Assembly (NCBI GenBank): GCA_002717445.1
Contig: PBDY01000019.1
Location: forward strand, 36,568 to 100,567
DNA from: Gammaproteobacteria bacterium
GTDB taxonomy: Bacteria > Pseudomonadota > Gammaproteobacteria > Steroidobacterales > UBA11654
Length of the DNA: 64,000 bases
Direction of reading: 5' to 3'
Numbering within the stretch: the first letter of the stretch is position 1; every line of letters starts with the position of its first letter. The notes beneath the pieces were generated by a model that searched no databases, was not told the origin of the DNA, and saw only the letters and a program-made list of their open reading frames with translations. The translations under genes were made by a program, and so were the position numbers. Positions 1-64,000 of the stretch are shown piece by piece.

Positions 1-1
1 C

Positions 2-1504
2 GGTGGTCGCGGTGCCATGAGTTTTGGAAAAAGCAAAGCCAAATTATTGGGTGAAGACCAGGTGAAAGTAACATTTGCTGACGTTGCCGGTATTGAGGAA
101 GCAAAGGAAGAAGTTGTTGAAATTGTGGAATTTTTAAAAGATCCATCAAAGTTCCAACGATTGGGTGGGAAAATCCCAAGAGGAGTCTTGATGGTGGGAT
201 CACCTGGGACAGGAAAGACACTTCTCGCTAGAGCCATTGCAGGTGAGGCAAAAGTCCCATTTTTCACAATATCGGGTTCAGATTTTGTAGAAATGTTTGT
301 AGGTGTCGGAGCTTCCAGGGTCAGAGATATGTTTCAAGAAGCAAAAGGTCATTCTCCATGTATTATTTTCATCGATGAAATTGATGCAGTCGGCAGACAA
401 AGGGGTGCTGGCTTAGGCGGTGGCCACGATGAAAGAGAGCAGACGCTTAATCAGCTTCTGGTAGAAATGGATGGATTTGAAGACAATGTTGGTGTCATAG
501 TCATAGCGGCAACCAATCGTCCAGATGTATTAGATGCTGCACTCTTAAGGCCTGGTAGATTTGATCGTCAAGTGGTTGTTCCATTGCCTGATGTCAGGGG
601 CAGAGAGCAAATTCTTAAAGTTCATATGAGAAAAGTACCTCTTGATAAGAATGTAAAACCTTCAATCATCGCGAGAGGCACGCCGGGTTTTTCTGGGGCA
701 GATTTGGCTAACCTAGTCAATGAATCAGCTTTGATTGCGGCTCGAGGAAATAAAAAGCATGTAACGATGGATGACTTAGAAAAAGCGAAAGATAAAATCA
801 TGATGGGTGCAGAGAGAAGATCTCTGGTAATGAGTGAGGCTGAAAAAAAGCTTACTGCCTATCACGAAGCAGGCCATGCCATTGTTGGCCTTAATCTGGA
901 TGACCATGACCCTGTATATAAAGTAACAATTGTTCCCCGTGGAAGAGCGCTCGGAGTCACAATGTTTCTTCCCGAGGAAGATAAATACAGCATAAGCAAG
1001 AAGAGACTCATGGGTCAAATCACAAGCCTGTTTGGCGGAAGAGTTGCTGAGGAAATTATATTTGGCAAAGATGCAGTCACGACTGGTGCATCTAACGATA
1101 TTGAGCGTGCAACAGAAATAGCGAGAAATATGGTCACAAAATGGGGCTTGTCTGACAAATTAGGACCTCTTGCCTATAGCGATGATGAAGGCGAAGTATT
1201 TCTTGGACGATCCGTCACACAAACCAAACATATGTCAGATGGAACTGCTAAAACAATCGATGAAGAGGTGAGAAAAATAATTGACCATGCATACTCTGTA
1301 GCAACAAAAATTTTACAAAAACATAATCAAAGACTGCATAACATGGCTGAAGCGCTTATGAAATATGAAACCATTGAAGAATCTCAGATCGCGGACATCA
1401 TGAATGATAAGGAACCCAGACCGCCTGAAGATTGGAATTCGGATGATCATGACTCTGATGATCCTTCTACACCAAATATTGGTGATCCAGCAACACAACA
1501 TTAA
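2..1504 (+). CDS. ftsH: ATP-dependent zinc metalloprotease FtsH (5'-truncated by the window edge)
   Basis: Frame is open from base 2 ([14 protein letters not shown]). Walker A GSPGTGKT, Walker [12 protein letters not shown] motif [19 protein letters not shown], zinc motif HEAGH. Confidence 0.98.
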
Positions 1505-1589
1505 GTTTCACGTTAACTCCATAAAAAATAATGGATTTAACAGTTGCCAAAGCTATACAATACACGCCTTTAGAATATAGTGACTTAAA

Positions 1590-2933
1590 ATGAGTACACA
1601 GATAGAAAAAGTTTTTGGCACAGATGGTATCAGAGGAAAAGTGGGCGAGCATCCCATGACTATTGATTTTGCCATGAGATTAGCATCATCAATTGCTAAA
1701 GTTATGACCCCCAATGGCGGGAAAGTTGCCATTGGTAAAGACACGCGAATTTCTGGATACATGTTTGAATCAGCTCTTGAGTCTGCTTTTGTAGCATATG
1801 GTCTTGAGGTAATACTGTTGGGCCCACTTCCATCACCTGCTATTGCTTATTACACAATTCAACAAAATTGTGATTTTGGAATCGTCATCAGTGCTTCACA
1901 TAATTCCTATGAATACAACGGGATTAAAATCATTAACCACATGGGTGAGAAAATTGATCGTGAGATTGAAAGCATTATTGAATCCAAACTCTCGGACGCA
2001 CCGATAACAAAAACTGCTGAAACATTAGGCAAGGCAAAGATTTCAAATACATCAAGAAGTCTTTATAAATCGCTATTGATGTCAATATTCGATGACATTG
2101 ACCATCATTTACCTCTTAAGGGTTTTAAAATCGTCGTGGATGCATCAAATGGTGCCGCATATAAAATTGCTCCACAGGTGCTTCTGGATTTGGGTGCAGA
2201 TGTCATTCCAATTGCGTGTTCACCCAATGGAAAAAATATCAATCTAGATTGTGGGTCGACACACCCAGAAATTCTTAAAAAAACAGTCGTTGCAACAGAA
2301 TCGAATCTAGGAATAGGACTCGATGGTGATGCTGACAGAATTCTAATTGTCGATGAGCAAGGGGCAGTTTTAGACGGTGACCAGATTCTTTTTATCCTGG
2401 CAAATGCGAATATGAGTAATAAAACATTCAATCATAAAGTTGTGGGAACAATTACCACAAATTCTGGTCTTGAAATGAAATTAAAAGACTTAAATATCGA
2501 CCTATATCGTTCCGATGTTGGCGATAAGAATGTTTATTCCATGATGAAAAAAACGGGTGCCATCATCGGCGGTGAGTCATCAGGTCATATCATTAATTCT
2601 GAATATTCACCAACTGGCGATGCTCTTCTGACAGGCCTCATCATCATTAAGGAATCCATTATCAATAGTTTAAATATAAGCGATCTTGTGGCTGATCTTG
2701 AACTCTTGCCTGTATTGAATGAAAATTTAGATATCGAAAATTTAAATAACATTACTGACGACTTCTTGCGCCATCTTGCAAATACGATCAATTCAGAGAA
2801 TCAAGACGGAAGAGTGATAATAAGAGCGTCCGGTACTGAGCCGCTTATCAGGATATCGATTGAGAACACTGATCAAGTGACTTCAAATAGTCTTCTAAAG
2901 TTTATTGTCGATAGCATCAAAACAAATGGATAA
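1590..2933 (+). CDS. glmM: Phosphoglucosamine mutase
   Basis: FGTDGIRG, catalytic SASHN, metal loop DGDADR, GGESSGH, RASGTEP; position between ftsH and tpiA. Confidence 0.95.
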   Translation: MSTQIEKVFGTDGIRGKVGEHPMTIDFAMRLASSIAKVMTPNGGKVAIGKDTRISGYMFESALESAFVAYGLEVILLGPLPSPAIAYYTIQQNCDFGIVISASHNSYEYNGIKIINHMGEKIDREIESIIESKLSDAPITKTAETLGKAKISNTSRSLYKSLLMSIFDDIDHHLPLKGFKIVVDASNGAAYKIAPQVLLDLGADVIPIACSPNGKNINLDCGSTHPEILKKTVVATESNLGIGLDGDADRILIVDEQGAVLDGDQILFILANANMSNKTFNHKVVGTITTNSGLEMKLKDLNIDLYRSDVGDKNVYSMMKKTGAIIGGESSGHIINSEYSPTGDALLTGLIIIKESIINSLNISDLVADLELLPVLNENLDIENLNNITDDFLRHLANTINSENQDGRVIIRASGTEPLIRISIENTDQVTSNSLLKFIVDSIKTNG

Positions 2934-3681
2934 AAAATATTTCATCGCTGCAAATTGGAAGATGAATGCCGACTTGTCATTCATCAATGAGTATTTCTCT
3001 GCATTTAAATCAGAGTTAGAAAACTCCAATGACATGATCATATGTCCACCGGATATATACCTTCAGTCTGTAATGGATAAAGCACCAAGTTTTATCAGTA
3101 TTGGCGCTCAGAATATTTCTCAACATGAAGTCGGCGCTTTTACTGGAGAATGTTCAGGCCATATGCTTGCAGATCATTCAATTGAGTATGTAATCATTGG
3201 TCATTCTGAAAGACGTGAATATCATCGTGAAAGCAATGAAGAAATAAAATTAAAACTACTAAAGGCCATAGAAAATAATTTAATCCCTATTCTATGTATC
3301 GGCGAATCCATTGAGCAAAGAGAATCGGATCAAACGTTCGAGGTCATAGGGCAACAAATAAGAAGAGTCTTGGATCGTGATATTCTATCAGCAGACACAC
3401 AGTTCCTTATTGCTTATGAACCAATTTGGGCCATTGGTACAGGCTTGACTGCAACGCCAGAAATGGCTAATGAAGTACATGCCTTCATTCAGTCCATATT
3501 GAATGAAATTCATTCATCCAAAATTATCCCTATCTTATATGGCGGGAGCATGAAATCTTCAAATGCAAAAGAATTGCTTCAGATGGAGCATATTCATGGA
3601 GGTTTGATAGGTGGTGCATCTCTTGATGCTTCTGAATTTATAAAAATATATAATATTGCCGAGGAAATAAGAAATGGCTAA
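2926..3681 (+). CDS. tpiA: Triosephosphate isomerase (start moved to ATG 2926)
   Basis: AANWKMN, IIGHSERR, AYEPIWAIGTG, LYGGS, GGLIGGASL. Confidence 0.97.
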   Translation: MDKKYFIAANWKMNADLSFINEYFSAFKSELENSNDMIICPPDIYLQSVMDKAPSFISIGAQNISQHEVGAFTGECSGHMLADHSIEYVIIGHSERREYHRESNEEIKLKLLKAIENNLIPILCIGESIEQRESDQTFEVIGQQIRRVLDRDILSADTQFLIAYEPIWAIGTGLTATPEMANEVHAFIQSILNEIHSSKIIPILYGGSMKSSNAKELLQMEHIHGGLIGGASLDASEFIKIYNIAEEIRNG

Positions 3682-4006
3682 TGCAAATTCAATATTACTA
3701 AGCGTTCATGTAATCACTGCAATTGTGATTGTGGTATTGATTCTTTTACAAAAAGGAAAAGGTGCTGACATGGGCTCGGCATTTGGTGCCGGCGCATCCG
3801 GTACACTTTTTGGAGCCAAAGGATCTGCAAATTTTCTATCCAGAACAACAGCGGTACTTGCTAGTGTATTTTTTATCACCAGCCTTACGCTGGCCTATTT
3901 AAATAAAGGAACGGTTGTTTCTGATAGTGTTCTGGATCAAGTGGAATCACCAAATGTGGTTCCAAAAGAGACCATTGAAAGCGAACCTCAAATACCACAA
4001 GAATAA
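3674..4006 (+). CDS. secG: Preprotein translocase subunit SecG
   Basis: Two hydrophobic segments around LLQKGKGADMGSAFGAG...NFLSRTT; tpiA-secG-tRNA-Leu synteny. Confidence 0.95.
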   Translation: MANANSILLSVHVITAIVIVVLILLQKGKGADMGSAFGAGASGTLFGAKGSANFLSRTTAVLASVFFITSLTLAYLNKGTVVSDSVLDQVESPNVVPKETIESEPQIPQE

Positions 4007-4016
4007 TTAGTCTCTA

Positions 4017-4099
4017 GCCGATGTGGTGGAATCTGGTAGACACGCTGTCTTGAGGGGGCAGTGGCGCAAGCTGTGCCGGTTCGAGTCCGGCCATCGGCA
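4017..4099 (+). tRNA. tRNA-Leu(GAG), CCA not encoded
   Basis: Acceptor stem GCCGATG/CATCGGC, anticodon arm CTGTC-TTGAGGG-GGCAG, long variable arm, T arm GGTTCGAGTCC. Confidence 0.95.
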
Positions 4100-4152
4100 G
4101 AGTTTTATTTCACAGAAAATGACTAATATTTTGGATGATTGCATTTAAAAAA

Positions 4153-4161
4153 TGATACAAT
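4153..4161 (+). promoter_or_regulatory. Putative extended -10 promoter of the nuo operon
   Basis: TG-a-TACAAT about 40 bp upstream of the nuoA ATG; no good -35. Confidence 0.45.
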
Positions 4162-4199
4162 TCATCGCGTTTTAAGACACATTTAGAGTTTCCATAGAG

Positions 4200-4556
4200 A
4201 TGCTTGAAAATTATCTGCCAATCGCAATTTTTATTATCATAGCCGTCGTTCTTGGCCTATTGATGCTTGGTTTGGGTTTTCTCTTTGGGAAGGGCGCTAA
4301 GACGAAAGCTAAATTATCACCATATGAATGTGGATTCGAAGAATTTGAAGACGCACGAATACCGTTTGATGTCAGATATTACTTAGTCGCAATTCTTTTT
4401 ATTATCTTTGATCTTGAGATCGCATTCCTATTCCCTTGGGCTATTGCTCTTGATCAAATTGGTCATGTAGGCCTTATATCGATGGTTATTTTTCTTTTTG
4501 TTTTGGTTATAGGGTTTGTGTACGAGTGGAATAAAGGAGCATTGGATTGGGATTAG
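4200..4556 (+). CDS. nuoA: NADH-quinone oxidoreductase subunit A
   Basis: [39 protein letters not shown]. Confidence 0.97.
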
Positions 4557-5044
4557 ATGCTGATAACAATTTAATTGATCAACAAGGTCCCGGATTTATC
4601 ATCACATCGGTTGATAAGCTTGTTAATTGGGCAAGAACAGGGTCAATGTGGCCAGTGACATTTGGTTTGGCATGTTGTGCCATTGAAATGATGCATGCAG
4701 GTGCAGCCAGGTATGATACCGATCGTTTTGGTGTCTTCTTTAGGCCCAGCCCAAGACAATCAGATGTCATGATTGTTGCAGGCACCTTGGTTAATAAAAT
4801 GGCCCCTGCACTTCGAAAAGTATATGACCAAATGGCTGAGCCTAAATGGGTTATTTCAATGGGATCATGTGCGAACGGAGGAGGCTACTACCATCATTCG
4901 TATTCAGTAGTTAGAGGTTGTGATCAAATTCTTCCAGTCGATATTTATGTACCGGGTTGCCCACCAACATCTGAAGCACTGATCAATGGAATTATAGAGC
5001 TTCAGGAAAAAATAAAAAAAGAAGAATCTGTAGCACATGGATAA
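4547..5044 (+). CDS. nuoB: NADH-quinone oxidoreductase subunit B
   Basis: [31 protein letters not shown]; TTG start overlapping nuoA. Confidence 0.97.
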
Positions 5045-5687
5045 TCAGAGGAAAATAGAGATTCTAGAAAAAAAACTTGAAGCATATGATATTGATGTTT
5101 CATTGAATCAATCCAACCCCGAAATCAAAGTCAATCGAGAACAGCTCATTGAAGTTTCTCATGCTCTGAAGAAAAATGAAGCCTATGAAATCCTAATCGA
5201 TGTCATAGCAGTTGATTATCTTACATATGGGAATGCTGACTGGAAAACCAATGATGCAACCCACACAGGCTATTCTCGTGCAGTAAAACCAACAATTATT
5301 CCAGACATAGATGATACATTCGAAGACAGATTCGCTGTTTTTTATCAATTGCTTTCTGTAACAGATAATCAGCGGCTCACCCTAAAAGTATTCGCATCAG
5401 AAAGCAATCCTCCAACCGTACCATCTCTTATCGATATTTGGAGCAGTGCCGATTGGTTTGAAAGGGAAGCTTTTGACTTGATGGGCATTCATTTTGAAGG
5501 TCATCCCGATCTTCGAAGAATACTCACTGATTATGGTTTTATCGGCCATCCATTTAGAAAAGATTTCCCAACCAATGGAAATCTTGAGGTTGTATATGAT
5601 GAAAAAAAAGGTGAGGTGGTCTATCAACCTGTTTCAATATCAACTCGTCCAGGTGTGCCAAGGGTCATAAGGAATCAAAATGACTGA
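5037..5687 (+). CDS. nuoC: NADH-quinone oxidoreductase subunit C (not fused to D)
   Basis: [39 protein letters not shown]. Confidence 0.96.
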
Positions 5688-6930
5688 AAGCAATCTCAAG
5701 CTTAATTTTGGTCCACAACATCCAGCAGCTCATGGCGTTTTGAGATTAATCATGGAGATGGATGGTGAAGTGATTATAAATCTTGATCCTCATATTGGCC
5801 TTTTACATAGAGGCACTGAAAAACTGGCTGAAATAAAACCATACAACCATTCCATTGGGTACATGGACAGAATGGACTATGTCTCAATGATGTGTTGTGA
5901 GCATCCTTACGTTTTAGCTATTGAAAGTCTTTTGGATATAACCCCTCCCAAAAGAGCCCAATACATTCGTGTGATGTTTGATGAAATCACAAGAATATTG
6001 AATCATTTATTATGGCTGGGTTGCCATGGACTAGATATCGGAGCTATGGCTTTATTTCTTTACTGTTTCAGGGAGAGGGAGGATCTATATGATGCATATG
6101 AGGCAGTTTCAGGCGCCAGAATGCATGCGACTTATTATAGGCCTGGTGGTGTCTATCGTGACTTGCCGGAAGAGATGCCTCAATACAAAGCAAATAAATT
6201 TATATCAGAGAAGAAAGTTAAAAGGCTTAACTATAATCGCGAAGGTTCATTGCTTGATTTTATCGAAGATTTCACAAATCGATTTCCATCTTTAGTGGAT
6301 GAGTATGAAACATTGCTCACCGATAACCGCATATGGAAACAAAGGACGGTCGATATTGGTGTTGTAACACCAGAAAGAGCAATGCAGCTTGGCTTTACAG
6401 GTCCTATGTTAAGAGGTTCTGGCATCGAGTGGGATCTTAGAAGAAATCAAAGCTATGAAGTGTATGATGAGCTAGATTTTCTGATTCCGGTTGGTGTCAA
6501 TGGCGATTGTTACGATCGTTATCTGGTCAGAATCGAAGAAATGAGACAATCCAATATGATCATTCAACAATGCATCAGATGGCTCAGAGAAAATCAAGGC
6601 CCGGTCATGATCGGGGATCATAAATACAGACCACCGAAGAGAGATTCAATGAAACATGATATGGAATCTTTGATATATCATTTTAAACACTTCACTGAAG
6701 GTTATTCTGTTCCCGAAGGAAACACCTATAAGGCCATTGAGCACCCAAAAGGTGAATTTGGTGTTTTCTTGCTTTCTGATGGTGCCAATAAACCATATCG
6801 ATTAAAAGTCAGGGCGCCAAGTTTTGCCCATTTGGCAGCCATTGACGAAATGTCCAAAGGCCACATGTTGGCAGATGTAGTATCAATCATTGGAACCTTA
6901 GACATTGTTTTTGGTGAAATAGATAGATAA
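5680..6930 (+). CDS. nuoD: NADH-quinone oxidoreductase subunit D
   Basis: [25 protein letters not shown]-terminal DIVFGEIDR. Confidence 0.98.
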
Positions 6931-6932
6931 AT

Positions 6933-7427
6933 ATGAACGAATTACTGACACCTGAAACAAAAAAAGAAATGGACCATTGGCTGAATAAGTTTCCAAAGGG
7001 AAAACAACGTTCCGCAATCATTGGGTCGCTTCATGCCGTTCAACATCAAAACGAAGGGTTCTTAACATCTGAACTCATGGATGCAGTAGCCAATTATCTC
7101 GATGTACCAAAAATCCAAGTCTATGAAGTGGCAACATTCTATTCAATGTTTCAAACAAAACCAGCAGGCAAACATGAAATCTCAGTCTGCACTAATATCT
7201 CATGCATGCTTAGAGGTTCCGATGCAATACTCAATCATATTGAACATAAGCTGGGCATCAATGTTGGTGAATCAACGTCCGATGGAAAAATCTTCTTAAA
7301 AGAAGAAGAAGAATGCCTTGCTGCATGCACTGGGGCACCAATGATGATGGTGGATCACGTTTATATCGAAAATATAGACATAAAAAAGGTTGATGAAGTG
7401 ATTGACAAACTGACCAGTAAATCATGA
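6933..7427 (+). CDS. nuoE: NADH-quinone oxidoreductase subunit E
   Basis: EVATFYSMF; 2Fe-2S ligands CTNISC...CLAAC. Confidence 0.96.
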   Translation: MNELLTPETKKEMDHWLNKFPKGKQRSAIIGSLHAVQHQNEGFLTSELMDAVANYLDVPKIQVYEVATFYSMFQTKPAGKHEISVCTNISCMLRGSDAILNHIEHKLGINVGESTSDGKIFLKEEEECLAACTGAPMMMVDHVYIENIDIKKVDEVIDKLTSKS

Positions 7428-8710
7428 GCAAATTAAACCAAGTCATATATTCAAACATCAATGATTCAAATTCATGGACCATCGATGAGTATCTAAAACA
7501 AGGCGGATACTCTGTCTGGAAGGACATACTTGCAGATCAAGAAAATAAAAACAGTAACTGGATCATTGAGGAAGTTAAAAAATCCGGACTGAGAGGCAGG
7601 GGTGGTGCCGGATTTCCAACAGGCCTTAAATGGAGCTTCATGCCTAACAACGATGATCAAAAATACATCGTCTGCAACTCAGATGAGAGCGAACCGGGTA
7701 CTTGTCATGACAGAGACATTCTCAAATACAACCCTCATGTGCTCGTTGAAGGAATGGCTATTGCTGCTTATGCGATTGGAGCAACCGTTGGATATAACTA
7801 TGTCAGGGGTGAGTTCATGCTTGAATGTTACCCACGCATTGAAGCTGCTGTGAAAGAGGCTTATGAAGCTGGCTTACTGGGAGGCAACATACTAGAGTCT
7901 GGCGTTGATTTTGATCTTTATAATTTTCTTGGGGCAGGCGCATATATTTGCGGAGAAGAAACGGGGTTGCTTGAATCTTTAGAGGGAAAACAAGGAAAAC
8001 CCAGATTTAAACCACCATTTCCAGCCAATTTCGGACTCTATGGGAAACCCACAACTGTCAACAACACACAAACACTGGCAAGCATTCCGAAAATAATTGA
8101 GAATGGCTCAAAATGGTACTCTGACTTTGGAACAGAAAAATCCCCTGGCACGCTTATCTTTTCAATCTCAGGACACATTAATAATCCAGGTAATTATGAA
8201 CTCCCGCTTGGGCTGACTTTCAATGAAGTGATTGAGATAGCGGGCGGAATCTTGGATGAAAGAAAGCTCAAGGCAGTTATTCCCGGTGGTTCATCGACAA
8301 AAGTCCTTCCGGCAAAGATTATAGAAAACTGCACCATGGACTACGAATCGCTTCAAAGTGCCGATTCTGCATTGGGCACTGGAGCTATGATCATTATTGC
8401 TGAGGACACTTGCATGGTTGAACTCTTAAAGAGAATATCAAGATTTTACTTTGCTGAGAGTTGCGGCCAATGCACACCGTGCAGAGAAGGAACAGGATGG
8501 CTTTATCGTATTCTAGATCGAATCACAAATGGGCAAGGTCTGTCAGGCGATCTGTCGTTGCTCGAAGACGTCGCTGGACGAATAGAGGGCAATACAATTT
8601 GTGCCTTTGGTGATGCTTCAGCATGGCCAGTTCAAAGCTTCTTAAAGCACTATCACCATGAATTTAAATACATGATCGAGAACAAAGGCAAATCAGTGGC
8701 AGCAGGATGA
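7424..8710 (+). CDS. nuoF: NADH-quinone oxidoreductase subunit F
   Basis: GLRGRGGAGFPTG, NSDESEPGT, GAGAYICGEET, ESCGQCTPCREG. Confidence 0.98.
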   Translation: MSKLNQVIYSNINDSNSWTIDEYLKQGGYSVWKDILADQENKNSNWIIEEVKKSGLRGRGGAGFPTGLKWSFMPNNDDQKYIVCNSDESEPGTCHDRDILKYNPHVLVEGMAIAAYAIGATVGYNYVRGEFMLECYPRIEAAVKEAYEAGLLGGNILESGVDFDLYNFLGAGAYICGEETGLLESLEGKQGKPRFKPPFPANFGLYGKPTTVNNTQTLASIPKIIENGSKWYSDFGTEKSPGTLIFSISGHINNPGNYELPLGLTFNEVIEIAGGILDERKLKAVIPGGSSTKVLPAKIIENCTMDYESLQSADSALGTGAMIIIAEDTCMVELLKRISRFYFAESCGQCTPCREGTGWLYRILDRITNGQGLSGDLSLLEDVAGRIEGNTICAFGDASAWPVQSFLKHYHHEFKYMIENKGKSVAAG

Positions 8711-10845
8711 CTGATACAAAAAATAAAATCACAGTAACGATTGATGGAATCGAACACGATGCTCTTCCGGGTCAAATGCTTATAGAATTGACAGATCAAA
8801 CCGGTACATATGTTCCACGATTCTGCTATCACGAAAAACTATCCATTGCTGCAAATTGCAGAATGTGTCTTGTTGAGGTAGAAAATTCTAATAGTGCATT
8901 GCCCGCATGCGCCACACCGGTCAGTGATGGCATGATCGTTCATACCAAATCCAAACCTGCAAAAACGGCTCAAGAATCAACGATGGAATTCTTGCTGATC
9001 AATCATCCACTGGATTGTCCAATCTGTGATCAAGGCGGTGAATGCGAGCTTCAAGATTTGGCTTATGCCTATGGTAAAAATGATTCACGATTTGACATAC
9101 AAAAACAAACAAAAAAGAATGATGATTTAGGGCCTCTTGTATCCACGGATATGACACGGTGCATTATGTGTACAAGATGTGTTCGCTTTGGCACTGAGAT
9201 TGCCGGTATTCAGGAACTAGGAACCATTGGCAGAGGAGAGAGTTCCAATATCAGTACGTATGTATCCAAGACAGTGGACCATGAACTCTCTGGAAACATC
9301 ATTGATTTATGTCCTGTAGGCGCCCTCAATAACAAACCTTATCGATATACAGACCGAACCTGGGAGTTGGATCAAATTGAAAGCATCTCGCCTCACGATT
9401 GTGTTGGCACAAACATCATGATACATAAGAAAAATGACATCATTCGCAGAATTGTTCCAAAGAATAACCCAGACATAAACGAAACATGGATTGCGGACAG
9501 AGACCGTTTTGGCTTCGATGGTATCTACTCAGAAGATCGTGCGATAAGCCCACAGCTTAGAGTTAATAGTGATCTTGATAATGTTAAAGTGGCCGATGCA
9601 ATGGATCGTTCGGTGGACATGATCAAATCATGCTCAAATAATGGTCAATCAATAGGAGTATTGGTTTCACCCAATCTGTCCACAGAAGAGCAATATTTAT
9701 TATCGGATTTTTGTCATCAATTAGGGATCAAAGCCATTGACTACCGACTGAGGCAGAGAGATTTCTCAGAAAAATCTGACAGGAGTTTTATTCCTCACAT
9801 GAATATTAACTTATCAGACATTGATTCGATGAAAAACACACTCATCTTAGGTTCCGATCTGAGAAAAGAAACACCAATCCTTGCTCATCGGATAAAGAAA
9901 TCAGCGGACAGCGGGTCATCGATTCACATCATTAACTCCCACGAATCGGAATACCACTTTCAGATTGGACAAAATATCATAAACGATGATTGGGTCAATG
10001 ATATTGGCCGAGTACTAAAAGCTGCCATTAATTTGACAAAGAATCATTTGCCCAACAATATTGCTGATCATCTGGATACAATCGATGAACCATCAGTAAA
10101 GCACGAGGCAATAGCTGTATCCTTGTGTCAGAGTAAGAGCCTGATCATCATCGGTATTGGTGCGTATTCAGACAGCCAGTACCAAATCATTCGTTCGTAT
10201 GCCCATATTTTATCATCCGTTTGTCAAACAAATCTTTGCGAGATTTCTGAGGGCTCCAATATGATAGGCGCTTCTATCCATGGGTTGATTAACGAGTCAA
10301 CTGATCAAACTCTAAACTTCTCAGAAATCATTCAAATGAACCACGATCTTTTGATCATGTATGGCATCGAACCTAACGATACGATATACCAAGCAGAGTT
10401 AATTGAATGCATGAAATCTACAAATAATCTTGTAGTCTTTACGCCATACATAAATGAATACTTCAATCAGCATGCGGACGTAATTATTCCAATAAAAACC
10501 CATTACGAGGGTACTGGCTCGATGATCAATCTTGAGCTGAGAAATCAGTCTTTTAATCATATTCAGTCGATGAGCGCTGATGAATTCAGCAATATTGAGT
10601 TGCTTATGTCCATGTATCAAGGCATGGGCATTCAATCATTATCTGTCAGCGAGATTAATGATTGTATTCAAAAAGGAATAGAAACCATTGCAATAACAGC
10701 TGAAAAAATATCAGAAATCCCAGACACGACTCTAACAACATTTCTTCCCAAGAAAGAAACCATTTTCAATATGTATAACACCGATAATGTTTTGAGACGA
10801 TCTAAGCCGCTACAAAATACCAAAGAAGGATTAAGCAGCAAATGA
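8707..10845 (+). CDS. nuoG: NADH-quinone oxidoreductase subunit G
   Basis: PRFCYH...[26 protein letters not shown]...CPVGAL; divergent C-terminal half. Confidence 0.95.
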
Positions 10846-11912
10846 AGGAATTCTTATCATCGCTTTTATCATCCCTTGACCCTCAGTGGATGAGTCTCAT
10901 ATGGTCTTTATTTCAAATCGCTATCGTCACAGCCTGTCTCATCCTAACGGTTATTTTTTTAGTGTTTTTCGAAAGAAAAGTCATTGGATATATGCATTCT
11001 AGAGTAGGGCCGAACAGAGTTGGGCCAATGGGAACGCTTCAATCGATTGCAGACACTATTAAATTGTTACTCAAAGAAGTGATCATTCCTGCTAAAGCCG
11101 ATAAGTTCTTTTTTTTACTCTCACCGATTCTCCTACTTGTGCCGGCTTTAGCAGCATGGGCCGTAATACCTTTTAGTCCAGAATTCATCATTGCAGACAT
11201 TAATGCTGGGCTTCTCTATTTACTAGCGCTGACATCCTTTGGTGTTTATGGTGTGATTTTAGGTGGCTGGGCATCCAATTCAAAATATGCTTTTCTTGGC
11301 TCAATGAGGGCTGCTGCACAAATGGTGGCATATGAAATTGCCATGGGATTTGCATTGGTTGGAGTTCTGATGGCTAGTGGCAGCTTAAAGCTTGGAGAAA
11401 TTGTTGCTGCACAATCGGGTGGTGTCCTCAGCTGGTTCTGGGTTCCATTGTTTCCGCTCTTTATTGTCTACTTTATTTCAGGTATTGCTGAAACAAACAG
11501 ACACCCATTTGATCTTGCTGAAGGTGAGGCTGAAATCGTAGCTGGTTTTCATGTTGAATATTCAGGCATAGGATTTGCAATATTCTTCCTCGCCGAATAC
11601 ATCAATATGGCTCTAATATCAGTCTTAACATCAATCTTGTTTCTCGGCGGTTGGGAAAGTTTCTTTGCCGGTCTTACCTTCCTGGAAGACTCTATACTGG
11701 CCTTTGTAGTTGAACCCAGTATTTTCTGGTTATTGATAAAAGCACTATTCTTCTTGTTTGTCTTTGTTTGGTTGAGGGCATCATTCCCAAGATACAGATA
11801 TGATCAGTTGATGTCTCTTGGATGGAAAGTATTGATCCCAATAACCATCGTATGGATAGGTGTTGAATGCGTGATGTATGTCATGCAGGTCGGTCCTTGG
11901 AGTGTCGCATGA
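10842..11912 (+). CDS. nuoH: NADH-quinone oxidoreductase subunit H
   Basis: ERKVIG...[33 protein letters not shown]. Confidence 0.97.
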
Positions 11913-12394
11913 ATATGCTTCAGCTTTTAAAGAAACTATCGTTAATTGATTTCATCAAAGGCTTCATTGTCACGCTCAAAGCTTTTTTTAGACGCAAAGT
12001 CACTGTTCAATACCCTGAGGTAAAAACTCCACTCTCTCCACGGTTTAGAGGCAAACTGGCACTCATGCGATACGACAATGGCGAAGAACGATGCATTGCA
12101 TGTAAATTATGTTCAGCCGTTTGCCCTGCTCAGGCAATCACCATTGAATCTGAAGAAAGAGCTGATGGGTCCAGACGAACCGTTAAATTCGAGATTGACG
12201 CATTCAAATGCATCTATTGCGGCTTCTGCGAAGAAGCTTGCCCAGTGGATTCCATTGTTGAAACAAATATCTTTGAGTATCACATGACAGAAAATCATCA
12301 GAGAATCCAAACAAAAGAGATGCTCCTAGCAACTGGCGATCAACACAAAGATCAAACGATTAAGAATAAGAAAAAAGACTCGAGGTATAGATGA
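11909..12394 (+). CDS. nuoI: NADH-quinone oxidoreductase subunit I (start moved to ATG 11909, ATGA overlap)
   Basis: Two CxxCxxCxxxCP motifs: [12 protein letters not shown] and [12 protein letters not shown]. Confidence 0.97.
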
Positions 12395-12993
12395 TGTTAC
12401 TAGAAATCATATTTTATGTATTTGCATCAGTCCTTATCTGTGCTTCATTGGGCGTTATACTGTTTAAAAATCCTGTTTACTCTGCGTTTTCACTTATATT
12501 GGCTTTCATCACAACGGGACTATTGTGGTTGCTCCTTGAAGCCGAGTTTCTGGCGATAGTGCTTGTCCTTGTTTATGTGGGCGCTGTGATGGTCTTATTC
12601 TTATTTGTGATAATGATGTTGAATATTAATATCGAAGAGGAAAATTCAGGATTTACCAAAATAGCACCTATTGCAATCTTTCTAGGGTTGGTCATAGCTG
12701 CAGAACTGATTGCATTGTTTTGGATTCAGTCTGATCATTTTATCGGTGAAGCATCATTTTCAAGTTCAGATATATCTGCCAACAATACTCTGCTACTTGG
12801 GACAGAATTGTTTACTAAATATATCCTTTCGTTTGAGATTGCTGGTTTTATTCTTCTATTGGCAATTATTGTTTCTATTTCTCTGACACTTCGGTCAAGA
12901 AAAAATGTCAAAAAACAAGTTGCTAGAGACCAAATATCGGCTGATCCAAAAAAACGAGTCAGGATGGTTGATATCAAAAAAGGAGACATGTGA
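12391..12993 (+). CDS. nuoJ: NADH-quinone oxidoreductase subunit J
   Basis: [24 protein letters not shown]; operon position. Confidence 0.96.
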
Positions 12994-13298
12994 TGGTTAC
13001 GTTGCAATCATACTTAACCTTATCCGCCCTCGTTTTCTCAATCGGCATTACTGGCATTATAATCAATCGAAAAAACATCATTATCGTAATGATGTGTACG
13101 GAATTACTATTGATATCTGTGAATTTTAATTTCATCGCTTTTTCACATCAATTACAGGATCTGTCGGGACAAGTCTTTGTCTTTTTTATTTTGACGGTTG
13201 CTGCTGCTGAAGCAGCAATCGGATTGGCAATTTTGGTTGCCTTATATCGCAACAAAAAATCAATTTCAGTCAGTGAACTGAATACACTGAGAAACTAA
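12993..13298 (+). CDS. nuoK: NADH-quinone oxidoreductase subunit K
   Basis: AGGAG RBS at 12981; [17 protein letters not shown] at 12990 is an alternative start. Confidence 0.95.
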
Positions 13299-13300
13299 CG

Positions 13301-15250
13301 ATGATCTTTGAGTACAGCCTAATTGCACTATTGTCTCCATTGGTTGGAAGCATTCTCGCTGCGTTTCTTGGAAAATCATTGGGAAAAACATTTGTCAATA
13401 CTTCCACCATACTGGGGGTAATGATCTCTTTTGTCCTCTCTTGCATCTTGGCACTAGAGATATATCAAACATCCACCGTTCTTAATCAAAACATATACAC
13501 CTGGTTGAATATTGGAAGCTTTTCGTTTCACATAGGATTTCTCATCGATAATTTGACGGCCAGCATGATGGTTGTGGTTACCTTCGTTTCGCTTATGGTT
13601 CACATTTATACCATTGGCTATATGCATGACGATCCTGGTTATCACCGTTTCTTTGCTTACATCAGTCTTTTTACATTTTCGATGCTGAGCTTAGTCATGG
13701 CCAATAACTTTCTGCAATTATTCTTTGGCTGGGAAGCGGTCGGAGTGATGTCTTACCTGTTGATTGGATTTTGGTACACCAAAGAATCTGCAATTAAAGC
13801 CAACCTAAAAGCTTTTTTGGTAAATAGAGTAGGGGACTTATCCATGATTCTTGGAATTGGCATAATATTCTCTATCACGGGCTCTTTGGACTACCAAACG
13901 ACATTCTTTGAATCACAAAACCTAGCTCAAACCGAGCTATTCTTCATCAATGAATGGAACATCTCTGCTCTGACAGCTTCTTGCATGCTTCTATTTGGAG
14001 GAGCCATGGGAAAATCGGCACAAATGCCACTTCATGTTTGGTTGCCCGACTCAATGGAAGGGCCAACACCGATCTCTGCTTTGATCCATGCTGCTACAAT
14101 GGTCACGGCTGGAGTATTCCTCCTTGCTCGAATGTCTCCTTTGTTTGAACTGTCATCCACTGCTTTATCGTTTGTGCTGATCATTGGTGCAACAACGGCA
14201 CTCTTTACGGGGATACTCGGTTTAATTCAGAACGATATTAAAAGAGTCATTGCTTACTCAACACTCTCTCAGCTTGGGTACATGGTCGCCGCTGCCGGAG
14301 TCTCCGCTTACTCCGTCAGTTTATTTCATTTAATGACTCATGCCTTCTTCAAAGCGTTACTTTTCTTGGCAGCTGGATCTGTAATCGTTGCATTGCATCA
14401 TGAGCAAGACATAAGAAAAATGGGAGGACTGAAAAGTAAACTTCCCATCACCTATGTGACCTCCTTGATCGGCTCTCTTGCCCTTATTGGTTTCCCAGGT
14501 TTTTCTGGATTTTTCTCTAAGGATGCATTGATTGAGGCAATCGGCCATGCAGATATATTTGGATCTGGATTTGCATACGCATCAGTGATAGTAGGAGTTT
14601 TTATCACTGCATTGTATTCATTCAGACTCTTCTTCAAAGTATTTCATGGAAGCATCAATGAACATCACAGTGATGTCAAAGAATCACCAGTGTCTATTAC
14701 TCTCCCGCTCATATTGCTTGCGATTCCATCGGTCATGGTTGCATGGCCAACAGTGGGTCCAATGGTTTTTGGTTCTTACTTTGCCACTAGCATTGCACAA
14801 CCTGATGCATATCAAATATTTGGTTATGAATACTCCACTGCTTATGGCTTTTTGGTTCATGCATTCTCAGGCCCGGTAATATATATTGCAATGATGGGCG
14901 TACTTACAGCGTATGTTTTATATATTCAGAAACCAAACATTCTTAAAGGTAAATCTTTTGAGTCAACATTCATTTATCGCCTTCTAGAGAATAAATACTA
15001 TTTCGATGATTTATATGAAGAAGTTATTGCAAAACAAGCACGAAATATCGGTCAAAGATTTTGGTCACTGGGAGACGTCAAAATCATTGATAATTGGATT
15101 GTGAATGGAACAGCTTATCGCATTGGAAATATTGCCAATCGAATCAAAGTCATTCAAACAGGGTACATCTACCACTATGTTTTGATGATGATCCTTGGTC
15201 TCGCAATCTTTTTGGGATGGACAATTATAAGTGCGGGGTATGCCTCGTGA
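13301..15250 (+). CDS. nuoL: NADH-quinone oxidoreductase subunit L
   Basis: GWEAVGVMSYLLIGFW, GKSAQMPLHVWLPDSMEGPTPISALIHAATMV, HAFFKALLFL. Confidence 0.98.
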   Translation: MIFEYSLIALLSPLVGSILAAFLGKSLGKTFVNTSTILGVMISFVLSCILALEIYQTSTVLNQNIYTWLNIGSFSFHIGFLIDNLTASMMVVVTFVSLMVHIYTIGYMHDDPGYHRFFAYISLFTFSMLSLVMANNFLQLFFGWEAVGVMSYLLIGFWYTKESAIKANLKAFLVNRVGDLSMILGIGIIFSITGSLDYQTTFFESQNLAQTELFFINEWNISALTASCMLLFGGAMGKSAQMPLHVWLPDSMEGPTPISALIHAATMVTAGVFLLARMSPLFELSSTALSFVLIIGATTALFTGILGLIQNDIKRVIAYSTLSQLGYMVAAAGVSAYSVSLFHLMTHAFFKALLFLAAGSVIVALHHEQDIRKMGGLKSKLPITYVTSLIGSLALIGFPGFSGFFSKDALIEAIGHADIFGSGFAYASVIVGVFITALYSFRLFFKVFHGSINEHHSDVKESPVSITLPLILLAIPSVMVAWPTVGPMVFGSYFATSIAQPDAYQIFGYEYSTAYGFLVHAFSGPVIYIAMMGVLTAYVLYIQKPNILKGKSFESTFIYRLLENKYYFDDLYEEVIAKQARNIGQRFWSLGDVKIIDNWIVNGTAYRIGNIANRIKVIQTGYIYHYVLMMILGLAIFLGWTIISAGYAS

Positions 15251-16746
15251 TTCTGGATTTAATGATATGGTCCCCAATCATGGTTGGGTTGATCATGCTT
15301 TTCATAAACGAGAAACACTCATCAATTGTATATTGGGTATCTGTCATTTCTTCACTATTAATATTCGGTTTGAGCTTATATGCTCTGTCATTATTTGATG
15401 ACAGCGGATCTGCAATCCAATTCGAGCTGAACACCTCTTGGATCGAGCGATTCAATATCAATTATCACCTTGGCGTCGATGGAATATCTTTTCCTCTTAT
15501 TCTTTTAACGACATTCATTACACCCATTGTTTTATTCACTGCCAGAACTTCAAATAAAACAAATCTTCACCAATATCTTGCGTCATTTCTAATCCTTGAG
15601 GGATTAATGATTGGAGTATTCAGTGCACTGGATGCGTTTTTGTTTTATGTCTTCTGGGAAGCCATGCTCATACCCATGTTCATCATCATTGGGGTATGGG
15701 GCGGCAAAAACCGCGTGTATGCAACAATCAAATTCTTCCTGTATACATTCCTAGGTTCTGTTTTTATGTTGATAGCAATCATTTATCTCTATATCAGCAC
15801 TGGATCATATTCGATATTTGATTTTTATAATCTTGATCTATCAAGAATTGAACAAGTATTGATATTCTTAGCTTTCTTGTTTGCTTTTGCCGTTAAAATT
15901 CCAATGTGGCCAGTGCATACATGGTTACCCGATGCTCACGTCGAAGCGCCGACTGGCGGTTCTGTCATTTTGGCAGCAATACTCCTAAAAATGGGTGGTT
16001 ATGGATTGCTGAGATTCAGCCTACCAATAACCCCAGATGCATCCAATGAATTGTCTCAAATCATGGTTGTATTGTCTTTGATTGCAATCATATACATTGG
16101 CATGGTTGCACTATCTCAAACCGATATGAAGAAACTCATTGCATATTCTTCTGTTGCTCATATGGGTTTTGTAACGTTAGGAACATTTGTGGTTTTTCTT
16201 AATCATGAAAATATCTCATCAGATAACATGACTCTAGCCATCAGCGGATCGATGATACAGATGGTCTCTCATGGCTTAATATCAGGTGCTTTATTTCTAT
16301 GCATAGGTGTTATGTATGACAGAATTCACAGTCGAGAGATAGACGACTATGGGGGTGTTGCGTTATCAATGCCAAAATTTGCTGGGCTCATGGTCTTTTT
16401 TGCACTTGCCAATGCTGCTTTACCAGGCACATCTGGTTTTGTGGGCGAAGTCTTGGTAATTTTTGCTAGTTTAAAGGTTAATTTCTGGATTGCATTTTTA
16501 TCGGGGTCAACGTTAATCATCGGTGCAGCTTATACACTATGGATGATTAAAAGAGTCATTTTTGGTCAAATTACCAATGAAAAGATCAGTGATATTGATG
16601 ATCTTAACGTCACTGAATTCATTCCTCTAATGATTCTGGCAGTTATGGTTATAGCCATGGGAATATACCCAGAGCCCCTAATGAAACTGATGCATGATTC
16701 ACTCATCGGTTTATCAGAGACTGTGATTAAGGGTGCAGGATTATGA
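15247..16746 (+). CDS. nuoM: NADH-quinone oxidoreductase subunit M (start moved to GTG 15247, GTGA overlap)
   Basis: FYVFWEAMLIPM, HTWLPDAHVEAPTGGS, KKLIAYSSVAHMG, LPGTSGFVGE. Confidence 0.96.
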   Translation: MILDLMIWSPIMVGLIMLFINEKHSSIVYWVSVISSLLIFGLSLYALSLFDDSGSAIQFELNTSWIERFNINYHLGVDGISFPLILLTTFITPIVLFTARTSNKTNLHQYLASFLILEGLMIGVFSALDAFLFYVFWEAMLIPMFIIIGVWGGKNRVYATIKFFLYTFLGSVFMLIAIIYLYISTGSYSIFDFYNLDLSRIEQVLIFLAFLFAFAVKIPMWPVHTWLPDAHVEAPTGGSVILAAILLKMGGYGLLRFSLPITPDASNELSQIMVVLSLIAIIYIGMVALSQTDMKKLIAYSSVAHMGFVTLGTFVVFLNHENISSDNMTLAISGSMIQMVSHGLISGALFLCIGVMYDRIHSREIDDYGGVALSMPKFAGLMVFFALANAALPGTSGFVGEVLVIFASLKVNFWIAFLSGSTLIIGAAYTLWMIKRVIFGQITNEKISDIDDLNVTEFIPLMILAVMVIAMGIYPEPLMKLMHDSLIGLSETVIKGAGL

Positions 16747-18176
16747 CATTCAATATCATTGGATTTATTTTGCCGGAAATCACAATTGCTTTCGGCATAT
16801 GTACTGTAATATTAGTCAATAGTCTTTCAAAGAAGGCCTCTATTGGCCTAATACACTCACTCATACTGTTCTTCTTGGTATTAGCGTTATTTTTCTCCTT
16901 TGTCAGTCTAGAGATACCCGATAGGATCATCTTCAACGGGCACTATATGATTGACTCCTTTGGTACCAATCTGAAGATCATTGCACTGATAGCTGCAATT
17001 CTGGTTCACCTAACATCTGTTAAGTCAAAGCAGAACATCAAAAATGAAATCTTCCTCGTTCAATTATTTGCAACATTAGGGGTACTGATTCTTTGTTCGG
17101 CTCACAACCTTCTTACTGTTTATCTTGGTTTGGAAACATTAACCTTGTCCATGTATGGGATAGTCGCCTCCAATAGAAGTTCAGTCGATGCCACCGAATC
17201 GGCCATGAAGTTCTTCATATTGGGCGCCATTGCGTCTGCAATATTTTTATACGGCATATCAATACTCTATGGTGTCACTGGAACCTTATCGCTCGATTCA
17301 CTTAAGGAATTAGTAATCATATCGTCCCTAGAAATTCGAATTGCCGTGGCATTCATCGCTTGTGGAATTATATTTAAATTTGGTGCTTTCCCATTTCATA
17401 GCTGGGTCCCAGATTCATATCAAGGCTCTAATACAACAGCAGCAATCTATATCTCATCTGTACCTAAGCTTGGTGCTTTTGCATTAATATCGAGATTATT
17501 CTTGGATGCTCTAAATGCCATGAGTGAGTTTTGGTCAGTTCTCATCTTGTCTGCAGGACTTTTTTCAATAATCATTGGCAACTTAATTGCATTGATGCAA
17601 ATCAATCTCAGACGAATGTTGGCATATTCAGCAATTGGCCATATAGGTTTTGTTCTATTGTCATTTTCAATAGTCAGTGACACCGGAGTCAGCGCATCCC
17701 TAACTTACTTGCTGATGTATTTAATTATGACAATCGCAGCATTTGGATTAATTGAGTCCATTGCTTCAGAGGATCATCAACATATTGAACTGAGTGACTT
17801 AAAGGGACTGAGCAAATCACACCCATCCGTTGCCTTCATGCTCTTATTTTGTATGTTCAGCATGGTAGGAATTCCACCATTTATCGGTTTTTATGCAAAG
17901 TGGATGGTTCTATCAGAACTCATCTACAATGACTGGATCTGGCTTGCAATAATAGGGGTAATCATGTCGGTGATTGCAGCCTACTTTTACTTAAGAGTTG
18001 TTTGGTTTATGTATTTCGAAAATGCCGACCAACCAATAGAGAACAAAGGGTTAAAAAACACTCAATCTATAACAACCCTATTATTATCTCTCATGCTTTT
18101 TCTCATCGGGCTTTACCCCAATCCAATCATTGATTACACACGCATCATTATTTCTTCATTTCTATTGATAGATTAA
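16743..18176 (+). CDS. nuoN: NADH-quinone oxidoreductase subunit N
   Basis: ESAMKFFILG, FKFGAFPFHSWVPD, RRMLAYSAIGH, GIPPFIGFYAK. Confidence 0.96.
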   Translation: MTFNIIGFILPEITIAFGICTVILVNSLSKKASIGLIHSLILFFLVLALFFSFVSLEIPDRIIFNGHYMIDSFGTNLKIIALIAAILVHLTSVKSKQNIKNEIFLVQLFATLGVLILCSAHNLLTVYLGLETLTLSMYGIVASNRSSVDATESAMKFFILGAIASAIFLYGISILYGVTGTLSLDSLKELVIISSLEIRIAVAFIACGIIFKFGAFPFHSWVPDSYQGSNTTAAIYISSVPKLGAFALISRLFLDALNAMSEFWSVLILSAGLFSIIIGNLIALMQINLRRMLAYSAIGHIGFVLLSFSIVSDTGVSASLTYLLMYLIMTIAAFGLIESIASEDHQHIELSDLKGLSKSHPSVAFMLLFCMFSMVGIPPFIGFYAKWMVLSELIYNDWIWLAIIGVIMSVIAAYFYLRVVWFMYFENADQPIENKGLKNTQSITTLLLSLMLFLIGLYPNPIIDYTRIIISSFLLID

Positions 18177-18204
18177 TCAAAAAAGATTAGTATCTTCCCA
18201 CAGA

Positions 18205-18281
18205 TGCGGGGTGGAGCAGTCTGGCAGCTCGTCGGGCTCATAACCCGAAGGTCGCAGGTTCAAATCCTGCCCCCGCTACCA
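18205..18281 (+). tRNA. Initiator tRNA-Met(CAT)
   Basis: Anticodon arm TCGGG-CTCATAA-CCCGA with three G-C pairs, mismatched 1:72 pair, encoded CCA; upstream of rimP-nusA-infB as for metY. Confidence 0.96.
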
Positions 18282-18292
18282 ATTATTTGGTT

Positions 18293-18318
18293 AGGCCCCT
18301 TCTGGGGCTTTATTTTTG
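18293..18318 (+). terminator. Putative intrinsic terminator or attenuator after tRNA-fMet
   Basis: AGGCCCC-TTCT-GGGGCTT hairpin followed by TATTTTTG. Confidence 0.65.
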
Positions 18319-18327
18319 TGTATGTGA

Positions 18328-18780
18328 ATGAATGAAATAAGAAAAAACTTAGAAGAAACATTGCTTGATCTAATAAACGGAAAAGGATTCGAGTTGATCG
18401 AAATTGAGCAGCGCAGCCTTAGGAAAGGCGTTAAGATTGTTATTTATATTGATCATGAGCTGGGCATTGTAATGGACGACTGTGTTTCAATATCAAAGAT
18501 GTCTGAAGACATCATCGATGAATTCATAGATCCTGAAAGCTATGAATTAGAAGTTTCGTCTCCAGGGCTTGATAGGAAATTAATTAAGAAAGAGGATTTT
18601 GACCGATACAAAGGAAAGACAATCAAAATTAAACTAAAAGAAAAAATGAATGATCGCAAAAATTTTAAAGGGGTGCTTGCTGACAGAAGAGGGGACTTGG
18701 TCTTTCTAGAAGATGACGAAGTGTTTGAAATTCCAATGGATAGAATTGACATATGTCGAATTGTTCCACAATTTAATTAA
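18328..18780 (+). CDS. rimP: Ribosome maturation factor RimP
   Basis: DDCVSIS, YELEVSSPGLDR, RKNFKG; upstream of nusA. Confidence 0.93.
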   Translation: MNEIRKNLEETLLDLINGKGFELIEIEQRSLRKGVKIVIYIDHELGIVMDDCVSISKMSEDIIDEFIDPESYELEVSSPGLDRKLIKKEDFDRYKGKTIKIKLKEKMNDRKNFKGVLADRRGDLVFLEDDEVFEIPMDRIDICRIVPQFN

Positions 18781-18794
18781 AGAGGTGAATATAA

Positions 18795-20303
18795 ATGATC
18801 ACGGATATCATTAATGTAGTTGACACACTATCTGAGGCAAAAGATGTCGAAAGAGATGTAATTTTCGAAGCCATTGAAAATGCATTGGAATCAACTACTA
18901 AGAAAAAATACACAGAAAACATGGATGTTAAAGTCACCATTGATCGTGAGTCTGGTGATTATAAAACATATCAGAGATGGATGGTTTTTGCTGATGACTC
19001 CAGAGAGTTAGAAGATCCAGACTATGAGCTAAGAATGCTTGATGCCGTTGATATCGATAAAGATGCCAGAGAAGGTGAATATATCTATCAGGAGATTGAG
19101 TCTGTTGATTTAGATAGCAGAATAGGAGCTCAAATAGCAAAGCAAGTCATTGTTCAAAAAGTAAGAGAAGCAGAGAAAAAGAAAGTCATTGATCTTTATC
19201 ATGATCGTTTAGGTGAAGTCTTAAGTGGTGTTGTAAAAAGGGTTGATCGGAATGGTTTTTACGTGGATGTTGGGAATAACGCTGAAGCATTTTTACCCAG
19301 AAGAGAATCCATAGCAAAAGAGGCCATTCGGCCTCAAGACAGAATCAAGGCTCTATTAAAGGATATTAATGATGATATGAAAGGACCTCCGCTGATATTA
19401 TCCAGGGTGAGTCCGGGGTTTTTAATCGAGTTATTCAAAATAGAAGTTCCCGAAATCAATCAAAACTTAATCGAAATCGTGGCGGCTTCAAGAGATCCTG
19501 GTTCAAGGGCTAAAATTGCAGTTAGGTCAGACGATAAGAGGATCGATGCTGTTGGTGCTTGTGTAGGCATGCGAGGGTCAAGAGTGCAATCCGTCTCAAA
19601 TGAATTAAATGGTGAGAGAATAGACATTATTTTATGGTCAGAAAATACCGCCCAGTTTGTTGTGAATGCAATGTCACCAGCAAACGTCGTATCAATCGTA
19701 GTCGATGAAGAAAATCAAAGCATGGATATTGCTGTTGAAGAAGCTAAATTATCACAAGCAATTGGTAAGGGAGGTCAGAATATTAGACTCGCAAGCGAAT
19801 TGACTCAATGGAAACTCAATGTTCTGAGTGAAACTGAAGCATTGGAAAAAGACGACGAAGAAATACAAAAAGTTACTGATTTATTTGTAGAATCACTATC
19901 AGTGGGTGAAGATGTAGCCATACTTCTCGCACAAGAAGGCTTTACCACAATTGAGCAAGTGGCATATGTCCCTGTAACTGAGCTTCAAAAAATACAAGGC
20001 TTTGATGAAACACTTGTTAACGAACTAAGGGAGAGAGCTCAAGATCAACTTCTGCTAGAGGCAATTTCAACAGAAGAGAGTCTTGAAGAGCATGGCCCGT
20101 CTGATGACTTATTAGCGCTTAATTCTGTCACAGAAGAATTGGCATATTCGCTTGCTCGTGCAGGAATTAATACTAAAAATCTTTTGGCAGAACAATCAGT
20201 CGATGAGTTGATTGAAATAGATGAAATCAATGAAGAAATGGCATCTTCCATGATATTAGAAGCCAGAGAAGATTGGTTTAAAGAAGGCAAAATAGAGAGT
20301 TAA
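18795..20303 (+). CDS. nusA: Transcription termination/antitermination factor NusA
   Basis: AKQVIVQKVREAE, RDPGSRAKIAV, GACVGMRGSRV, AIGKGGQNIRLA, acidic C-terminal repeats. Confidence 0.97.
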   Translation: MITDIINVVDTLSEAKDVERDVIFEAIENALESTTKKKYTENMDVKVTIDRESGDYKTYQRWMVFADDSRELEDPDYELRMLDAVDIDKDAREGEYIYQEIESVDLDSRIGAQIAKQVIVQKVREAEKKKVIDLYHDRLGEVLSGVVKRVDRNGFYVDVGNNAEAFLPRRESIAKEAIRPQDRIKALLKDINDDMKGPPLILSRVSPGFLIELFKIEVPEINQNLIEIVAASRDPGSRAKIAVRSDDKRIDAVGACVGMRGSRVQSVSNELNGERIDIILWSENTAQFVVNAMSPANVVSIVVDEENQSMDIAVEEAKLSQAIGKGGQNIRLASELTQWKLNVLSETEALEKDDEEIQKVTDLFVESLSVGEDVAILLAQEGFTTIEQVAYVPVTELQKIQGFDETLVNELRERAQDQLLLEAISTEESLEEHGPSDDLLALNSVTEELAYSLARAGINTKNLLAEQSVDELIEIDEINEEMASSMILEAREDWFKEGKIES

Positions 20304-20321
20304 AAAAATTAGGAATTAATT

Positions 20322-22742
20322 ATGTCTACCACAACAGTATCTAAATTAGCAACGGCACTTAAGATTGAGCCTGAAAAACTGATTGCTCAACTCAATGATG
20401 CCGGAATCATTGTCTCAGTTGAAACAGATACCATCACCAATGATCAAAAATTAACTCTTTTGAATCATCTCCGAGGAAGTCATGGAACAAAGACAGAGAT
20501 TAAATCGCCAAAAAAACTGACTGTTAACAGAAGGTCGCAAAGTGAATTAAAGCTTTCAGGTGGTTTTGGTACATCAAGAACAGTGAATGTTGAGGTCAGA
20601 AAAAAGGCGACCTATGTGAATAAGGATTCTTTATTAGAAGAGGCTAAAGAAGCAGAGGAAATAGAAAGGCTGGCCAAAGAAGCTGCAGAGAAAGAAGCGC
20701 AAGAAGATGCAAAAAGAAAAGTTGAGGAAGCTAAGTCCACAGAGTTAAATCCTCAAGCAGAACAAGTTGCTGATCCCATTCAAGCCCCTGAATCTCAAAA
20801 TATCAATGATCCTATTAAAGATAAAGCAAAGAAGAAATGGAAAAAAACTAAACATGAAAAACCATCGGATCCATTTGAAATGAAGGAGCTTCATGTTAAA
20901 GGCAATGTTAAAAGAAGAAAAAAGAGACAAGTCAGGCGATCAGTAAATTTATCATCAATAGATCAATCACATTCATTTGAAAAACCCACACAGCCGGTTG
21001 TTAAATCCATTGAAATTCCAACTTCAATTTCACCACAAGAGATTGCTCAGAAACTTGCCATGAAAGTCAGCGAGGTTATTTCTGTGATGATTGGTCAAGG
21101 CATTATGGCAACTGGAAACGATCACATCGATCAAGATACTGCGATTTTAGTTATTGAGGAGCTTGGTCACAAAGCTATACCAATGGATGAAAGATCTGTC
21201 GAGGATTCTGTATTTGATGAACAGATCAATGAAAATGATGCACTCAAACGACCGCCCGTTGTTACGATAATGGGCCATGTCGACCATGGAAAAACTTCAT
21301 TACTTGATTATATAAGAAAATCTAAAGTGACCGACGGCGAAGCTGGCGGAATAACTCAACACATTGGAGCCTATACCATCGATGTTAAAGAACAGCGAAT
21401 AACTTTCCTAGATACTCCAGGGCATGCAGCATTCTCACAAATGAGATCGAGGGGAGCAAATATTACCGATATTGTGATTTTAGTTGTTTCTGCTGACGAT
21501 GGTGTGAAACCTCAAACAGAAGAAGCTATTGAGCATGCGAGAAATGCTGACGTTCCCATCATTGTTGCGATCAATAAAATTGATAAACCTGAAGCCAATC
21601 CAGAGAAAGTTAAGAATGAATTAATGGGTCTTGAGATTATTCCTGAAGAATTAGGAGGCGATGTATTATTCGTAAATGTTTCTGCGCTCAATGGGGATGG
21701 TGTTGACCATTTACTTGAATCCATTCTTTTGCAATCTGAAGTCCTTGAATTAACCGCACCGTTTGAAGGCAGACCAATTGGAAGCGTAATTGAATCTGGA
21801 GTTGAGAGTGGCAAAGGTCCTGTTGCAACTGTCCTTGTCAGTGAAGGTAGATTAAACAAAGGGGATTTAGTTATTGTTGGTGAGGAGTATGGAAAGGCGC
21901 GAATTCTACTGAATGAAATGGGCGAAGAACTGACTGAAGCAAACCCATCTATGCCTGTAAAGGTCTATGGGTTATCGGGAGCACCCAATACAGGTGATGA
22001 GCTCAGACAAGCAGATTCAGAAAGGCAAGCTAAAGAGATCAGCGATTCCAGAAAAGAAAATAGAAAGAAAAATACTCTTAATGAAAAACAAGCACAGAAG
22101 ATGAAATCTTTTATGGAATCTTCCGGTACAGACAAAAAAGTTATCTCCGTGATGATTAAGGCAGATGTAAGGGGAAGCGCTGAAGCCATCAAAGATTCAT
22201 TATTGAATCTCTCAAATGAAGAAGTCGACGTTGATATCATCTCAAACTCAATTGGAGGAATTACAGAATCTGACCTAAACCTTGCAGATGCATCAAATGC
22301 TTTTGTCATTGGATTCAATGTACGCGCTGATAATACAGCGAGAAAGTTGCTCAAAGATTCATCTGTTGAAGTCAAGTACTACAGCATAATTTATGAAACC
22401 ATCGAAGACATCAGTAACATGATCTCTGGCTTATCTGCTCCTATTATTAGAGAAGAGATTTGTGGTTTAGCAGAAGTCAGGGATGTTTTCGATTCACCAT
22501 CATTAGGTAAGATTGCCGGGTGTTTGGTGATTGATGGAACCGTCATTAGAGCAAATCCTATTCGAGTACTGAGAGACAACACTGTTATTTACGAAGGTGA
22601 GCTTGAATCCTTAAGACGATTTAAAGATGATGTCAATGAGGTAAAATCGGGGACAGAATGTGGCATTGGTGTAAAAAACTACAACGATGTAAAAGTTGGT
22701 GATCAAATCGAATGTTACCGAACGATAGAAGTCAAAAAATAA
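20322..22742 (+). CDS. infB: Translation initiation factor IF-2
   Basis: [41 protein letters not shown]. Confidence 0.98.
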
Positions 22743-22743
22743 G

Positions 22744-23109
22744 ATGGGAAATGATTTTTCCATCAATTCAAGAGTTGAGTCAAAAATTCATAGAATCATT
22801 AGCGAAACAGTCATTCACGACATCAAAGATCCAAGGTTAAAAAATGTATCCATCAATGAAGTTAGGTTATCGAGTGATCTTAGCCATGCAAAAATTTATT
22901 GTTCACCAATAGGAATATCTGAATCCGATTCCAATAAAGTAATTGGCTTAATGACTAAGGCATCAGGGATTTTTAAAAGAAATATCGGGCAAAGAGTTTC
23001 ACTAAAAAAAATACCTGAACTGAATTTTATCTTCGATGATCATGAGAAATACGCCAATCAGCTTTCAGATTTAATTGATAGCACTATAAAAAATGACTCA
23101 GAAAAATAA
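22744..23109 (+). CDS. rbfA: Ribosome-binding factor A
   Basis: IKDPRL, EVRLSSDLSHAKIY, IPELNFIFD; infB-rbfA-truB synteny. Confidence 0.92.
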   Translation: MGNDFSINSRVESKIHRIISETVIHDIKDPRLKNVSINEVRLSSDLSHAKIYCSPIGISESDSNKVIGLMTKASGIFKRNIGQRVSLKKIPELNFIFDDHEKYANQLSDLIDSTIKNDSEK

Positions 23110-23992
23110 TATTGACGGGATTCTTCTTTTGGATAAGCCAACGATGATGAGCTCCAATCAAGCAATCCAAAGGATTAAGAAAAAATTTAATATCAATAAG
23201 CTCGGCCATACAGGTACTCTAGATCCTCTAGCAACAGGACTATTGCCAGTCTGCATGGGTAGAGCAACCAGGGTTTCTCAATTCTTGATCGATTCAGATA
23301 AAACATACCAAGCAACAATAAGACTGGGAATAAAAACCTCCACCGGGGATAAGGAAGGGGAAATCATTGAAAAAGCGCCGTACGATATACCTAATGCTGG
23401 TTCTAAGATTGGTGAAATACTAGAATCGTTCATCGGAAAGCAAAACCAAATACCACCAATGTTTTCTGCTCTGAAACATAAAGGGCAAAGATTATATAAA
23501 TTAGCAGCAAAAGGAATAGACGTCCAAAGAAAACCCAGGTCGATACACATCCATTCAATTCATTTAATCTCCTTTGAGAGCGATTGCCTTGAGTTAATAA
23601 TAGAGTGCAGTAAGGGCACTTATATAAGAACTCTTGCTGAGGATATAGCCGCCAAATTAAACACAGTAGGACACATTGATCAACTTCGTAGATCAAATAT
23701 TAAATGCTTCAATGAACAAAGCATGTTCACTTTAGAGGAGATAATTAGCTCAGAGATTATTGAGCCTTTTCTATTGCCTATGGATACGCCATTGAAACAT
23801 TTCATAAAAACGAAAGTTAGCGAATCAGAATCGTCAATGTTTTCGAATGGTTTGTCTATTTCAAAAAACCTAAATTCTATCGATGGCGATCATTACATAA
23901 GAGTTTATGATGCAAAAAGTATATTTCTTGGATTGGCACAATATTCCGATGGTTTTCTAAAACCTAAAATGGTTTTTAACAATACGAATTAG
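23093..23992 (+). CDS. truB: tRNA pseudouridine(55) synthase
   Basis: GHTGTLDPLATG, QIPPMFSALK, CSKGTYIRTLAED. Confidence 0.97.
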   Translation: MTQKNNIDGILLLDKPTMMSSNQAIQRIKKKFNINKLGHTGTLDPLATGLLPVCMGRATRVSQFLIDSDKTYQATIRLGIKTSTGDKEGEIIEKAPYDIPNAGSKIGEILESFIGKQNQIPPMFSALKHKGQRLYKLAAKGIDVQRKPRSIHIHSIHLISFESDCLELIIECSKGTYIRTLAEDIAAKLNTVGHIDQLRRSNIKCFNEQSMFTLEEIISSEIIEPFLLPMDTPLKHFIKTKVSESESSMFSNGLSISKNLNSIDGDHYIRVYDAKSIFLGLAQYSDGFLKPKMVFNNTN

Positions 23993-24004
23993 TTCATTAA
24001 CTTG

Positions 24005-24032
24005 TTGTTGTAATGATTAAACTATGTAGAAT
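24005..24032 (+). promoter_or_regulatory. Putative sigma70 promoter of rpsO
   Basis: TTGTTG-N16-TAGAAT, ending 31 bp before the rpsO ATG. Confidence 0.4.
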
Positions 24033-24063
24033 AGCGACTTGAAATTATTAAAAAATACAAGAT

Positions 24064-24333
24064 ATGACAATAGATACAGATAAAAAAAGAGAAGTTATTG
24101 ATAAATATAAAACTTCTGATCTGGATACTGGTTCTCCCAATGTCCAAATTGCGCTGTTGACTCAAAAAATTGAATCGCTAACGAATCATTTTAAAATTCA
24201 TAAAAAAGACAATCATTCTCGTAGAGGACTATTAATGATGGTTAACAAGAGAAGAAAACTACTTGATTATCTCAAATCAAAAAACTTTTCAAATTATAAG
24301 CAATTAATATCTGATCTTGGATTGAGAAAGTAA
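24064..24333 (+). CDS. rpsO: 30S ribosomal protein S15
   Basis: [30 protein letters not shown]; 89 aa. Confidence 0.98.
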
Positions 24334-24376
24334 GTCATATCAGCGGTCAACTGACCATACAAACAAAGGAAAATCA

Positions 24377-26458
24377 GTGAATCATATAACAAAAGAGATC
24401 ATAATCAATGATCAAAAAATTACCCTCGAAACAGGAAAAGTAGCGAGACAAGCAAATGGATCAGTCGTTGCATCATGTGACGGCACTACTGTTCTTGCAA
24501 CCGTTGTAGCAAAAAGAGAAGCAGCTGAAAATCAAAGCTGGTTCCCGCTTTCTGTAAACTATCAAGAAAAAACGTATGCGGCTGGAAAAATTCCGGGTGG
24601 ATTTTTCAAGAGAGAAGGCAGGCCATCGGAAAAAGAAACGCTTATTTCAAGACTGATAGATCGGCCGTTAAGACCATCCTTTCCAGATCATTTTCTCAAT
24701 GAGGTACAAGTCGTTATAACCGTAATGAGCCTTAATCCTGAAGTTCAAACAGATGTTCTATCTATGATTGCGGCCTCAGCAGCATTATCAATCTCAGACA
24801 TACCGTTTAATGGACCCATTGCAGGTGTTCGCGTGGGCTATATTGATAACAAGCCTGTAATCAACCCAACAGTTTCTGAAATGACTGACTCTGCACTTGA
24901 CCTAATGGTAGCAGGAACAACGGATGCAATTCTTATGGTTGAGTCAGAAGCAAAAGAGCTTTCAGAAGAAGTCATGCTGGATTCTGTTATGAAAGGTCAT
25001 GATGAAATAAAGAAAATCATTGATGGTATTAACGAATTAGTTAATGAAGCCGGCAAAGATAAATGGATTCTTGAGCAAGCAGAAGAAGATGAGACTTTAA
25101 AAAATAAAGTTATTGAGATTGCAGGCTCTGATATTGAAAATGCATATGCGATTGTTGAAAAATCAGAAAGATCAAATCGTCTCGCAGAAATCAAGCAAAG
25201 TACGATTGATCAAATCACTGAATCAGATGAGGAAATCTCAAAGGATGACATTGCGTCAGAAATTAAAAAAGTCGAGAAACAAACCGTTCGATCAAAAATA
25301 CTCAATGGTGAGCCTAGAATCGATGGTCGAGATACAACAACAGTTCGAGACATCAATGTTGAAATTAACGTCCTAGAAAGAACTCATGGATCGGCCCTGT
25401 TTACTCGGGGGGAGACGCAATCTATCGTTGTCACAACTTTGGGGTCAGAACGATCATCACAAATCATTGATGCCCTAGAAGGTGAATACAAAGACAAATT
25501 TATGTTGCACTATAATTTCCCACCATACTCAGTAGGTGAAATTGGTTTCATGGGCTCTCCAAAAAGAAGGGAGATCGGGCATGGCAAGTTAGCTAGAAGA
25601 GCCTTAGAAGCCGTTCTACCCAAAATGGATGAATATCCTTATACCATTAGAATCGTATCAGAGATCACAGAATCTAATGGCTCAAGCTCTATGGCTACTG
25701 TTTGCGGATCCAGTCTTTCATTAATGCATGCTGGAGTACCCATTAAGTCACACGTTGCAGGTATCGCCATGGGGTTGGTAATGGAAGGAGATCAGTATAA
25801 AGTATTGACCGATATTTTAGGCGATGAAGATCACCTTGGAGATATGGACTTTAAAGTTGCAGGAACCGATAGCGGCATTACAGCTCTTCAGATGGATATC
25901 AAGATTGCCGGGATCACTGAGGAAATCATGAAAGATGCACTTAGCCAAGCAAAAGATGCAAAAAATCACATTTTAGAAATAATGAATCAAGCAATATCAG
26001 CGCCCTCAGAAGAGTATTCGCCTTATGCCCCATCTATCATCAGTATAACTGTCCCTAAAGACAAGATTAGAGATGTAATTGGTAAGGGTGGAGCCACGAT
26101 TAGATCGATCACTGAGGTGACCGGTGCCCAAGTTGATATCAATGATGACGGCATTGTAACAATCGCATCTGTGGATCAAGAATCAGGTCAAAAAGCAAAA
26201 GAGAAAATAGAATTACTTACAGCTGACGTAGAAGTGGATAAGATCTACGAAGGAAGGGTTGCAAAAATAATGGATTTTGGTGCCTTTGTGACAATACTAC
26301 CAGGCAAAGACGGCTTGGTTCATATCTCAGAAATCTCTGAAGAACGTGTCGAATCGGTAGAAGATGTGCTCAGCGAAGGGCAGGTCATTCAAGTAAAAGT
26401 TATCGAAGTGGACCGACAGAACCGAGTTAGACTTTCTATGAAAGCAATAAAAGACTGA
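24377..26458 (+). CDS. pnp: Polyribonucleotide nucleotidyltransferase
   Basis: [52 protein letters not shown] and S1 domains; AAGGA RBS before GTG. Confidence 0.98.
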
Positions 26459-26464
26459 TAATTA

Positions 26465-26923
26465 TTATCTCGAATCTTTAAACTGCTTTTCTGTAATTTC
26501 TCTTCTCTCTTGTGCTTCAAGAGTGTAAGTTGCAACGGGTCTTGCCTCTAGACGTTTTAATCCAATTTCTTCACCCGTTTCCTCGCAATAACCAAATGTC
26601 CCTTCGTCTATTTTTACTAGTGAGATTTGTATCTTTCTAAGCAGTTTTCTTTCTCTGTCACGTGTTCGAAGTTCTAATCCAAATTCTGATTCTTGAGTAG
26701 CTCTATCATTAGGATCAGCAAGATTGTTACTATCCTTTTTCAAATGCTTCACGGTTTCTTCAGCTTCGATCTCTAACTGCTGTTTCCATGCCAAAAGAAG
26801 CTTTCTGAAATGTGTTTGCTGCGGTTTAGACATGTACTTTTCTCGAGCTTTCTTTTTATAGGGTTTTATCCCAAACTGTTCGAGTAATGAACCGTATTCT
26901 TTTTTTGTTTTTTTTCGTGGCAT
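26465..26923 (-). CDS. dksA: RNA polymerase-binding transcription factor DksA (one-cysteine type)
   Basis: Coiled-coil tip ADPNDRATQE (DxxDxA), ELRTRDRERKL, GYCEETGEEIGLKRLEARP. Confidence 0.95.
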   Translation of the reverse strand: MPRKKTKKEYGSLLEQFGIKPYKKKAREKYMSKPQQTHFRKLLLAWKQQLEIEAEETVKHLKKDSNNLADPNDRATQESEFGLELRTRDRERKLLRKIQISLVKIDEGTFGYCEETGEEIGLKRLEARPVATYTLEAQERREITEKQFKDSR

Positions 26924-26950
26924 TGGTCTAGTATTTATAAAAGAAGAAAA

Positions 26951-26978
26951 ATTATACCCTGATAATTTAATTTGTGAA
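26951..26978 (-). promoter_or_regulatory. Putative sigma70 promoter of dksA
   Basis: Minus-strand TTCACA-N16-TATAAT, ending 27 bp before the dksA ATG. Confidence 0.5.
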
Positions 26979-26995
26979 CAGTTATATACTGTTGA

Positions 26996-27382
26996 TTACT
27001 TAATTTTATTCTTTGGTGTCCATTCAGTGTTTTGGTGTTTGAATTCAATATCGGTGTAGATTCCACCGCGAACATTAAACTTTGACTTAAAATGTAAGTA
27101 CCTGGGCGTTAGCAATTCCATCAAATGTTCATATATACGACCTGTTACAGCTTCGTGGTAAGCACCTTCGTCACGATATGATGCCATGTACAACTTTAGA
27201 GATTTTAGTTCAACACAGTGCCTATCAGGCACATACTCTAGAAACATTTTTGCAAAATCAGGCTGCCCCGTCATTGGACACAAACAAGTAAATTCAGATA
27301 TTTTTGTCTTGATTAAGAAATCATGTTCGATATTTGGATTATCAAATCTTTCCAAAATGTTGTGTCTACTTTTTTGATTCAT
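26996..27382 (-). CDS. queF: NADPH-dependent 7-cyano-7-deazaguanine reductase QueF (single T-fold type)
   Basis: EFTCLCPMTGQPDFA, QueF motif ELKSLKLY, HE, RGGI. Confidence 0.94.
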   Translation of the reverse strand: MNQKSRHNILERFDNPNIEHDFLIKTKISEFTCLCPMTGQPDFAKMFLEYVPDRHCVELKSLKLYMASYRDEGAYHEAVTGRIYEHLMELLTPRYLHFKSKFNVRGGIYTDIEFKHQNTEWTPKNKIK

Positions 27383-27466
27383 TCTTTTGCCTCATTTTTT
27401 CAATTTATTAATGTATATAAGAAACAATATATTTTAAAATGAACCATTATCATTTAACAGTCTTGT

Positions 27467-30186
27467 ATGCGTCTCAGTAAAATCAAACTTTCAGGCTTCA
27501 AAACGTTCGTTGAACCGACAACACTAACTTTGCCATCAAATCTAGTGGGAATAGTGGGTCCAAATGGTTGTGGTAAATCAAATGTTATAGATGCGGTTAG
27601 ATGGGTTCTTGGAGAATCATCGGCAAAATATCTTAGAGGCGAATCTATGTCCGATGTTATTTTTAATGGATCCGCATCTAGAAAACCTGTCAGCAATGCT
27701 TCGATTGAGCTTTTTTTTGATAATTCTGAAAAGAAGATTGTCGGAGAATTTGCAAAATACAATGAAATATCCACTCGAAGAGTCATTACCAGAGATGGTC
27801 AGTCAGAATATTACCTAAATGGTACGAAGTGCCGACGCAAAGACATTACCAGTCTTTTCTTAGGTACAGGCTTAGGCCCTAGAAGTTATGCCATCGTTCA
27901 ACAAGCCATGATCTCAAGCTTGATTGAAGCCAAGCCAGATGAAATGAGGGTATTTTTAGAAGAAGCATCGGGCATTTCAAAATATAAACAAAAAAGAAAA
28001 GAAACAGAATCCAGAATTAAAAACACGAGGGAAAACCTAAATCGTCTAAATGATCTCAAAGAAGAAATTGACAAACAGATAAAACGACTCAAAAAACAAG
28101 CGAGAGATGCAGAAAGATATAAAGATCTTAAAAGCAGAGAAAAAGACATTGAGGGAGAAATCATTTACTGCAAAATCACGGACATCAATAAAAGTCTAGA
28201 ACAGAATGAATCTGAGGCAAAATCTTACCGAGATACTTACGATGATCGACTGACAAATCTAAGAAAAGTCGAAGCAGATATAGAAGAACTCCGCATAAAA
28301 AATAATGAAATTAACGAGTCATTCAACTCAAAACAGAAGGATCATTTTGAAATTCAAGCCAATATCGCAAGAATCGAACAATCCATCGAGTACGAAAAAG
28401 AATTAGAATCTCAGAAATCGGTCAATGCAAAAGAAATCAAAAAAGAACTTGATCGCATAAAGACTGAATATTCTGCTGACAAAATTGAGCTTGATCGAAT
28501 CAACGCGGACCTTGAATTAAAAAATAAATCGAATGATCAAAACCAAATTGCTTTATCGCAATTAGAAAACGATCTAGACACGACATCTCAGACGCTTATA
28601 TCAGAAGAAAATCTGAATGAGGATCTAAAGACTGAACTCAATGAACTTAAGACCACATTTGAAAGTGAAACAATTAGGGTCACTCTCTTGGAGAAACAAT
28701 CAAGTGAGCAGATCAAACAAAAAGAAATCATCATAACAGTGCATCAACTAAAAGATGGTTTTTTAGACTTAAAGTCTCTACTAGAGGAATCTATATCGGC
28801 TTTCAGTACCGATACTAATACAAACATTAATAACCACATACAAGAACTTGAAGCGAAAATTAATCGATTATCTTCCGAATATTCAGACACTGAAATAAAA
28901 ATATCTGAGAATGAGAAACAACTTCTTAAGACCAAAGAAGTTATAACCAGTACAAAAAAAATAAAAGATGCTTTGGAAGTGAAAAAGAATGCTTCGGATC
29001 AAAAAAAGACGGATCTTGCTAACCTAAGAAATACACAGAATCAAAAACTAATGAACCTTAGGGAAAGGGTTCAAGATTCAGAATTAAAGACAGAGTCCTT
29101 AAAAACCTCACAACAGGGCCTTCAAACAGCCATAGCAAGATTAGAGGCTCAAATGAATCAGCTGAAATCTCGCTCTCTAGAACTATCAGCAAAAGAAAAT
29201 CCTCAGAAATCAATCAATGAGGATCAGAAATTGGAATTGGAATCTCTATTGAACAAGAGTCTTGAAAGTGAAAAATCATTGGAAGCAGAAAGAAAACAAC
29301 AAGAAGAAATGCAGTCGCTTTTAAGAAATCAAGAAGTAGACCGAACAAATATCAATGCATCAGTCAATCAAGCAAGGGAAGACTTGGAAAAATTTAAGTT
29401 GAAGCAAAAAGAATATGAAGTAAGAAAAGATTCTCTTAATGAACAGTTAAATGACATGGGACTAAGCTTTGATGCAGTGGACGAAAAATCAACCAAAAAA
29501 GCGATCACACTTGATTCACTATCTTCAGAACTTGAAAAGATATTGAGAGGAATCGATCGATTAGGCGCTATCAATCTAGCAGCCGAAGCAGAATTCAAAG
29601 AAGAAAGCACTCGAATGGAAAAACTTGACGAACAGTTTGATGACCTTAATAGAGCGCTTGAAACTCTTACGGGTGCAATAAAGAAAATCGATGATGAGTC
29701 GAAATCACGATTCAGCGAAACATTTGAAAAAGTAAATAAAGGTCTATCAAAACATTTTCCTAGACTCTTTGATGGCGGAAAAGCTTACCTAGAACTCGAA
29801 GACAATGATGCGCTCAATGGTGGTGTATTTGTCATGGCAAGACCTCCTGGAAAAAGGAACAGCAATATACATCTTCTTTCTGGAGGCGAGAAAGCTCTCA
29901 CAGCTGTAGCACTCTTATTTTCAATATTTGAATTAAACCCAGCACCATTCTGCCTCCTGGATGAGGTTGACGCACCCCTGGATGACGCAAATGTCAGTAG
30001 ATTTTGTGAGATTGTAAAAGAAATGAGCAGCAGCGTTCAATTTGTTGTCATTACACACAATAAAACAACAATGGAACTGACTAAACAATTGATCGGCGTG
30101 ACAATGAGTGAACCCGGTGTATCTAGATTGGTCTCGGTTGACCTTGATGAAGCAATAGAATTATCAGACCAAAATGAAACGACCTG

Positions 30187-30187
<1 letters not shown>
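27467..30187 (+). CDS. smc: Chromosome segregation ATPase SMC, short form with no recognisable hinge
   Basis: Walker A GPNGCGKSN, DAVRWVLGE, LGAINLAA, signature LSGGEK, Walker B FCLLDEVDAPLD, H-loop ITH; smc-zipA-ligA synteny. Confidence 0.93.
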
Positions 30188-33478
<3,291 letters not shown>

Positions 33479-33492
<14 letters not shown>

Positions 33493-34072
33493 AAATATTG
33501 TCGAAGCCTTACTGTTATCTTCAGGTGAACCTCTGTCTGCAGACAGAATACATAAAATCATCAATTCAAAAAAATCATGCACTAAGGCTGACATACTCGA
33601 AACAATCGATGAACTGAATATCGAATACAATGAAAAAGAGATAGAAGTAACTAGAGTTGCGAGTGGCTTTAGAATCCAAGCAAAATCATCAATTAATGAT
33701 TTTCTCAATATTATTTACGCTGAGAAAACACCAAGATACTCAAGAGCCCTCATGGAAACGCTTTCCATCATAGCCTATAAACAGCCAGTCACAAGGGGAG
33801 ACATTGAATCCATCAGAGGGGTATCGGTAAGCAGTAGCATCATGAGAACACTAACTGACCGCAATTGGATTAAGATTGTTGGTTATAAGGATGTCCCCGG
33901 TAAACCTGCCATGTTTTCAACCACGAATGAATTTCTTGATTATTTTGGTTTAGAAAAACTAACCGAGCTGCCTGACCTCCCAGATATTAAGGAACCTGAA
34001 AATCTTAATTTAGATCTAGAACCTGAAACGTTAAATGAAGTGACCGCAGTTTCATCTGATCAGTTGAATTAA
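33479..34072 (+). CDS. scpB: Segregation and condensation protein B
   Basis: VEALLLSSGEPLS, METLSIIAYKQPVTRGDIESIRGV, FLDYFGL. Confidence 0.96.
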
Positions 34073-34074
34073 AT

Positions 34075-34806
34075 TTACTGACAATCGATGCTTTGACCAG
34101 TGATGCCTTTACTCTCATCAGACATTAGCCAGACATATTTATCCATGAGCTCGACAGGTTCTTTCAATGCGGTTTCATCTTCATATGGATAAGCCTGTTT
34201 CCGCATTTTTGTCTTTGTGGCCCCTGGATTGATGCAGTTGAAACGAATACTTGATTGGTCGTCATGTTCCAAACTCAAAATCTGTGACAATGCCTCTACA
34301 CCAAATTTTGAAACTGAATAAGCCCCCCAGAATGCTTTTCCAATTTTACCCACTCCGCTCGATGTAAATATTACGGAGGCATTATCTGATCCATACAATG
34401 CTGGCAAAAGGGCTTTCGTTAATAAAAATTGTGCCGTTAAATTGACATGAATGGTCTGAACCCATGTTTCAGAATCATAGTGTGCAATCGGTGAACGGTC
34501 ACCCAAAACACCTGCATTCAGGAGCAAGCCATCTAATTTCCCAAATTCATTCATCATATTTTCAAAAACCATCTGATAATCATTGCCATCAGCTTTTTCT
34601 AAATCCATAAGAGAAATCATTGGTTCATCACAATTGAGTTCAGAGATCTCATCATAAACGTGCTCGAGAGACTCTATATTTCTGCCGAGCAAAATGACCT
34701 TTGCACCTTGTTTTGCATATTCGACTGCTGCAGCTTTACCAATTCCGGCATTAGCGCCGGTAACAAGAATAATCTTGCTATCGAGTTTATTTTTAGACAA
34801 TTTCAT
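34075..34806 (-). CDS. yciK: YciK-family short-chain dehydrogenase
   Basis: TGANAGIG, FTSSGVG, WGAYSVSK, INPGATKTKMR; follows ubiG-gph. Confidence 0.85.
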   Translation of the reverse strand: MKLSKNKLDSKIILVTGANAGIGKAAAVEYAKQGAKVILLGRNIESLEHVYDEISELNCDEPMISLMDLEKADGNDYQMVFENMMNEFGKLDGLLLNAGVLGDRSPIAHYDSETWVQTIHVNLTAQFLLTKALLPALYGSDNASVIFTSSGVGKIGKAFWGAYSVSKFGVEALSQILSLEHDDQSSIRFNCINPGATKTKMRKQAYPYEDETALKEPVELMDKYVWLMSDESKGITGQSIDCQ

Positions 34807-35446
34807 TCACCTGGATTAAATCGTTTATTACATACTCCGCCTTCCATGAGGAAGGCTTATCATTCACATCTCTGTATCCATAAGAACATGCAATGGATTT
34901 GATATTTGCTGCTTTTGCTGCAGCAACATCTTTTTCCGCATCTCCAACATAGTAAACATTATGATACTCATATGAGCTTGGTATCTTCTCCAATGCTTTA
35001 ATGAGAGGCTCAGGATCGGGTTTTCTTTTCTTAACATGATCGCCACAAACCAACGTCTTCAGCCTTTCTAAAAGTTCATGTTCTTCCAATAATGGTGTGG
35101 TAAACCGGCTGGATTTATTAGTCACCACGCCATAATCAATACCTCTATCATCGAGGCTGTCCAATAGGCTGACTGTATTGTCGAAGAGTTTACTCTTCTG
35201 ACCCAATACCGCTTCATAAATATCAAGATAACGGTCATATCTTTCGTTTTCAATTCCAGGATCATCAGTGAATGCAGTTGAAAATATTCCTAATACACCA
35301 TTGGATACCTGAGATCTTACATCTTCATAATTAACATTGGGCATTGATTCTTCATTGAGGAGAATGCCAAGTGCCAAATACATATCTGGCGCTGTATCAA
35401 TCAACGTCCCATCGAGATCAAAAAGAACGATTGTTTTGCCTCCCAT
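34793..35446 (-). CDS. HAD-family phosphatase (phosphoglycolate phosphatase / MupP-like)
   Basis: FDLDGTLIDT, VVTNK, KPDPEP, YVGDAEKD. Confidence 0.85.
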   Translation of the reverse strand: MGGKTIVLFDLDGTLIDTAPDMYLALGILLNEESMPNVNYEDVRSQVSNGVLGIFSTAFTDDPGIENERYDRYLDIYEAVLGQKSKLFDNTVSLLDSLDDRGIDYGVVTNKSSRFTTPLLEEHELLERLKTLVCGDHVKKRKPDPEPLIKALEKIPSSYEYHNVYYVGDAEKDVAAAKAANIKSIACSYGYRDVNDKPSSWKAEYVINDLIQVNEIV

Positions 35447-35448
35447 GA

Positions 35449-36156
35449 TTATATTTTTTTAAAATGCATCATGTAGTTGACATCGACATCATCTGAAATC
35501 AAGAACTCTGTTGTAATTGGATTGTATGTCACTCCAATCAACTCAATAAGCTCGAGTCCAGCTAATCTTGACCACTCTTCCAATTCGGATGGTTTGATAA
35601 AGCAGTCATATTCATGCGTTCCTTTTGGAAGGAGATTGAGTATGTACTCGGCTCCAACGATTGCCATAATATAAGATTTTATATTTCTATTGATCGTTGC
35701 AAAAAAAAGATCGCCGCCTTGGCATATAATTTCTGAACATGCTTTTACAGTATCCTTTGGTGACGGGACATGTTCCAGCATTTCCATACACGTCAGAACT
35801 TGAAAATTGCCTTCATGATTCAAAGCGAATTTTTCAACAGTGCTCTGAGAATATTTTAAATTATGTATGCCCGATTGATTTCTATGGATGTTTGCTACGG
35901 CTAAACTTTTCTCAGCCATGTCTATTCCATGCACAGCAGATGCTACCGATGCCATCGATTCAGAGAGTATTCCGCCTCCGCAACCAACATCAATGGCACT
36001 TTTCCCATCTAAATCACTGTTGGATCTAATATATTCAAATCGAAGAGGATTGAGCTTATGAAGTGACGCAAAGCTGCCGTGTGGATTCCACCATTCCTTG
36101 GCAAGTTCATCAAACTTCTTTACTTCCTCTGGGCTGACATTCTCTTTTTGATTCAT
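35449..36156 (-). CDS. ubiG: Ubiquinone biosynthesis O-methyltransferase
   Basis: EVKKFDELAKEWW, LHKLNPLR, DVGCGGG, CMEMLEHV, LPKGTHEY. Confidence 0.96.
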   Translation of the reverse strand: MNQKENVSPEEVKKFDELAKEWWNPHGSFASLHKLNPLRFEYIRSNSDLDGKSAIDVGCGGGILSESMASVASAVHGIDMAEKSLAVANIHRNQSGIHNLKYSQSTVEKFALNHEGNFQVLTCMEMLEHVPSPKDTVKACSEIICQGGDLFFATINRNIKSYIMAIVGAEYILNLLPKGTHEYDCFIKPSELEEWSRLAGLELIELIGVTYNPITTEFLISDDVDVNYMMHFKKI

Positions 36157-36298
36157 GAACGATAAATCCTTATTTAATAGGGTTTTTAACCATAAAAACC
36201 ATTAATGATGTGCTAAAATTATACATTGATATCAACTCATATACCTGTGTATTGATGCGCATCAAAATAATATTCGTAAATAACAAGATTTTAATGTC

Positions 36299-38827
36299 AT
36301 GACAGATAAAATTTCTCAGATTAATTTAGAAGATGAAATGAAAAAATCCTATCTGGATTATGCAATGAGTGTCATTATTGGACGGGCATTGCCGGATGTC
36401 AGAGATGGTTTAAAGCCAGTACATAGAAGAGTGCTTTACGCGATGAAAGTCCTTGGCAACGATCATACGAAAGCTTATAAGAAATCAGCAAGAATTGTCG
36501 GCGATGTAATCGGTAAATATCATCCCCATGGAGACAGTGCAGTTTATGAAACCATCGTCAGGATGGCCCAAGATTTTTCATTGCGATACACGCTTGTTGA
36601 CGGACAAGGAAATTTTGGTTCAATCGACGGCGATCGAGCAGCTGCAATGCGTTACACCGAGGTCAGAATGCAAAAGATCACGCAGGAACTTCTTGCTGAC
36701 CTTGATAAAGATACTGTTGACTTCATCCCTAATTATGATGAATCTGAAGAAGAGCCTGCAGTTTTACCAACAAGACTACCCAATCTTTTGATCAATGGTT
36801 CCGCTGGAATTGCCGTGGGAATGGCTACCAATATTCCTCCGCATAATTTAAAGGAAGTCATAGATGCGTGTTTGTTTATTTTGGACAACGATGAGACGAC
36901 CATTGATGAATTGATCAAACTGATACCGGCACCTGATTTTCCGACTGCAGCAACAATTCATGGAATCGATGGCATTAAACAAGCTTATGAAACCGGAAGA
37001 GGGAGGGTGCACGTAAGGGCAAGAACCTCCATTGAAGAAAATGGGGATCGAGAAACAATCGTTGTTTCTGAGCTCCCATATCAAGTGAACAAAGCAAGAT
37101 TGATTGAAAAGATCGCCGAGCTGGTTAGGGATAAGAAAATAGAAGGGATATCTGAGATTAGAGATGAATCTGATAAGGACGGACTAAGGATTGCCATTGA
37201 CCTTAAAAGGGGAGTTGTGTCGGATGTTCTCCTAAATAACTTATATAAGCAAACACTGCTTGAGAGTACATTCTCTATAAATATGGTTGCACTATCGAAT
37301 GGACAACCAAAACTGATGAATCTAAAGGGGATGTTAGATGCTTTCCTTGCCCACAGAAGAGACGTCGTTACCAAAAGGACCATTTATGAGCTCAATCGCT
37401 CCATTAATAGAGCACACATATTAGAAGGGCAGACTATTGCGTTAACGAACATTGATCAAATGATCGCCATCATCAAAAAATCTAAAACTCCAGCAGATGC
37501 TCAAAAAGCTTTAATATCTAAACTATGGAAAACTGGGAAAGTAAAAGAGATGCTAAAAAAAGCAGACAACGTTTCCACAGTTCCAAAACACCTGATAAAT
37601 ATTGAAAAGTTTGGAATGGAAAAAAGAGGCTACAGACTATCAACCGAACAAGCTAAAGCGATCCTTGATTTAAAACTCAATCGGTTAACTGGACTTGAAC
37701 AGGAAAGCATTTATAACGAGTACTCTGCTTTATTAGAAGACATCAAACGATTTACTGTAATCCTATCAAATCCAGATGAATTGACTTCTGTGATCAGATC
37801 TGAACTCATTGAAACACAGGAAACATATGGCGATGAACGACGAACAGAAATTGTTGAATTCTACTCTGACCTAACAGATGAAGATCTTATACCTGAAGAA
37901 GATCTGATTGTGACTCTTTCTAAGGAAGGCTATGCAAAAACACAACCGATCGATACCTATCAAGCACAGAATCGAGGGGGTACAGGAAAGAGGGCTGCAA
38001 CATTGAAAGACGAAGATTTTGTTTCAAAATTATTCGTTGCCAATACACACGACACATTGCTGTGTTTTTCAAGTTATGGAAAAGTCTATTGGATTAAAGT
38101 TTATAGACTCCCAAGAGGAGGGCGAAATGCAAAAGGTCGACCGATAGTAAACTTCTTACCGCTTGAAAAAGATGAACGAATACAAGCCGTATTGCCAGTA
38201 AAAGAATTCAATGATGGTCAGTTTGTCTTTATGGCAACTGAAACTGGGAGCATAAAGAAAACAAAGTTGTCTGCATATTCAAGACCCATGAAATCAGGCA
38301 TCAAGGCAATAAAGCTCAGAGAAGGTGATAGGGTCGTCAATGCTGAAATCACGGATGGATCAAAGGAAATAATGCTTTTCTCTGATTCTGGAAAATCAAT
38401 TCGTTTCAAAGAATCAGACGCAAGACCCATGGGAAGAGTCTCACAAGGCGTAAGAGGCATGCGAATCGAGAAAGGTCAAAAAATTATTTCACTTGTTGTG
38501 TTAGAGGAAGGAAACATAATTGTTGCAACTGAGAACGGCTATGGCAAACAAACATTGAGAGATGAGTTCTCAACTCAGAAGAGAGGCGGAAAAGGCGTTA
38601 TCGCAATACAGACTTCAAAAAGAAATGGAAGCTTGATTGGTGCAAATCAAGTCAGTGCAGGCGATGAAGTTATGTTCATCAGTACTTCTGGTAATTTGAT
38701 TCGAACACGAACAGATGATATTTCTGTGATTGGCAGAAACACACAAGGCGTGAGATTAATCAGGCTTTCTGACGACGACAATTTATTGGGAATGGAAAAA
38801 GTCATCAACGTCGATGATGACGAGTAA
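36299..38827 (+). CDS. gyrA: DNA gyrase subunit A
   Basis: [35 protein letters not shown], GyrA box QNRGGTG. Confidence 0.98.
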
Positions 38828-38829
38828 AC

Positions 38830-39909
38830 ATGTCAAAGAACATCTTCAATTTTTCTGCTGGTCCAGCCTTAATCCCTAATAGTGTAATTGAAAAAATACA
38901 TCATGGGCTTGATGATTTCGATCGTGGAATGTCAGTCATCGAAGTTTCTCACAGAAGCCAAGCATTCAAAGAATATGCACACTCATCAGAGTCCTCACTC
39001 AGGCAGTTATTAAACATCAATGATGAATATTCAGTCCTATTTCTTCAAGGAGGAGCCACTCATCAGTTTGCATTAATTCCTATGAACTTTTCTCGTAACG
39101 ATGGCGTTCTTGATTATCTTGTGACGGGTGCTTGGTCAAGAAAAGCCAGCGCTTATGCAAGTAAAATTGCAAATGTAAATATTGTGGCTGACTCGACTTC
39201 AAATAATTTTACAAACGTGACAGACTCGAATTTATGGAATCTCACAGATGGTGCAGATTATTTTTTTTACTGTGCTAATGAGACGGTACATGGGTTGGAA
39301 ATTCATGAACCAATAGAATCAGATTCCCCTGTGATTTGCGATATGTCTTCAACCATTGCCTCAAGGCCGATTGATATCAATAAATATGATCTAATTTTTG
39401 CTGGCGCACAAAAAAACCTGGGCATTGCTGGCGTGACGATCGTAATTGCTAAGAAGACGTTACTGTCTGAGGTCAATCATGAGTTACTACCAATGCTGGA
39501 TTATTCAGTGCATGCCGATGAGGCTTCAATGCTAAATACTTCTCCAGTGTTTGCTTGGTATGTTTCGGGTTTAATTTTTGATTGGATTAGAGAGCAGGGT
39601 GGAGTTGAGAGGATGTCTCAACTCAATCAGGAGAAATCCAGTCTTCTCTATAACTACATAGATCAATCAAATTTTTACTCTAATCCAATAGCGCATAGAT
39701 ATAGATCCTGGATGAATATTCCATTTATACTGAATAGAGAAGATCTTGATGATGAATTTCTTCGGTCAGCCGAAGATGAAGGTCTTTTAAATCTTAAAGG
39801 CCATAGAACCGTTGGAGGAATGCGTGCGAGTGTGTACAATGCGATGCCAATTGAAGGCATTAAGAAATTAATCGCTTTTATGGATGAATTTTCAAAATTA
39901 CACGAATGA
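38830..39909 (+). CDS. serC: Phosphoserine aminotransferase
   Basis: NFSAGPA, EVSHRS, LFLQGGAT, GAQKNLG, GHRTVGGMRASVYNA. Confidence 0.96.
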   Translation: MSKNIFNFSAGPALIPNSVIEKIHHGLDDFDRGMSVIEVSHRSQAFKEYAHSSESSLRQLLNINDEYSVLFLQGGATHQFALIPMNFSRNDGVLDYLVTGAWSRKASAYASKIANVNIVADSTSNNFTNVTDSNLWNLTDGADYFFYCANETVHGLEIHEPIESDSPVICDMSSTIASRPIDINKYDLIFAGAQKNLGIAGVTIVIAKKTLLSEVNHELLPMLDYSVHADEASMLNTSPVFAWYVSGLIFDWIREQGGVERMSQLNQEKSSLLYNYIDQSNFYSNPIAHRYRSWMNIPFILNREDLDDEFLRSAEDEGLLNLKGHRTVGGMRASVYNAMPIEGIKKLIAFMDEFSKLHE

Positions 39910-39910
39910 C

Positions 39911-41074
39911 ATGTACAAGGTTTTAAAACTCAACAATATCGCTGAAGAAGGCCTAAAAGTTTTTAACTCTGAACGATACCACTGTGGTGACGATGTCACC
40001 AATCCAGATGCTATCATCTTACGATCCTATGATATGCATGAGATGGATATTCCAAAAGATCTAAGAGCAGTTGGTCGAGCAGGTTCTGGAGTGAACAATA
40101 TTCCCATTGATAAATATACGGAAAAAGCAATTCCTGTTTTTAATGCCCCAGGAGCAAACTCAAATGCCGTAAAAGAACTTGTTTTGGCATCAATTCTTAT
40201 TGCTGCAAGAAATATCCATAGTGCAATAAAATATGTCGAATTAGTCAAGGATTCTGAGAATCTGAAGAGTGATATTGAGCATGGTAAGAAAGCATACGTT
40301 GGCTTTGAGTTACCAGCAAAGACCCTCGGTGTGATTGGTCTGGGTCAGATTGGAGTGAAAGTTGCAAATGCAGCTTATGATCTTGGCATGAATGTGATTG
40401 GCTATGATCCTCTGATTACCGTGGATAATGCGATCAACCTTCAACCAGGTATTCAAAACGTGAATGATTTAAAAGAATTGCTCAATGATTCTAATATCGT
40501 CACTATTCATATACCACATAAGAAAGAAACCGAGAACTTCATTGGGGATAATGAAATTAAAAAACTAAAAGAAGGATCCATAATTATAAATCTTTCTAGA
40601 GAAGCAATTGTTGACACAAATGCTATATTAAAGAATCTCGAAACCAATAAAATTAAAACTTATGTTACTGATTTTCCTAGTGAAGAGATGATTGATCATA
40701 AAGATGTTCTTGTGATGCCTCACTTGGGCGCCTCAACCAAAGAAGCCGAAATAAATTGTGCTGTCATGGTAGCAAACAGCCTAAAGTCTTACCTGGAGAG
40801 TGGAAATATTTTGAACTCTGTAAATTTTCCAGACGTCAAGTTAACCATCAACTCGCCTCATCGACTCACAATAACAAATAAAAATATGCCAAATATCATC
40901 GGACAGTTCACGTCGGTTTTGGGTAACTCTCAAATCAATATTGACGACCTTTCACATAAGGTACTTAACGAAATAGGCTATACCATCTTGAATGTTGATA
41001 AGCCAATATCAGAAAATGTTTTGGATGAAATATCCAATATTGAAGGTGTGATGAAGGTTAATATACTCTTTTAG
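39911..41074 (+). CDS. serA: D-3-phosphoglycerate dehydrogenase with ACT domain (start moved to ATG 39911)
   Basis: RAGSGVNNI, PGANSNAVKE, GLGQIG, PHLGASTKEAE, C-terminal ACT; adjacent to serC. Confidence 0.88.
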   Translation: MYKVLKLNNIAEEGLKVFNSERYHCGDDVTNPDAIILRSYDMHEMDIPKDLRAVGRAGSGVNNIPIDKYTEKAIPVFNAPGANSNAVKELVLASILIAARNIHSAIKYVELVKDSENLKSDIEHGKKAYVGFELPAKTLGVIGLGQIGVKVANAAYDLGMNVIGYDPLITVDNAINLQPGIQNVNDLKELLNDSNIVTIHIPHKKETENFIGDNEIKKLKEGSIIINLSREAIVDTNAILKNLETNKIKTYVTDFPSEEMIDHKDVLVMPHLGASTKEAEINCAVMVANSLKSYLESGNILNSVNFPDVKLTINSPHRLTITNKNMPNIIGQFTSVLGNSQINIDDLSHKVLNEIGYTILNVDKPISENVLDEISNIEGVMKVNILF

Positions 41075-41076
41075 TC

Positions 41077-41895
41077 ATGCGTGTTTCATATTTAGGGCCC
41101 AAAGGATCATTCACTCAAATTGCTTTGACTAAGTACTTTGGTGACGATGCGGATGAAATCTCCCAAAGAAGCATTGGTGAGGTTTTTAATACTGTAGAAA
41201 AAAGAATGGTGGACTATGGTGTCGTTCCTATTGAGAATTCATTTGAAGGATCAATCAATAATACCCATGATTTATTGATTGACTCAACCGTTAAGATTTA
41301 CGATGAAATCCAGATCAGGATTCATCAATGTCTCATATCAAAAACGACCGAAATCAACCAAATCAAAAAAATCTATTCACACCCACAATCATTTGCTCAA
41401 TGTCAGAGTTGGCTAAAAGCAAATTTACCAAACGCCGAGTTGATACCGGTTTTTAGTAACTCTGAAGCCGCTGAAACTGTTTCGACTGATGATGAGGCCT
41501 GCATAGGATCATTGAGGCTCACAAAACTATATGATTTAGAGCTCATAAAAAAAGACATTGAAGATTCAAAAGAAAACACCACAAGATTTGTGATCTTGAG
41601 TCATGAACAACAAGAAAAAAAAGGGCATAACAAAACTTCACTGGTCATAACTCCTCCAGACAGTGATGCCTCAGGCTCTCTGTATAATCTCTTACAACCT
41701 TTTGCGTCAGAAGGCATTAATCTAATGAGAATTGAATCACGTCCATTCAGAGGTCAACTGTGGAGTTATGTTTTCTTCATCGACTGTGAAGGGTCCATCG
41801 AAGACAGCAGTATTCTAAATGCAATTAGAACGCTCAAGGAGCAAAATATCAGGGTTAAGATATTAGGATGCTACCCCAGTCAACAGCATCCATGA
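41077..41895 (+). CDS. pheA: Prephenate dehydratase (monofunctional)
   Basis: YLGPKGSFT, VPIENSFEG, SHPQ, NTTRF, IESRP. Confidence 0.94.
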   Translation: MRVSYLGPKGSFTQIALTKYFGDDADEISQRSIGEVFNTVEKRMVDYGVVPIENSFEGSINNTHDLLIDSTVKIYDEIQIRIHQCLISKTTEINQIKKIYSHPQSFAQCQSWLKANLPNAELIPVFSNSEAAETVSTDDEACIGSLRLTKLYDLELIKKDIEDSKENTTRFVILSHEQQEKKGHNKTSLVITPPDSDASGSLYNLLQPFASEGINLMRIESRPFRGQLWSYVFFIDCEGSIEDSSILNAIRTLKEQNIRVKILGCYPSQQHP

Positions 41896-43199
41896 AGACC
41901 GAAAGTATTAATTTATTGGCGTCTTCACAAAAACAAATGAATGGGTGCATCGAAGTCCCAGGTGATAAATCTATTTCTCATAGAGCAATCATCATCTCTT
42001 CCATAGCTAAAGGAGAAACACAAATTGACCACTATCTGAATTCTACAGATGTGCATGCGAGCATACGTGCTTGTCGTGCAATTGGTGCCCGGATTGAACA
42101 AAATGATGATTCATTAGTAATTAATGGTAATGATCGATCCAGATCCTCTGGAAAAGATATCGAGTTAAACTTTGGAAACTCTGGTACATCAATGAGATTG
42201 ATGATGGGCGTTTTATCGGCTCAAAACTTTTCCTCAGTTCTTGAGGGAGATTCATCACTCAATCAAAGACCCATGAATAGAGTCTCTCAGCCACTGATTA
42301 AAATGAACGCCGATATAATAACAACCGATGATACTCCACCGGTTCATATTGCTCCTGTCAAAAAGATAAAAAATGTTAATCACTCAGAGGATGTTGCTAG
42401 CGCTCAGATCAAATCATCAATACTGCTCGCTGGACTCTATGGCGATGATACTTTTACGATTAAAACACCTCCATCTAGAGATCATACTGAAATAATGCTT
42501 GGTGAATTTGGATGCAAGATCTCAAAAGACTTAGAATCCATAACTATGACGCCGTCTGAGCTTCTGTCACCGGGACAAATTGATGTACCGGGCGATATCT
42601 CATCAGCTGCATTTTTTATTGTCGGAGCCATCCTTTCAAAGGACGGTCAGGTAACCATTAATAATGTTGGCTTAAACCCTTTGAGAACAGGCTTTATTAA
42701 AATTTTAATCATGATGGGCGCGAACATCGTGATCACTGAAAACAGAAAAATAAATGGTGAACTAGTAGGTAATCTGACAGCGAAGTCATCCAAGTTATAC
42801 GGAGTGGACGTTCCAAAACACTTGATTGCAAGCTCTATTGATGAGTTGCCACTTATAGTACTGGCGGGTAGCCAGGCAGATGGAAAAACTTCCGTGAGGA
42901 ACGCCGAAGAGCTTCGAGTAAAAGAATCAGATAGGATTTCATCAATGATAAAGATGATGCAAGCTTTTGGCATCTCTGTTGATGAATATGATGATGGAAT
43001 GAATATTTATGGCGGCACAATCACTGGCTCAACGATTAATAGCTTTGGAGACCATAGAATTGCAATGACTGCGCTTCTTGCTTCGCTGGTATCTGATGGA
43101 GACGTTTTAGTACAGGACTGCAAGAATATTGACACATCGTTCCCATCTTTTATAAAAGTAGCGAATAATATTGGCATGGACATTAAAGAACATGCCTAA
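41892..43199 (+). CDS. aroA: 3-phosphoshikimate 1-carboxyvinyltransferase (start moved to ATG 41892)
   Basis: PGDKSISHR, GNSGTSMR, ASAQIKS, RDHTE, ELRVKESDR, DHRIAM. Confidence 0.96.
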   Translation: MKTESINLLASSQKQMNGCIEVPGDKSISHRAIIISSIAKGETQIDHYLNSTDVHASIRACRAIGARIEQNDDSLVINGNDRSRSSGKDIELNFGNSGTSMRLMMGVLSAQNFSSVLEGDSSLNQRPMNRVSQPLIKMNADIITTDDTPPVHIAPVKKIKNVNHSEDVASAQIKSSILLAGLYGDDTFTIKTPPSRDHTEIMLGEFGCKISKDLESITMTPSELLSPGQIDVPGDISSAAFFIVGAILSKDGQVTINNVGLNPLRTGFIKILIMMGANIVITENRKINGELVGNLTAKSSKLYGVDVPKHLIASSIDELPLIVLAGSQADGKTSVRNAEELRVKESDRISSMIKMMQAFGISVDEYDDGMNIYGGTITGSTINSFGDHRIAMTALLASLVSDGDVLVQDCKNIDTSFPSFIKVANNIGMDIKEHA

Positions 43200-43863
43200 T
43201 GTTATTACAGTTGATGGACCAAGCGGAGTTGGCAAAGGGACCATCTCAGAATATCTGTCGGAAGAACTTAAGTGGAATTATTTGAATAGCGGAGCCTTAT
43301 ATCGTGCAATTGCTTGGGTAGTGAGAAATGATTCGATCGATCTTAAGGACACTGCCGGATTGGAAAGCGCCTCTAAAGATATTCACTTTTCACTAAAAAA
43401 CAAAAAACTCCTAATCAAATTTGAAGGGATGGAAATTGGTTCATTAATATACAATGAAGAAATTGCCAAAATCGCGTCAAAAGTTTCTTCCAATCCTAAA
43501 GTACGTAGGTCAATCGTTAATATTCAGAGATTGTTTAAAAAAGAGCCTGGCTTAGTCGCTGAAGGCAGAGATATGGGGTCAGTAATCTTTCCTGAATCAG
43601 AACTTAAAATATTTCTGACTGCATCAATAGAAACGCGTGCCGGAAGACGCTATAAGCAGTTGAAGGATAGGGAATTTAATGTTAGCCTTCCGGCTCTAAT
43701 TAAGGATTTGAGTGCTCGTGATGATAGAGACAAAGGTAGAGAAATTTCGCCGCTTGTCATTCCTGATGGGGCATTTGTAATAGAAACCGATGATCTAACC
43801 ATCATTGAAGTAAAAAAAATAGTTAAAGAAAAGGTAAATAAGACCTATGGAACAAACATTTGA
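43192..43863 (+). CDS. cmk: Cytidylate kinase (start moved to ATG 43192)
   Basis: DGPSGVGKGT, SGALYR, EGRDMG, KIFLTAS. Confidence 0.96.
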   Translation: MPNVITVDGPSGVGKGTISEYLSEELKWNYLNSGALYRAIAWVVRNDSIDLKDTAGLESASKDIHFSLKNKKLLIKFEGMEIGSLIYNEEIAKIASKVSSNPKVRRSIVNIQRLFKKEPGLVAEGRDMGSVIFPESELKIFLTASIETRAGRRYKQLKDREFNVSLPALIKDLSARDDRDKGREISPLVIPDGAFVIETDDLTIIEVKKIVKEKVNKTYGTNI

Positions 43864-45529
43864 AGAACTATTTGAAAGTTCTCAGTACAACCAAAATATT
43901 AAACCAGGTCAGATTATAGAGGCCAATGTAATCAATATTACAACCGATCATGCCGTACTAAGTGCTGGTCTAAAATCTGAATCTTTTGTCAATATCAATC
44001 AATTCAAAGATTCTGATGGTGAAGTTGAAATTTCAATCGGTGACAAAGTTAAGGTTGTCATAGAAGAAATTGAGGATGGCGAAGGACAAACAAGGTTATC
44101 TCGACAGAAAGCTAAAAACGAAGCAACCTGGGCTAAGTTAATTTCTGCAACAGAGAGCGGTGATATTGTCACTGGTCGCATACAAAACAGAATTAAAGGT
44201 GGTTTCATGGTATTGATTGACGAAATCACTGCCTTTCTTCCTGGGTCACTCGTTGACATAAGGCCAGTCCGAGAAACACAGTATCTTGAAGGAACCTCTT
44301 CAGAGTTTAAAGTTGTTAAAGCAGATAAAGCATCAAGCAATATAGTTGTTTCAAGAAAAGCGGCACTCTTAGGTGACTCAGAGGACAACAGAGTTGAAAT
44401 GCTTTCTAAATTGAATGAAGGCGATGTTATAGAAGGAATCATTAAGAATCTCACAGATTATGGTGCTTTCATAGACCTAGGGGGGTTGGATGGTCTCCTG
44501 CATATAACGGATATCTCTTGGAAGAAGATCAAACATCCGTCTGAGCGATTAAATATTGCTGAAAAGATTCAAGTTATGATTATCTCGATTGACAATGAAA
44601 AGGGTAGGGTTTCTCTTGGTTTAAAACAACTCGAAGACGACCCATGGGATGACTTAATTAAAAATTACGATATAGGGATGAAGGCCGCATGCACCATATC
44701 CAATATCACGGACTATGGCTTATTCATGGAAATTGATGATGGCATAGAGGGATTGGTTCATGTTTCTGAAATAGATTGGACAAACAATAATCCTAACCCA
44801 CATAAAATAGCTAATGTGGGTGATCAAGTTGAAGTAATGATTCTCTCTATCGACAAAGATAAAAGAAGAGTTTCGCTCGGGATAAAACAATGCCTAGCTA
44901 ACCCATGGACTGAGTTCTCAGAGCAACACAATGAAAACGAAAACATCAAAGGAAAAATTAAATCCATTACTGACTTTGGAATTTTTGTAGAATTGGATGG
45001 CGGAATTGATGGCCTCGTTCATATTTCAGATGTCTCTTGGGAAAACGATGAAAATATAGATCTTTCTGCTTATAACAAATCTGATGAAATAGAGACAACA
45101 ATTCTATCAATCGATTCAAACAAACAACGAATTTCTTTGGGTATTAAGCAACTAGACAATGATCCCTTCCAGGAATACCTTTCAAAAAATCCAAAAAATT
45201 CAATAGTGAAGGGCATAATTTCAGAAGTGGATGAAAGAAACGCACTTGTCAGTCTTGCCGAGAAAGTCAATGGATTGTTGAATATCTCAGAAGTTTCAAG
45301 AGATAAAATTGATGACATGAGATCATCCTTCAGACCAAAAGATGAAATAGAAGCAAAAATTGTAGGCTATGATAAGAAAAATAGGACCCTTAAGCTGTCG
45401 ATCAAAGCAAAAGAGGAGACGGATGAAAAAGAAGCTCTTGCAACATATAAAAAAGACGAAAAAGAGAACATTTCTAAAACAAGCCTTGGTGATCTCTTGA
45501 AATCTAAATTTATCAAAGATAAAGATTAG
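43847..45529 (+). CDS. rpsA: 30S ribosomal protein S1
   Basis: Repeated S1 domains (AFLPGSLVD, DYGAFIDLGGLDGLLHITDISW, GLVHVSEI); cmk-rpsA-ihfB synteny. Confidence 0.97.
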   Translation: MEQTFEELFESSQYNQNIKPGQIIEANVINITTDHAVLSAGLKSESFVNINQFKDSDGEVEISIGDKVKVVIEEIEDGEGQTRLSRQKAKNEATWAKLISATESGDIVTGRIQNRIKGGFMVLIDEITAFLPGSLVDIRPVRETQYLEGTSSEFKVVKADKASSNIVVSRKAALLGDSEDNRVEMLSKLNEGDVIEGIIKNLTDYGAFIDLGGLDGLLHITDISWKKIKHPSERLNIAEKIQVMIISIDNEKGRVSLGLKQLEDDPWDDLIKNYDIGMKAACTISNITDYGLFMEIDDGIEGLVHVSEIDWTNNNPNPHKIANVGDQVEVMILSIDKDKRRVSLGIKQCLANPWTEFSEQHNENENIKGKIKSITDFGIFVELDGGIDGLVHISDVSWENDENIDLSAYNKSDEIETTILSIDSNKQRISLGIKQLDNDPFQEYLSKNPKNSIVKGIISEVDERNALVSLAEKVNGLLNISEVSRDKIDDMRSSFRPKDEIEAKIVGYDKKNRTLKLSIKAKEETDEKEALATYKKDEKENISKTSLGDLLKSKFIKDKD

Positions 45530-45566
45530 TATTCCGAAATAGTATTTTTTCTGATTTAATTAAGAC

Positions 45567-45872
45567 GTGGCCATCAATAAAAAACAACTTGTAGATCTCA
45601 TCTCCTCAAAACAGGATCAACTCTCACACAAAGACATTGAACTGTCTGTAAAGACTATGTTTAATTCGATGTCAGATGCACTTAAAAATGGAGACAGAAT
45701 TGAAATCAGAGGTTTCGGAAGCTTTGGATTGAGATTTAGGAAATCCAGAACCGGTCGAAATCCAAAGTCTGGCGAGACTGTCAATATCCAAAATAGATAC
45801 GTACCTCACTTTAAACCGGGTAAGGAGTTTAGAGAGTCAGTTAAGGACGCCGGCACCAAAACAAGTCAATAG
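45567..45872 (+). CDS. ihfB: Integration host factor beta subunit
   Basis: RIEIRGFGSF, GRNPKSGE, VPHFKPGKE. Confidence 0.95.
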   Translation: MAINKKQLVDLISSKQDQLSHKDIELSVKTMFNSMSDALKNGDRIEIRGFGSFGLRFRKSRTGRNPKSGETVNIQNRYVPHFKPGKEFRESVKDAGTKTSQ

Positions 45873-45873
45873 T

Positions 45874-47034
45874 ATGCTTTCTGAAAGCGCCTTATATTTA
45901 ACTGGGATCTTTCTCTTATTTGGGGGTCTTGTTTATGTTTATTTCAACTTCTTTGAGGTGGATAAAAAAGAAGATATTAATGCTGACTACTTAACAGGAC
46001 TTAAGTATCTCCTTAATGAGGAATCCGATAAAGCCATCAATCTATTTTCTGACCTTATTGAAATTGACGATGAAACCATACAAACTCACCTCGCTTTGGG
46101 TGTGTTGTTCAGGAAGCAAGGCCGAGTAGATAAAGCCATCCAGCTTCATGAATATATTCTTTCGAAAGACGAGTTACCTGAAAAACATTATTTTCAAACA
46201 TTATTTGAGTTGGGTGAAAACTATTTCTCTGCCGGGATTTATAATAAAGCAGAAGATATATTTCTAAAACTTAAAGACTATGAAGAGCACAATGAGGATG
46301 CTCTCAATAAACTGATCATTATCAATGAGTACTTTGGAGAATGGGAAAAGGCCCTTTCATTCTTAGAAGAACTAGATGCTCAAAGTGAGCAGAATTATTC
46401 AATCAGCAGAAATCATTATTACTGCGAAATAGCTGAAATGCATATTAATAATGGAGAAACTAAATCAGCAAATCAATTCCTTCTGAAAGCCCAAGGACTT
46501 CATACCGACTCCATTAGAAGCGAATACATAAAAATGCTCATTGACTTAAAAAGCTCACAAAATGATTCAGCAATTTCCTCATTCGTTTCCATGGTTAATA
46601 AAAATAGAATTGCCTACATTCTAGCTCTTCCGAAAATCATTCAATCATTGAATCAAACAGACATTGAATCAATAGATGCAAAATTAACAGGCCTCTTAAA
46701 TAACGACCCTGAAGCACATAATTATCTTGCCATTGTGGCCGTCATGTTTCCTGAAATTAAAAATGCTGTGATTGAAGAAGTGATTCAGTCTTTTATTGAA
46801 AATCAAGACATCGTCAAAGAGATTGATAAACTTGACGAGGATTACTCAATTGTTTCAACAATTTCAAACCGTCTCAGTCAAAGCATGCGTCTTATTCTGA
46901 ATAAGAAAATGAAATCAGAATATAAGTTTAGTTGCAAAAAATGCGGCTATCAAACAATTGCATTCTCTTGGCAATGTCCAACATGTAAAAGCTGGGAATC
47001 ATCATTACCAATCAACTTTTTAAAGGCTATCTGA
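45874..47034 (+). CDS. lapB: Lipopolysaccharide assembly protein B
   Basis: N-terminal TM, YLTGLKYLL, THLALGVLFRKQGRVDKAIQLH TPR repeats, rubredoxin motif CKKC...WQCPTC. Confidence 0.88.
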   Translation: MLSESALYLTGIFLLFGGLVYVYFNFFEVDKKEDINADYLTGLKYLLNEESDKAINLFSDLIEIDDETIQTHLALGVLFRKQGRVDKAIQLHEYILSKDELPEKHYFQTLFELGENYFSAGIYNKAEDIFLKLKDYEEHNEDALNKLIIINEYFGEWEKALSFLEELDAQSEQNYSISRNHYYCEIAEMHINNGETKSANQFLLKAQGLHTDSIRSEYIKMLIDLKSSQNDSAISSFVSMVNKNRIAYILALPKIIQSLNQTDIESIDAKLTGLLNNDPEAHNYLAIVAVMFPEIKNAVIEEVIQSFIENQDIVKEIDKLDEDYSIVSTISNRLSQSMRLILNKKMKSEYKFSCKKCGYQTIAFSWQCPTCKSWESSLPINFLKAI

Positions 47035-47035
47035 G

Positions 47036-47437
47036 GTGTCAAAAGTTGGTGTAATTGCAGGTAACTTTGATGTAATTCACCCGGGTTATATTTACATGTT
47101 TGATGAATGCAAGAATCATTGTGATACTTTGTTGCTTTTGCTCCACGAGGATCCTTCTATTGAAAGGCCAGAAAAGATTCAACCAATTCTAAGCTTAGAG
47201 GAAAGAAATCTAATCTTATCATCATTAAAACAAATCGATCGAATCATCTCCTATCAAACCGAATCAGATCTATATGAGATCCTAAATGAAACCAAAATTG
47301 ATATTAGGTTTCTTGGAGACGATTACAAAGATAAATCATATACAGGGGATGATTTAAGATTGCCCATCCATTATTTAGATCGGTCTCACGGTTGGAGCAC
47401 TACAAAGTTTAAAAAGTTGATTGCTGAGAGTCTCTGA
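47036..47437 (+). CDS. TagD-like nucleotidylyltransferase (cytidylyltransferase family)
   Basis: AGNFDVIHPGY (HxGH variant), EER, GDDY, RSHGWSTT. Confidence 0.8.
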   Translation: MSKVGVIAGNFDVIHPGYIYMFDECKNHCDTLLLLLHEDPSIERPEKIQPILSLEERNLILSSLKQIDRIISYQTESDLYEILNETKIDIRFLGDDYKDKSYTGDDLRLPIHYLDRSHGWSTTKFKKLIAESL

Positions 47438-47449
47438 GGGTTTTAAATC

Positions 47450-47525
47450 TGGCTCCCCGGGCCGGACTCGAACCAGCGACCCATTGATTAACAGTCAATC
47501 GCTCTACCAACTGAGCTACCGGGGA
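47450..47525 (-). tRNA. tRNA-Asn(GTT)
   Basis: Reverse complement reads TCCCCGGTAGCTCAGTTGGTAGAGCGATTGACTGTTAATCAATGGGTCGCTGGTTCGAGTCCGGCCCGGGGAGCCA. Confidence 0.96.
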
Positions 47526-47574
47526 TTAGATTTAAAAGAAGTCTGCTTGAAGCAAATCAAATAGTCAAGTTGGA

Positions 47575-48756
47575 TTAATCGAGTGATTTAGAGATCCTAT
47601 CGACAGCATCCTTTATCTGTTCAAGACTGGTTGCATAAGACAATCTGACATATCCATTTGAGCCAAATGCACTTCCGGGAACAACAGCAACATGGGCTTT
47701 TTCAATGAGATATTCTGATAATTCAACATCGTCAGAAAAGCCCTTTTTTTCAATAACATTCTTAACATCTGGAAATAAATAAAAAGCACCTGTGCCCGGT
47801 GATGTTTTGAACCCATTTATATTATTCAGTGCCGAGCATAAATAATCATGGCGCAATCGATACTGTTCAACCATTTCATAAACCTCGTCCATTGGGCCAT
47901 TTAGGGCTGCAATGGCTGCTGCTTGGGAGATTGAGGATGGATTAGAGGTGCTTTGGCTTTGAATCTTCTTCATGGCAGCAATAACATCTGCAGGTCCTCC
48001 GCAATAGCCAATTCTCCACCCGGTCATTGCATACGATTTAGAGACGCCATTAATTGTGATGGTTCTATCAAATAATTCTGGGCATGCTTGTGCAAATGAG
48101 ACAAAAGGTTTTTCACCCCAATAGATATATTCATACATATCATCGGTTGCAACAAGAACATTGGGATAGTTTTCCAATACTGCACCAATGGCCTGGTAAT
48201 CAGATTCACTGTAAGTAATACCAGTAGGGTTTGAAGGTGAATTAATAATCACCAATTTTGTTTTTTCACTCACTGCTCGAGTAAATGCATCAAAATCTAT
48301 CGAGAAATCATTCTCTTGAAATGTATCAACAATCACCGGTTCCGCATCGGCTAAAAGAACCATGTCTGGATATGAAACCCAATAGGGGCTGATTATAATA
48401 ACCTCGTCACCTGGGCCTAAAATGGCTTGAAACAAATTATAAAGTGTTTGTTTGGCGCCAGTGGATACAAGAATATTATCCTGCTGATAAATTAATTCAT
48501 TGTCATTAATGAATTTATTCATAATAGCCTGTTTTAAATCCGGCAGACCATCTACCTGAGTGTATTTTGTCATCCCCTTGTCCATTGCTTTTTTTGCAGC
48601 TTCTTTGATGTATTCCGGTGTGTCAAAATCAGGTTCGCCTGCACTCATACTGATGACATTAATTCCTGCTGCCCTCATTTCCATCGCCTTAGACGAAACA
48701 GCGATTGTTGCCGATGGCTTTACCTTTTTAACTCTTTCAGATATTGGATTATTCAT
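47575..48756 (-). CDS. aspC: Aspartate aminotransferase (class I PLP-dependent)
   Basis: [33 protein letters not shown]; divergent from uvrB. Confidence 0.88.
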
Positions 48757-48784
48757 TCTATGGAATGTTTATATTTTAGATCGA

Positions 48785-48790
48785 TATAAT
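48785..48790 (+). promoter_or_regulatory. Perfect -10 hexamer upstream of uvrB
   Basis: TATAAT ending 9 bp before ATG 48800. Confidence 0.45.
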
Positions 48791-48799
48791 AACAAAATT

Positions 48800-50836
48800 A
48801 TGAATGATGATTGTTTTAAATTGAGAGCTGATTACCAACCGAAAGGCGATCAACCCAATGCTATAAAATCATTATTGAATGGCCTAAATAATGGCCTACA
48901 TAAACAAACACTTCTTGGTGTTACTGGCTCTGGAAAAACATTCACCATCGCTAATTTAATTCAACAATCTCAGAGAACGACATTATTATTGGCACCGAAC
49001 AAAACACTTGCAGCTCAATTGTATGGAGAAATGAGAGAGTATTTTCCTGAAAATAAAGTGGAGTACTTTGTGTCGTACTACGATTATTATCAGCCGGAAG
49101 CTTATGTCCCTGTTACAGACATTTATATTGAAAAAGACGCATCGGTTAATGCACACATCGAACAAATGCGATTATCTGCAACAAAAGCCCTGATCGAAAG
49201 AAAAGATACGATCATTGTGGCATCCGTCTCAGCGATATATGGTCTTGGTGATCCGAAACAATATCTCAATATGGTATTGCATTTATCACTTAACGATCGA
49301 ATATCAAGTAAATCAATCACTCAGAAGTTGGCTGAACTTCAATATCAAAGAAACAACATTGAGTTTAAGCAAGGCACGTTTAGAGTGATGGGAGATGTCA
49401 TTGATGTATTCCCAGCAGATTCTGACAATCAAGCCATTAGGGTGGAAATGTTTGATGATGAAGTTGAAAACATTTCATTCTTCGACCCTTTAACGGGCGA
49501 AGTCAGGAGAAAGCTTAGGCAAGTTACAATTTTTCCCAAAACGCACTACGTCACTCCTCGTGAAGTAATGTTGAATGCAATTGATCATATAAAAGATGAG
49601 TTATCGGATCGACTAATCGATTTAAATGATCAAAATAAGCTTGTCGAAGCACAACGGTTAGAACAACGAACAATGTATGATATTGAGATGATCAGAGAGC
49701 TTGGCTTCTGTTCTGGAATTGAAAACTACAGCCGATATTTATCAGGCAGAGGGGAGGGCGAACCCCCGCCGTGCTTAATCGATTACCTGCCAAATGATTC
49801 GTTGATCATTATTGATGAAAGCCACGTCACTATCCCTCAGCTCAGGGGAATGTACAAAGGCGATCATTCCAGGAAAACCACACTCGTAGAATATGGATTT
49901 AGATTGCCTTCTGCTCTGGATAATAGACCGCTTATGTATGAAGAATTTGATGGTATGTCGCCACAAACAGTCTATGTGTCTGCCACACCAAGAGACTATG
50001 AGCTTGAACAGTCAAACAATGTCGCTGAACAAATTGTCCGACCCACCGGTCTGATTGATCCTGAAGTCGAAGTCAGGCCTATAAATAATCAGGTCGATGA
50101 TTTACTCTCAGAGATCAGAATCAGAGCAGACAACAGTGAACGAGTACTGGTCACAACACTCACAAAGAGAATGGCAGAAGATCTCGCTGAATATTTTAAC
50201 GACAATCGTGTTAGGGTTCGTTACCTTCATTCTGATATAGATACGGTTGAACGATCGGAAATACTGAGAGATCTGAGATTGGGTGAATTTGATGTATTGG
50301 TAGGAATCAACTTATTGCGAGAAGGTCTTGATTTACCAGAGGTATCTCTTGTTGCAATACTCGATGCAGATAAAGAAGGCTTCTTAAGGTCTGCAGGTTC
50401 CCTTATTCAAACAATCGGCAGAGCCGCTAGGAATGTCAATGGAAAAGCAATCATGTATGCCGATAAAGAAACCAATTCAATGAAAAATGCCCTTGAAGAG
50501 ACAAATCGAAGAAGAGAAAAGCAGATACAGTTTAATATCGATAATGGGATAGAACCCAAAACAATCATCAAGAATATCCATGATGTCATGGAAGGGGCAA
50601 AACCATCTCAAACAAGAAAATTTATAAAAATTCCAAATAAGATCAAAAAGCAACTTCAATCCGATAATCCGTCTGACGTTTCAAAACTTCTCGAGGAGCT
50701 TGAAGTCAAAATGTTCAATGCTGCTAAAGACTTGGATTTTGAAGAAGCGGCGAAAATCAGAGATGAAATTAAACTCGTTAAAGAAATTAATTTCGGTATA
50801 AATTATGTGGATTCATCTGAAAAAATACGAATCTAA
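48800..50836 (+). CDS. uvrB: Excinuclease ABC subunit B (start moved to ATG 48800)
   Basis: [43 protein letters not shown]-terminal UVR domain. Confidence 0.98.
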
Positions 50837-50886
50837 ATTGATTCGATATTCTCAGTCTTATACGATGTTGAAATGGAGAATCTAAA

Positions 50887-51210
50887 TTGAAATTCAAAAT
50901 TGTCATTCTAATCATATCTTTTATTACTTTGCCTTTGAGTGCAGAGATATTGGGCGATCTCGAGTACGGTAAAAAATTAGCCGATGAAGCTCCGAGCCCT
51001 TTAGTGCTTCAAATTCTTCTTTATAAGTATCTCGATTCACCAAAACAACTTCTAAAAAATGGATGCGAAGGATGTCATGATATAAAAACTTTTGAAGAAA
51101 ACACAAAAGAAGAAATTCTAGACAGAATACTTAAATCTTGGCATGCTTCAGGTTATATTGAAGAAGACCTCAATGATCTGACCACATATCTCTTTGAACA
51201 GTCCAATTAA
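50887..51210 (+). CDS. Small exported mono-heme c-type cytochrome-like protein
   Basis: GGAG RBS before TTG; Sec-type signal peptide; CEGCH heme motif; GDLEYGKKL and EEDLNDLTTYL class I-like terminal helices. Confidence 0.7.
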   Translation: MKFKIVILIISFITLPLSAEILGDLEYGKKLADEAPSPLVLQILLYKYLDSPKQLLKNGCEGCHDIKTFEENTKEEILDRILKSWHASGYIEEDLNDLTTYLFEQSN

Positions 51211-51222
51211 GGGTTTAACTGG

Positions 51223-51299
51223 AGGCGCGTAGCTCAGCTGGTTAGAGTGCTTGCTTGACATGCAAGAGGTCGGCGGTTCGAGTCCGCCCGTGCCTACCA
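51223..51299 (+). tRNA. tRNA-Val(GAC)
   Basis: Acceptor stem AGGCGCG/CGTGCCT, anticodon arm CTTGC-TTGACAT-GCAAG, GGTTCGAGTCC, encoded CCA. Confidence 0.96.
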
Positions 51300-51363
51300 G
51301 TTATATACCCACCAAGTTTTTAATAAAAAATTTATCAAAATTAAATTTATTTATTTATTTTTC

Positions 51364-51372
51364 TGTTATGAT
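51364..51372 (+). promoter_or_regulatory. Putative extended -10 promoter of the TonB-dependent receptor
   Basis: TG-t-TATGAT preceded by a very AT-rich tract of about 50 bp. Confidence 0.45.
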
Positions 51373-51445
51373 CCTGCAGTTAGAGATTCATGCTCATCAT
51401 TCGATGAAATGGGGAGTGACTAACAAAAACAATGGGGGAAAATTA

Positions 51446-53788
51446 ATGAATTGTTTAAAAAACTATATATTAGCTTCGCTTTACATCTCCTTTTTTTCTT
51501 TAGCTTCTTTTGCTCAGGAAATTGAGGAAATCATAGTTACGGCAAACAAAAGGGAGCAAACGGTTCAGGATATACCGATGAATATCTCAGTCTTAACATC
51601 CGATGTTATGACTGCAAGAGGCATATACAAGCCTGAAGATTATTTGAGGACACTTGCGGGTGTATCGACTCCTGGTGGAGACAGATACTACACCATGAGG
51701 GGTCTAAATACCGGTACAGCTCAAGTTTCATCTGGAACGTCTAATACCTATATGGGTGAAATCTCCATGGGCATGACCAATCTGTATGATATTGAGAGGA
51801 TTGAAGTGCTTAGGGGTCCTCAAGGTACCCTTTATGGATCAAATGCTGTGGGTGGAACGATAAGGTATATTACAAATATACCTCAGTTTGACGAATTTGA
51901 AGGTGACGTCACCATAGAATACGTAGACAAAAAATTAGCCGATGACAGCGGTTATAACTACAATTTGATGCTCAATGTTCCTCTCTCTGATAACTTTGCC
52001 ATGAGAGCAGTCTACACATCTCAGAAAGATCCTGGAATCTACCAAAACGTTGCGAACGGTCGAAAAGATATCGGCACACAAGACGATGATGAATACAGAT
52101 TGATGTTCAGATATCAAAACGGTCCATTGGACGTCAATGCAATGGTTATGAAAAGAGAGCGTTTTGATTTTGGTCAAAAAGAAAAGGGAAATGCAGATAA
52201 ACCTGGAACAGCAGATATCGTTGATCCAAATTGTAACTACGATTCAGCTTGGTACTACGGCGATACTTGTTCAAGAGTCTACGCTACAGCTGGTGGTGAT
52301 TTAAGTGGTTATGATGAAAGCCTTGCATTTTACTCTTTCACCGATGAAACATATGATGTTGAATCTACCGTTACTTCGTTAACAGTGGAATACGATTTTG
52401 AAACATTCACTGGAATGCTAATTCTCGCTGATTATGATTTTGATGATTATTATGTCACTGACTGGTCGAGAATTGATACCGATGACCTTTTTGTCGATGA
52501 CCTTTTTTACTATGGTGATGGCAGTCGTGACACTCAAGAAATCAGGTTCTCATCTGCCACAGATGGTCCAATACAATGGACAGTGGGATACTTCAAGACT
52601 GATTATGAAGATGCACCTAATAGTGTTACAGAATGGGAAGTAACTGATACCGATGGACTCGATTATCTTGGTTATATGGGATTTACCTCACATGATGGCA
52701 CTTATGATCCCTCATTTTATGTTTCACCATATGGTGACACTCAGTTTAGAGGCAACAGTGGATTCATGGTTTATGGAAGTTATAACTACTATAACTATGC
52801 TGAAGAAAAAGCTTTATACGGTTCTGTTGACTATTCGATCAATAACTGGACATTCACAGTAGGTATGAGAGATTTTGAGTTGTCAGACGGCTTTAAAGCA
52901 TCCGAATATGGACTTTTCTATGAAGATCCTGATAACACAGGTTGTGACGGAACTGAAGCTGTTGGAGTAACATGCTCTGAAGAAAATGGTGAAGAATCAG
53001 ATAATCGTTTGAAATACACGGTCTCATATGAAGTCAATGACGATTTGACTCTATTTGCTGTGTCATCAGTGGGTTATAGATCTGGTGGAAACAATGCTGC
53101 ACTTCCATTCTTTTGTGCAAACGATCCTGAAGCTGCTGGTTTTAAAAGAAGATATACATCCGATGAAGCGGAAAATTCCGAAATTGGTATAAAAACGAGG
53201 GGTAATAATTACACTTTAAATGCAACGTATTTCTGGGTTGACTGGACTGGAATTCAAGTCACAGTCAGGCCTGCATGTGGATGGTCCTTCACTTACAATG
53301 GTGGTGAAGCAGAAACGTCTGGGATAGAGCTTGATTTCTCTTATGATATTTCTGAGAACCTTGTGCTTGATGTTACAGGAAGCTTCATCAGTGCTGAGAT
53401 TGCAAACGATATTTCATCACTGGGAGCATCTGCAGGAGACAGGCTTCCAAATATTGCAGAAGAGCAGATGTCTCTTGGTCTTTCATATGACTTTGAAATG
53501 TTTGCATCACCTGCCTTTGCTAGAGCTGACTTTAACTACTACGGTGAAAGTTTTGCGACCTTTGCAATGGATCGCGAAGACATGTCACCGAGTTATACAC
53601 AGGTAAATTTTAATCTTGGTGTAGAATTAGATGAAAACACTCGTGTTCAACTTTCGATCAGCAACCTCACTGATGAACGAACCGAGGCGTTTAGATTCTC
53701 TGCAGAATCTCCAAGTTATCGTGCCAGGAACTATCTACAATGGATACCACCTAGAACAATAGCTTTGTCTTACTCAAGAAGCTTCTAA
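51446..53788 (+). CDS. TonB-dependent outer membrane receptor (start moved to ATG 51446)
   Basis: GGGGGA RBS, signal peptide, TonB box EEIIVTA, plug motif IERIEVLRGPQGTLYG, terminal Phe. Confidence 0.93.
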   Translation: MNCLKNYILASLYISFFSLASFAQEIEEIIVTANKREQTVQDIPMNISVLTSDVMTARGIYKPEDYLRTLAGVSTPGGDRYYTMRGLNTGTAQVSSGTSNTYMGEISMGMTNLYDIERIEVLRGPQGTLYGSNAVGGTIRYITNIPQFDEFEGDVTIEYVDKKLADDSGYNYNLMLNVPLSDNFAMRAVYTSQKDPGIYQNVANGRKDIGTQDDDEYRLMFRYQNGPLDVNAMVMKRERFDFGQKEKGNADKPGTADIVDPNCNYDSAWYYGDTCSRVYATAGGDLSGYDESLAFYSFTDETYDVESTVTSLTVEYDFETFTGMLILADYDFDDYYVTDWSRIDTDDLFVDDLFYYGDGSRDTQEIRFSSATDGPIQWTVGYFKTDYEDAPNSVTEWEVTDTDGLDYLGYMGFTSHDGTYDPSFYVSPYGDTQFRGNSGFMVYGSYNYYNYAEEKALYGSVDYSINNWTFTVGMRDFELSDGFKASEYGLFYEDPDNTGCDGTEAVGVTCSEENGEESDNRLKYTVSYEVNDDLTLFAVSSVGYRSGGNNAALPFFCANDPEAAGFKRRYTSDEAENSEIGIKTRGNNYTLNATYFWVDWTGIQVTVRPACGWSFTYNGGEAETSGIELDFSYDISENLVLDVTGSFISAEIANDISSLGASAGDRLPNIAEEQMSLGLSYDFEMFASPAFARADFNYYGESFATFAMDREDMSPSYTQVNFNLGVELDENTRVQLSISNLTDERTEAFRFSAESPSYRARNYLQWIPPRTIALSYSRSF

Positions 53789-53804
53789 TGAGAGTAGCAA
53801 ATTG

Positions 53805-53833
53805 AAAAAAGCCCGTGGAAGCGGGCTTTTTTT
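53805..53833. terminator. Bidirectional intrinsic terminator
   Basis: AAAAAAGCCCGT-GGAA-GCGGGCTTTTTTT between convergent genes. Confidence 0.9.
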
Positions 53834-55088
53834 ATTTAATGATCTGACCTTCCTTCATAATGAAATGGACCCTTTCCAATGATGTGATATCTTTAATTGG
53901 ATCTCCTTTGACTCCTATGATGTCAGCTTCATAAGACTCTTTTATCTCACCAACATTTGCAAGCCCAAAAAGCTCCGCTGTATTAATGGTTGCCGCCTGG
54001 ATAGCCTGTATTGGAGTCATGCCCCATTGGACCATGTATTTAAATTGTCTGGCATTTTTTCCATGTGGGTATATCCCAGCATCCGTTCCAAAAACCATTT
54101 TGGCACGCGTTTCTACTGCCATTTTGAAATTCTCCCTTTGCTTTCGTCCAACTGTTCTTTCTTTTTTAAGAGCATATTCTGGAATACCGTTTTTAGCGCC
54201 TTCCCCAAGTATATAATCAGAAACATATATATCCATTGACAAAAAAACGCCTTTCGCAATCGCATGCCTGATGGTGTCCTGATCAATCAAACTCGAATGC
54301 TCGACCGAGTCGACACCTGCATCAATTGCCATTCTGATGCCTTCTAACCCGTGTGCGTGTGCAGCAACTTTCATTCCATGAGTGTGAGCCTCATCAACGA
54401 TCGCTCTCATTTCCTCAAGCGTGTATTGCCTATTATTGAGATTTGTATTTTTTGACATTACACCGCCAGTGGCACAATATTTAATCAGGTCAGCACCGTA
54501 CTTCCTATTCTCTCTAACCTTTTTTCGAATTTCCCAAGGTCCATCAGCCACGCCTTGTGCTTTGTTTTCGTATTCCGCTGGGAGAATATTGCTGTCACAA
54601 TGACCACCGGTGATTCCAAGGGGGGGGCCGGATACAAGGAGAGTAGGGCCTATGATTGCCTTTTGATCAATGGCATCCCTCAATGCCACATCAGCATAAT
54701 TCGCTGCGCCCACATTCCTGACTGTCGTGAATCCAGCCATTAGAGTCTGTTTGGCATTTTTGACGCCATAAATAGCTGCTAGATATGAGGACTCTGAAAT
54801 TCCTTCATATCCCTTGAGGTCAGTATTTCCTGTTAAATGGACATGAGAATCCATTAAACCAGGAAGGATCGTTGTCTCTGGTAGGCTGATGACCTCATAT
54901 CCGTCCAGAGCTGGAATATTCTTTGAGACTTTTGTGATGAACCCGTCTTCAACAAGGATGCCTGCACCAATAATGATCTCACCGGTTCTAACATCAAGGA
55001 CTTGTTTTGGCTTAATTAATATGCTTTGAGAATACCCCTCTGCATGAAGAAATATAAAGAGAGGGATTATAAATAGAATCTTTTTCAT
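53832..55088 (-). CDS. Exported metal-dependent amidohydrolase (Xaa-Pro dipeptidase-like)
   Basis: Signal peptide; PGLMDSHVH, GFTTVRN, IKYCATGGV, AAHAHG, VEH, FGTDAG. Confidence 0.88.
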   Translation of the reverse strand: MKKILFIIPLFIFLHAEGYSQSILIKPKQVLDVRTGEIIIGAGILVEDGFITKVSKNIPALDGYEVISLPETTILPGLMDSHVHLTGNTDLKGYEGISESSYLAAIYGVKNAKQTLMAGFTTVRNVGAANYADVALRDAIDQKAIIGPTLLVSGPPLGITGGHCDSNILPAEYENKAQGVADGPWEIRKKVRENRKYGADLIKYCATGGVMSKNTNLNNRQYTLEEMRAIVDEAHTHGMKVAAHAHGLEGIRMAIDAGVDSVEHSSLIDQDTIRHAIAKGVFLSMDIYVSDYILGEGAKNGIPEYALKKERTVGRKQRENFKMAVETRAKMVFGTDAGIYPHGKNARQFKYMVQWGMTPIQAIQAATINTAELFGLANVGEIKESYEADIIGVKGDPIKDITSLERVHFIMKEGQIIK

Positions 55089-55102
55089 AGTTAAAAACCG
55101 AA

Positions 55103-56032
55103 TTAATTGTTATCGCAATCAACCAACCTATCATCAATGTTTGTGTCGGGGAAATATTTTTCAAGCAAAGCCCAAAGTGCAGATACCATTTCAGTTGAAA
55201 CTTTGTCGAACGACTGATCCGGTGTGAAGTGGTATTGAAATGCTCTGATCACATAAAAAGTTTGCTCGTCCATTTCTCCGGTTATCTCTATCCCGTAACC
55301 ATATTTTTTTAAAGCGCATTGAATTTGACCGATACTTGGCTTTTTTCGTCTGAATTTCTTTTTATATTTCATATATGTTTCATCGTCATACCACGCTCCA
55401 ATGCCATTTTCATAAAGCCTTTTCCATGGAAACTTTGGCCCAGGATCGTATTTTCTATTGGGAGCAATATCTGAGTGGCCGATGATATACGTTGGCCTGA
55501 TTTCGTCATGCCTTGAGAGAATGTCTTTTAAGAGCATAATCAATGCATCAATCTGGTCGTCATCAAACGGCGGGAAAAGGCAGATAAAGTTATTTGTGTA
55601 ATCATATTTCGAGCCTTGTCTAATGGTGCATTCAGCCTGATTAACGAGTTCAATACCGATTGATTGATCATTGATATTTGTTCGCTTCTCCCAACGGCTT
55701 ATTCCAGCATGAAATGCTCGATCCTCCTCATTAACCAACTGAAAAACTTTGATTTGATCCAAATAGGTGTCATCGCCAGTTTCAGGAATCAGATAATGTG
55801 AGCTAACTCCATATTGTTCCTGAGTCAGTACTTTTAGAGAGTTTTCCCAATCAATACTCGTATAGTGAATCACAATGAATCGAACACGGGTGCTGAAGTT
55901 TTCAGACTCAAGGGACTTTATTTTCTCGAATGCATTTGCACCGTTGTCACTAGAGACTACAACAGAAGTATTTATACAGAGAATTACTGTCGCTAATAAT
56001 CCTAAAATATATTTGAAAGTGAGTCGGCACAT
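55103..56032 (-). CDS. N-acetylmuramoyl-L-alanine amidase (AmiD-like)
   Basis: IVIHYT, VSSHYLI, RAFHAG, SIGIELVN, GHSDIAPNRKYDPG, C-terminal peptidoglycan-binding segment RAFQYHF. Confidence 0.88.
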   Translation of the reverse strand: MCRLTFKYILGLLATVILCINTSVVVSSDNGANAFEKIKSLESENFSTRVRFIVIHYTSIDWENSLKVLTQEQYGVSSHYLIPETGDDTYLDQIKVFQLVNEEDRAFHAGISRWEKRTNINDQSIGIELVNQAECTIRQGSKYDYTNNFICLFPPFDDDQIDALIMLLKDILSRHDEIRPTYIIGHSDIAPNRKYDPGPKFPWKRLYENGIGAWYDDETYMKYKKKFRRKKPSIGQIQCALKKYGYGIEITGEMDEQTFYVIRAFQYHFTPDQSFDKVSTEMVSALWALLEKYFPDTNIDDRLVDCDNN

Positions 56033-56039
56033 CTGACTA

Positions 56040-56675
56040 TTAAAGCATGAATCTAGTTAAGGACTGCACTAGTGAAAACAATGGATCTAAAATCCCAAAA
56101 AAGAGGAGGCCGATGACTAAAAATATTCCATAGGGCTCAAACTGGTCAATTAATACTCCGTTTTTACCTGAAAGAACTGATCTCAGAACCCTGCCTCCAT
56201 CCAATGGAGGAATTGGAAGTAGGTTAAAGAACATTAAAAGGAGATTAATAAAAACTCCATACCAACACATCATTGCAAACAGTTCGGTGAGTCTTTCAGT
56301 GACAAGGCTTTGAATTGATAAAGATGAATAAAGCATGAATACGATGGACCATATTATTGCCATTATTAGATTTGAAACAGGTCCTGCCAGAGCAACAAAA
56401 AACATCGCTCTGTTTCGATTCTGAAAATTGTATGGGTTGACTGGTACGGGTTTGGCCCATCCAAATACCAACCCACCTAGATATACTAAAACAGCAGGCA
56501 ATATGACTGTCCCAACCAAATCAATATGAGCAATGGGGTTAAGCGTCAGACGGCCTTGTCTTGAAGCGGTTAAGTCACCAAACCCTTTTGCAATGAGACC
56601 ATGTGCAACCTCATGGACCGTGATGGCATAAATAACCGGTATTGCAATTGCAATGACTTGAAAGAGTAAATCCAT
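56040..56675 (-). CDS. Site-2 protease (M50 family) membrane metalloprotease
   Basis: HEVAH, GRLTLNP, GWAKPVP, AGPVSN, NLLPIPPLDG. Confidence 0.92.
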   Translation of the reverse strand: MDLLFQVIAIAIPVIYAITVHEVAHGLIAKGFGDLTASRQGRLTLNPIAHIDLVGTVILPAVLVYLGGLVFGWAKPVPVNPYNFQNRNRAMFFVALAGPVSNLIMAIIWSIVFMLYSSLSIQSLVTERLTELFAMMCWYGVFINLLLMFFNLLPIPPLDGGRVLRSVLSGKNGVLIDQFEPYGIFLVIGLLFFGILDPLFSLVQSLTRFML

Positions 56676-56683
56676 GAATAAAT

Positions 56684-57922
56684 CTATTTGATGATGGATA
56701 ATCTATTGTTGATTGGGAGAAAAATGAGTAAATAAAAAATACTCATCAAAGCTTGATAGAAGAATAGATCTATTGTCAGCACTGATGGTTGAGTGTTAAA
56801 ACTCAGATATGCCGTAACAACGAATAACGATCTTATGATTTCGAGATTAACAGCCCATTGTTTGTTTTCGAGAATTAGATTGACCAAGGTTGTTGAAAAG
56901 ACAAGCATTGCAGCAACCATCCAAGTGATTGCATATGACTGATCTGAGACTGTAAAGATCAATGCTGTTGAAATAATGCTATTGTTGGTGAACTGTATTA
57001 AAGAGAATGTTTTGGTTGCAGAGTCACATTCGGGGTCATATTTAACAAAGCTATTCATGTCATTGGAGAAATGAGGAAACATCTCTAAAACATCATCCGG
57101 TCTCCATCTCGTACTGGAAAACCAAACTCTCAATTTATTTTTAATTCCTTTGGTGTAAAAGCTATCTCTGATCATTTGATGATAGATCTCAAGGTTTGAC
57201 CAAATGGGATTCCAGCTTCTCAAAGGTTTGACCGTTCCATACGTGGGTTTAAGTTCATCCATTTCTTCTATAAATGTTCCAAATATTCTGTCCCAGAGGA
57301 TGAATACTCCGCCATAATTTGCATCAATATATTCAGGATTCTGCGCATGGTGCACACGGTGATTCGATGGCGTTATAAAAATGTACTCGAAAATGCCCAA
57401 TCTGCCTATGTGCTCTGTGTGGACCCAAAATTGGTAGAGTAAATTTACAGCAGCCACTGTAAAGAAGACTTCTCCAGGAATGCCCACAAAGAACATTGGA
57501 GTATAAAAAATCCACTTCCAGAGCCATCCGGTGCTTGTTTGCCTGAGTGCTGTGCTTAAGTTGTACTCTTCTCCTTGATGATGCACGACGTGTGAAGCCC
57601 ACAGTAACTTTATTTCATGGCTCATTCTATGCATCCAATAATAGCAGACATCGTAAAGCACAAAGGCCACTAACCAAGTCAACCAACTTTCTTTGGGAAG
57701 AAGTTGGAGGCTGTAATGGGTCGCGATACTCGTCCATACAACAGTTTGTAAACCTAAGTTAAGCATCGGGGGGATCCGGCTGATTAATCCTAATGATATT
57801 GCGGCTATTGAATCATTCAGCCGATAGTTATTTTTTCCGGCCGCATAACCATAAATCAGCTCTATAGCAATCATCAAGAAGAAGACGGGAACGGCCAGTG
57901 ATATTAGTATTGAAGTATCCAT
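56684..57922 (-). CDS. Sterol desaturase / alkylglycerol monooxygenase-like di-iron membrane enzyme
   Basis: His boxes HRMSHE, HVVHH, WVH, HRVHH; YNLSTALRQ; NYGGVFILWDRIFGT. Confidence 0.85.
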   Translation of the reverse strand: MDTSILISLAVPVFFLMIAIELIYGYAAGKNNYRLNDSIAAISLGLISRIPPMLNLGLQTVVWTSIATHYSLQLLPKESWLTWLVAFVLYDVCYYWMHRMSHEIKLLWASHVVHHQGEEYNLSTALRQTSTGWLWKWIFYTPMFFVGIPGEVFFTVAAVNLLYQFWVHTEHIGRLGIFEYIFITPSNHRVHHAQNPEYIDANYGGVFILWDRIFGTFIEEMDELKPTYGTVKPLRSWNPIWSNLEIYHQMIRDSFYTKGIKNKLRVWFSSTRWRPDDVLEMFPHFSNDMNSFVKYDPECDSATKTFSLIQFTNNSIISTALIFTVSDQSYAITWMVAAMLVFSTTLVNLILENKQWAVNLEIIRSLFVVTAYLSFNTQPSVLTIDLFFYQALMSIFYLLIFLPINNRLSIIK

Positions 57923-57929
57923 GGGTTAA

Positions 57930-58739
57930 TTATTCTATTAGAGAGTATCTTTGTCCATCAAATGTGGCCTGATTGTTTTCAATCAATCTAATTAAATGTG
58001 CCTCCAATGAAAATCGTGCGAGCGGGAGCAACAACGAACTCACATCATCATAAACTTTAGGCAGTAGTGATTCGATATCAATAGAGGCATTATCTTTTAA
58101 ATGACCTAAGACCTTCTTTTCACGTTTTAGACGATGAGCAATCGTAGCATCAATTTCATCATATGGGTCATGTATGGGATCCCCGTGACCGGGAAGAATG
58201 GTATCAATTGTAAATTCTTTGATCATTTCCAGTGAATCCAAGTATTGTGTCATATTTCCATCAGGGGGAGCTATAACAACGGTCGAACCTTGCATGATGT
58301 GGTCACCTGTAAATAAGAAGCCATTATATAAATAACAGAAGTGATTGGATGCATGGCCAGGTGTATGGATAGCCATAATCTCATGGTCAGATGATTTTAT
58401 CATTGATCGATGTTGGACTGTTTCATGAATGCTGATTGGGAGATCTCTTAATCGAGAAGACTCGGTGATGCAACCATAGATTGGCAAACCCAATTCATTA
58501 CTCAAAGACTCGGCTCCGGGCGAATGATCTGGGTGAGTATGCGTTATAAGGATTTTTGTAATCCGCCCATCACCGAGTTCCATTATATCCTCAATGTGAT
58601 TACTCAGGTCTGGTCCAGGATCTATGATTGAGAGTTCTTCATTTCCAATGAGATAGGTATTTGTTCCAGGTCCTGTAAACACTCCACCATTATCGGCAGT
58701 GAGTCTTTGTATCTCATCGGATATCCTAGTGATCCTCAT
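57930..58739 (-). CDS. Metallo-beta-lactamase-fold hydrolase, LACTB2-like (start moved to ATG 58739)
   Basis: TGPGTNTYL, IDPGP, THTHPDH, TPGHASNH, FTGDH, PGHG. Confidence 0.88.
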   Translation of the reverse strand: MRITRISDEIQRLTADNGGVFTGPGTNTYLIGNEELSIIDPGPDLSNHIEDIMELGDGRITKILITHTHPDHSPGAESLSNELGLPIYGCITESSRLRDLPISIHETVQHRSMIKSSDHEIMAIHTPGHASNHFCYLYNGFLFTGDHIMQGSTVVIAPPDGNMTQYLDSLEMIKEFTIDTILPGHGDPIHDPYDEIDATIAHRLKREKKVLGHLKDNASIDIESLLPKVYDDVSSLLLPLARFSLEAHLIRLIENNQATFDGQRYSLIE

Positions 58740-59523
58740 ATCCTTGCTCTCCGGGCAAAAGGCCTTCCCATCTGCCATCTTTAATGAAGAATTTTGGCTC
58801 AATTGCAGGTATATCTTCTGTTTTAACAATAGCCTTAGCGCGCATCAAGTCTTCTGTATTTTTGAAATCAGAAATGGATTCTAGATTTTTGATTGTTGGC
58901 ATAATCAATGAGATTGTTCCTACCTCATGAGCACGGAGTGCTTCATCAATACCAAACCACTTACTGTCAGTTCCTTCGATACCGTCGTGAGTCAATATAA
59001 AACCTTCATTGAGTGGTGCCAGAAAAAAACGGGTTGTATATCTTTTTGTTTCAACTTTTGGAGTGATCCAGTGAGACACATATACAAGGCGATCAAGAGC
59101 TATTTTAAGTTTTAACTCATCTAAAATAAAAATGAATGAAATCTTTCCATGGAGTAAATCAGATCTCAGCTCTACCAGTCGTTGAGATTCAATCGTTGTG
59201 GGTATGAAAACATTATTATCATTTCGATTTGCAATGAGAGCACCAGTTTCCTCAAATGTTTCTCTCAAGGATGCGATCCAATAGGGCAGAGATTCGCTAT
59301 CGTTGCTCAATACATCTTTGGCTTCTGTTTCACAAAGTCCGTTACAGTAATCTTCCGTTGCAATCTCCTGGTCCTGTTTTTCAAGAATGCCGCCAGGAAA
59401 TACCCAAATTCCTCCAAAATTGCTTTTTTGTGCTCTTTTCATCAAAAACACTTGGACGCCTTGGTCTGAATCCCTCACAAGCATGAGAGAGCTCGATGGC
59501 ATAAGATTATCTATGGATTGCAT
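58726..59523 (-). CDS. NUDIX hydrolase (Nudt19-like)
   Basis: VFPGG, RETFEETG, HWITP, RYTTRFF, IMPT. Confidence 0.85.
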   Translation of the reverse strand: MQSIDNLMPSSSLMLVRDSDQGVQVFLMKRAQKSNFGGIWVFPGGILEKQDQEIATEDYCNGLCETEAKDVLSNDSESLPYWIASLRETFEETGALIANRNDNNVFIPTTIESQRLVELRSDLLHGKISFIFILDELKLKIALDRLVYVSHWITPKVETKRYTTRFFLAPLNEGFILTHDGIEGTDSKWFGIDEALRAHEVGTISLIMPTIKNLESISDFKNTEDLMRAKAIVKTEDIPAIEPKFFIKDGRWEGLLPGEQGYEDH

Positions 59524-59539
59524 TGTCTAATGATTTATT

Positions 59540-60715
59540 TTATTTGGTCTCTGTAAGTTGATCCATGATCATTTTTTTAATCGGCCATACATTGTTACCA
59601 AATCGAAGTGCAAATCGTCTCATAAATTTCGCAGCTGACCGTTCAGAGTTAAATAAGTCTACGATCAAATTGGTTCCATAATAGAGGGTTCTTGTATTCA
59701 TTTGATGTGTCTGATTGTATTTCTTTAGGATGTCATGCGTATAGAATGGCTCATTATTTGTCTTTGCTTCATTGAGTATTCTTGTCAGCGTATCAATGCC
59801 TCTTAAGCCGAGATTAAAGCCATGTGCTGTAACCGGATGCATTCCAACGGATGCATCACCGACTAGAACAAAACGTTCCGCATGAAAATGATCTGCATGG
59901 CAGGCTAATAGTGGGTATGAAAATTTTTCTGAAGCCACGGACATTTTACCCAATCGATGATTAAACCTCTCTGAGATGTCTTCACTAAATGCATTGTCAT
60001 CCTGATCTAAGATCTCTTTAGCCTTATCGGTGTGTATCGTAATAACAACCGAACACTGTTTTCCAACCATTGGCAATACCGCCAATGTTCTCCCATAATG
60101 GAAACATTCATATGCGATATTTTCATGGTCCTTTTCATGATTCATTTTGCACACAATAACGATTTTTCCAAAATCCTTAACTTCTACAGGAATTCCCATT
60201 TGCCTTCTTGATCCAGAGAGTCGTCCGTCAGCAGCCACCAATAGCTCACCACGGATGATATCTCCCGACTCCAGTTCAACTTCGACTCCATCACCATCAA
60301 TGGAAAGTGACTTCGAGGTTGCTCTCTCGATAAATGAGATCATTGGATCATCTTTGATTGAGTTGAAGACCGCTGACTTGATTCTATGATTCGGTATCAA
60401 ATAACCTAGTGTTGTTTGATTCGTTTCCTCAAAATTAAAGTGTAGCGAATAGGGTGAATGGCCATTAAGAACCTTTGCTTCTTTGAGATGGGATATACAG
60501 TCCTGATCAATTAAGTCCCATGAGCCTATGTCTTTGAGTATTCGTCTTGAAAAATGCGTGATTGCGATTTCGCGCCCATCGTAAGCAGGGTCTGATAGAT
60601 TATCTTTTGTCTGGCGATCGATTACGCAGACACTAAAACCTGAATTAGAAAGCGCTTTTGCGAGACTTAAGCCAACTGGGCCGGAGCCGATGATGATGAC
60701 GTCGTATTTTTTCAT
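59540..60715 (-). CDS. ubiM: FAD-dependent ubiquinone biosynthesis hydroxylase, UbiM-like
   Basis: GSGPVG, YDGREIAIT, AADG, GDASVGMHPVTAHGFNLG. Subfamily assigned from remembered motifs. Confidence 0.75.
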   Translation of the reverse strand: MKKYDVIIIGSGPVGLSLAKALSNSGFSVCVIDRQTKDNLSDPAYDGREIAITHFSRRILKDIGSWDLIDQDCISHLKEAKVLNGHSPYSLHFNFEETNQTTLGYLIPNHRIKSAVFNSIKDDPMISFIERATSKSLSIDGDGVEVELESGDIIRGELLVAADGRLSGSRRQMGIPVEVKDFGKIVIVCKMNHEKDHENIAYECFHYGRTLAVLPMVGKQCSVVITIHTDKAKEILDQDDNAFSEDISERFNHRLGKMSVASEKFSYPLLACHADHFHAERFVLVGDASVGMHPVTAHGFNLGLRGIDTLTRILNEAKTNNEPFYTHDILKKYNQTHQMNTRTLYYGTNLIVDLFNSERSAAKFMRRFALRFGNNVWPIKKMIMDQLTETK

Positions 60716-60785
60716 TTGATCATGTAATTGATGTGTTATCTAAACATAATAATTATAATAGCAACCGAACAACAGGTTAATTTGT

Positions 60786-61094
60786 ATGGGTAGCTATAAA
60801 AATATTTCGATTGAGGAAGCAAAAAAGATACTTTCTTCTGATATTTATCTATTAGATATTCGTGATCATGAAAGCTTTGATACAAGCCATATTGATGGGG
60901 CTGTTCATCTTTCAAACGATAACATTGATGATTTTCTGACTAACGCTGATAAAACTAAGCCAACCATAATATATTGCTACAAAGGTGTTTCCAGTAAAGA
61001 TGCTGCCCAACACTTCTGTGATATTGGATTTAATGATGTTTATAGCATGCAAGGTGGCTATGGGCTATGGGTAGATTCTGATGAAAAAGCTTAA
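60786..61094 (+). CDS. glpE: Single-domain rhodanese (thiosulfate sulfurtransferase GlpE-like)
   Basis: LLDIRD, HIDGA, active loop YCYKGVSS, YSMQGG. Confidence 0.85.
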   Translation: MGSYKNISIEEAKKILSSDIYLLDIRDHESFDTSHIDGAVHLSNDNIDDFLTNADKTKPTIIYCYKGVSSKDAAQHFCDIGFNDVYSMQGGYGLWVDSDEKA

Positions 61095-61527
61095 AGAAAC
61101 CATAAAATCCTTTACTGAAATTGAAGGCGGGTTGATGCCCGCACTTCATGCGGTTCAGGAGCAAGAAGGTCACATCAGTAAAAATGCAATATCAGAACTT
61201 GCACATGCCTTTAACTATTCCAAAGCCGAGGTGCTTGATGTTTTAACATATTATGACGATTTTACACTTGAGCCTTCAGGTGAGCATGTGATTAGAGTTT
61301 GCGGAGCAGAGGCTTGTCAAAGTCTTAAGTCTAAAGAACTGACAGATCTTTTGACTGATCACTTTGGTTTGAACTTAGGAGAGACAACAAGTGACTCCAA
61401 GATTACCCTTAAAGAAGTTTTTTGTTTGGGAAACTGTGCTCTTGGTCCTTCAGTGATGATCAATCAGACTGTTATTGGTGAAGCAGATAAAGATAAGGTG
61501 CTGAGCTTTCTTGATAATATTGAGTGA
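61081..61527 (+). CDS. fdsG: NAD-dependent formate dehydrogenase gamma subunit
   Basis: LMPALHAVQ, CGAEACQS, FCLGNCALGPS; NuoE-like 2Fe-2S protein. Confidence 0.88.
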   Translation: MKKLKETIKSFTEIEGGLMPALHAVQEQEGHISKNAISELAHAFNYSKAEVLDVLTYYDDFTLEPSGEHVIRVCGAEACQSLKSKELTDLLTDHFGLNLGETTSDSKITLKEVFCLGNCALGPSVMINQTVIGEADKDKVLSFLDNIE

Positions 61528-61534
61528 ATAGCTG

Positions 61535-63067
61535 ATGAATACTCCGATAAAAATATATATCCCTAATGAAACAGCCTCAAACTCAGTTGGGGCAATTGAA
61601 GCACACAGAACAATTAGTCGATTAAAAGGCATTGAAGAAGCTCGGATCATCAGAAACGGTTCTTGGGGAGCATTCTGGCTTGAACCGTTCATAGAAGTAG
61701 AAAAAGAAGGTCATAGGAAAGGGGTGTGCTATAAGAGTGTTGATCTTTCAACATTCAACACCATCGATGACTTCTTAAAAGATTTTGAAAGCAGGCAGCC
61801 ATTTGATATCAGAGAAATAGATTTCATCAAAAAACAAAAGAGAATCGTCTTTTCACGAATTGGCATGGATGACCCCCTGGATATTTCTTTTTATCAAAAC
61901 AGCGGTGGTTACAGCGCTTTAAAAAATGCTCTAAACCTAGATCAACAAACGATCATAGATAAAATAAAGAAATCAGGCCTTACAGGAAGAGGCGGTGCTG
62001 CTTTTCCAACCGGTATAAAAATGCAAACGGTTAGTGATCAAGATAACTCCTTAAAATATTTAGCCTGTAATGCAGATGAAGGAGACGGAGGGACTTTCTC
62101 TGATCGACTCATTATGGAATCAGATCCTTTTGCTTTAATTGAAGGGATGACAATTGCAGCCTTTGCTGTTGGAGCCTCAAAGGGATTTATCTATCTTAGA
62201 TCTGAATATCCACTTGCAAAAACATACCTGACAAGAGCCATCGAAATCGCAAGAAAAAATAATTTTTTAGGAAAGAATATTCAATCCAGTGATTTTGATT
62301 TTGATATTGACCTAAGGATTGGAGCAGGTTCTTATGTTTGCGGCGAAGAAACGGCCATGATGGAAAGCATTGAAGGTCGAAGAGGGCTCGTCCGATCAAA
62401 GCCGCCCCTGCCAGCGATTAACGGACTATTTGATAGACCTACTTTAATAAATAACGTCGTCACTCTTGCCACAATCCCGCCATTACTGAATGGTTCACAT
62501 TCTGATTTTTCTGACCTTGGTTCTGGAAAATCAACCGGAACAATGCCATTTCAGTTATGTGGAAATATCCAACAATCAGGATTAGTAGAGACCGGTTTTG
62601 ATATTACAATTGGTGAAATAATTGAGAACTATGGAAAAGGCACAAAAACAGGAATGCCGATTCATGCTATACAGATAGGTGGACCTCTTGGTATTTATTT
62701 GTCTTCAAAAATGATGTCAACAAAACTCACCATTGAATCATTACAAACCATCAAAGGATCTGTTGGACATGGAGGAATTGTAATCTTCGATGATACTGTC
62801 GATATGTCTGAACAGGCAAAATTTGCAATGGAGTTTTGTGCAAAAGAATCATGTGGAAAATGCACGCCATGTCGAATTGGATCCATTAGGGGAGTCGAAA
62901 TAATTGATCGTCTACAAAAAAATAGCTCCTCAAAAGAGGATTCAATCCTTCTTAATGAATTATGCAAAACAATGGAGGCGACTTCGCTCTGTGCAATGGG
63001 AGGAATGACGCCCAATCCGATCTATTCTATAATCAATAACTTTCCAAATGAATTAATTGACGAATGA
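61535..63067 (+). CDS. fdsB: NAD-dependent formate dehydrogenase beta subunit
   Basis: RNGSWG...LEP, GRGGAAFPTGIK, CNADEGDGGTF, YVCGEET, ESCGKCTPCRIG. Confidence 0.9.
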   Translation: MNTPIKIYIPNETASNSVGAIEAHRTISRLKGIEEARIIRNGSWGAFWLEPFIEVEKEGHRKGVCYKSVDLSTFNTIDDFLKDFESRQPFDIREIDFIKKQKRIVFSRIGMDDPLDISFYQNSGGYSALKNALNLDQQTIIDKIKKSGLTGRGGAAFPTGIKMQTVSDQDNSLKYLACNADEGDGGTFSDRLIMESDPFALIEGMTIAAFAVGASKGFIYLRSEYPLAKTYLTRAIEIARKNNFLGKNIQSSDFDFDIDLRIGAGSYVCGEETAMMESIEGRRGLVRSKPPLPAINGLFDRPTLINNVVTLATIPPLLNGSHSDFSDLGSGKSTGTMPFQLCGNIQQSGLVETGFDITIGEIIENYGKGTKTGMPIHAIQIGGPLGIYLSSKMMSTKLTIESLQTIKGSVGHGGIVIFDDTVDMSEQAKFAMEFCAKESCGKCTPCRIGSIRGVEIIDRLQKNSSSKEDSILLNELCKTMEATSLCAMGGMTPNPIYSIINNFPNELIDE

Positions 63068-64000
63068 CGCTTTTAAAAGAAAAAGACTTTGGCACACCAA
63101 TTGTAAAGTCTGAAAAGACTGTTACTGGATATATTGATGAAATAGAAATCACTGTTCCAGAAAGTACGTCAATTATGAGAGCTGCTGCAATGGTTGGTGT
63201 TGATATTCCAAGCTTATGTGCATCTGACAATATTAAATCTTTTGGCTCATGCAGACTTTGTATTATTGATTTTGAAGGCAGGAGTGGGGATGGCTACCCC
63301 TCTTCATGCACAACACCACTCACCGAAGGAATGAAAGTGATAACACAGAATTCTGGGCTTTCCACCTTTCGAAAAGATCTACTGGAAATGTATATATCGG
63401 ATCACCCTTTAGACTGTAATACCTGTGCCAGCGATGGAGATTGTAGCCTACAGGATCAAGCCATAGACCACGATTTATTTAAAGACAATCAATTAGCATC
63501 ATCAAAATACACTTCTGATAGCAGCAGCAATCATTTGGGCGTTGATGTCGATGAATCGAACCCATACTTCACCTTTGAGCCTGATAAATGCATTGTTTGT
63601 TCAAGGTGTGTAAGGGCTTGCAATGAGGTCCAAGGTACATTTGCACTGTCAATTGAATCAAGAGGCTTTGAATCAAAAGTTAAACCGGGTGTTTCTAAAA
63701 ATTTCTTTGATTCAGAATGCGTGTCTTGTGGCGCTTGCGTTCAAGCATGCCCTACAGGAAGTCTTCTTGAAAAAACTGTTGTTGAAAAAGGCATGCCAGA
63801 CAGTACTGTTCTCACTACTTGTGCATATTGCGGAGTAGGTTGTTCATTCAAGGCAGAAATTAATAATAATGAAGTTGTCAGAATGGTCCCTTATAAGGAT
63901 GGTGGAGCCAATAAAGGACACAGTTGTATAAAAGGACGTTTTGCCTGGGGTTATGCGAACCATCAAGACAGGGTCACAAAGCCGATGATCAGGCACAGTA
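63064..64000 (+). CDS. fdsA: NAD-dependent formate dehydrogenase alpha subunit (3'-truncated; absent from the ORF track)
   Basis: ATG at 63064 overlaps the fdsB stop. Translation reads MTLLKEKDFGTP...IPSLC...GSCRLC...HPLDCNTC...KCIVCSRCVRAC...CVSCGACVQACP...TTCAYCGVGC...HSCIKGRFAW and is open to the window end. Confidence 0.92.
   Translation, partial: MTLLKEKDFGTPIVKSEKTVTGYIDEIEITVPESTSIMRAAAMVGVDIPSLCASDNIKSFGSCRLCIIDFEGRSGDGYPSSCTTPLTEGMKVITQNSGLSTFRKDLLEMYISDHPLDCNTCASDGDCSLQDQAIDHDLFKDNQLASSKYTSDSSSNHLGVDVDESNPYFTFEPDKCIVCSRCVRACNEVQGTFALSIESRGFESKVKPGVSKNFFDSECVSCGACVQACPTGSLLEKTVVEKGMPDSTVLTTCAYCGVGCSFKAEINNNEVVRMVPYKDGGANKGHSCIKGRFAWGYANHQDRVTKPMIRHS

Follow-up and report, generated by a model that had tools for sequence, protein, structure and literature searches.

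A hinge-less Smc encoded in one gene string with ScpA and ScpB in a gammaproteobacterial family related to Woeseiaceae

Introduction

Two Smc molecules are normally joined through the central Smc hinge, while the apex of RecN is a helical dimer. The DNA analyzed here (a stretch of 64,000 nucleotides from a gammaproteobacterium, hereafter the window) carries an smc gene whose product of 906 aa appeared from its letters to have neither a hinge nor a zinc hook. This raised the questions of whether the gene encodes a genuine and working Smc and, if so, how its arms end and whether the apex of the complex would be closed. The host is an open-ocean bacterium that is uncultured, and all genomes concerned, including the 20 species-level genomes of its family, were MAGs or single-cell assemblies.

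Gene structure and identity of the Smc protein

The smc gene (27467..30187, + strand) was a single unbroken ORF of 906 codons plus stop. Its N-terminal ATPase head half (aa 1–170; 27467..27976, +) carried Walker A at aa 31 and the Q-loop at aa 144, and its C-terminal half (aa 736–906; 29672..30184, +) carried the signature motif, reading LSGGEK, at aa 804, Walker B at 830, the D-loop at 835, and the H-loop at 862. The head motif set was complete, bearing out the uninterrupted SMC frame with all head motifs described in an earlier note on this DNA. Between the heads lay an N-terminal arm helix (aa 171–443; 27977..28795, +) with a short break at aa 316–321, and a C-terminal arm helix (aa 454–735; 28826..29671, +) with loops at 664–681 and a break at aa 572–584 that pairs with the one in the N-terminal arm. 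They were separated by the polar midpoint turn that the note had pointed out, SAFSTDTNTN (aa 444–453; 28796..28825, +), which is indeed flanked by hydrophobic helices, IIITV...SLL (421–439) and INNHIQELEAKI (454–465). Residue counts agreed with the reported scarcity of Gly, Pro, and Cys: within residues 171–660 there were three Gly (230, 431, and 551), one Pro (579), and one Cys (235), and the whole protein had Cys only at 35, 122, 235, 829, and 847. Neither a CxxC nor a GX6GX3GG motif was present anywhere in the protein.

The protein scored 844.7 bits against TIGR02168 (SMC_prok_B, an equivalog model) with a curated cut-off of 567.35, matching profile positions 1–416 and 738–1181 and leaving 417–737 unmatched. 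Pfam SMC_N matched with an E-value of 1.2e-64, and the head matched the B. subtilis-type Smc head structures 5xg3 and 3zgx (~E 1e-108). Rad50 models gave 35–70 bits vs. cut-offs of 700–1087, and RecN, itself a protein of ~550 aa, was absent from the families listed for the 906-aa protein. The Pfam scan for the hinge domain (SMC_hinge, PF06470), for which no match had been anticipated, returned none in the protein even at E ≤ 1, and none anywhere in the window's own genome. The protein therefore descends from Smc without having its canonical architecture.

In an alignment with seven Smc proteins of the same order, one block of ~260 residues was absent. It spanned the hinge of 166–173 aa and took in a further ~47 residues from each of the two neighboring arm strands; Smc proteins of the sister families are 1163–1170 aa long. 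The loss of the hinge and adjacent arm proposed in the earlier note was therefore upheld, while its size, given there as ~270 aa, had to be corrected.

Identity of the 906-aa protein to gammaproteobacterial Smc was 42–57%. A tree constrained to group the family with the Smc of its own order had a log-likelihood 15.8 above that of the free tree (p-AU 0.871; 21 rows, LG+G4). The order dksA-smc-zipA-ligA was common to the window and its hinge-bearing Woeseiaceae relatives, from which it follows that, as judged from sequence and synteny, the gene is the bacterium's own smc and a true orthologue of the sister-family Smc.

Gene neighborhood and predicted partners

Upstream of smc, dksA (26465..26923, − strand) served as a synteny marker, and queF (26996..27382, −) was divergent from smc; the same queF/smc divergent pair occurred at locus L071 of a second hinge-less lineage (see below). 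In the Woeseiaceae locus L052, dksA lay directly upstream of a full-length smc, and the order dksA-smc-zipA-ligA was that of the window. Downstream of smc, the window had a short zipA-like gene encoding 161 aa (30187..30672, +; PF04354 ZipA_C, E 2.6e-6, 27.8 bits), at the position taken in locus L052 by a 218-aa ZipA scoring 117 bits. It was followed by ligA, encoding an NAD-dependent DNA ligase (30669..32675, +), by scpA, encoding the kleisin partner of Smc (274 aa; 32668..33492, +; PF02616, E 4.7e-34), and by scpB, encoding the kite protein (197 aa; 33479..34072, +; PF04079, E 1.7e-48). Both scpA and scpB share the gene string with smc and were intact by Pfam, as previously claimed, and ScpA and ScpB are the predicted partners of the hinge-less Smc. 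Among the 20 family genomes, scpA was present in 19; ParB was found in the window's genome and in only 11 of the 20.

Distribution, integrity, and selection

A match to smc was obtained in all 20 family genomes, comprising 15 complete ORFs of 905–911 aa, four genes cut by contig ends, and one with an in-frame TAA (genome G008, 77% complete). Same-length orthologues, for which the earlier note had suggested a search, thus fill the family, and among the best 120 database clusters 118 were 905–906 aa long and none had PF06470. The exact 906-aa protein was found on 52 contigs. No hinge encoded elsewhere was detected: a hinge profile built from the sister families matched none of the 20 family genomes (seven of them at least 90% complete) vs. 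all five control genomes.

That the missing hinge stems from faulty assembly or from a gene in decay is hardly credible. The in-frame stop in one of the 20 genomes and the MAG or single-cell origin of all of them would be compatible with it, but the same architecture in every family genome and in the 118 clusters excludes chance or assembly error. A DNA contig from another run covered 27300–30400 without a gap and differed at three bases, and the contigs of four runs showed neither joints nor indels over smc. The tip was crossed unchanged by independent DNA contigs and by one RNA-library contig, and the assembly collapse that the earlier note had named as a possible refutation was not borne out. 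Evidence that smc is expressed is weak, consisting of assembled contigs from a single study's RNA libraries, in which DNA may be present; parts of smc lacking RNA-contig cover in runs X15 and X16 prove nothing, and in the RNA-library runs X17–X20 only 0.11–0.15 of the sampled words were present.

Nor did the gene appear to be under relaxed selection, which the earlier note had named as a possible objection. Estimates of dN/dS were 0.00–0.05 for the heads (0.014–0.052 for the C-terminal head half) and 0.05–0.22 for the arms, and the head region was nearly invariant across the family. Among 17 family sequences, the N-terminal arm had no indels, and the C-terminal arm had a single-residue indel at aa 677 as its only one; the sole insertion in the arm region, seven residues after aa 447 in one member, fell exactly at the tip. 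From these substitution patterns, selection on Smc is judged to be strongly purifying, not relaxed, and the sequence data, within their reach, refute the reading as an artefact or remnant. The 906-aa protein is very probably a working hinge-less Smc.

Its work could nevertheless differ from that of a canonical Smc. Instead of extruding loops or entrapping DNA, the protein could have taken on a changed, simpler job as an ATP-dependent clamp or tether for DNA, e.g., in repair or sister cohesion, partly standing in for a RecN that was not detected. At its cut-off (407.85), the RecN model TIGR00634 matched in none of the 20 family genomes; the smc gene itself made up six of the seven weak RecN matches listed, the family smc genes scoring 19.5–30.6 bits. 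MukB was not found in the window's genome either, its N-terminal domain PF04310 matching neither the genome nor the 906-aa protein, and the account of hinge-less SMCs published in 2025 speculated on a different function or DNA binding (PMC12153180). We nevertheless consider a changed job improbable: the condensin-specific partners ScpA and ScpB have been kept near smc, the nearly invariant heads score as Smc rather than as Rad50 or RecN, and the arms strictly keep the same length, which a continuing role in force transmission would predict (PMC5344682).

Predicted arm and tip

AlphaFold2 placed helices at residues 170–315, 322–443, 448–571, and 585–663, with a turn at 444–447. Confidence was high in the arms (pLDDT mostly 84–93) and at the tip (82–90); the heads were poorly modeled (pLDDT below 50), owing to an alignment of only 17 sequences, and the full-length model had a pTM of 0.30. 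In the model, the arm would be one long helical hairpin with a four-residue turn and no globular apex, in line with the fold-back proposed in the earlier note. Arm length was estimated at ~275–288 residues of antiparallel coiled coil, just outside the functional windows of 253–267 and 321–344 aa (91-aa period) in B. subtilis (PMC5344682), although lengths of arms with and without a hinge are not directly comparable.

The conserved hydrophobic residues near the tip formed a single a/d seam (422, 425, 428, 432, 435, 439, 443, and 446 on one strand; 454, 458, 461, 465, 468, and 472 on the other). Within the family, I422, F432, and L435 were invariant, and the density of strong hydrophobics reached 0.30–0.41 around residues 430–470 vs. 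~0.25 along the arms, while the sequence of the tip loop was variable. For the tip, 11 pairs were computed and ten gave a finite dN/dS: eight of these lay at 0.11–0.20, and the two most divergent, in which dS was near saturation, at 0.44 and 0.62. A PDB sequence search with aa 391–490 gave a best E-value of 0.28 and no match to a solved dimerization module, and no Cys/His pair for a metal site was present at the tip. For an arm-tip dimer (aa 340–550 in duplicate, with the alignment of the family), the prediction gave scores of 0.34, 0.34, and 0.30 against 0.00 for the controls; the pass mark being 0.42, this bears on tip pairing in neither direction.

The single seam, the variable loop, and the insertion exactly at the tip appear to favor an open tip. 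The joint reading that we tentatively prefer, at a little short of an even chance, is that the bacterium's own Smc had its hinge deleted in frame and acts as an Smc–ScpAB organizer with such a tip. The in-frame internal deletion would have taken the hinge of ~169 aa and the flanking arm residues, leaving an ABC-type ATPase head on an antiparallel coiled coil whose far end is a simple helical hairpin. Smc–ScpAB would have retained ATP-driven chromosome organizing, with two Smc molecules held by ATP-dependent head engagement and the ScpA kleisin linking one molecule's neck to the other's cap. The strictly length-matched arms of the two molecules may touch side by side, the tip being a solvent-exposed turn rather than a stable dimerization domain, and DNA would sit in the kleisin/head compartment and between the zipped arms, not in an apex-closed ring. 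Lateral pairing of the arms is plausible given that they are otherwise free of indels and that coiled-coil association is reported to contribute considerably to Smc dimerization in B. subtilis even when the hinge is impaired (Minnen et al., 2016, PMC4785775).

The invariant residues and raised hydrophobicity would also fit a small interface at the tip. In the same hinge-less Smc–ScpAB motor, the hairpin tips could associate in a small all-helical bundle that closes the apex of the ring, as a minimal replacement of the hinge with a role analogous to that of the zinc hook in Rad50 or the helical apex in RecN. Purifying selection on the tip in the unsaturated pairs agrees with such a bundle, as do experiments in B. 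subtilis: Smc whose hinge had been exchanged for a flexible linker was expressed yet did not localize to the chromosome (PMC4785775), while an unrelated dimerizer, the zinc hook of Pyrococcus Rad50, replaced the hinge and supported growth (PMC5344682). Failure of the linker and success of the zinc hook suggest that apex dimerization of some kind mattered in B. subtilis, the one system tested. We regard a tip bundle as possible but somewhat less likely than an open tip, since the only conserved hydrophobic seam visible is already needed by the hairpin's own two helices, the loop varies and tolerates seven extra residues, and the tip has neither a metal pair nor a resemblance in sequence to a solved dimerization module.

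Comparison with known systems

Like a canonical Smc of the B. subtilis type, the 906-aa protein has the head motifs, antiparallel arms with paired breaks, ScpA and ScpB, ParB in the genome, and the smc-zipA-ligA position; unlike it, it is hinge-less, with arms shorter by ~47 residues per strand and a tip that is a turn of 4–7 residues. With Rad50/SbcC and RecN it has in common an ABC head on a coiled coil ending without an SMC hinge, but it has no CxxC, scores far below their cut-offs, and has ScpA and ScpB rather than a nuclease as partners. Engineered B. subtilis proteins in which heads and arms were kept and the hinge was removed or replaced, i.e., Smc(deltaH) (Minnen et al., 2016, PMC4785775) as well as Smc(Zh) and mini-Smc (Burmann et al., 2017, PMC5344682), are of the same design, and arm length matters in them. 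In contrast to the 906-aa protein, which is natural and maintained by selection, the deltaH protein did not load onto the chromosome (PMC4785775).

Whether hinge-less SMCs had been described before was a question raised in the earlier note. Sussfeld et al. (2025, Environ Microbiome 20:65, PMC12153180) reported an oceanic "hinge-less" SMC cluster that was assigned to Actinomycetes and branched with actinobacterial seeds; its members were abundant and also present in GORG-Tropics single-cell genomes. They share with the 906-aa protein an SMC head and a coiled coil without hinge or CxxC, but differ in their actinobacterial assignment, and the available part of that account contained no ScpAB context, selection analysis, or synteny. 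The relatives of the 906-aa protein being gammaproteobacterial, its lineage is probably separate from that cluster as there described, although the data of that paper may include members of this family. No description of a gammaproteobacterial hinge-less Smc was found in the literature, the 2025 ocean paper being the only one found on hinge-less SMCs.

A second hinge-less gammaproteobacterial Smc, of 944 aa, was found in genomes G215 and G368 (1.1 Mb). It was collinear with residues 1–904 of the 906-aa protein at 42–43% identity, had no PF06470, and likewise had a divergent queF; it differed in its tip sequence, in extra residues in both arms, and in having no zipA between smc and ligA. Smc trees, including the 21-row LG+G4 tree, did not discriminate between one shared hinge loss and separate losses in the two lineages, and the LigA of the window was 47% identical to that of the 944-aa lineage and 49% to that of Woeseiaceae, which did not place the lineage. 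The single-match genomes of the class survey that were looked at (G102, G212, and G379; G433 was left out) contained gene fragments.

Implications

Hinge-less Smc proteins are now on record in the Woeseiaceae-related family, the 944-aa gammaproteobacterial lineage, and the published actinobacterial cluster. A broader proposal would be that hinge loss is recurrent and selected in genome-streamlined ocean bacteria, that the Smc–ScpAB apex is never covalently or stably closed in them, and that the motor does not require a closed hinge; taken as a whole, we consider this somewhat unlikely. If true, a motor with an open apex might be able to get past obstacles.

The value of the finding is reduced by the earlier report of hinge-less ocean SMCs and by the organisms being uncultured. 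In this family, evolution appears to have removed the hinge and kept the rest, i.e., heads, length-matched arms, ScpA, ScpB, and gene position, and close hinge-bearing relatives are available for comparison. Because the protein is conserved and has been kept with its partners, nature has provided a test of the hinge's purpose, one that bears directly on whether a closed apex is required for loop extrusion and DNA entrapment.

Architecture of the Smc protein

The ORF at 27467–30187 (+) comprises 906 codons in one unbroken frame, and its product is a genuine Smc orthologue, conserved and lacking the hinge. An earlier note, made from the DNA alone, had reported intact ATPase head motifs, and the full set was found. 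Its residue counts were all right: Gly 230, 431, and 551, Pro 579, and Cys 235 are the only Gly, Pro, and Cys between aa 171 and 660, the sequence SAFSTDTNTN lies at aa 444–453, and the claimed absence of CxxC and of GX6GX3GG was borne out across the whole protein. SMC_N matched at 1.2e-64 in Pfam, and SMC_hinge (PF06470) gave no match even at E ≤ 1. The curated bacterial Smc model TIGR02168 was passed with 844.7 bits (cut-off 567.35). Its alignment consists of two pieces (profile positions 1–416 and 738–1181), and therefore nothing in the protein corresponds to 321 positions of the profile in the hinge region.

Alignment of 15 Smc proteins from the family of the window's genome (20 genomes) with seven from different families within the order Steroidobacterales (1011–1170 aa) showed a single block to be absent from the family proteins. 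This block spans the 166–173-aa hinge, including the conserved W..AVE..LG motif, and takes approximately 47 residues from each adjoining arm strand; the family proteins are shorter by approximately 260 aa than the 1163–1170-aa relatives. The 1011-aa Smc of another member of the order (genome G040; L032 625–3657, −) has kept an alignable hinge on arms clearly shorter than those of the 1163–1170-aa relatives; its SMC_hinge fell short of E ≤ 0.001 in Pfam, and it forms a long branch in the tree.

A search for a hinge encoded elsewhere gave no PF06470 match anywhere in the window's genome (84% complete), and matches in 11 of 14 control genomes. A sensitive profile made from seven sister-family hinges matched none of the 20 family genomes, seven of which are at least 90% complete, and matched all five sister-family genomes outside its build set (E 1e-55 to 1e-62).

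Conservation and sequencing support

The family members are recorded as uncultured marine Gammaproteobacteria, some named 'uncultured Woeseia sp.' and single-cell genomes among them, and their genomes represent two genera and are 59–95% complete. All 20 contained smc collinear with the window copy, at 59–86% identity. Fifteen copies were complete ORFs of 905–911 aa, four ended at contig edges, and one contained a TAA. The latter (G008, a 77% complete MAG; L018, contig C16 6901–9609) is an otherwise collinear hinge-less smc with one in-frame TAA, which may stem from a sequencing error or mark a pseudogene restricted to that genome. Among the remaining 21 genomes of the order, 16 (including G035, flagged as unpublished) had open frames of 1164–1270 aa, each matched in two pieces; one frame was of 1037 aa, one was truncated at 648 aa, and three genomes were without a strong match.

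In a search of 5.8 billion proteins, 118 of the 120 best clusters were of 905–906 aa, and the remaining pair (846 and 857 aa) came from 3–4-kb contigs; none of the 120 contained PF06470, and the identical Smc protein was present on 52 contigs. The whole family was a single 906-aa entry among 1.84 billion representatives of 50%-identity clusters; the remaining 149 of the top 150 representatives were of 990–1220 aa and matched in two to three pieces. The three shortest of these included two with a Pfam hinge (1003 and 990 aa) and one without at E ≤ 0.001. This 1071-aa near relative (P0212), approximately 100 aa below the usual length, may represent another reduced or divergent hinge.

Sequencing runs were also inspected. 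One DNA contig spanned 27300–30400 gap-free with three base differences, a contig from another run covered 28381–28903 with zero differences, and no joints or indels were seen in the four runs examined. Because both DNA runs were flagged as possible sources of the assembly, they constitute weak independent support; the independent support for the architecture is the survey of family and order genomes together with the search of 5.8 billion proteins. In two RNA-library runs from one study, the fractions of sampled words present were 0.61 and 0.46; at ≥99% identity, contigs from these runs reached 25 and 19 of the 30 bins, and a 158-nt contig (28729–28886) crossed the tip. Since such libraries can contain DNA, this gives a mere hint of transcription of smc.

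Orthology and a second hinge-less lineage

The closest full-length Smc proteins belonged to Woeseiaceae and Steroidobacteraceae MAGs. The gene order dksA(−), smc, zipA, ligA of a Woeseiaceae locus with a hinge-bearing smc recurs in the window as dksA(−), queF(−), smc, zipA-like, ligA, and from this common order it follows that the hinge was lost in place.

A survey of 400 gammaproteobacterial genomes (G321, G076, G169, and G331, flagged as unpublished, being used for the tally only) yielded a match to Smc at E ≤ 1e-30 in 361. Nearly all showed two matches flanking a hinge-sized gap; seven single-match genomes were noted, namely the window's genome, G215, G368, G102, G212, G379, and G433. The matches in G102, G212, and G379 were rejected as gene fragments. 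The matches in G215 and G368 (1.1 Mb) were collinear over Smc residues 1–902 or 1–904 and correspond to 944-aa hinge-less Smc proteins (L071 1817–4651 and L072 1555–4386, both −) from which PF06470 is absent. These share 42–43% identity with the window's Smc and differ from it in tip sequence and in additional residues in both arms. In their loci, queF is divergent from smc, as in the window, and ligA comes directly after smc, with no zipA between.

A 42-row Smc tree united the family with the 944-aa lineage (SH-aLRT 81), both being long branches flagged as deviant in composition, and a 21-row LG+G4 tree likewise united them with support of 84. An alternative tree placing the family with the Smc of its own order had a log-likelihood 15.8 higher (p-AU 0.871). 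Independent hinge losses in the two lineages would explain the data no less well than one shared loss.

Partner genes

Downstream of smc lie a zipA-like ORF, ligA, scpA (32668–33492, +), and scpB (33479–34072, +), the ORFs from smc to scpB, as delimited here, abutting or overlapping by 1–14 nt. The zipA-like ORF (30187–30672, +), between smc and ligA, encodes 161 aa with a ZipA_C match of 27.8 bits (E 2.6e-6) and is shortened compared to the ZipA of a Woeseiaceae relative (218 aa, 117 bits). scpA was found in 19 of the 20 family genomes, the exception being G002, whose contig ends within smc; in several genomes it lies only approximately 700 nt downstream of smc. ParB was found in the window's genome and (TIGR00180) in 11 of the 20 family genomes, including four of the seven that are at least 90% complete. 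This patchiness reflects either uneven assembly near the origin or the true absence, in some members, of the protein that usually loads Smc. None of the 20 had a RecN (TIGR00634) match at the cut-off, and this streamlined family may have lost RecN; of the seven weak matches listed, six were to smc and one was to a 349-aa frame at another place in G001. No MukB was found in the window's genome.

Selection, predicted shape, and proposed mechanism

Pairwise Nei-Gojobori dN/dS (11 pairs) was 0.00–0.05 for the N-head, 0.014–0.052 for the C-head, and 0.05–0.22 for the arms. At the tip (416–460) it was 0.11–0.20 in pairs with unsaturated dS, and 0.44 and 0.62 in the two most divergent pairs, where dS is near saturation. 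Among 17 family sequences with identities down to 60%, there were nine gap columns in total: seven from one tip insertion in one species, a single column at residue 677, and another at the C-terminus. Indels are therefore absent from the arms. The tip insertion (G019; L025 1501–4233, −), seven residues after the position of residue 447, is the sole arm-region insertion in the family. Smc arm length is functionally tuned in B. subtilis, with a 91-aa period (PMC5344682), which the lack of arm indels fits. Taken together, the analysis showed an intact Smc head-arm-hairpin under selection, with kleisin and kite partners, and a decaying gene or an artefact is extremely improbable.

An AlphaFold2 model built from the family alignment of 17 sequences contained helices at 170–315, 322–443, 448–571, and 585–663, joined at the tip by a four-residue hairpin turn (444–447; tip pLDDT 82–90), with no globular apex. 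The helix breaks at 316–321 and 572–584 are equidistant from the tip. Head pLDDT was below 50 and the whole model had a mean pLDDT of 70.2 and a pTM of 0.30, the poor modelling of the heads being attributed to the shallow alignment.

The hinge-less Smc would presumably still run the Smc ATPase cycle with ScpAB, and a changed function is unlikely. We tentatively favour a tip that is open, lacking stable dimerisation at the hairpin apex, with the arms zipped laterally between two Smc molecules. The conserved hydrophobic positions beside the turn form one a/d seam per helix, as the hairpin itself requires, and the tip loop is variable in sequence and alone in tolerating an insertion; both were counted for this reading. 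In B. subtilis, coiled-coil association adds considerably to Smc dimerisation even without a working hinge, according to excerpts of PMC4785775. It is also conceivable, with somewhat lower probability, that a small helical dimer forms at the tip: I422, F432, and L435 are invariant, and hydrophobic density is 0.30–0.41 near the tip vs. approximately 0.25 along the arms. In its favour, too, B. subtilis Smc with a linker in place of the hinge did not localise to the chromosome (excerpts of PMC4785775), and replacement of the hinge by a zinc hook allowed growth (PMC5344682).

Relation to known hinge-less SMC proteins

Hinge-less SMC as a kind has been described recently, and the window's Smc is an added case. 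According to the portions of the article available, Sussfeld et al. 2025 (PMC12153180) reported an abundant 'hinge-less' SMC cluster in Tara Oceans data, without CxxC, modelled with AlphaFold, assigned to Actinomycetes, and found in GORG-Tropics genomes; partner genes, selection analysis, and synteny are not given for the cluster in those portions. The literature, as far as these portions and the other sources go, yielded no account of a hinge-less Smc from Gammaproteobacteria, and the family could be among the sequences of that study. With hinge-bearing clusters excluded, a protein atlas contained the 905-aa cluster to which the window's Smc belongs (243 members), together with other short SMC_N clusters, among them one of 736 aa mostly from Actinomycetota; these are no more than leads. 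The value of the hinge-less Smc of this family is that of a natural experiment on the hinge.
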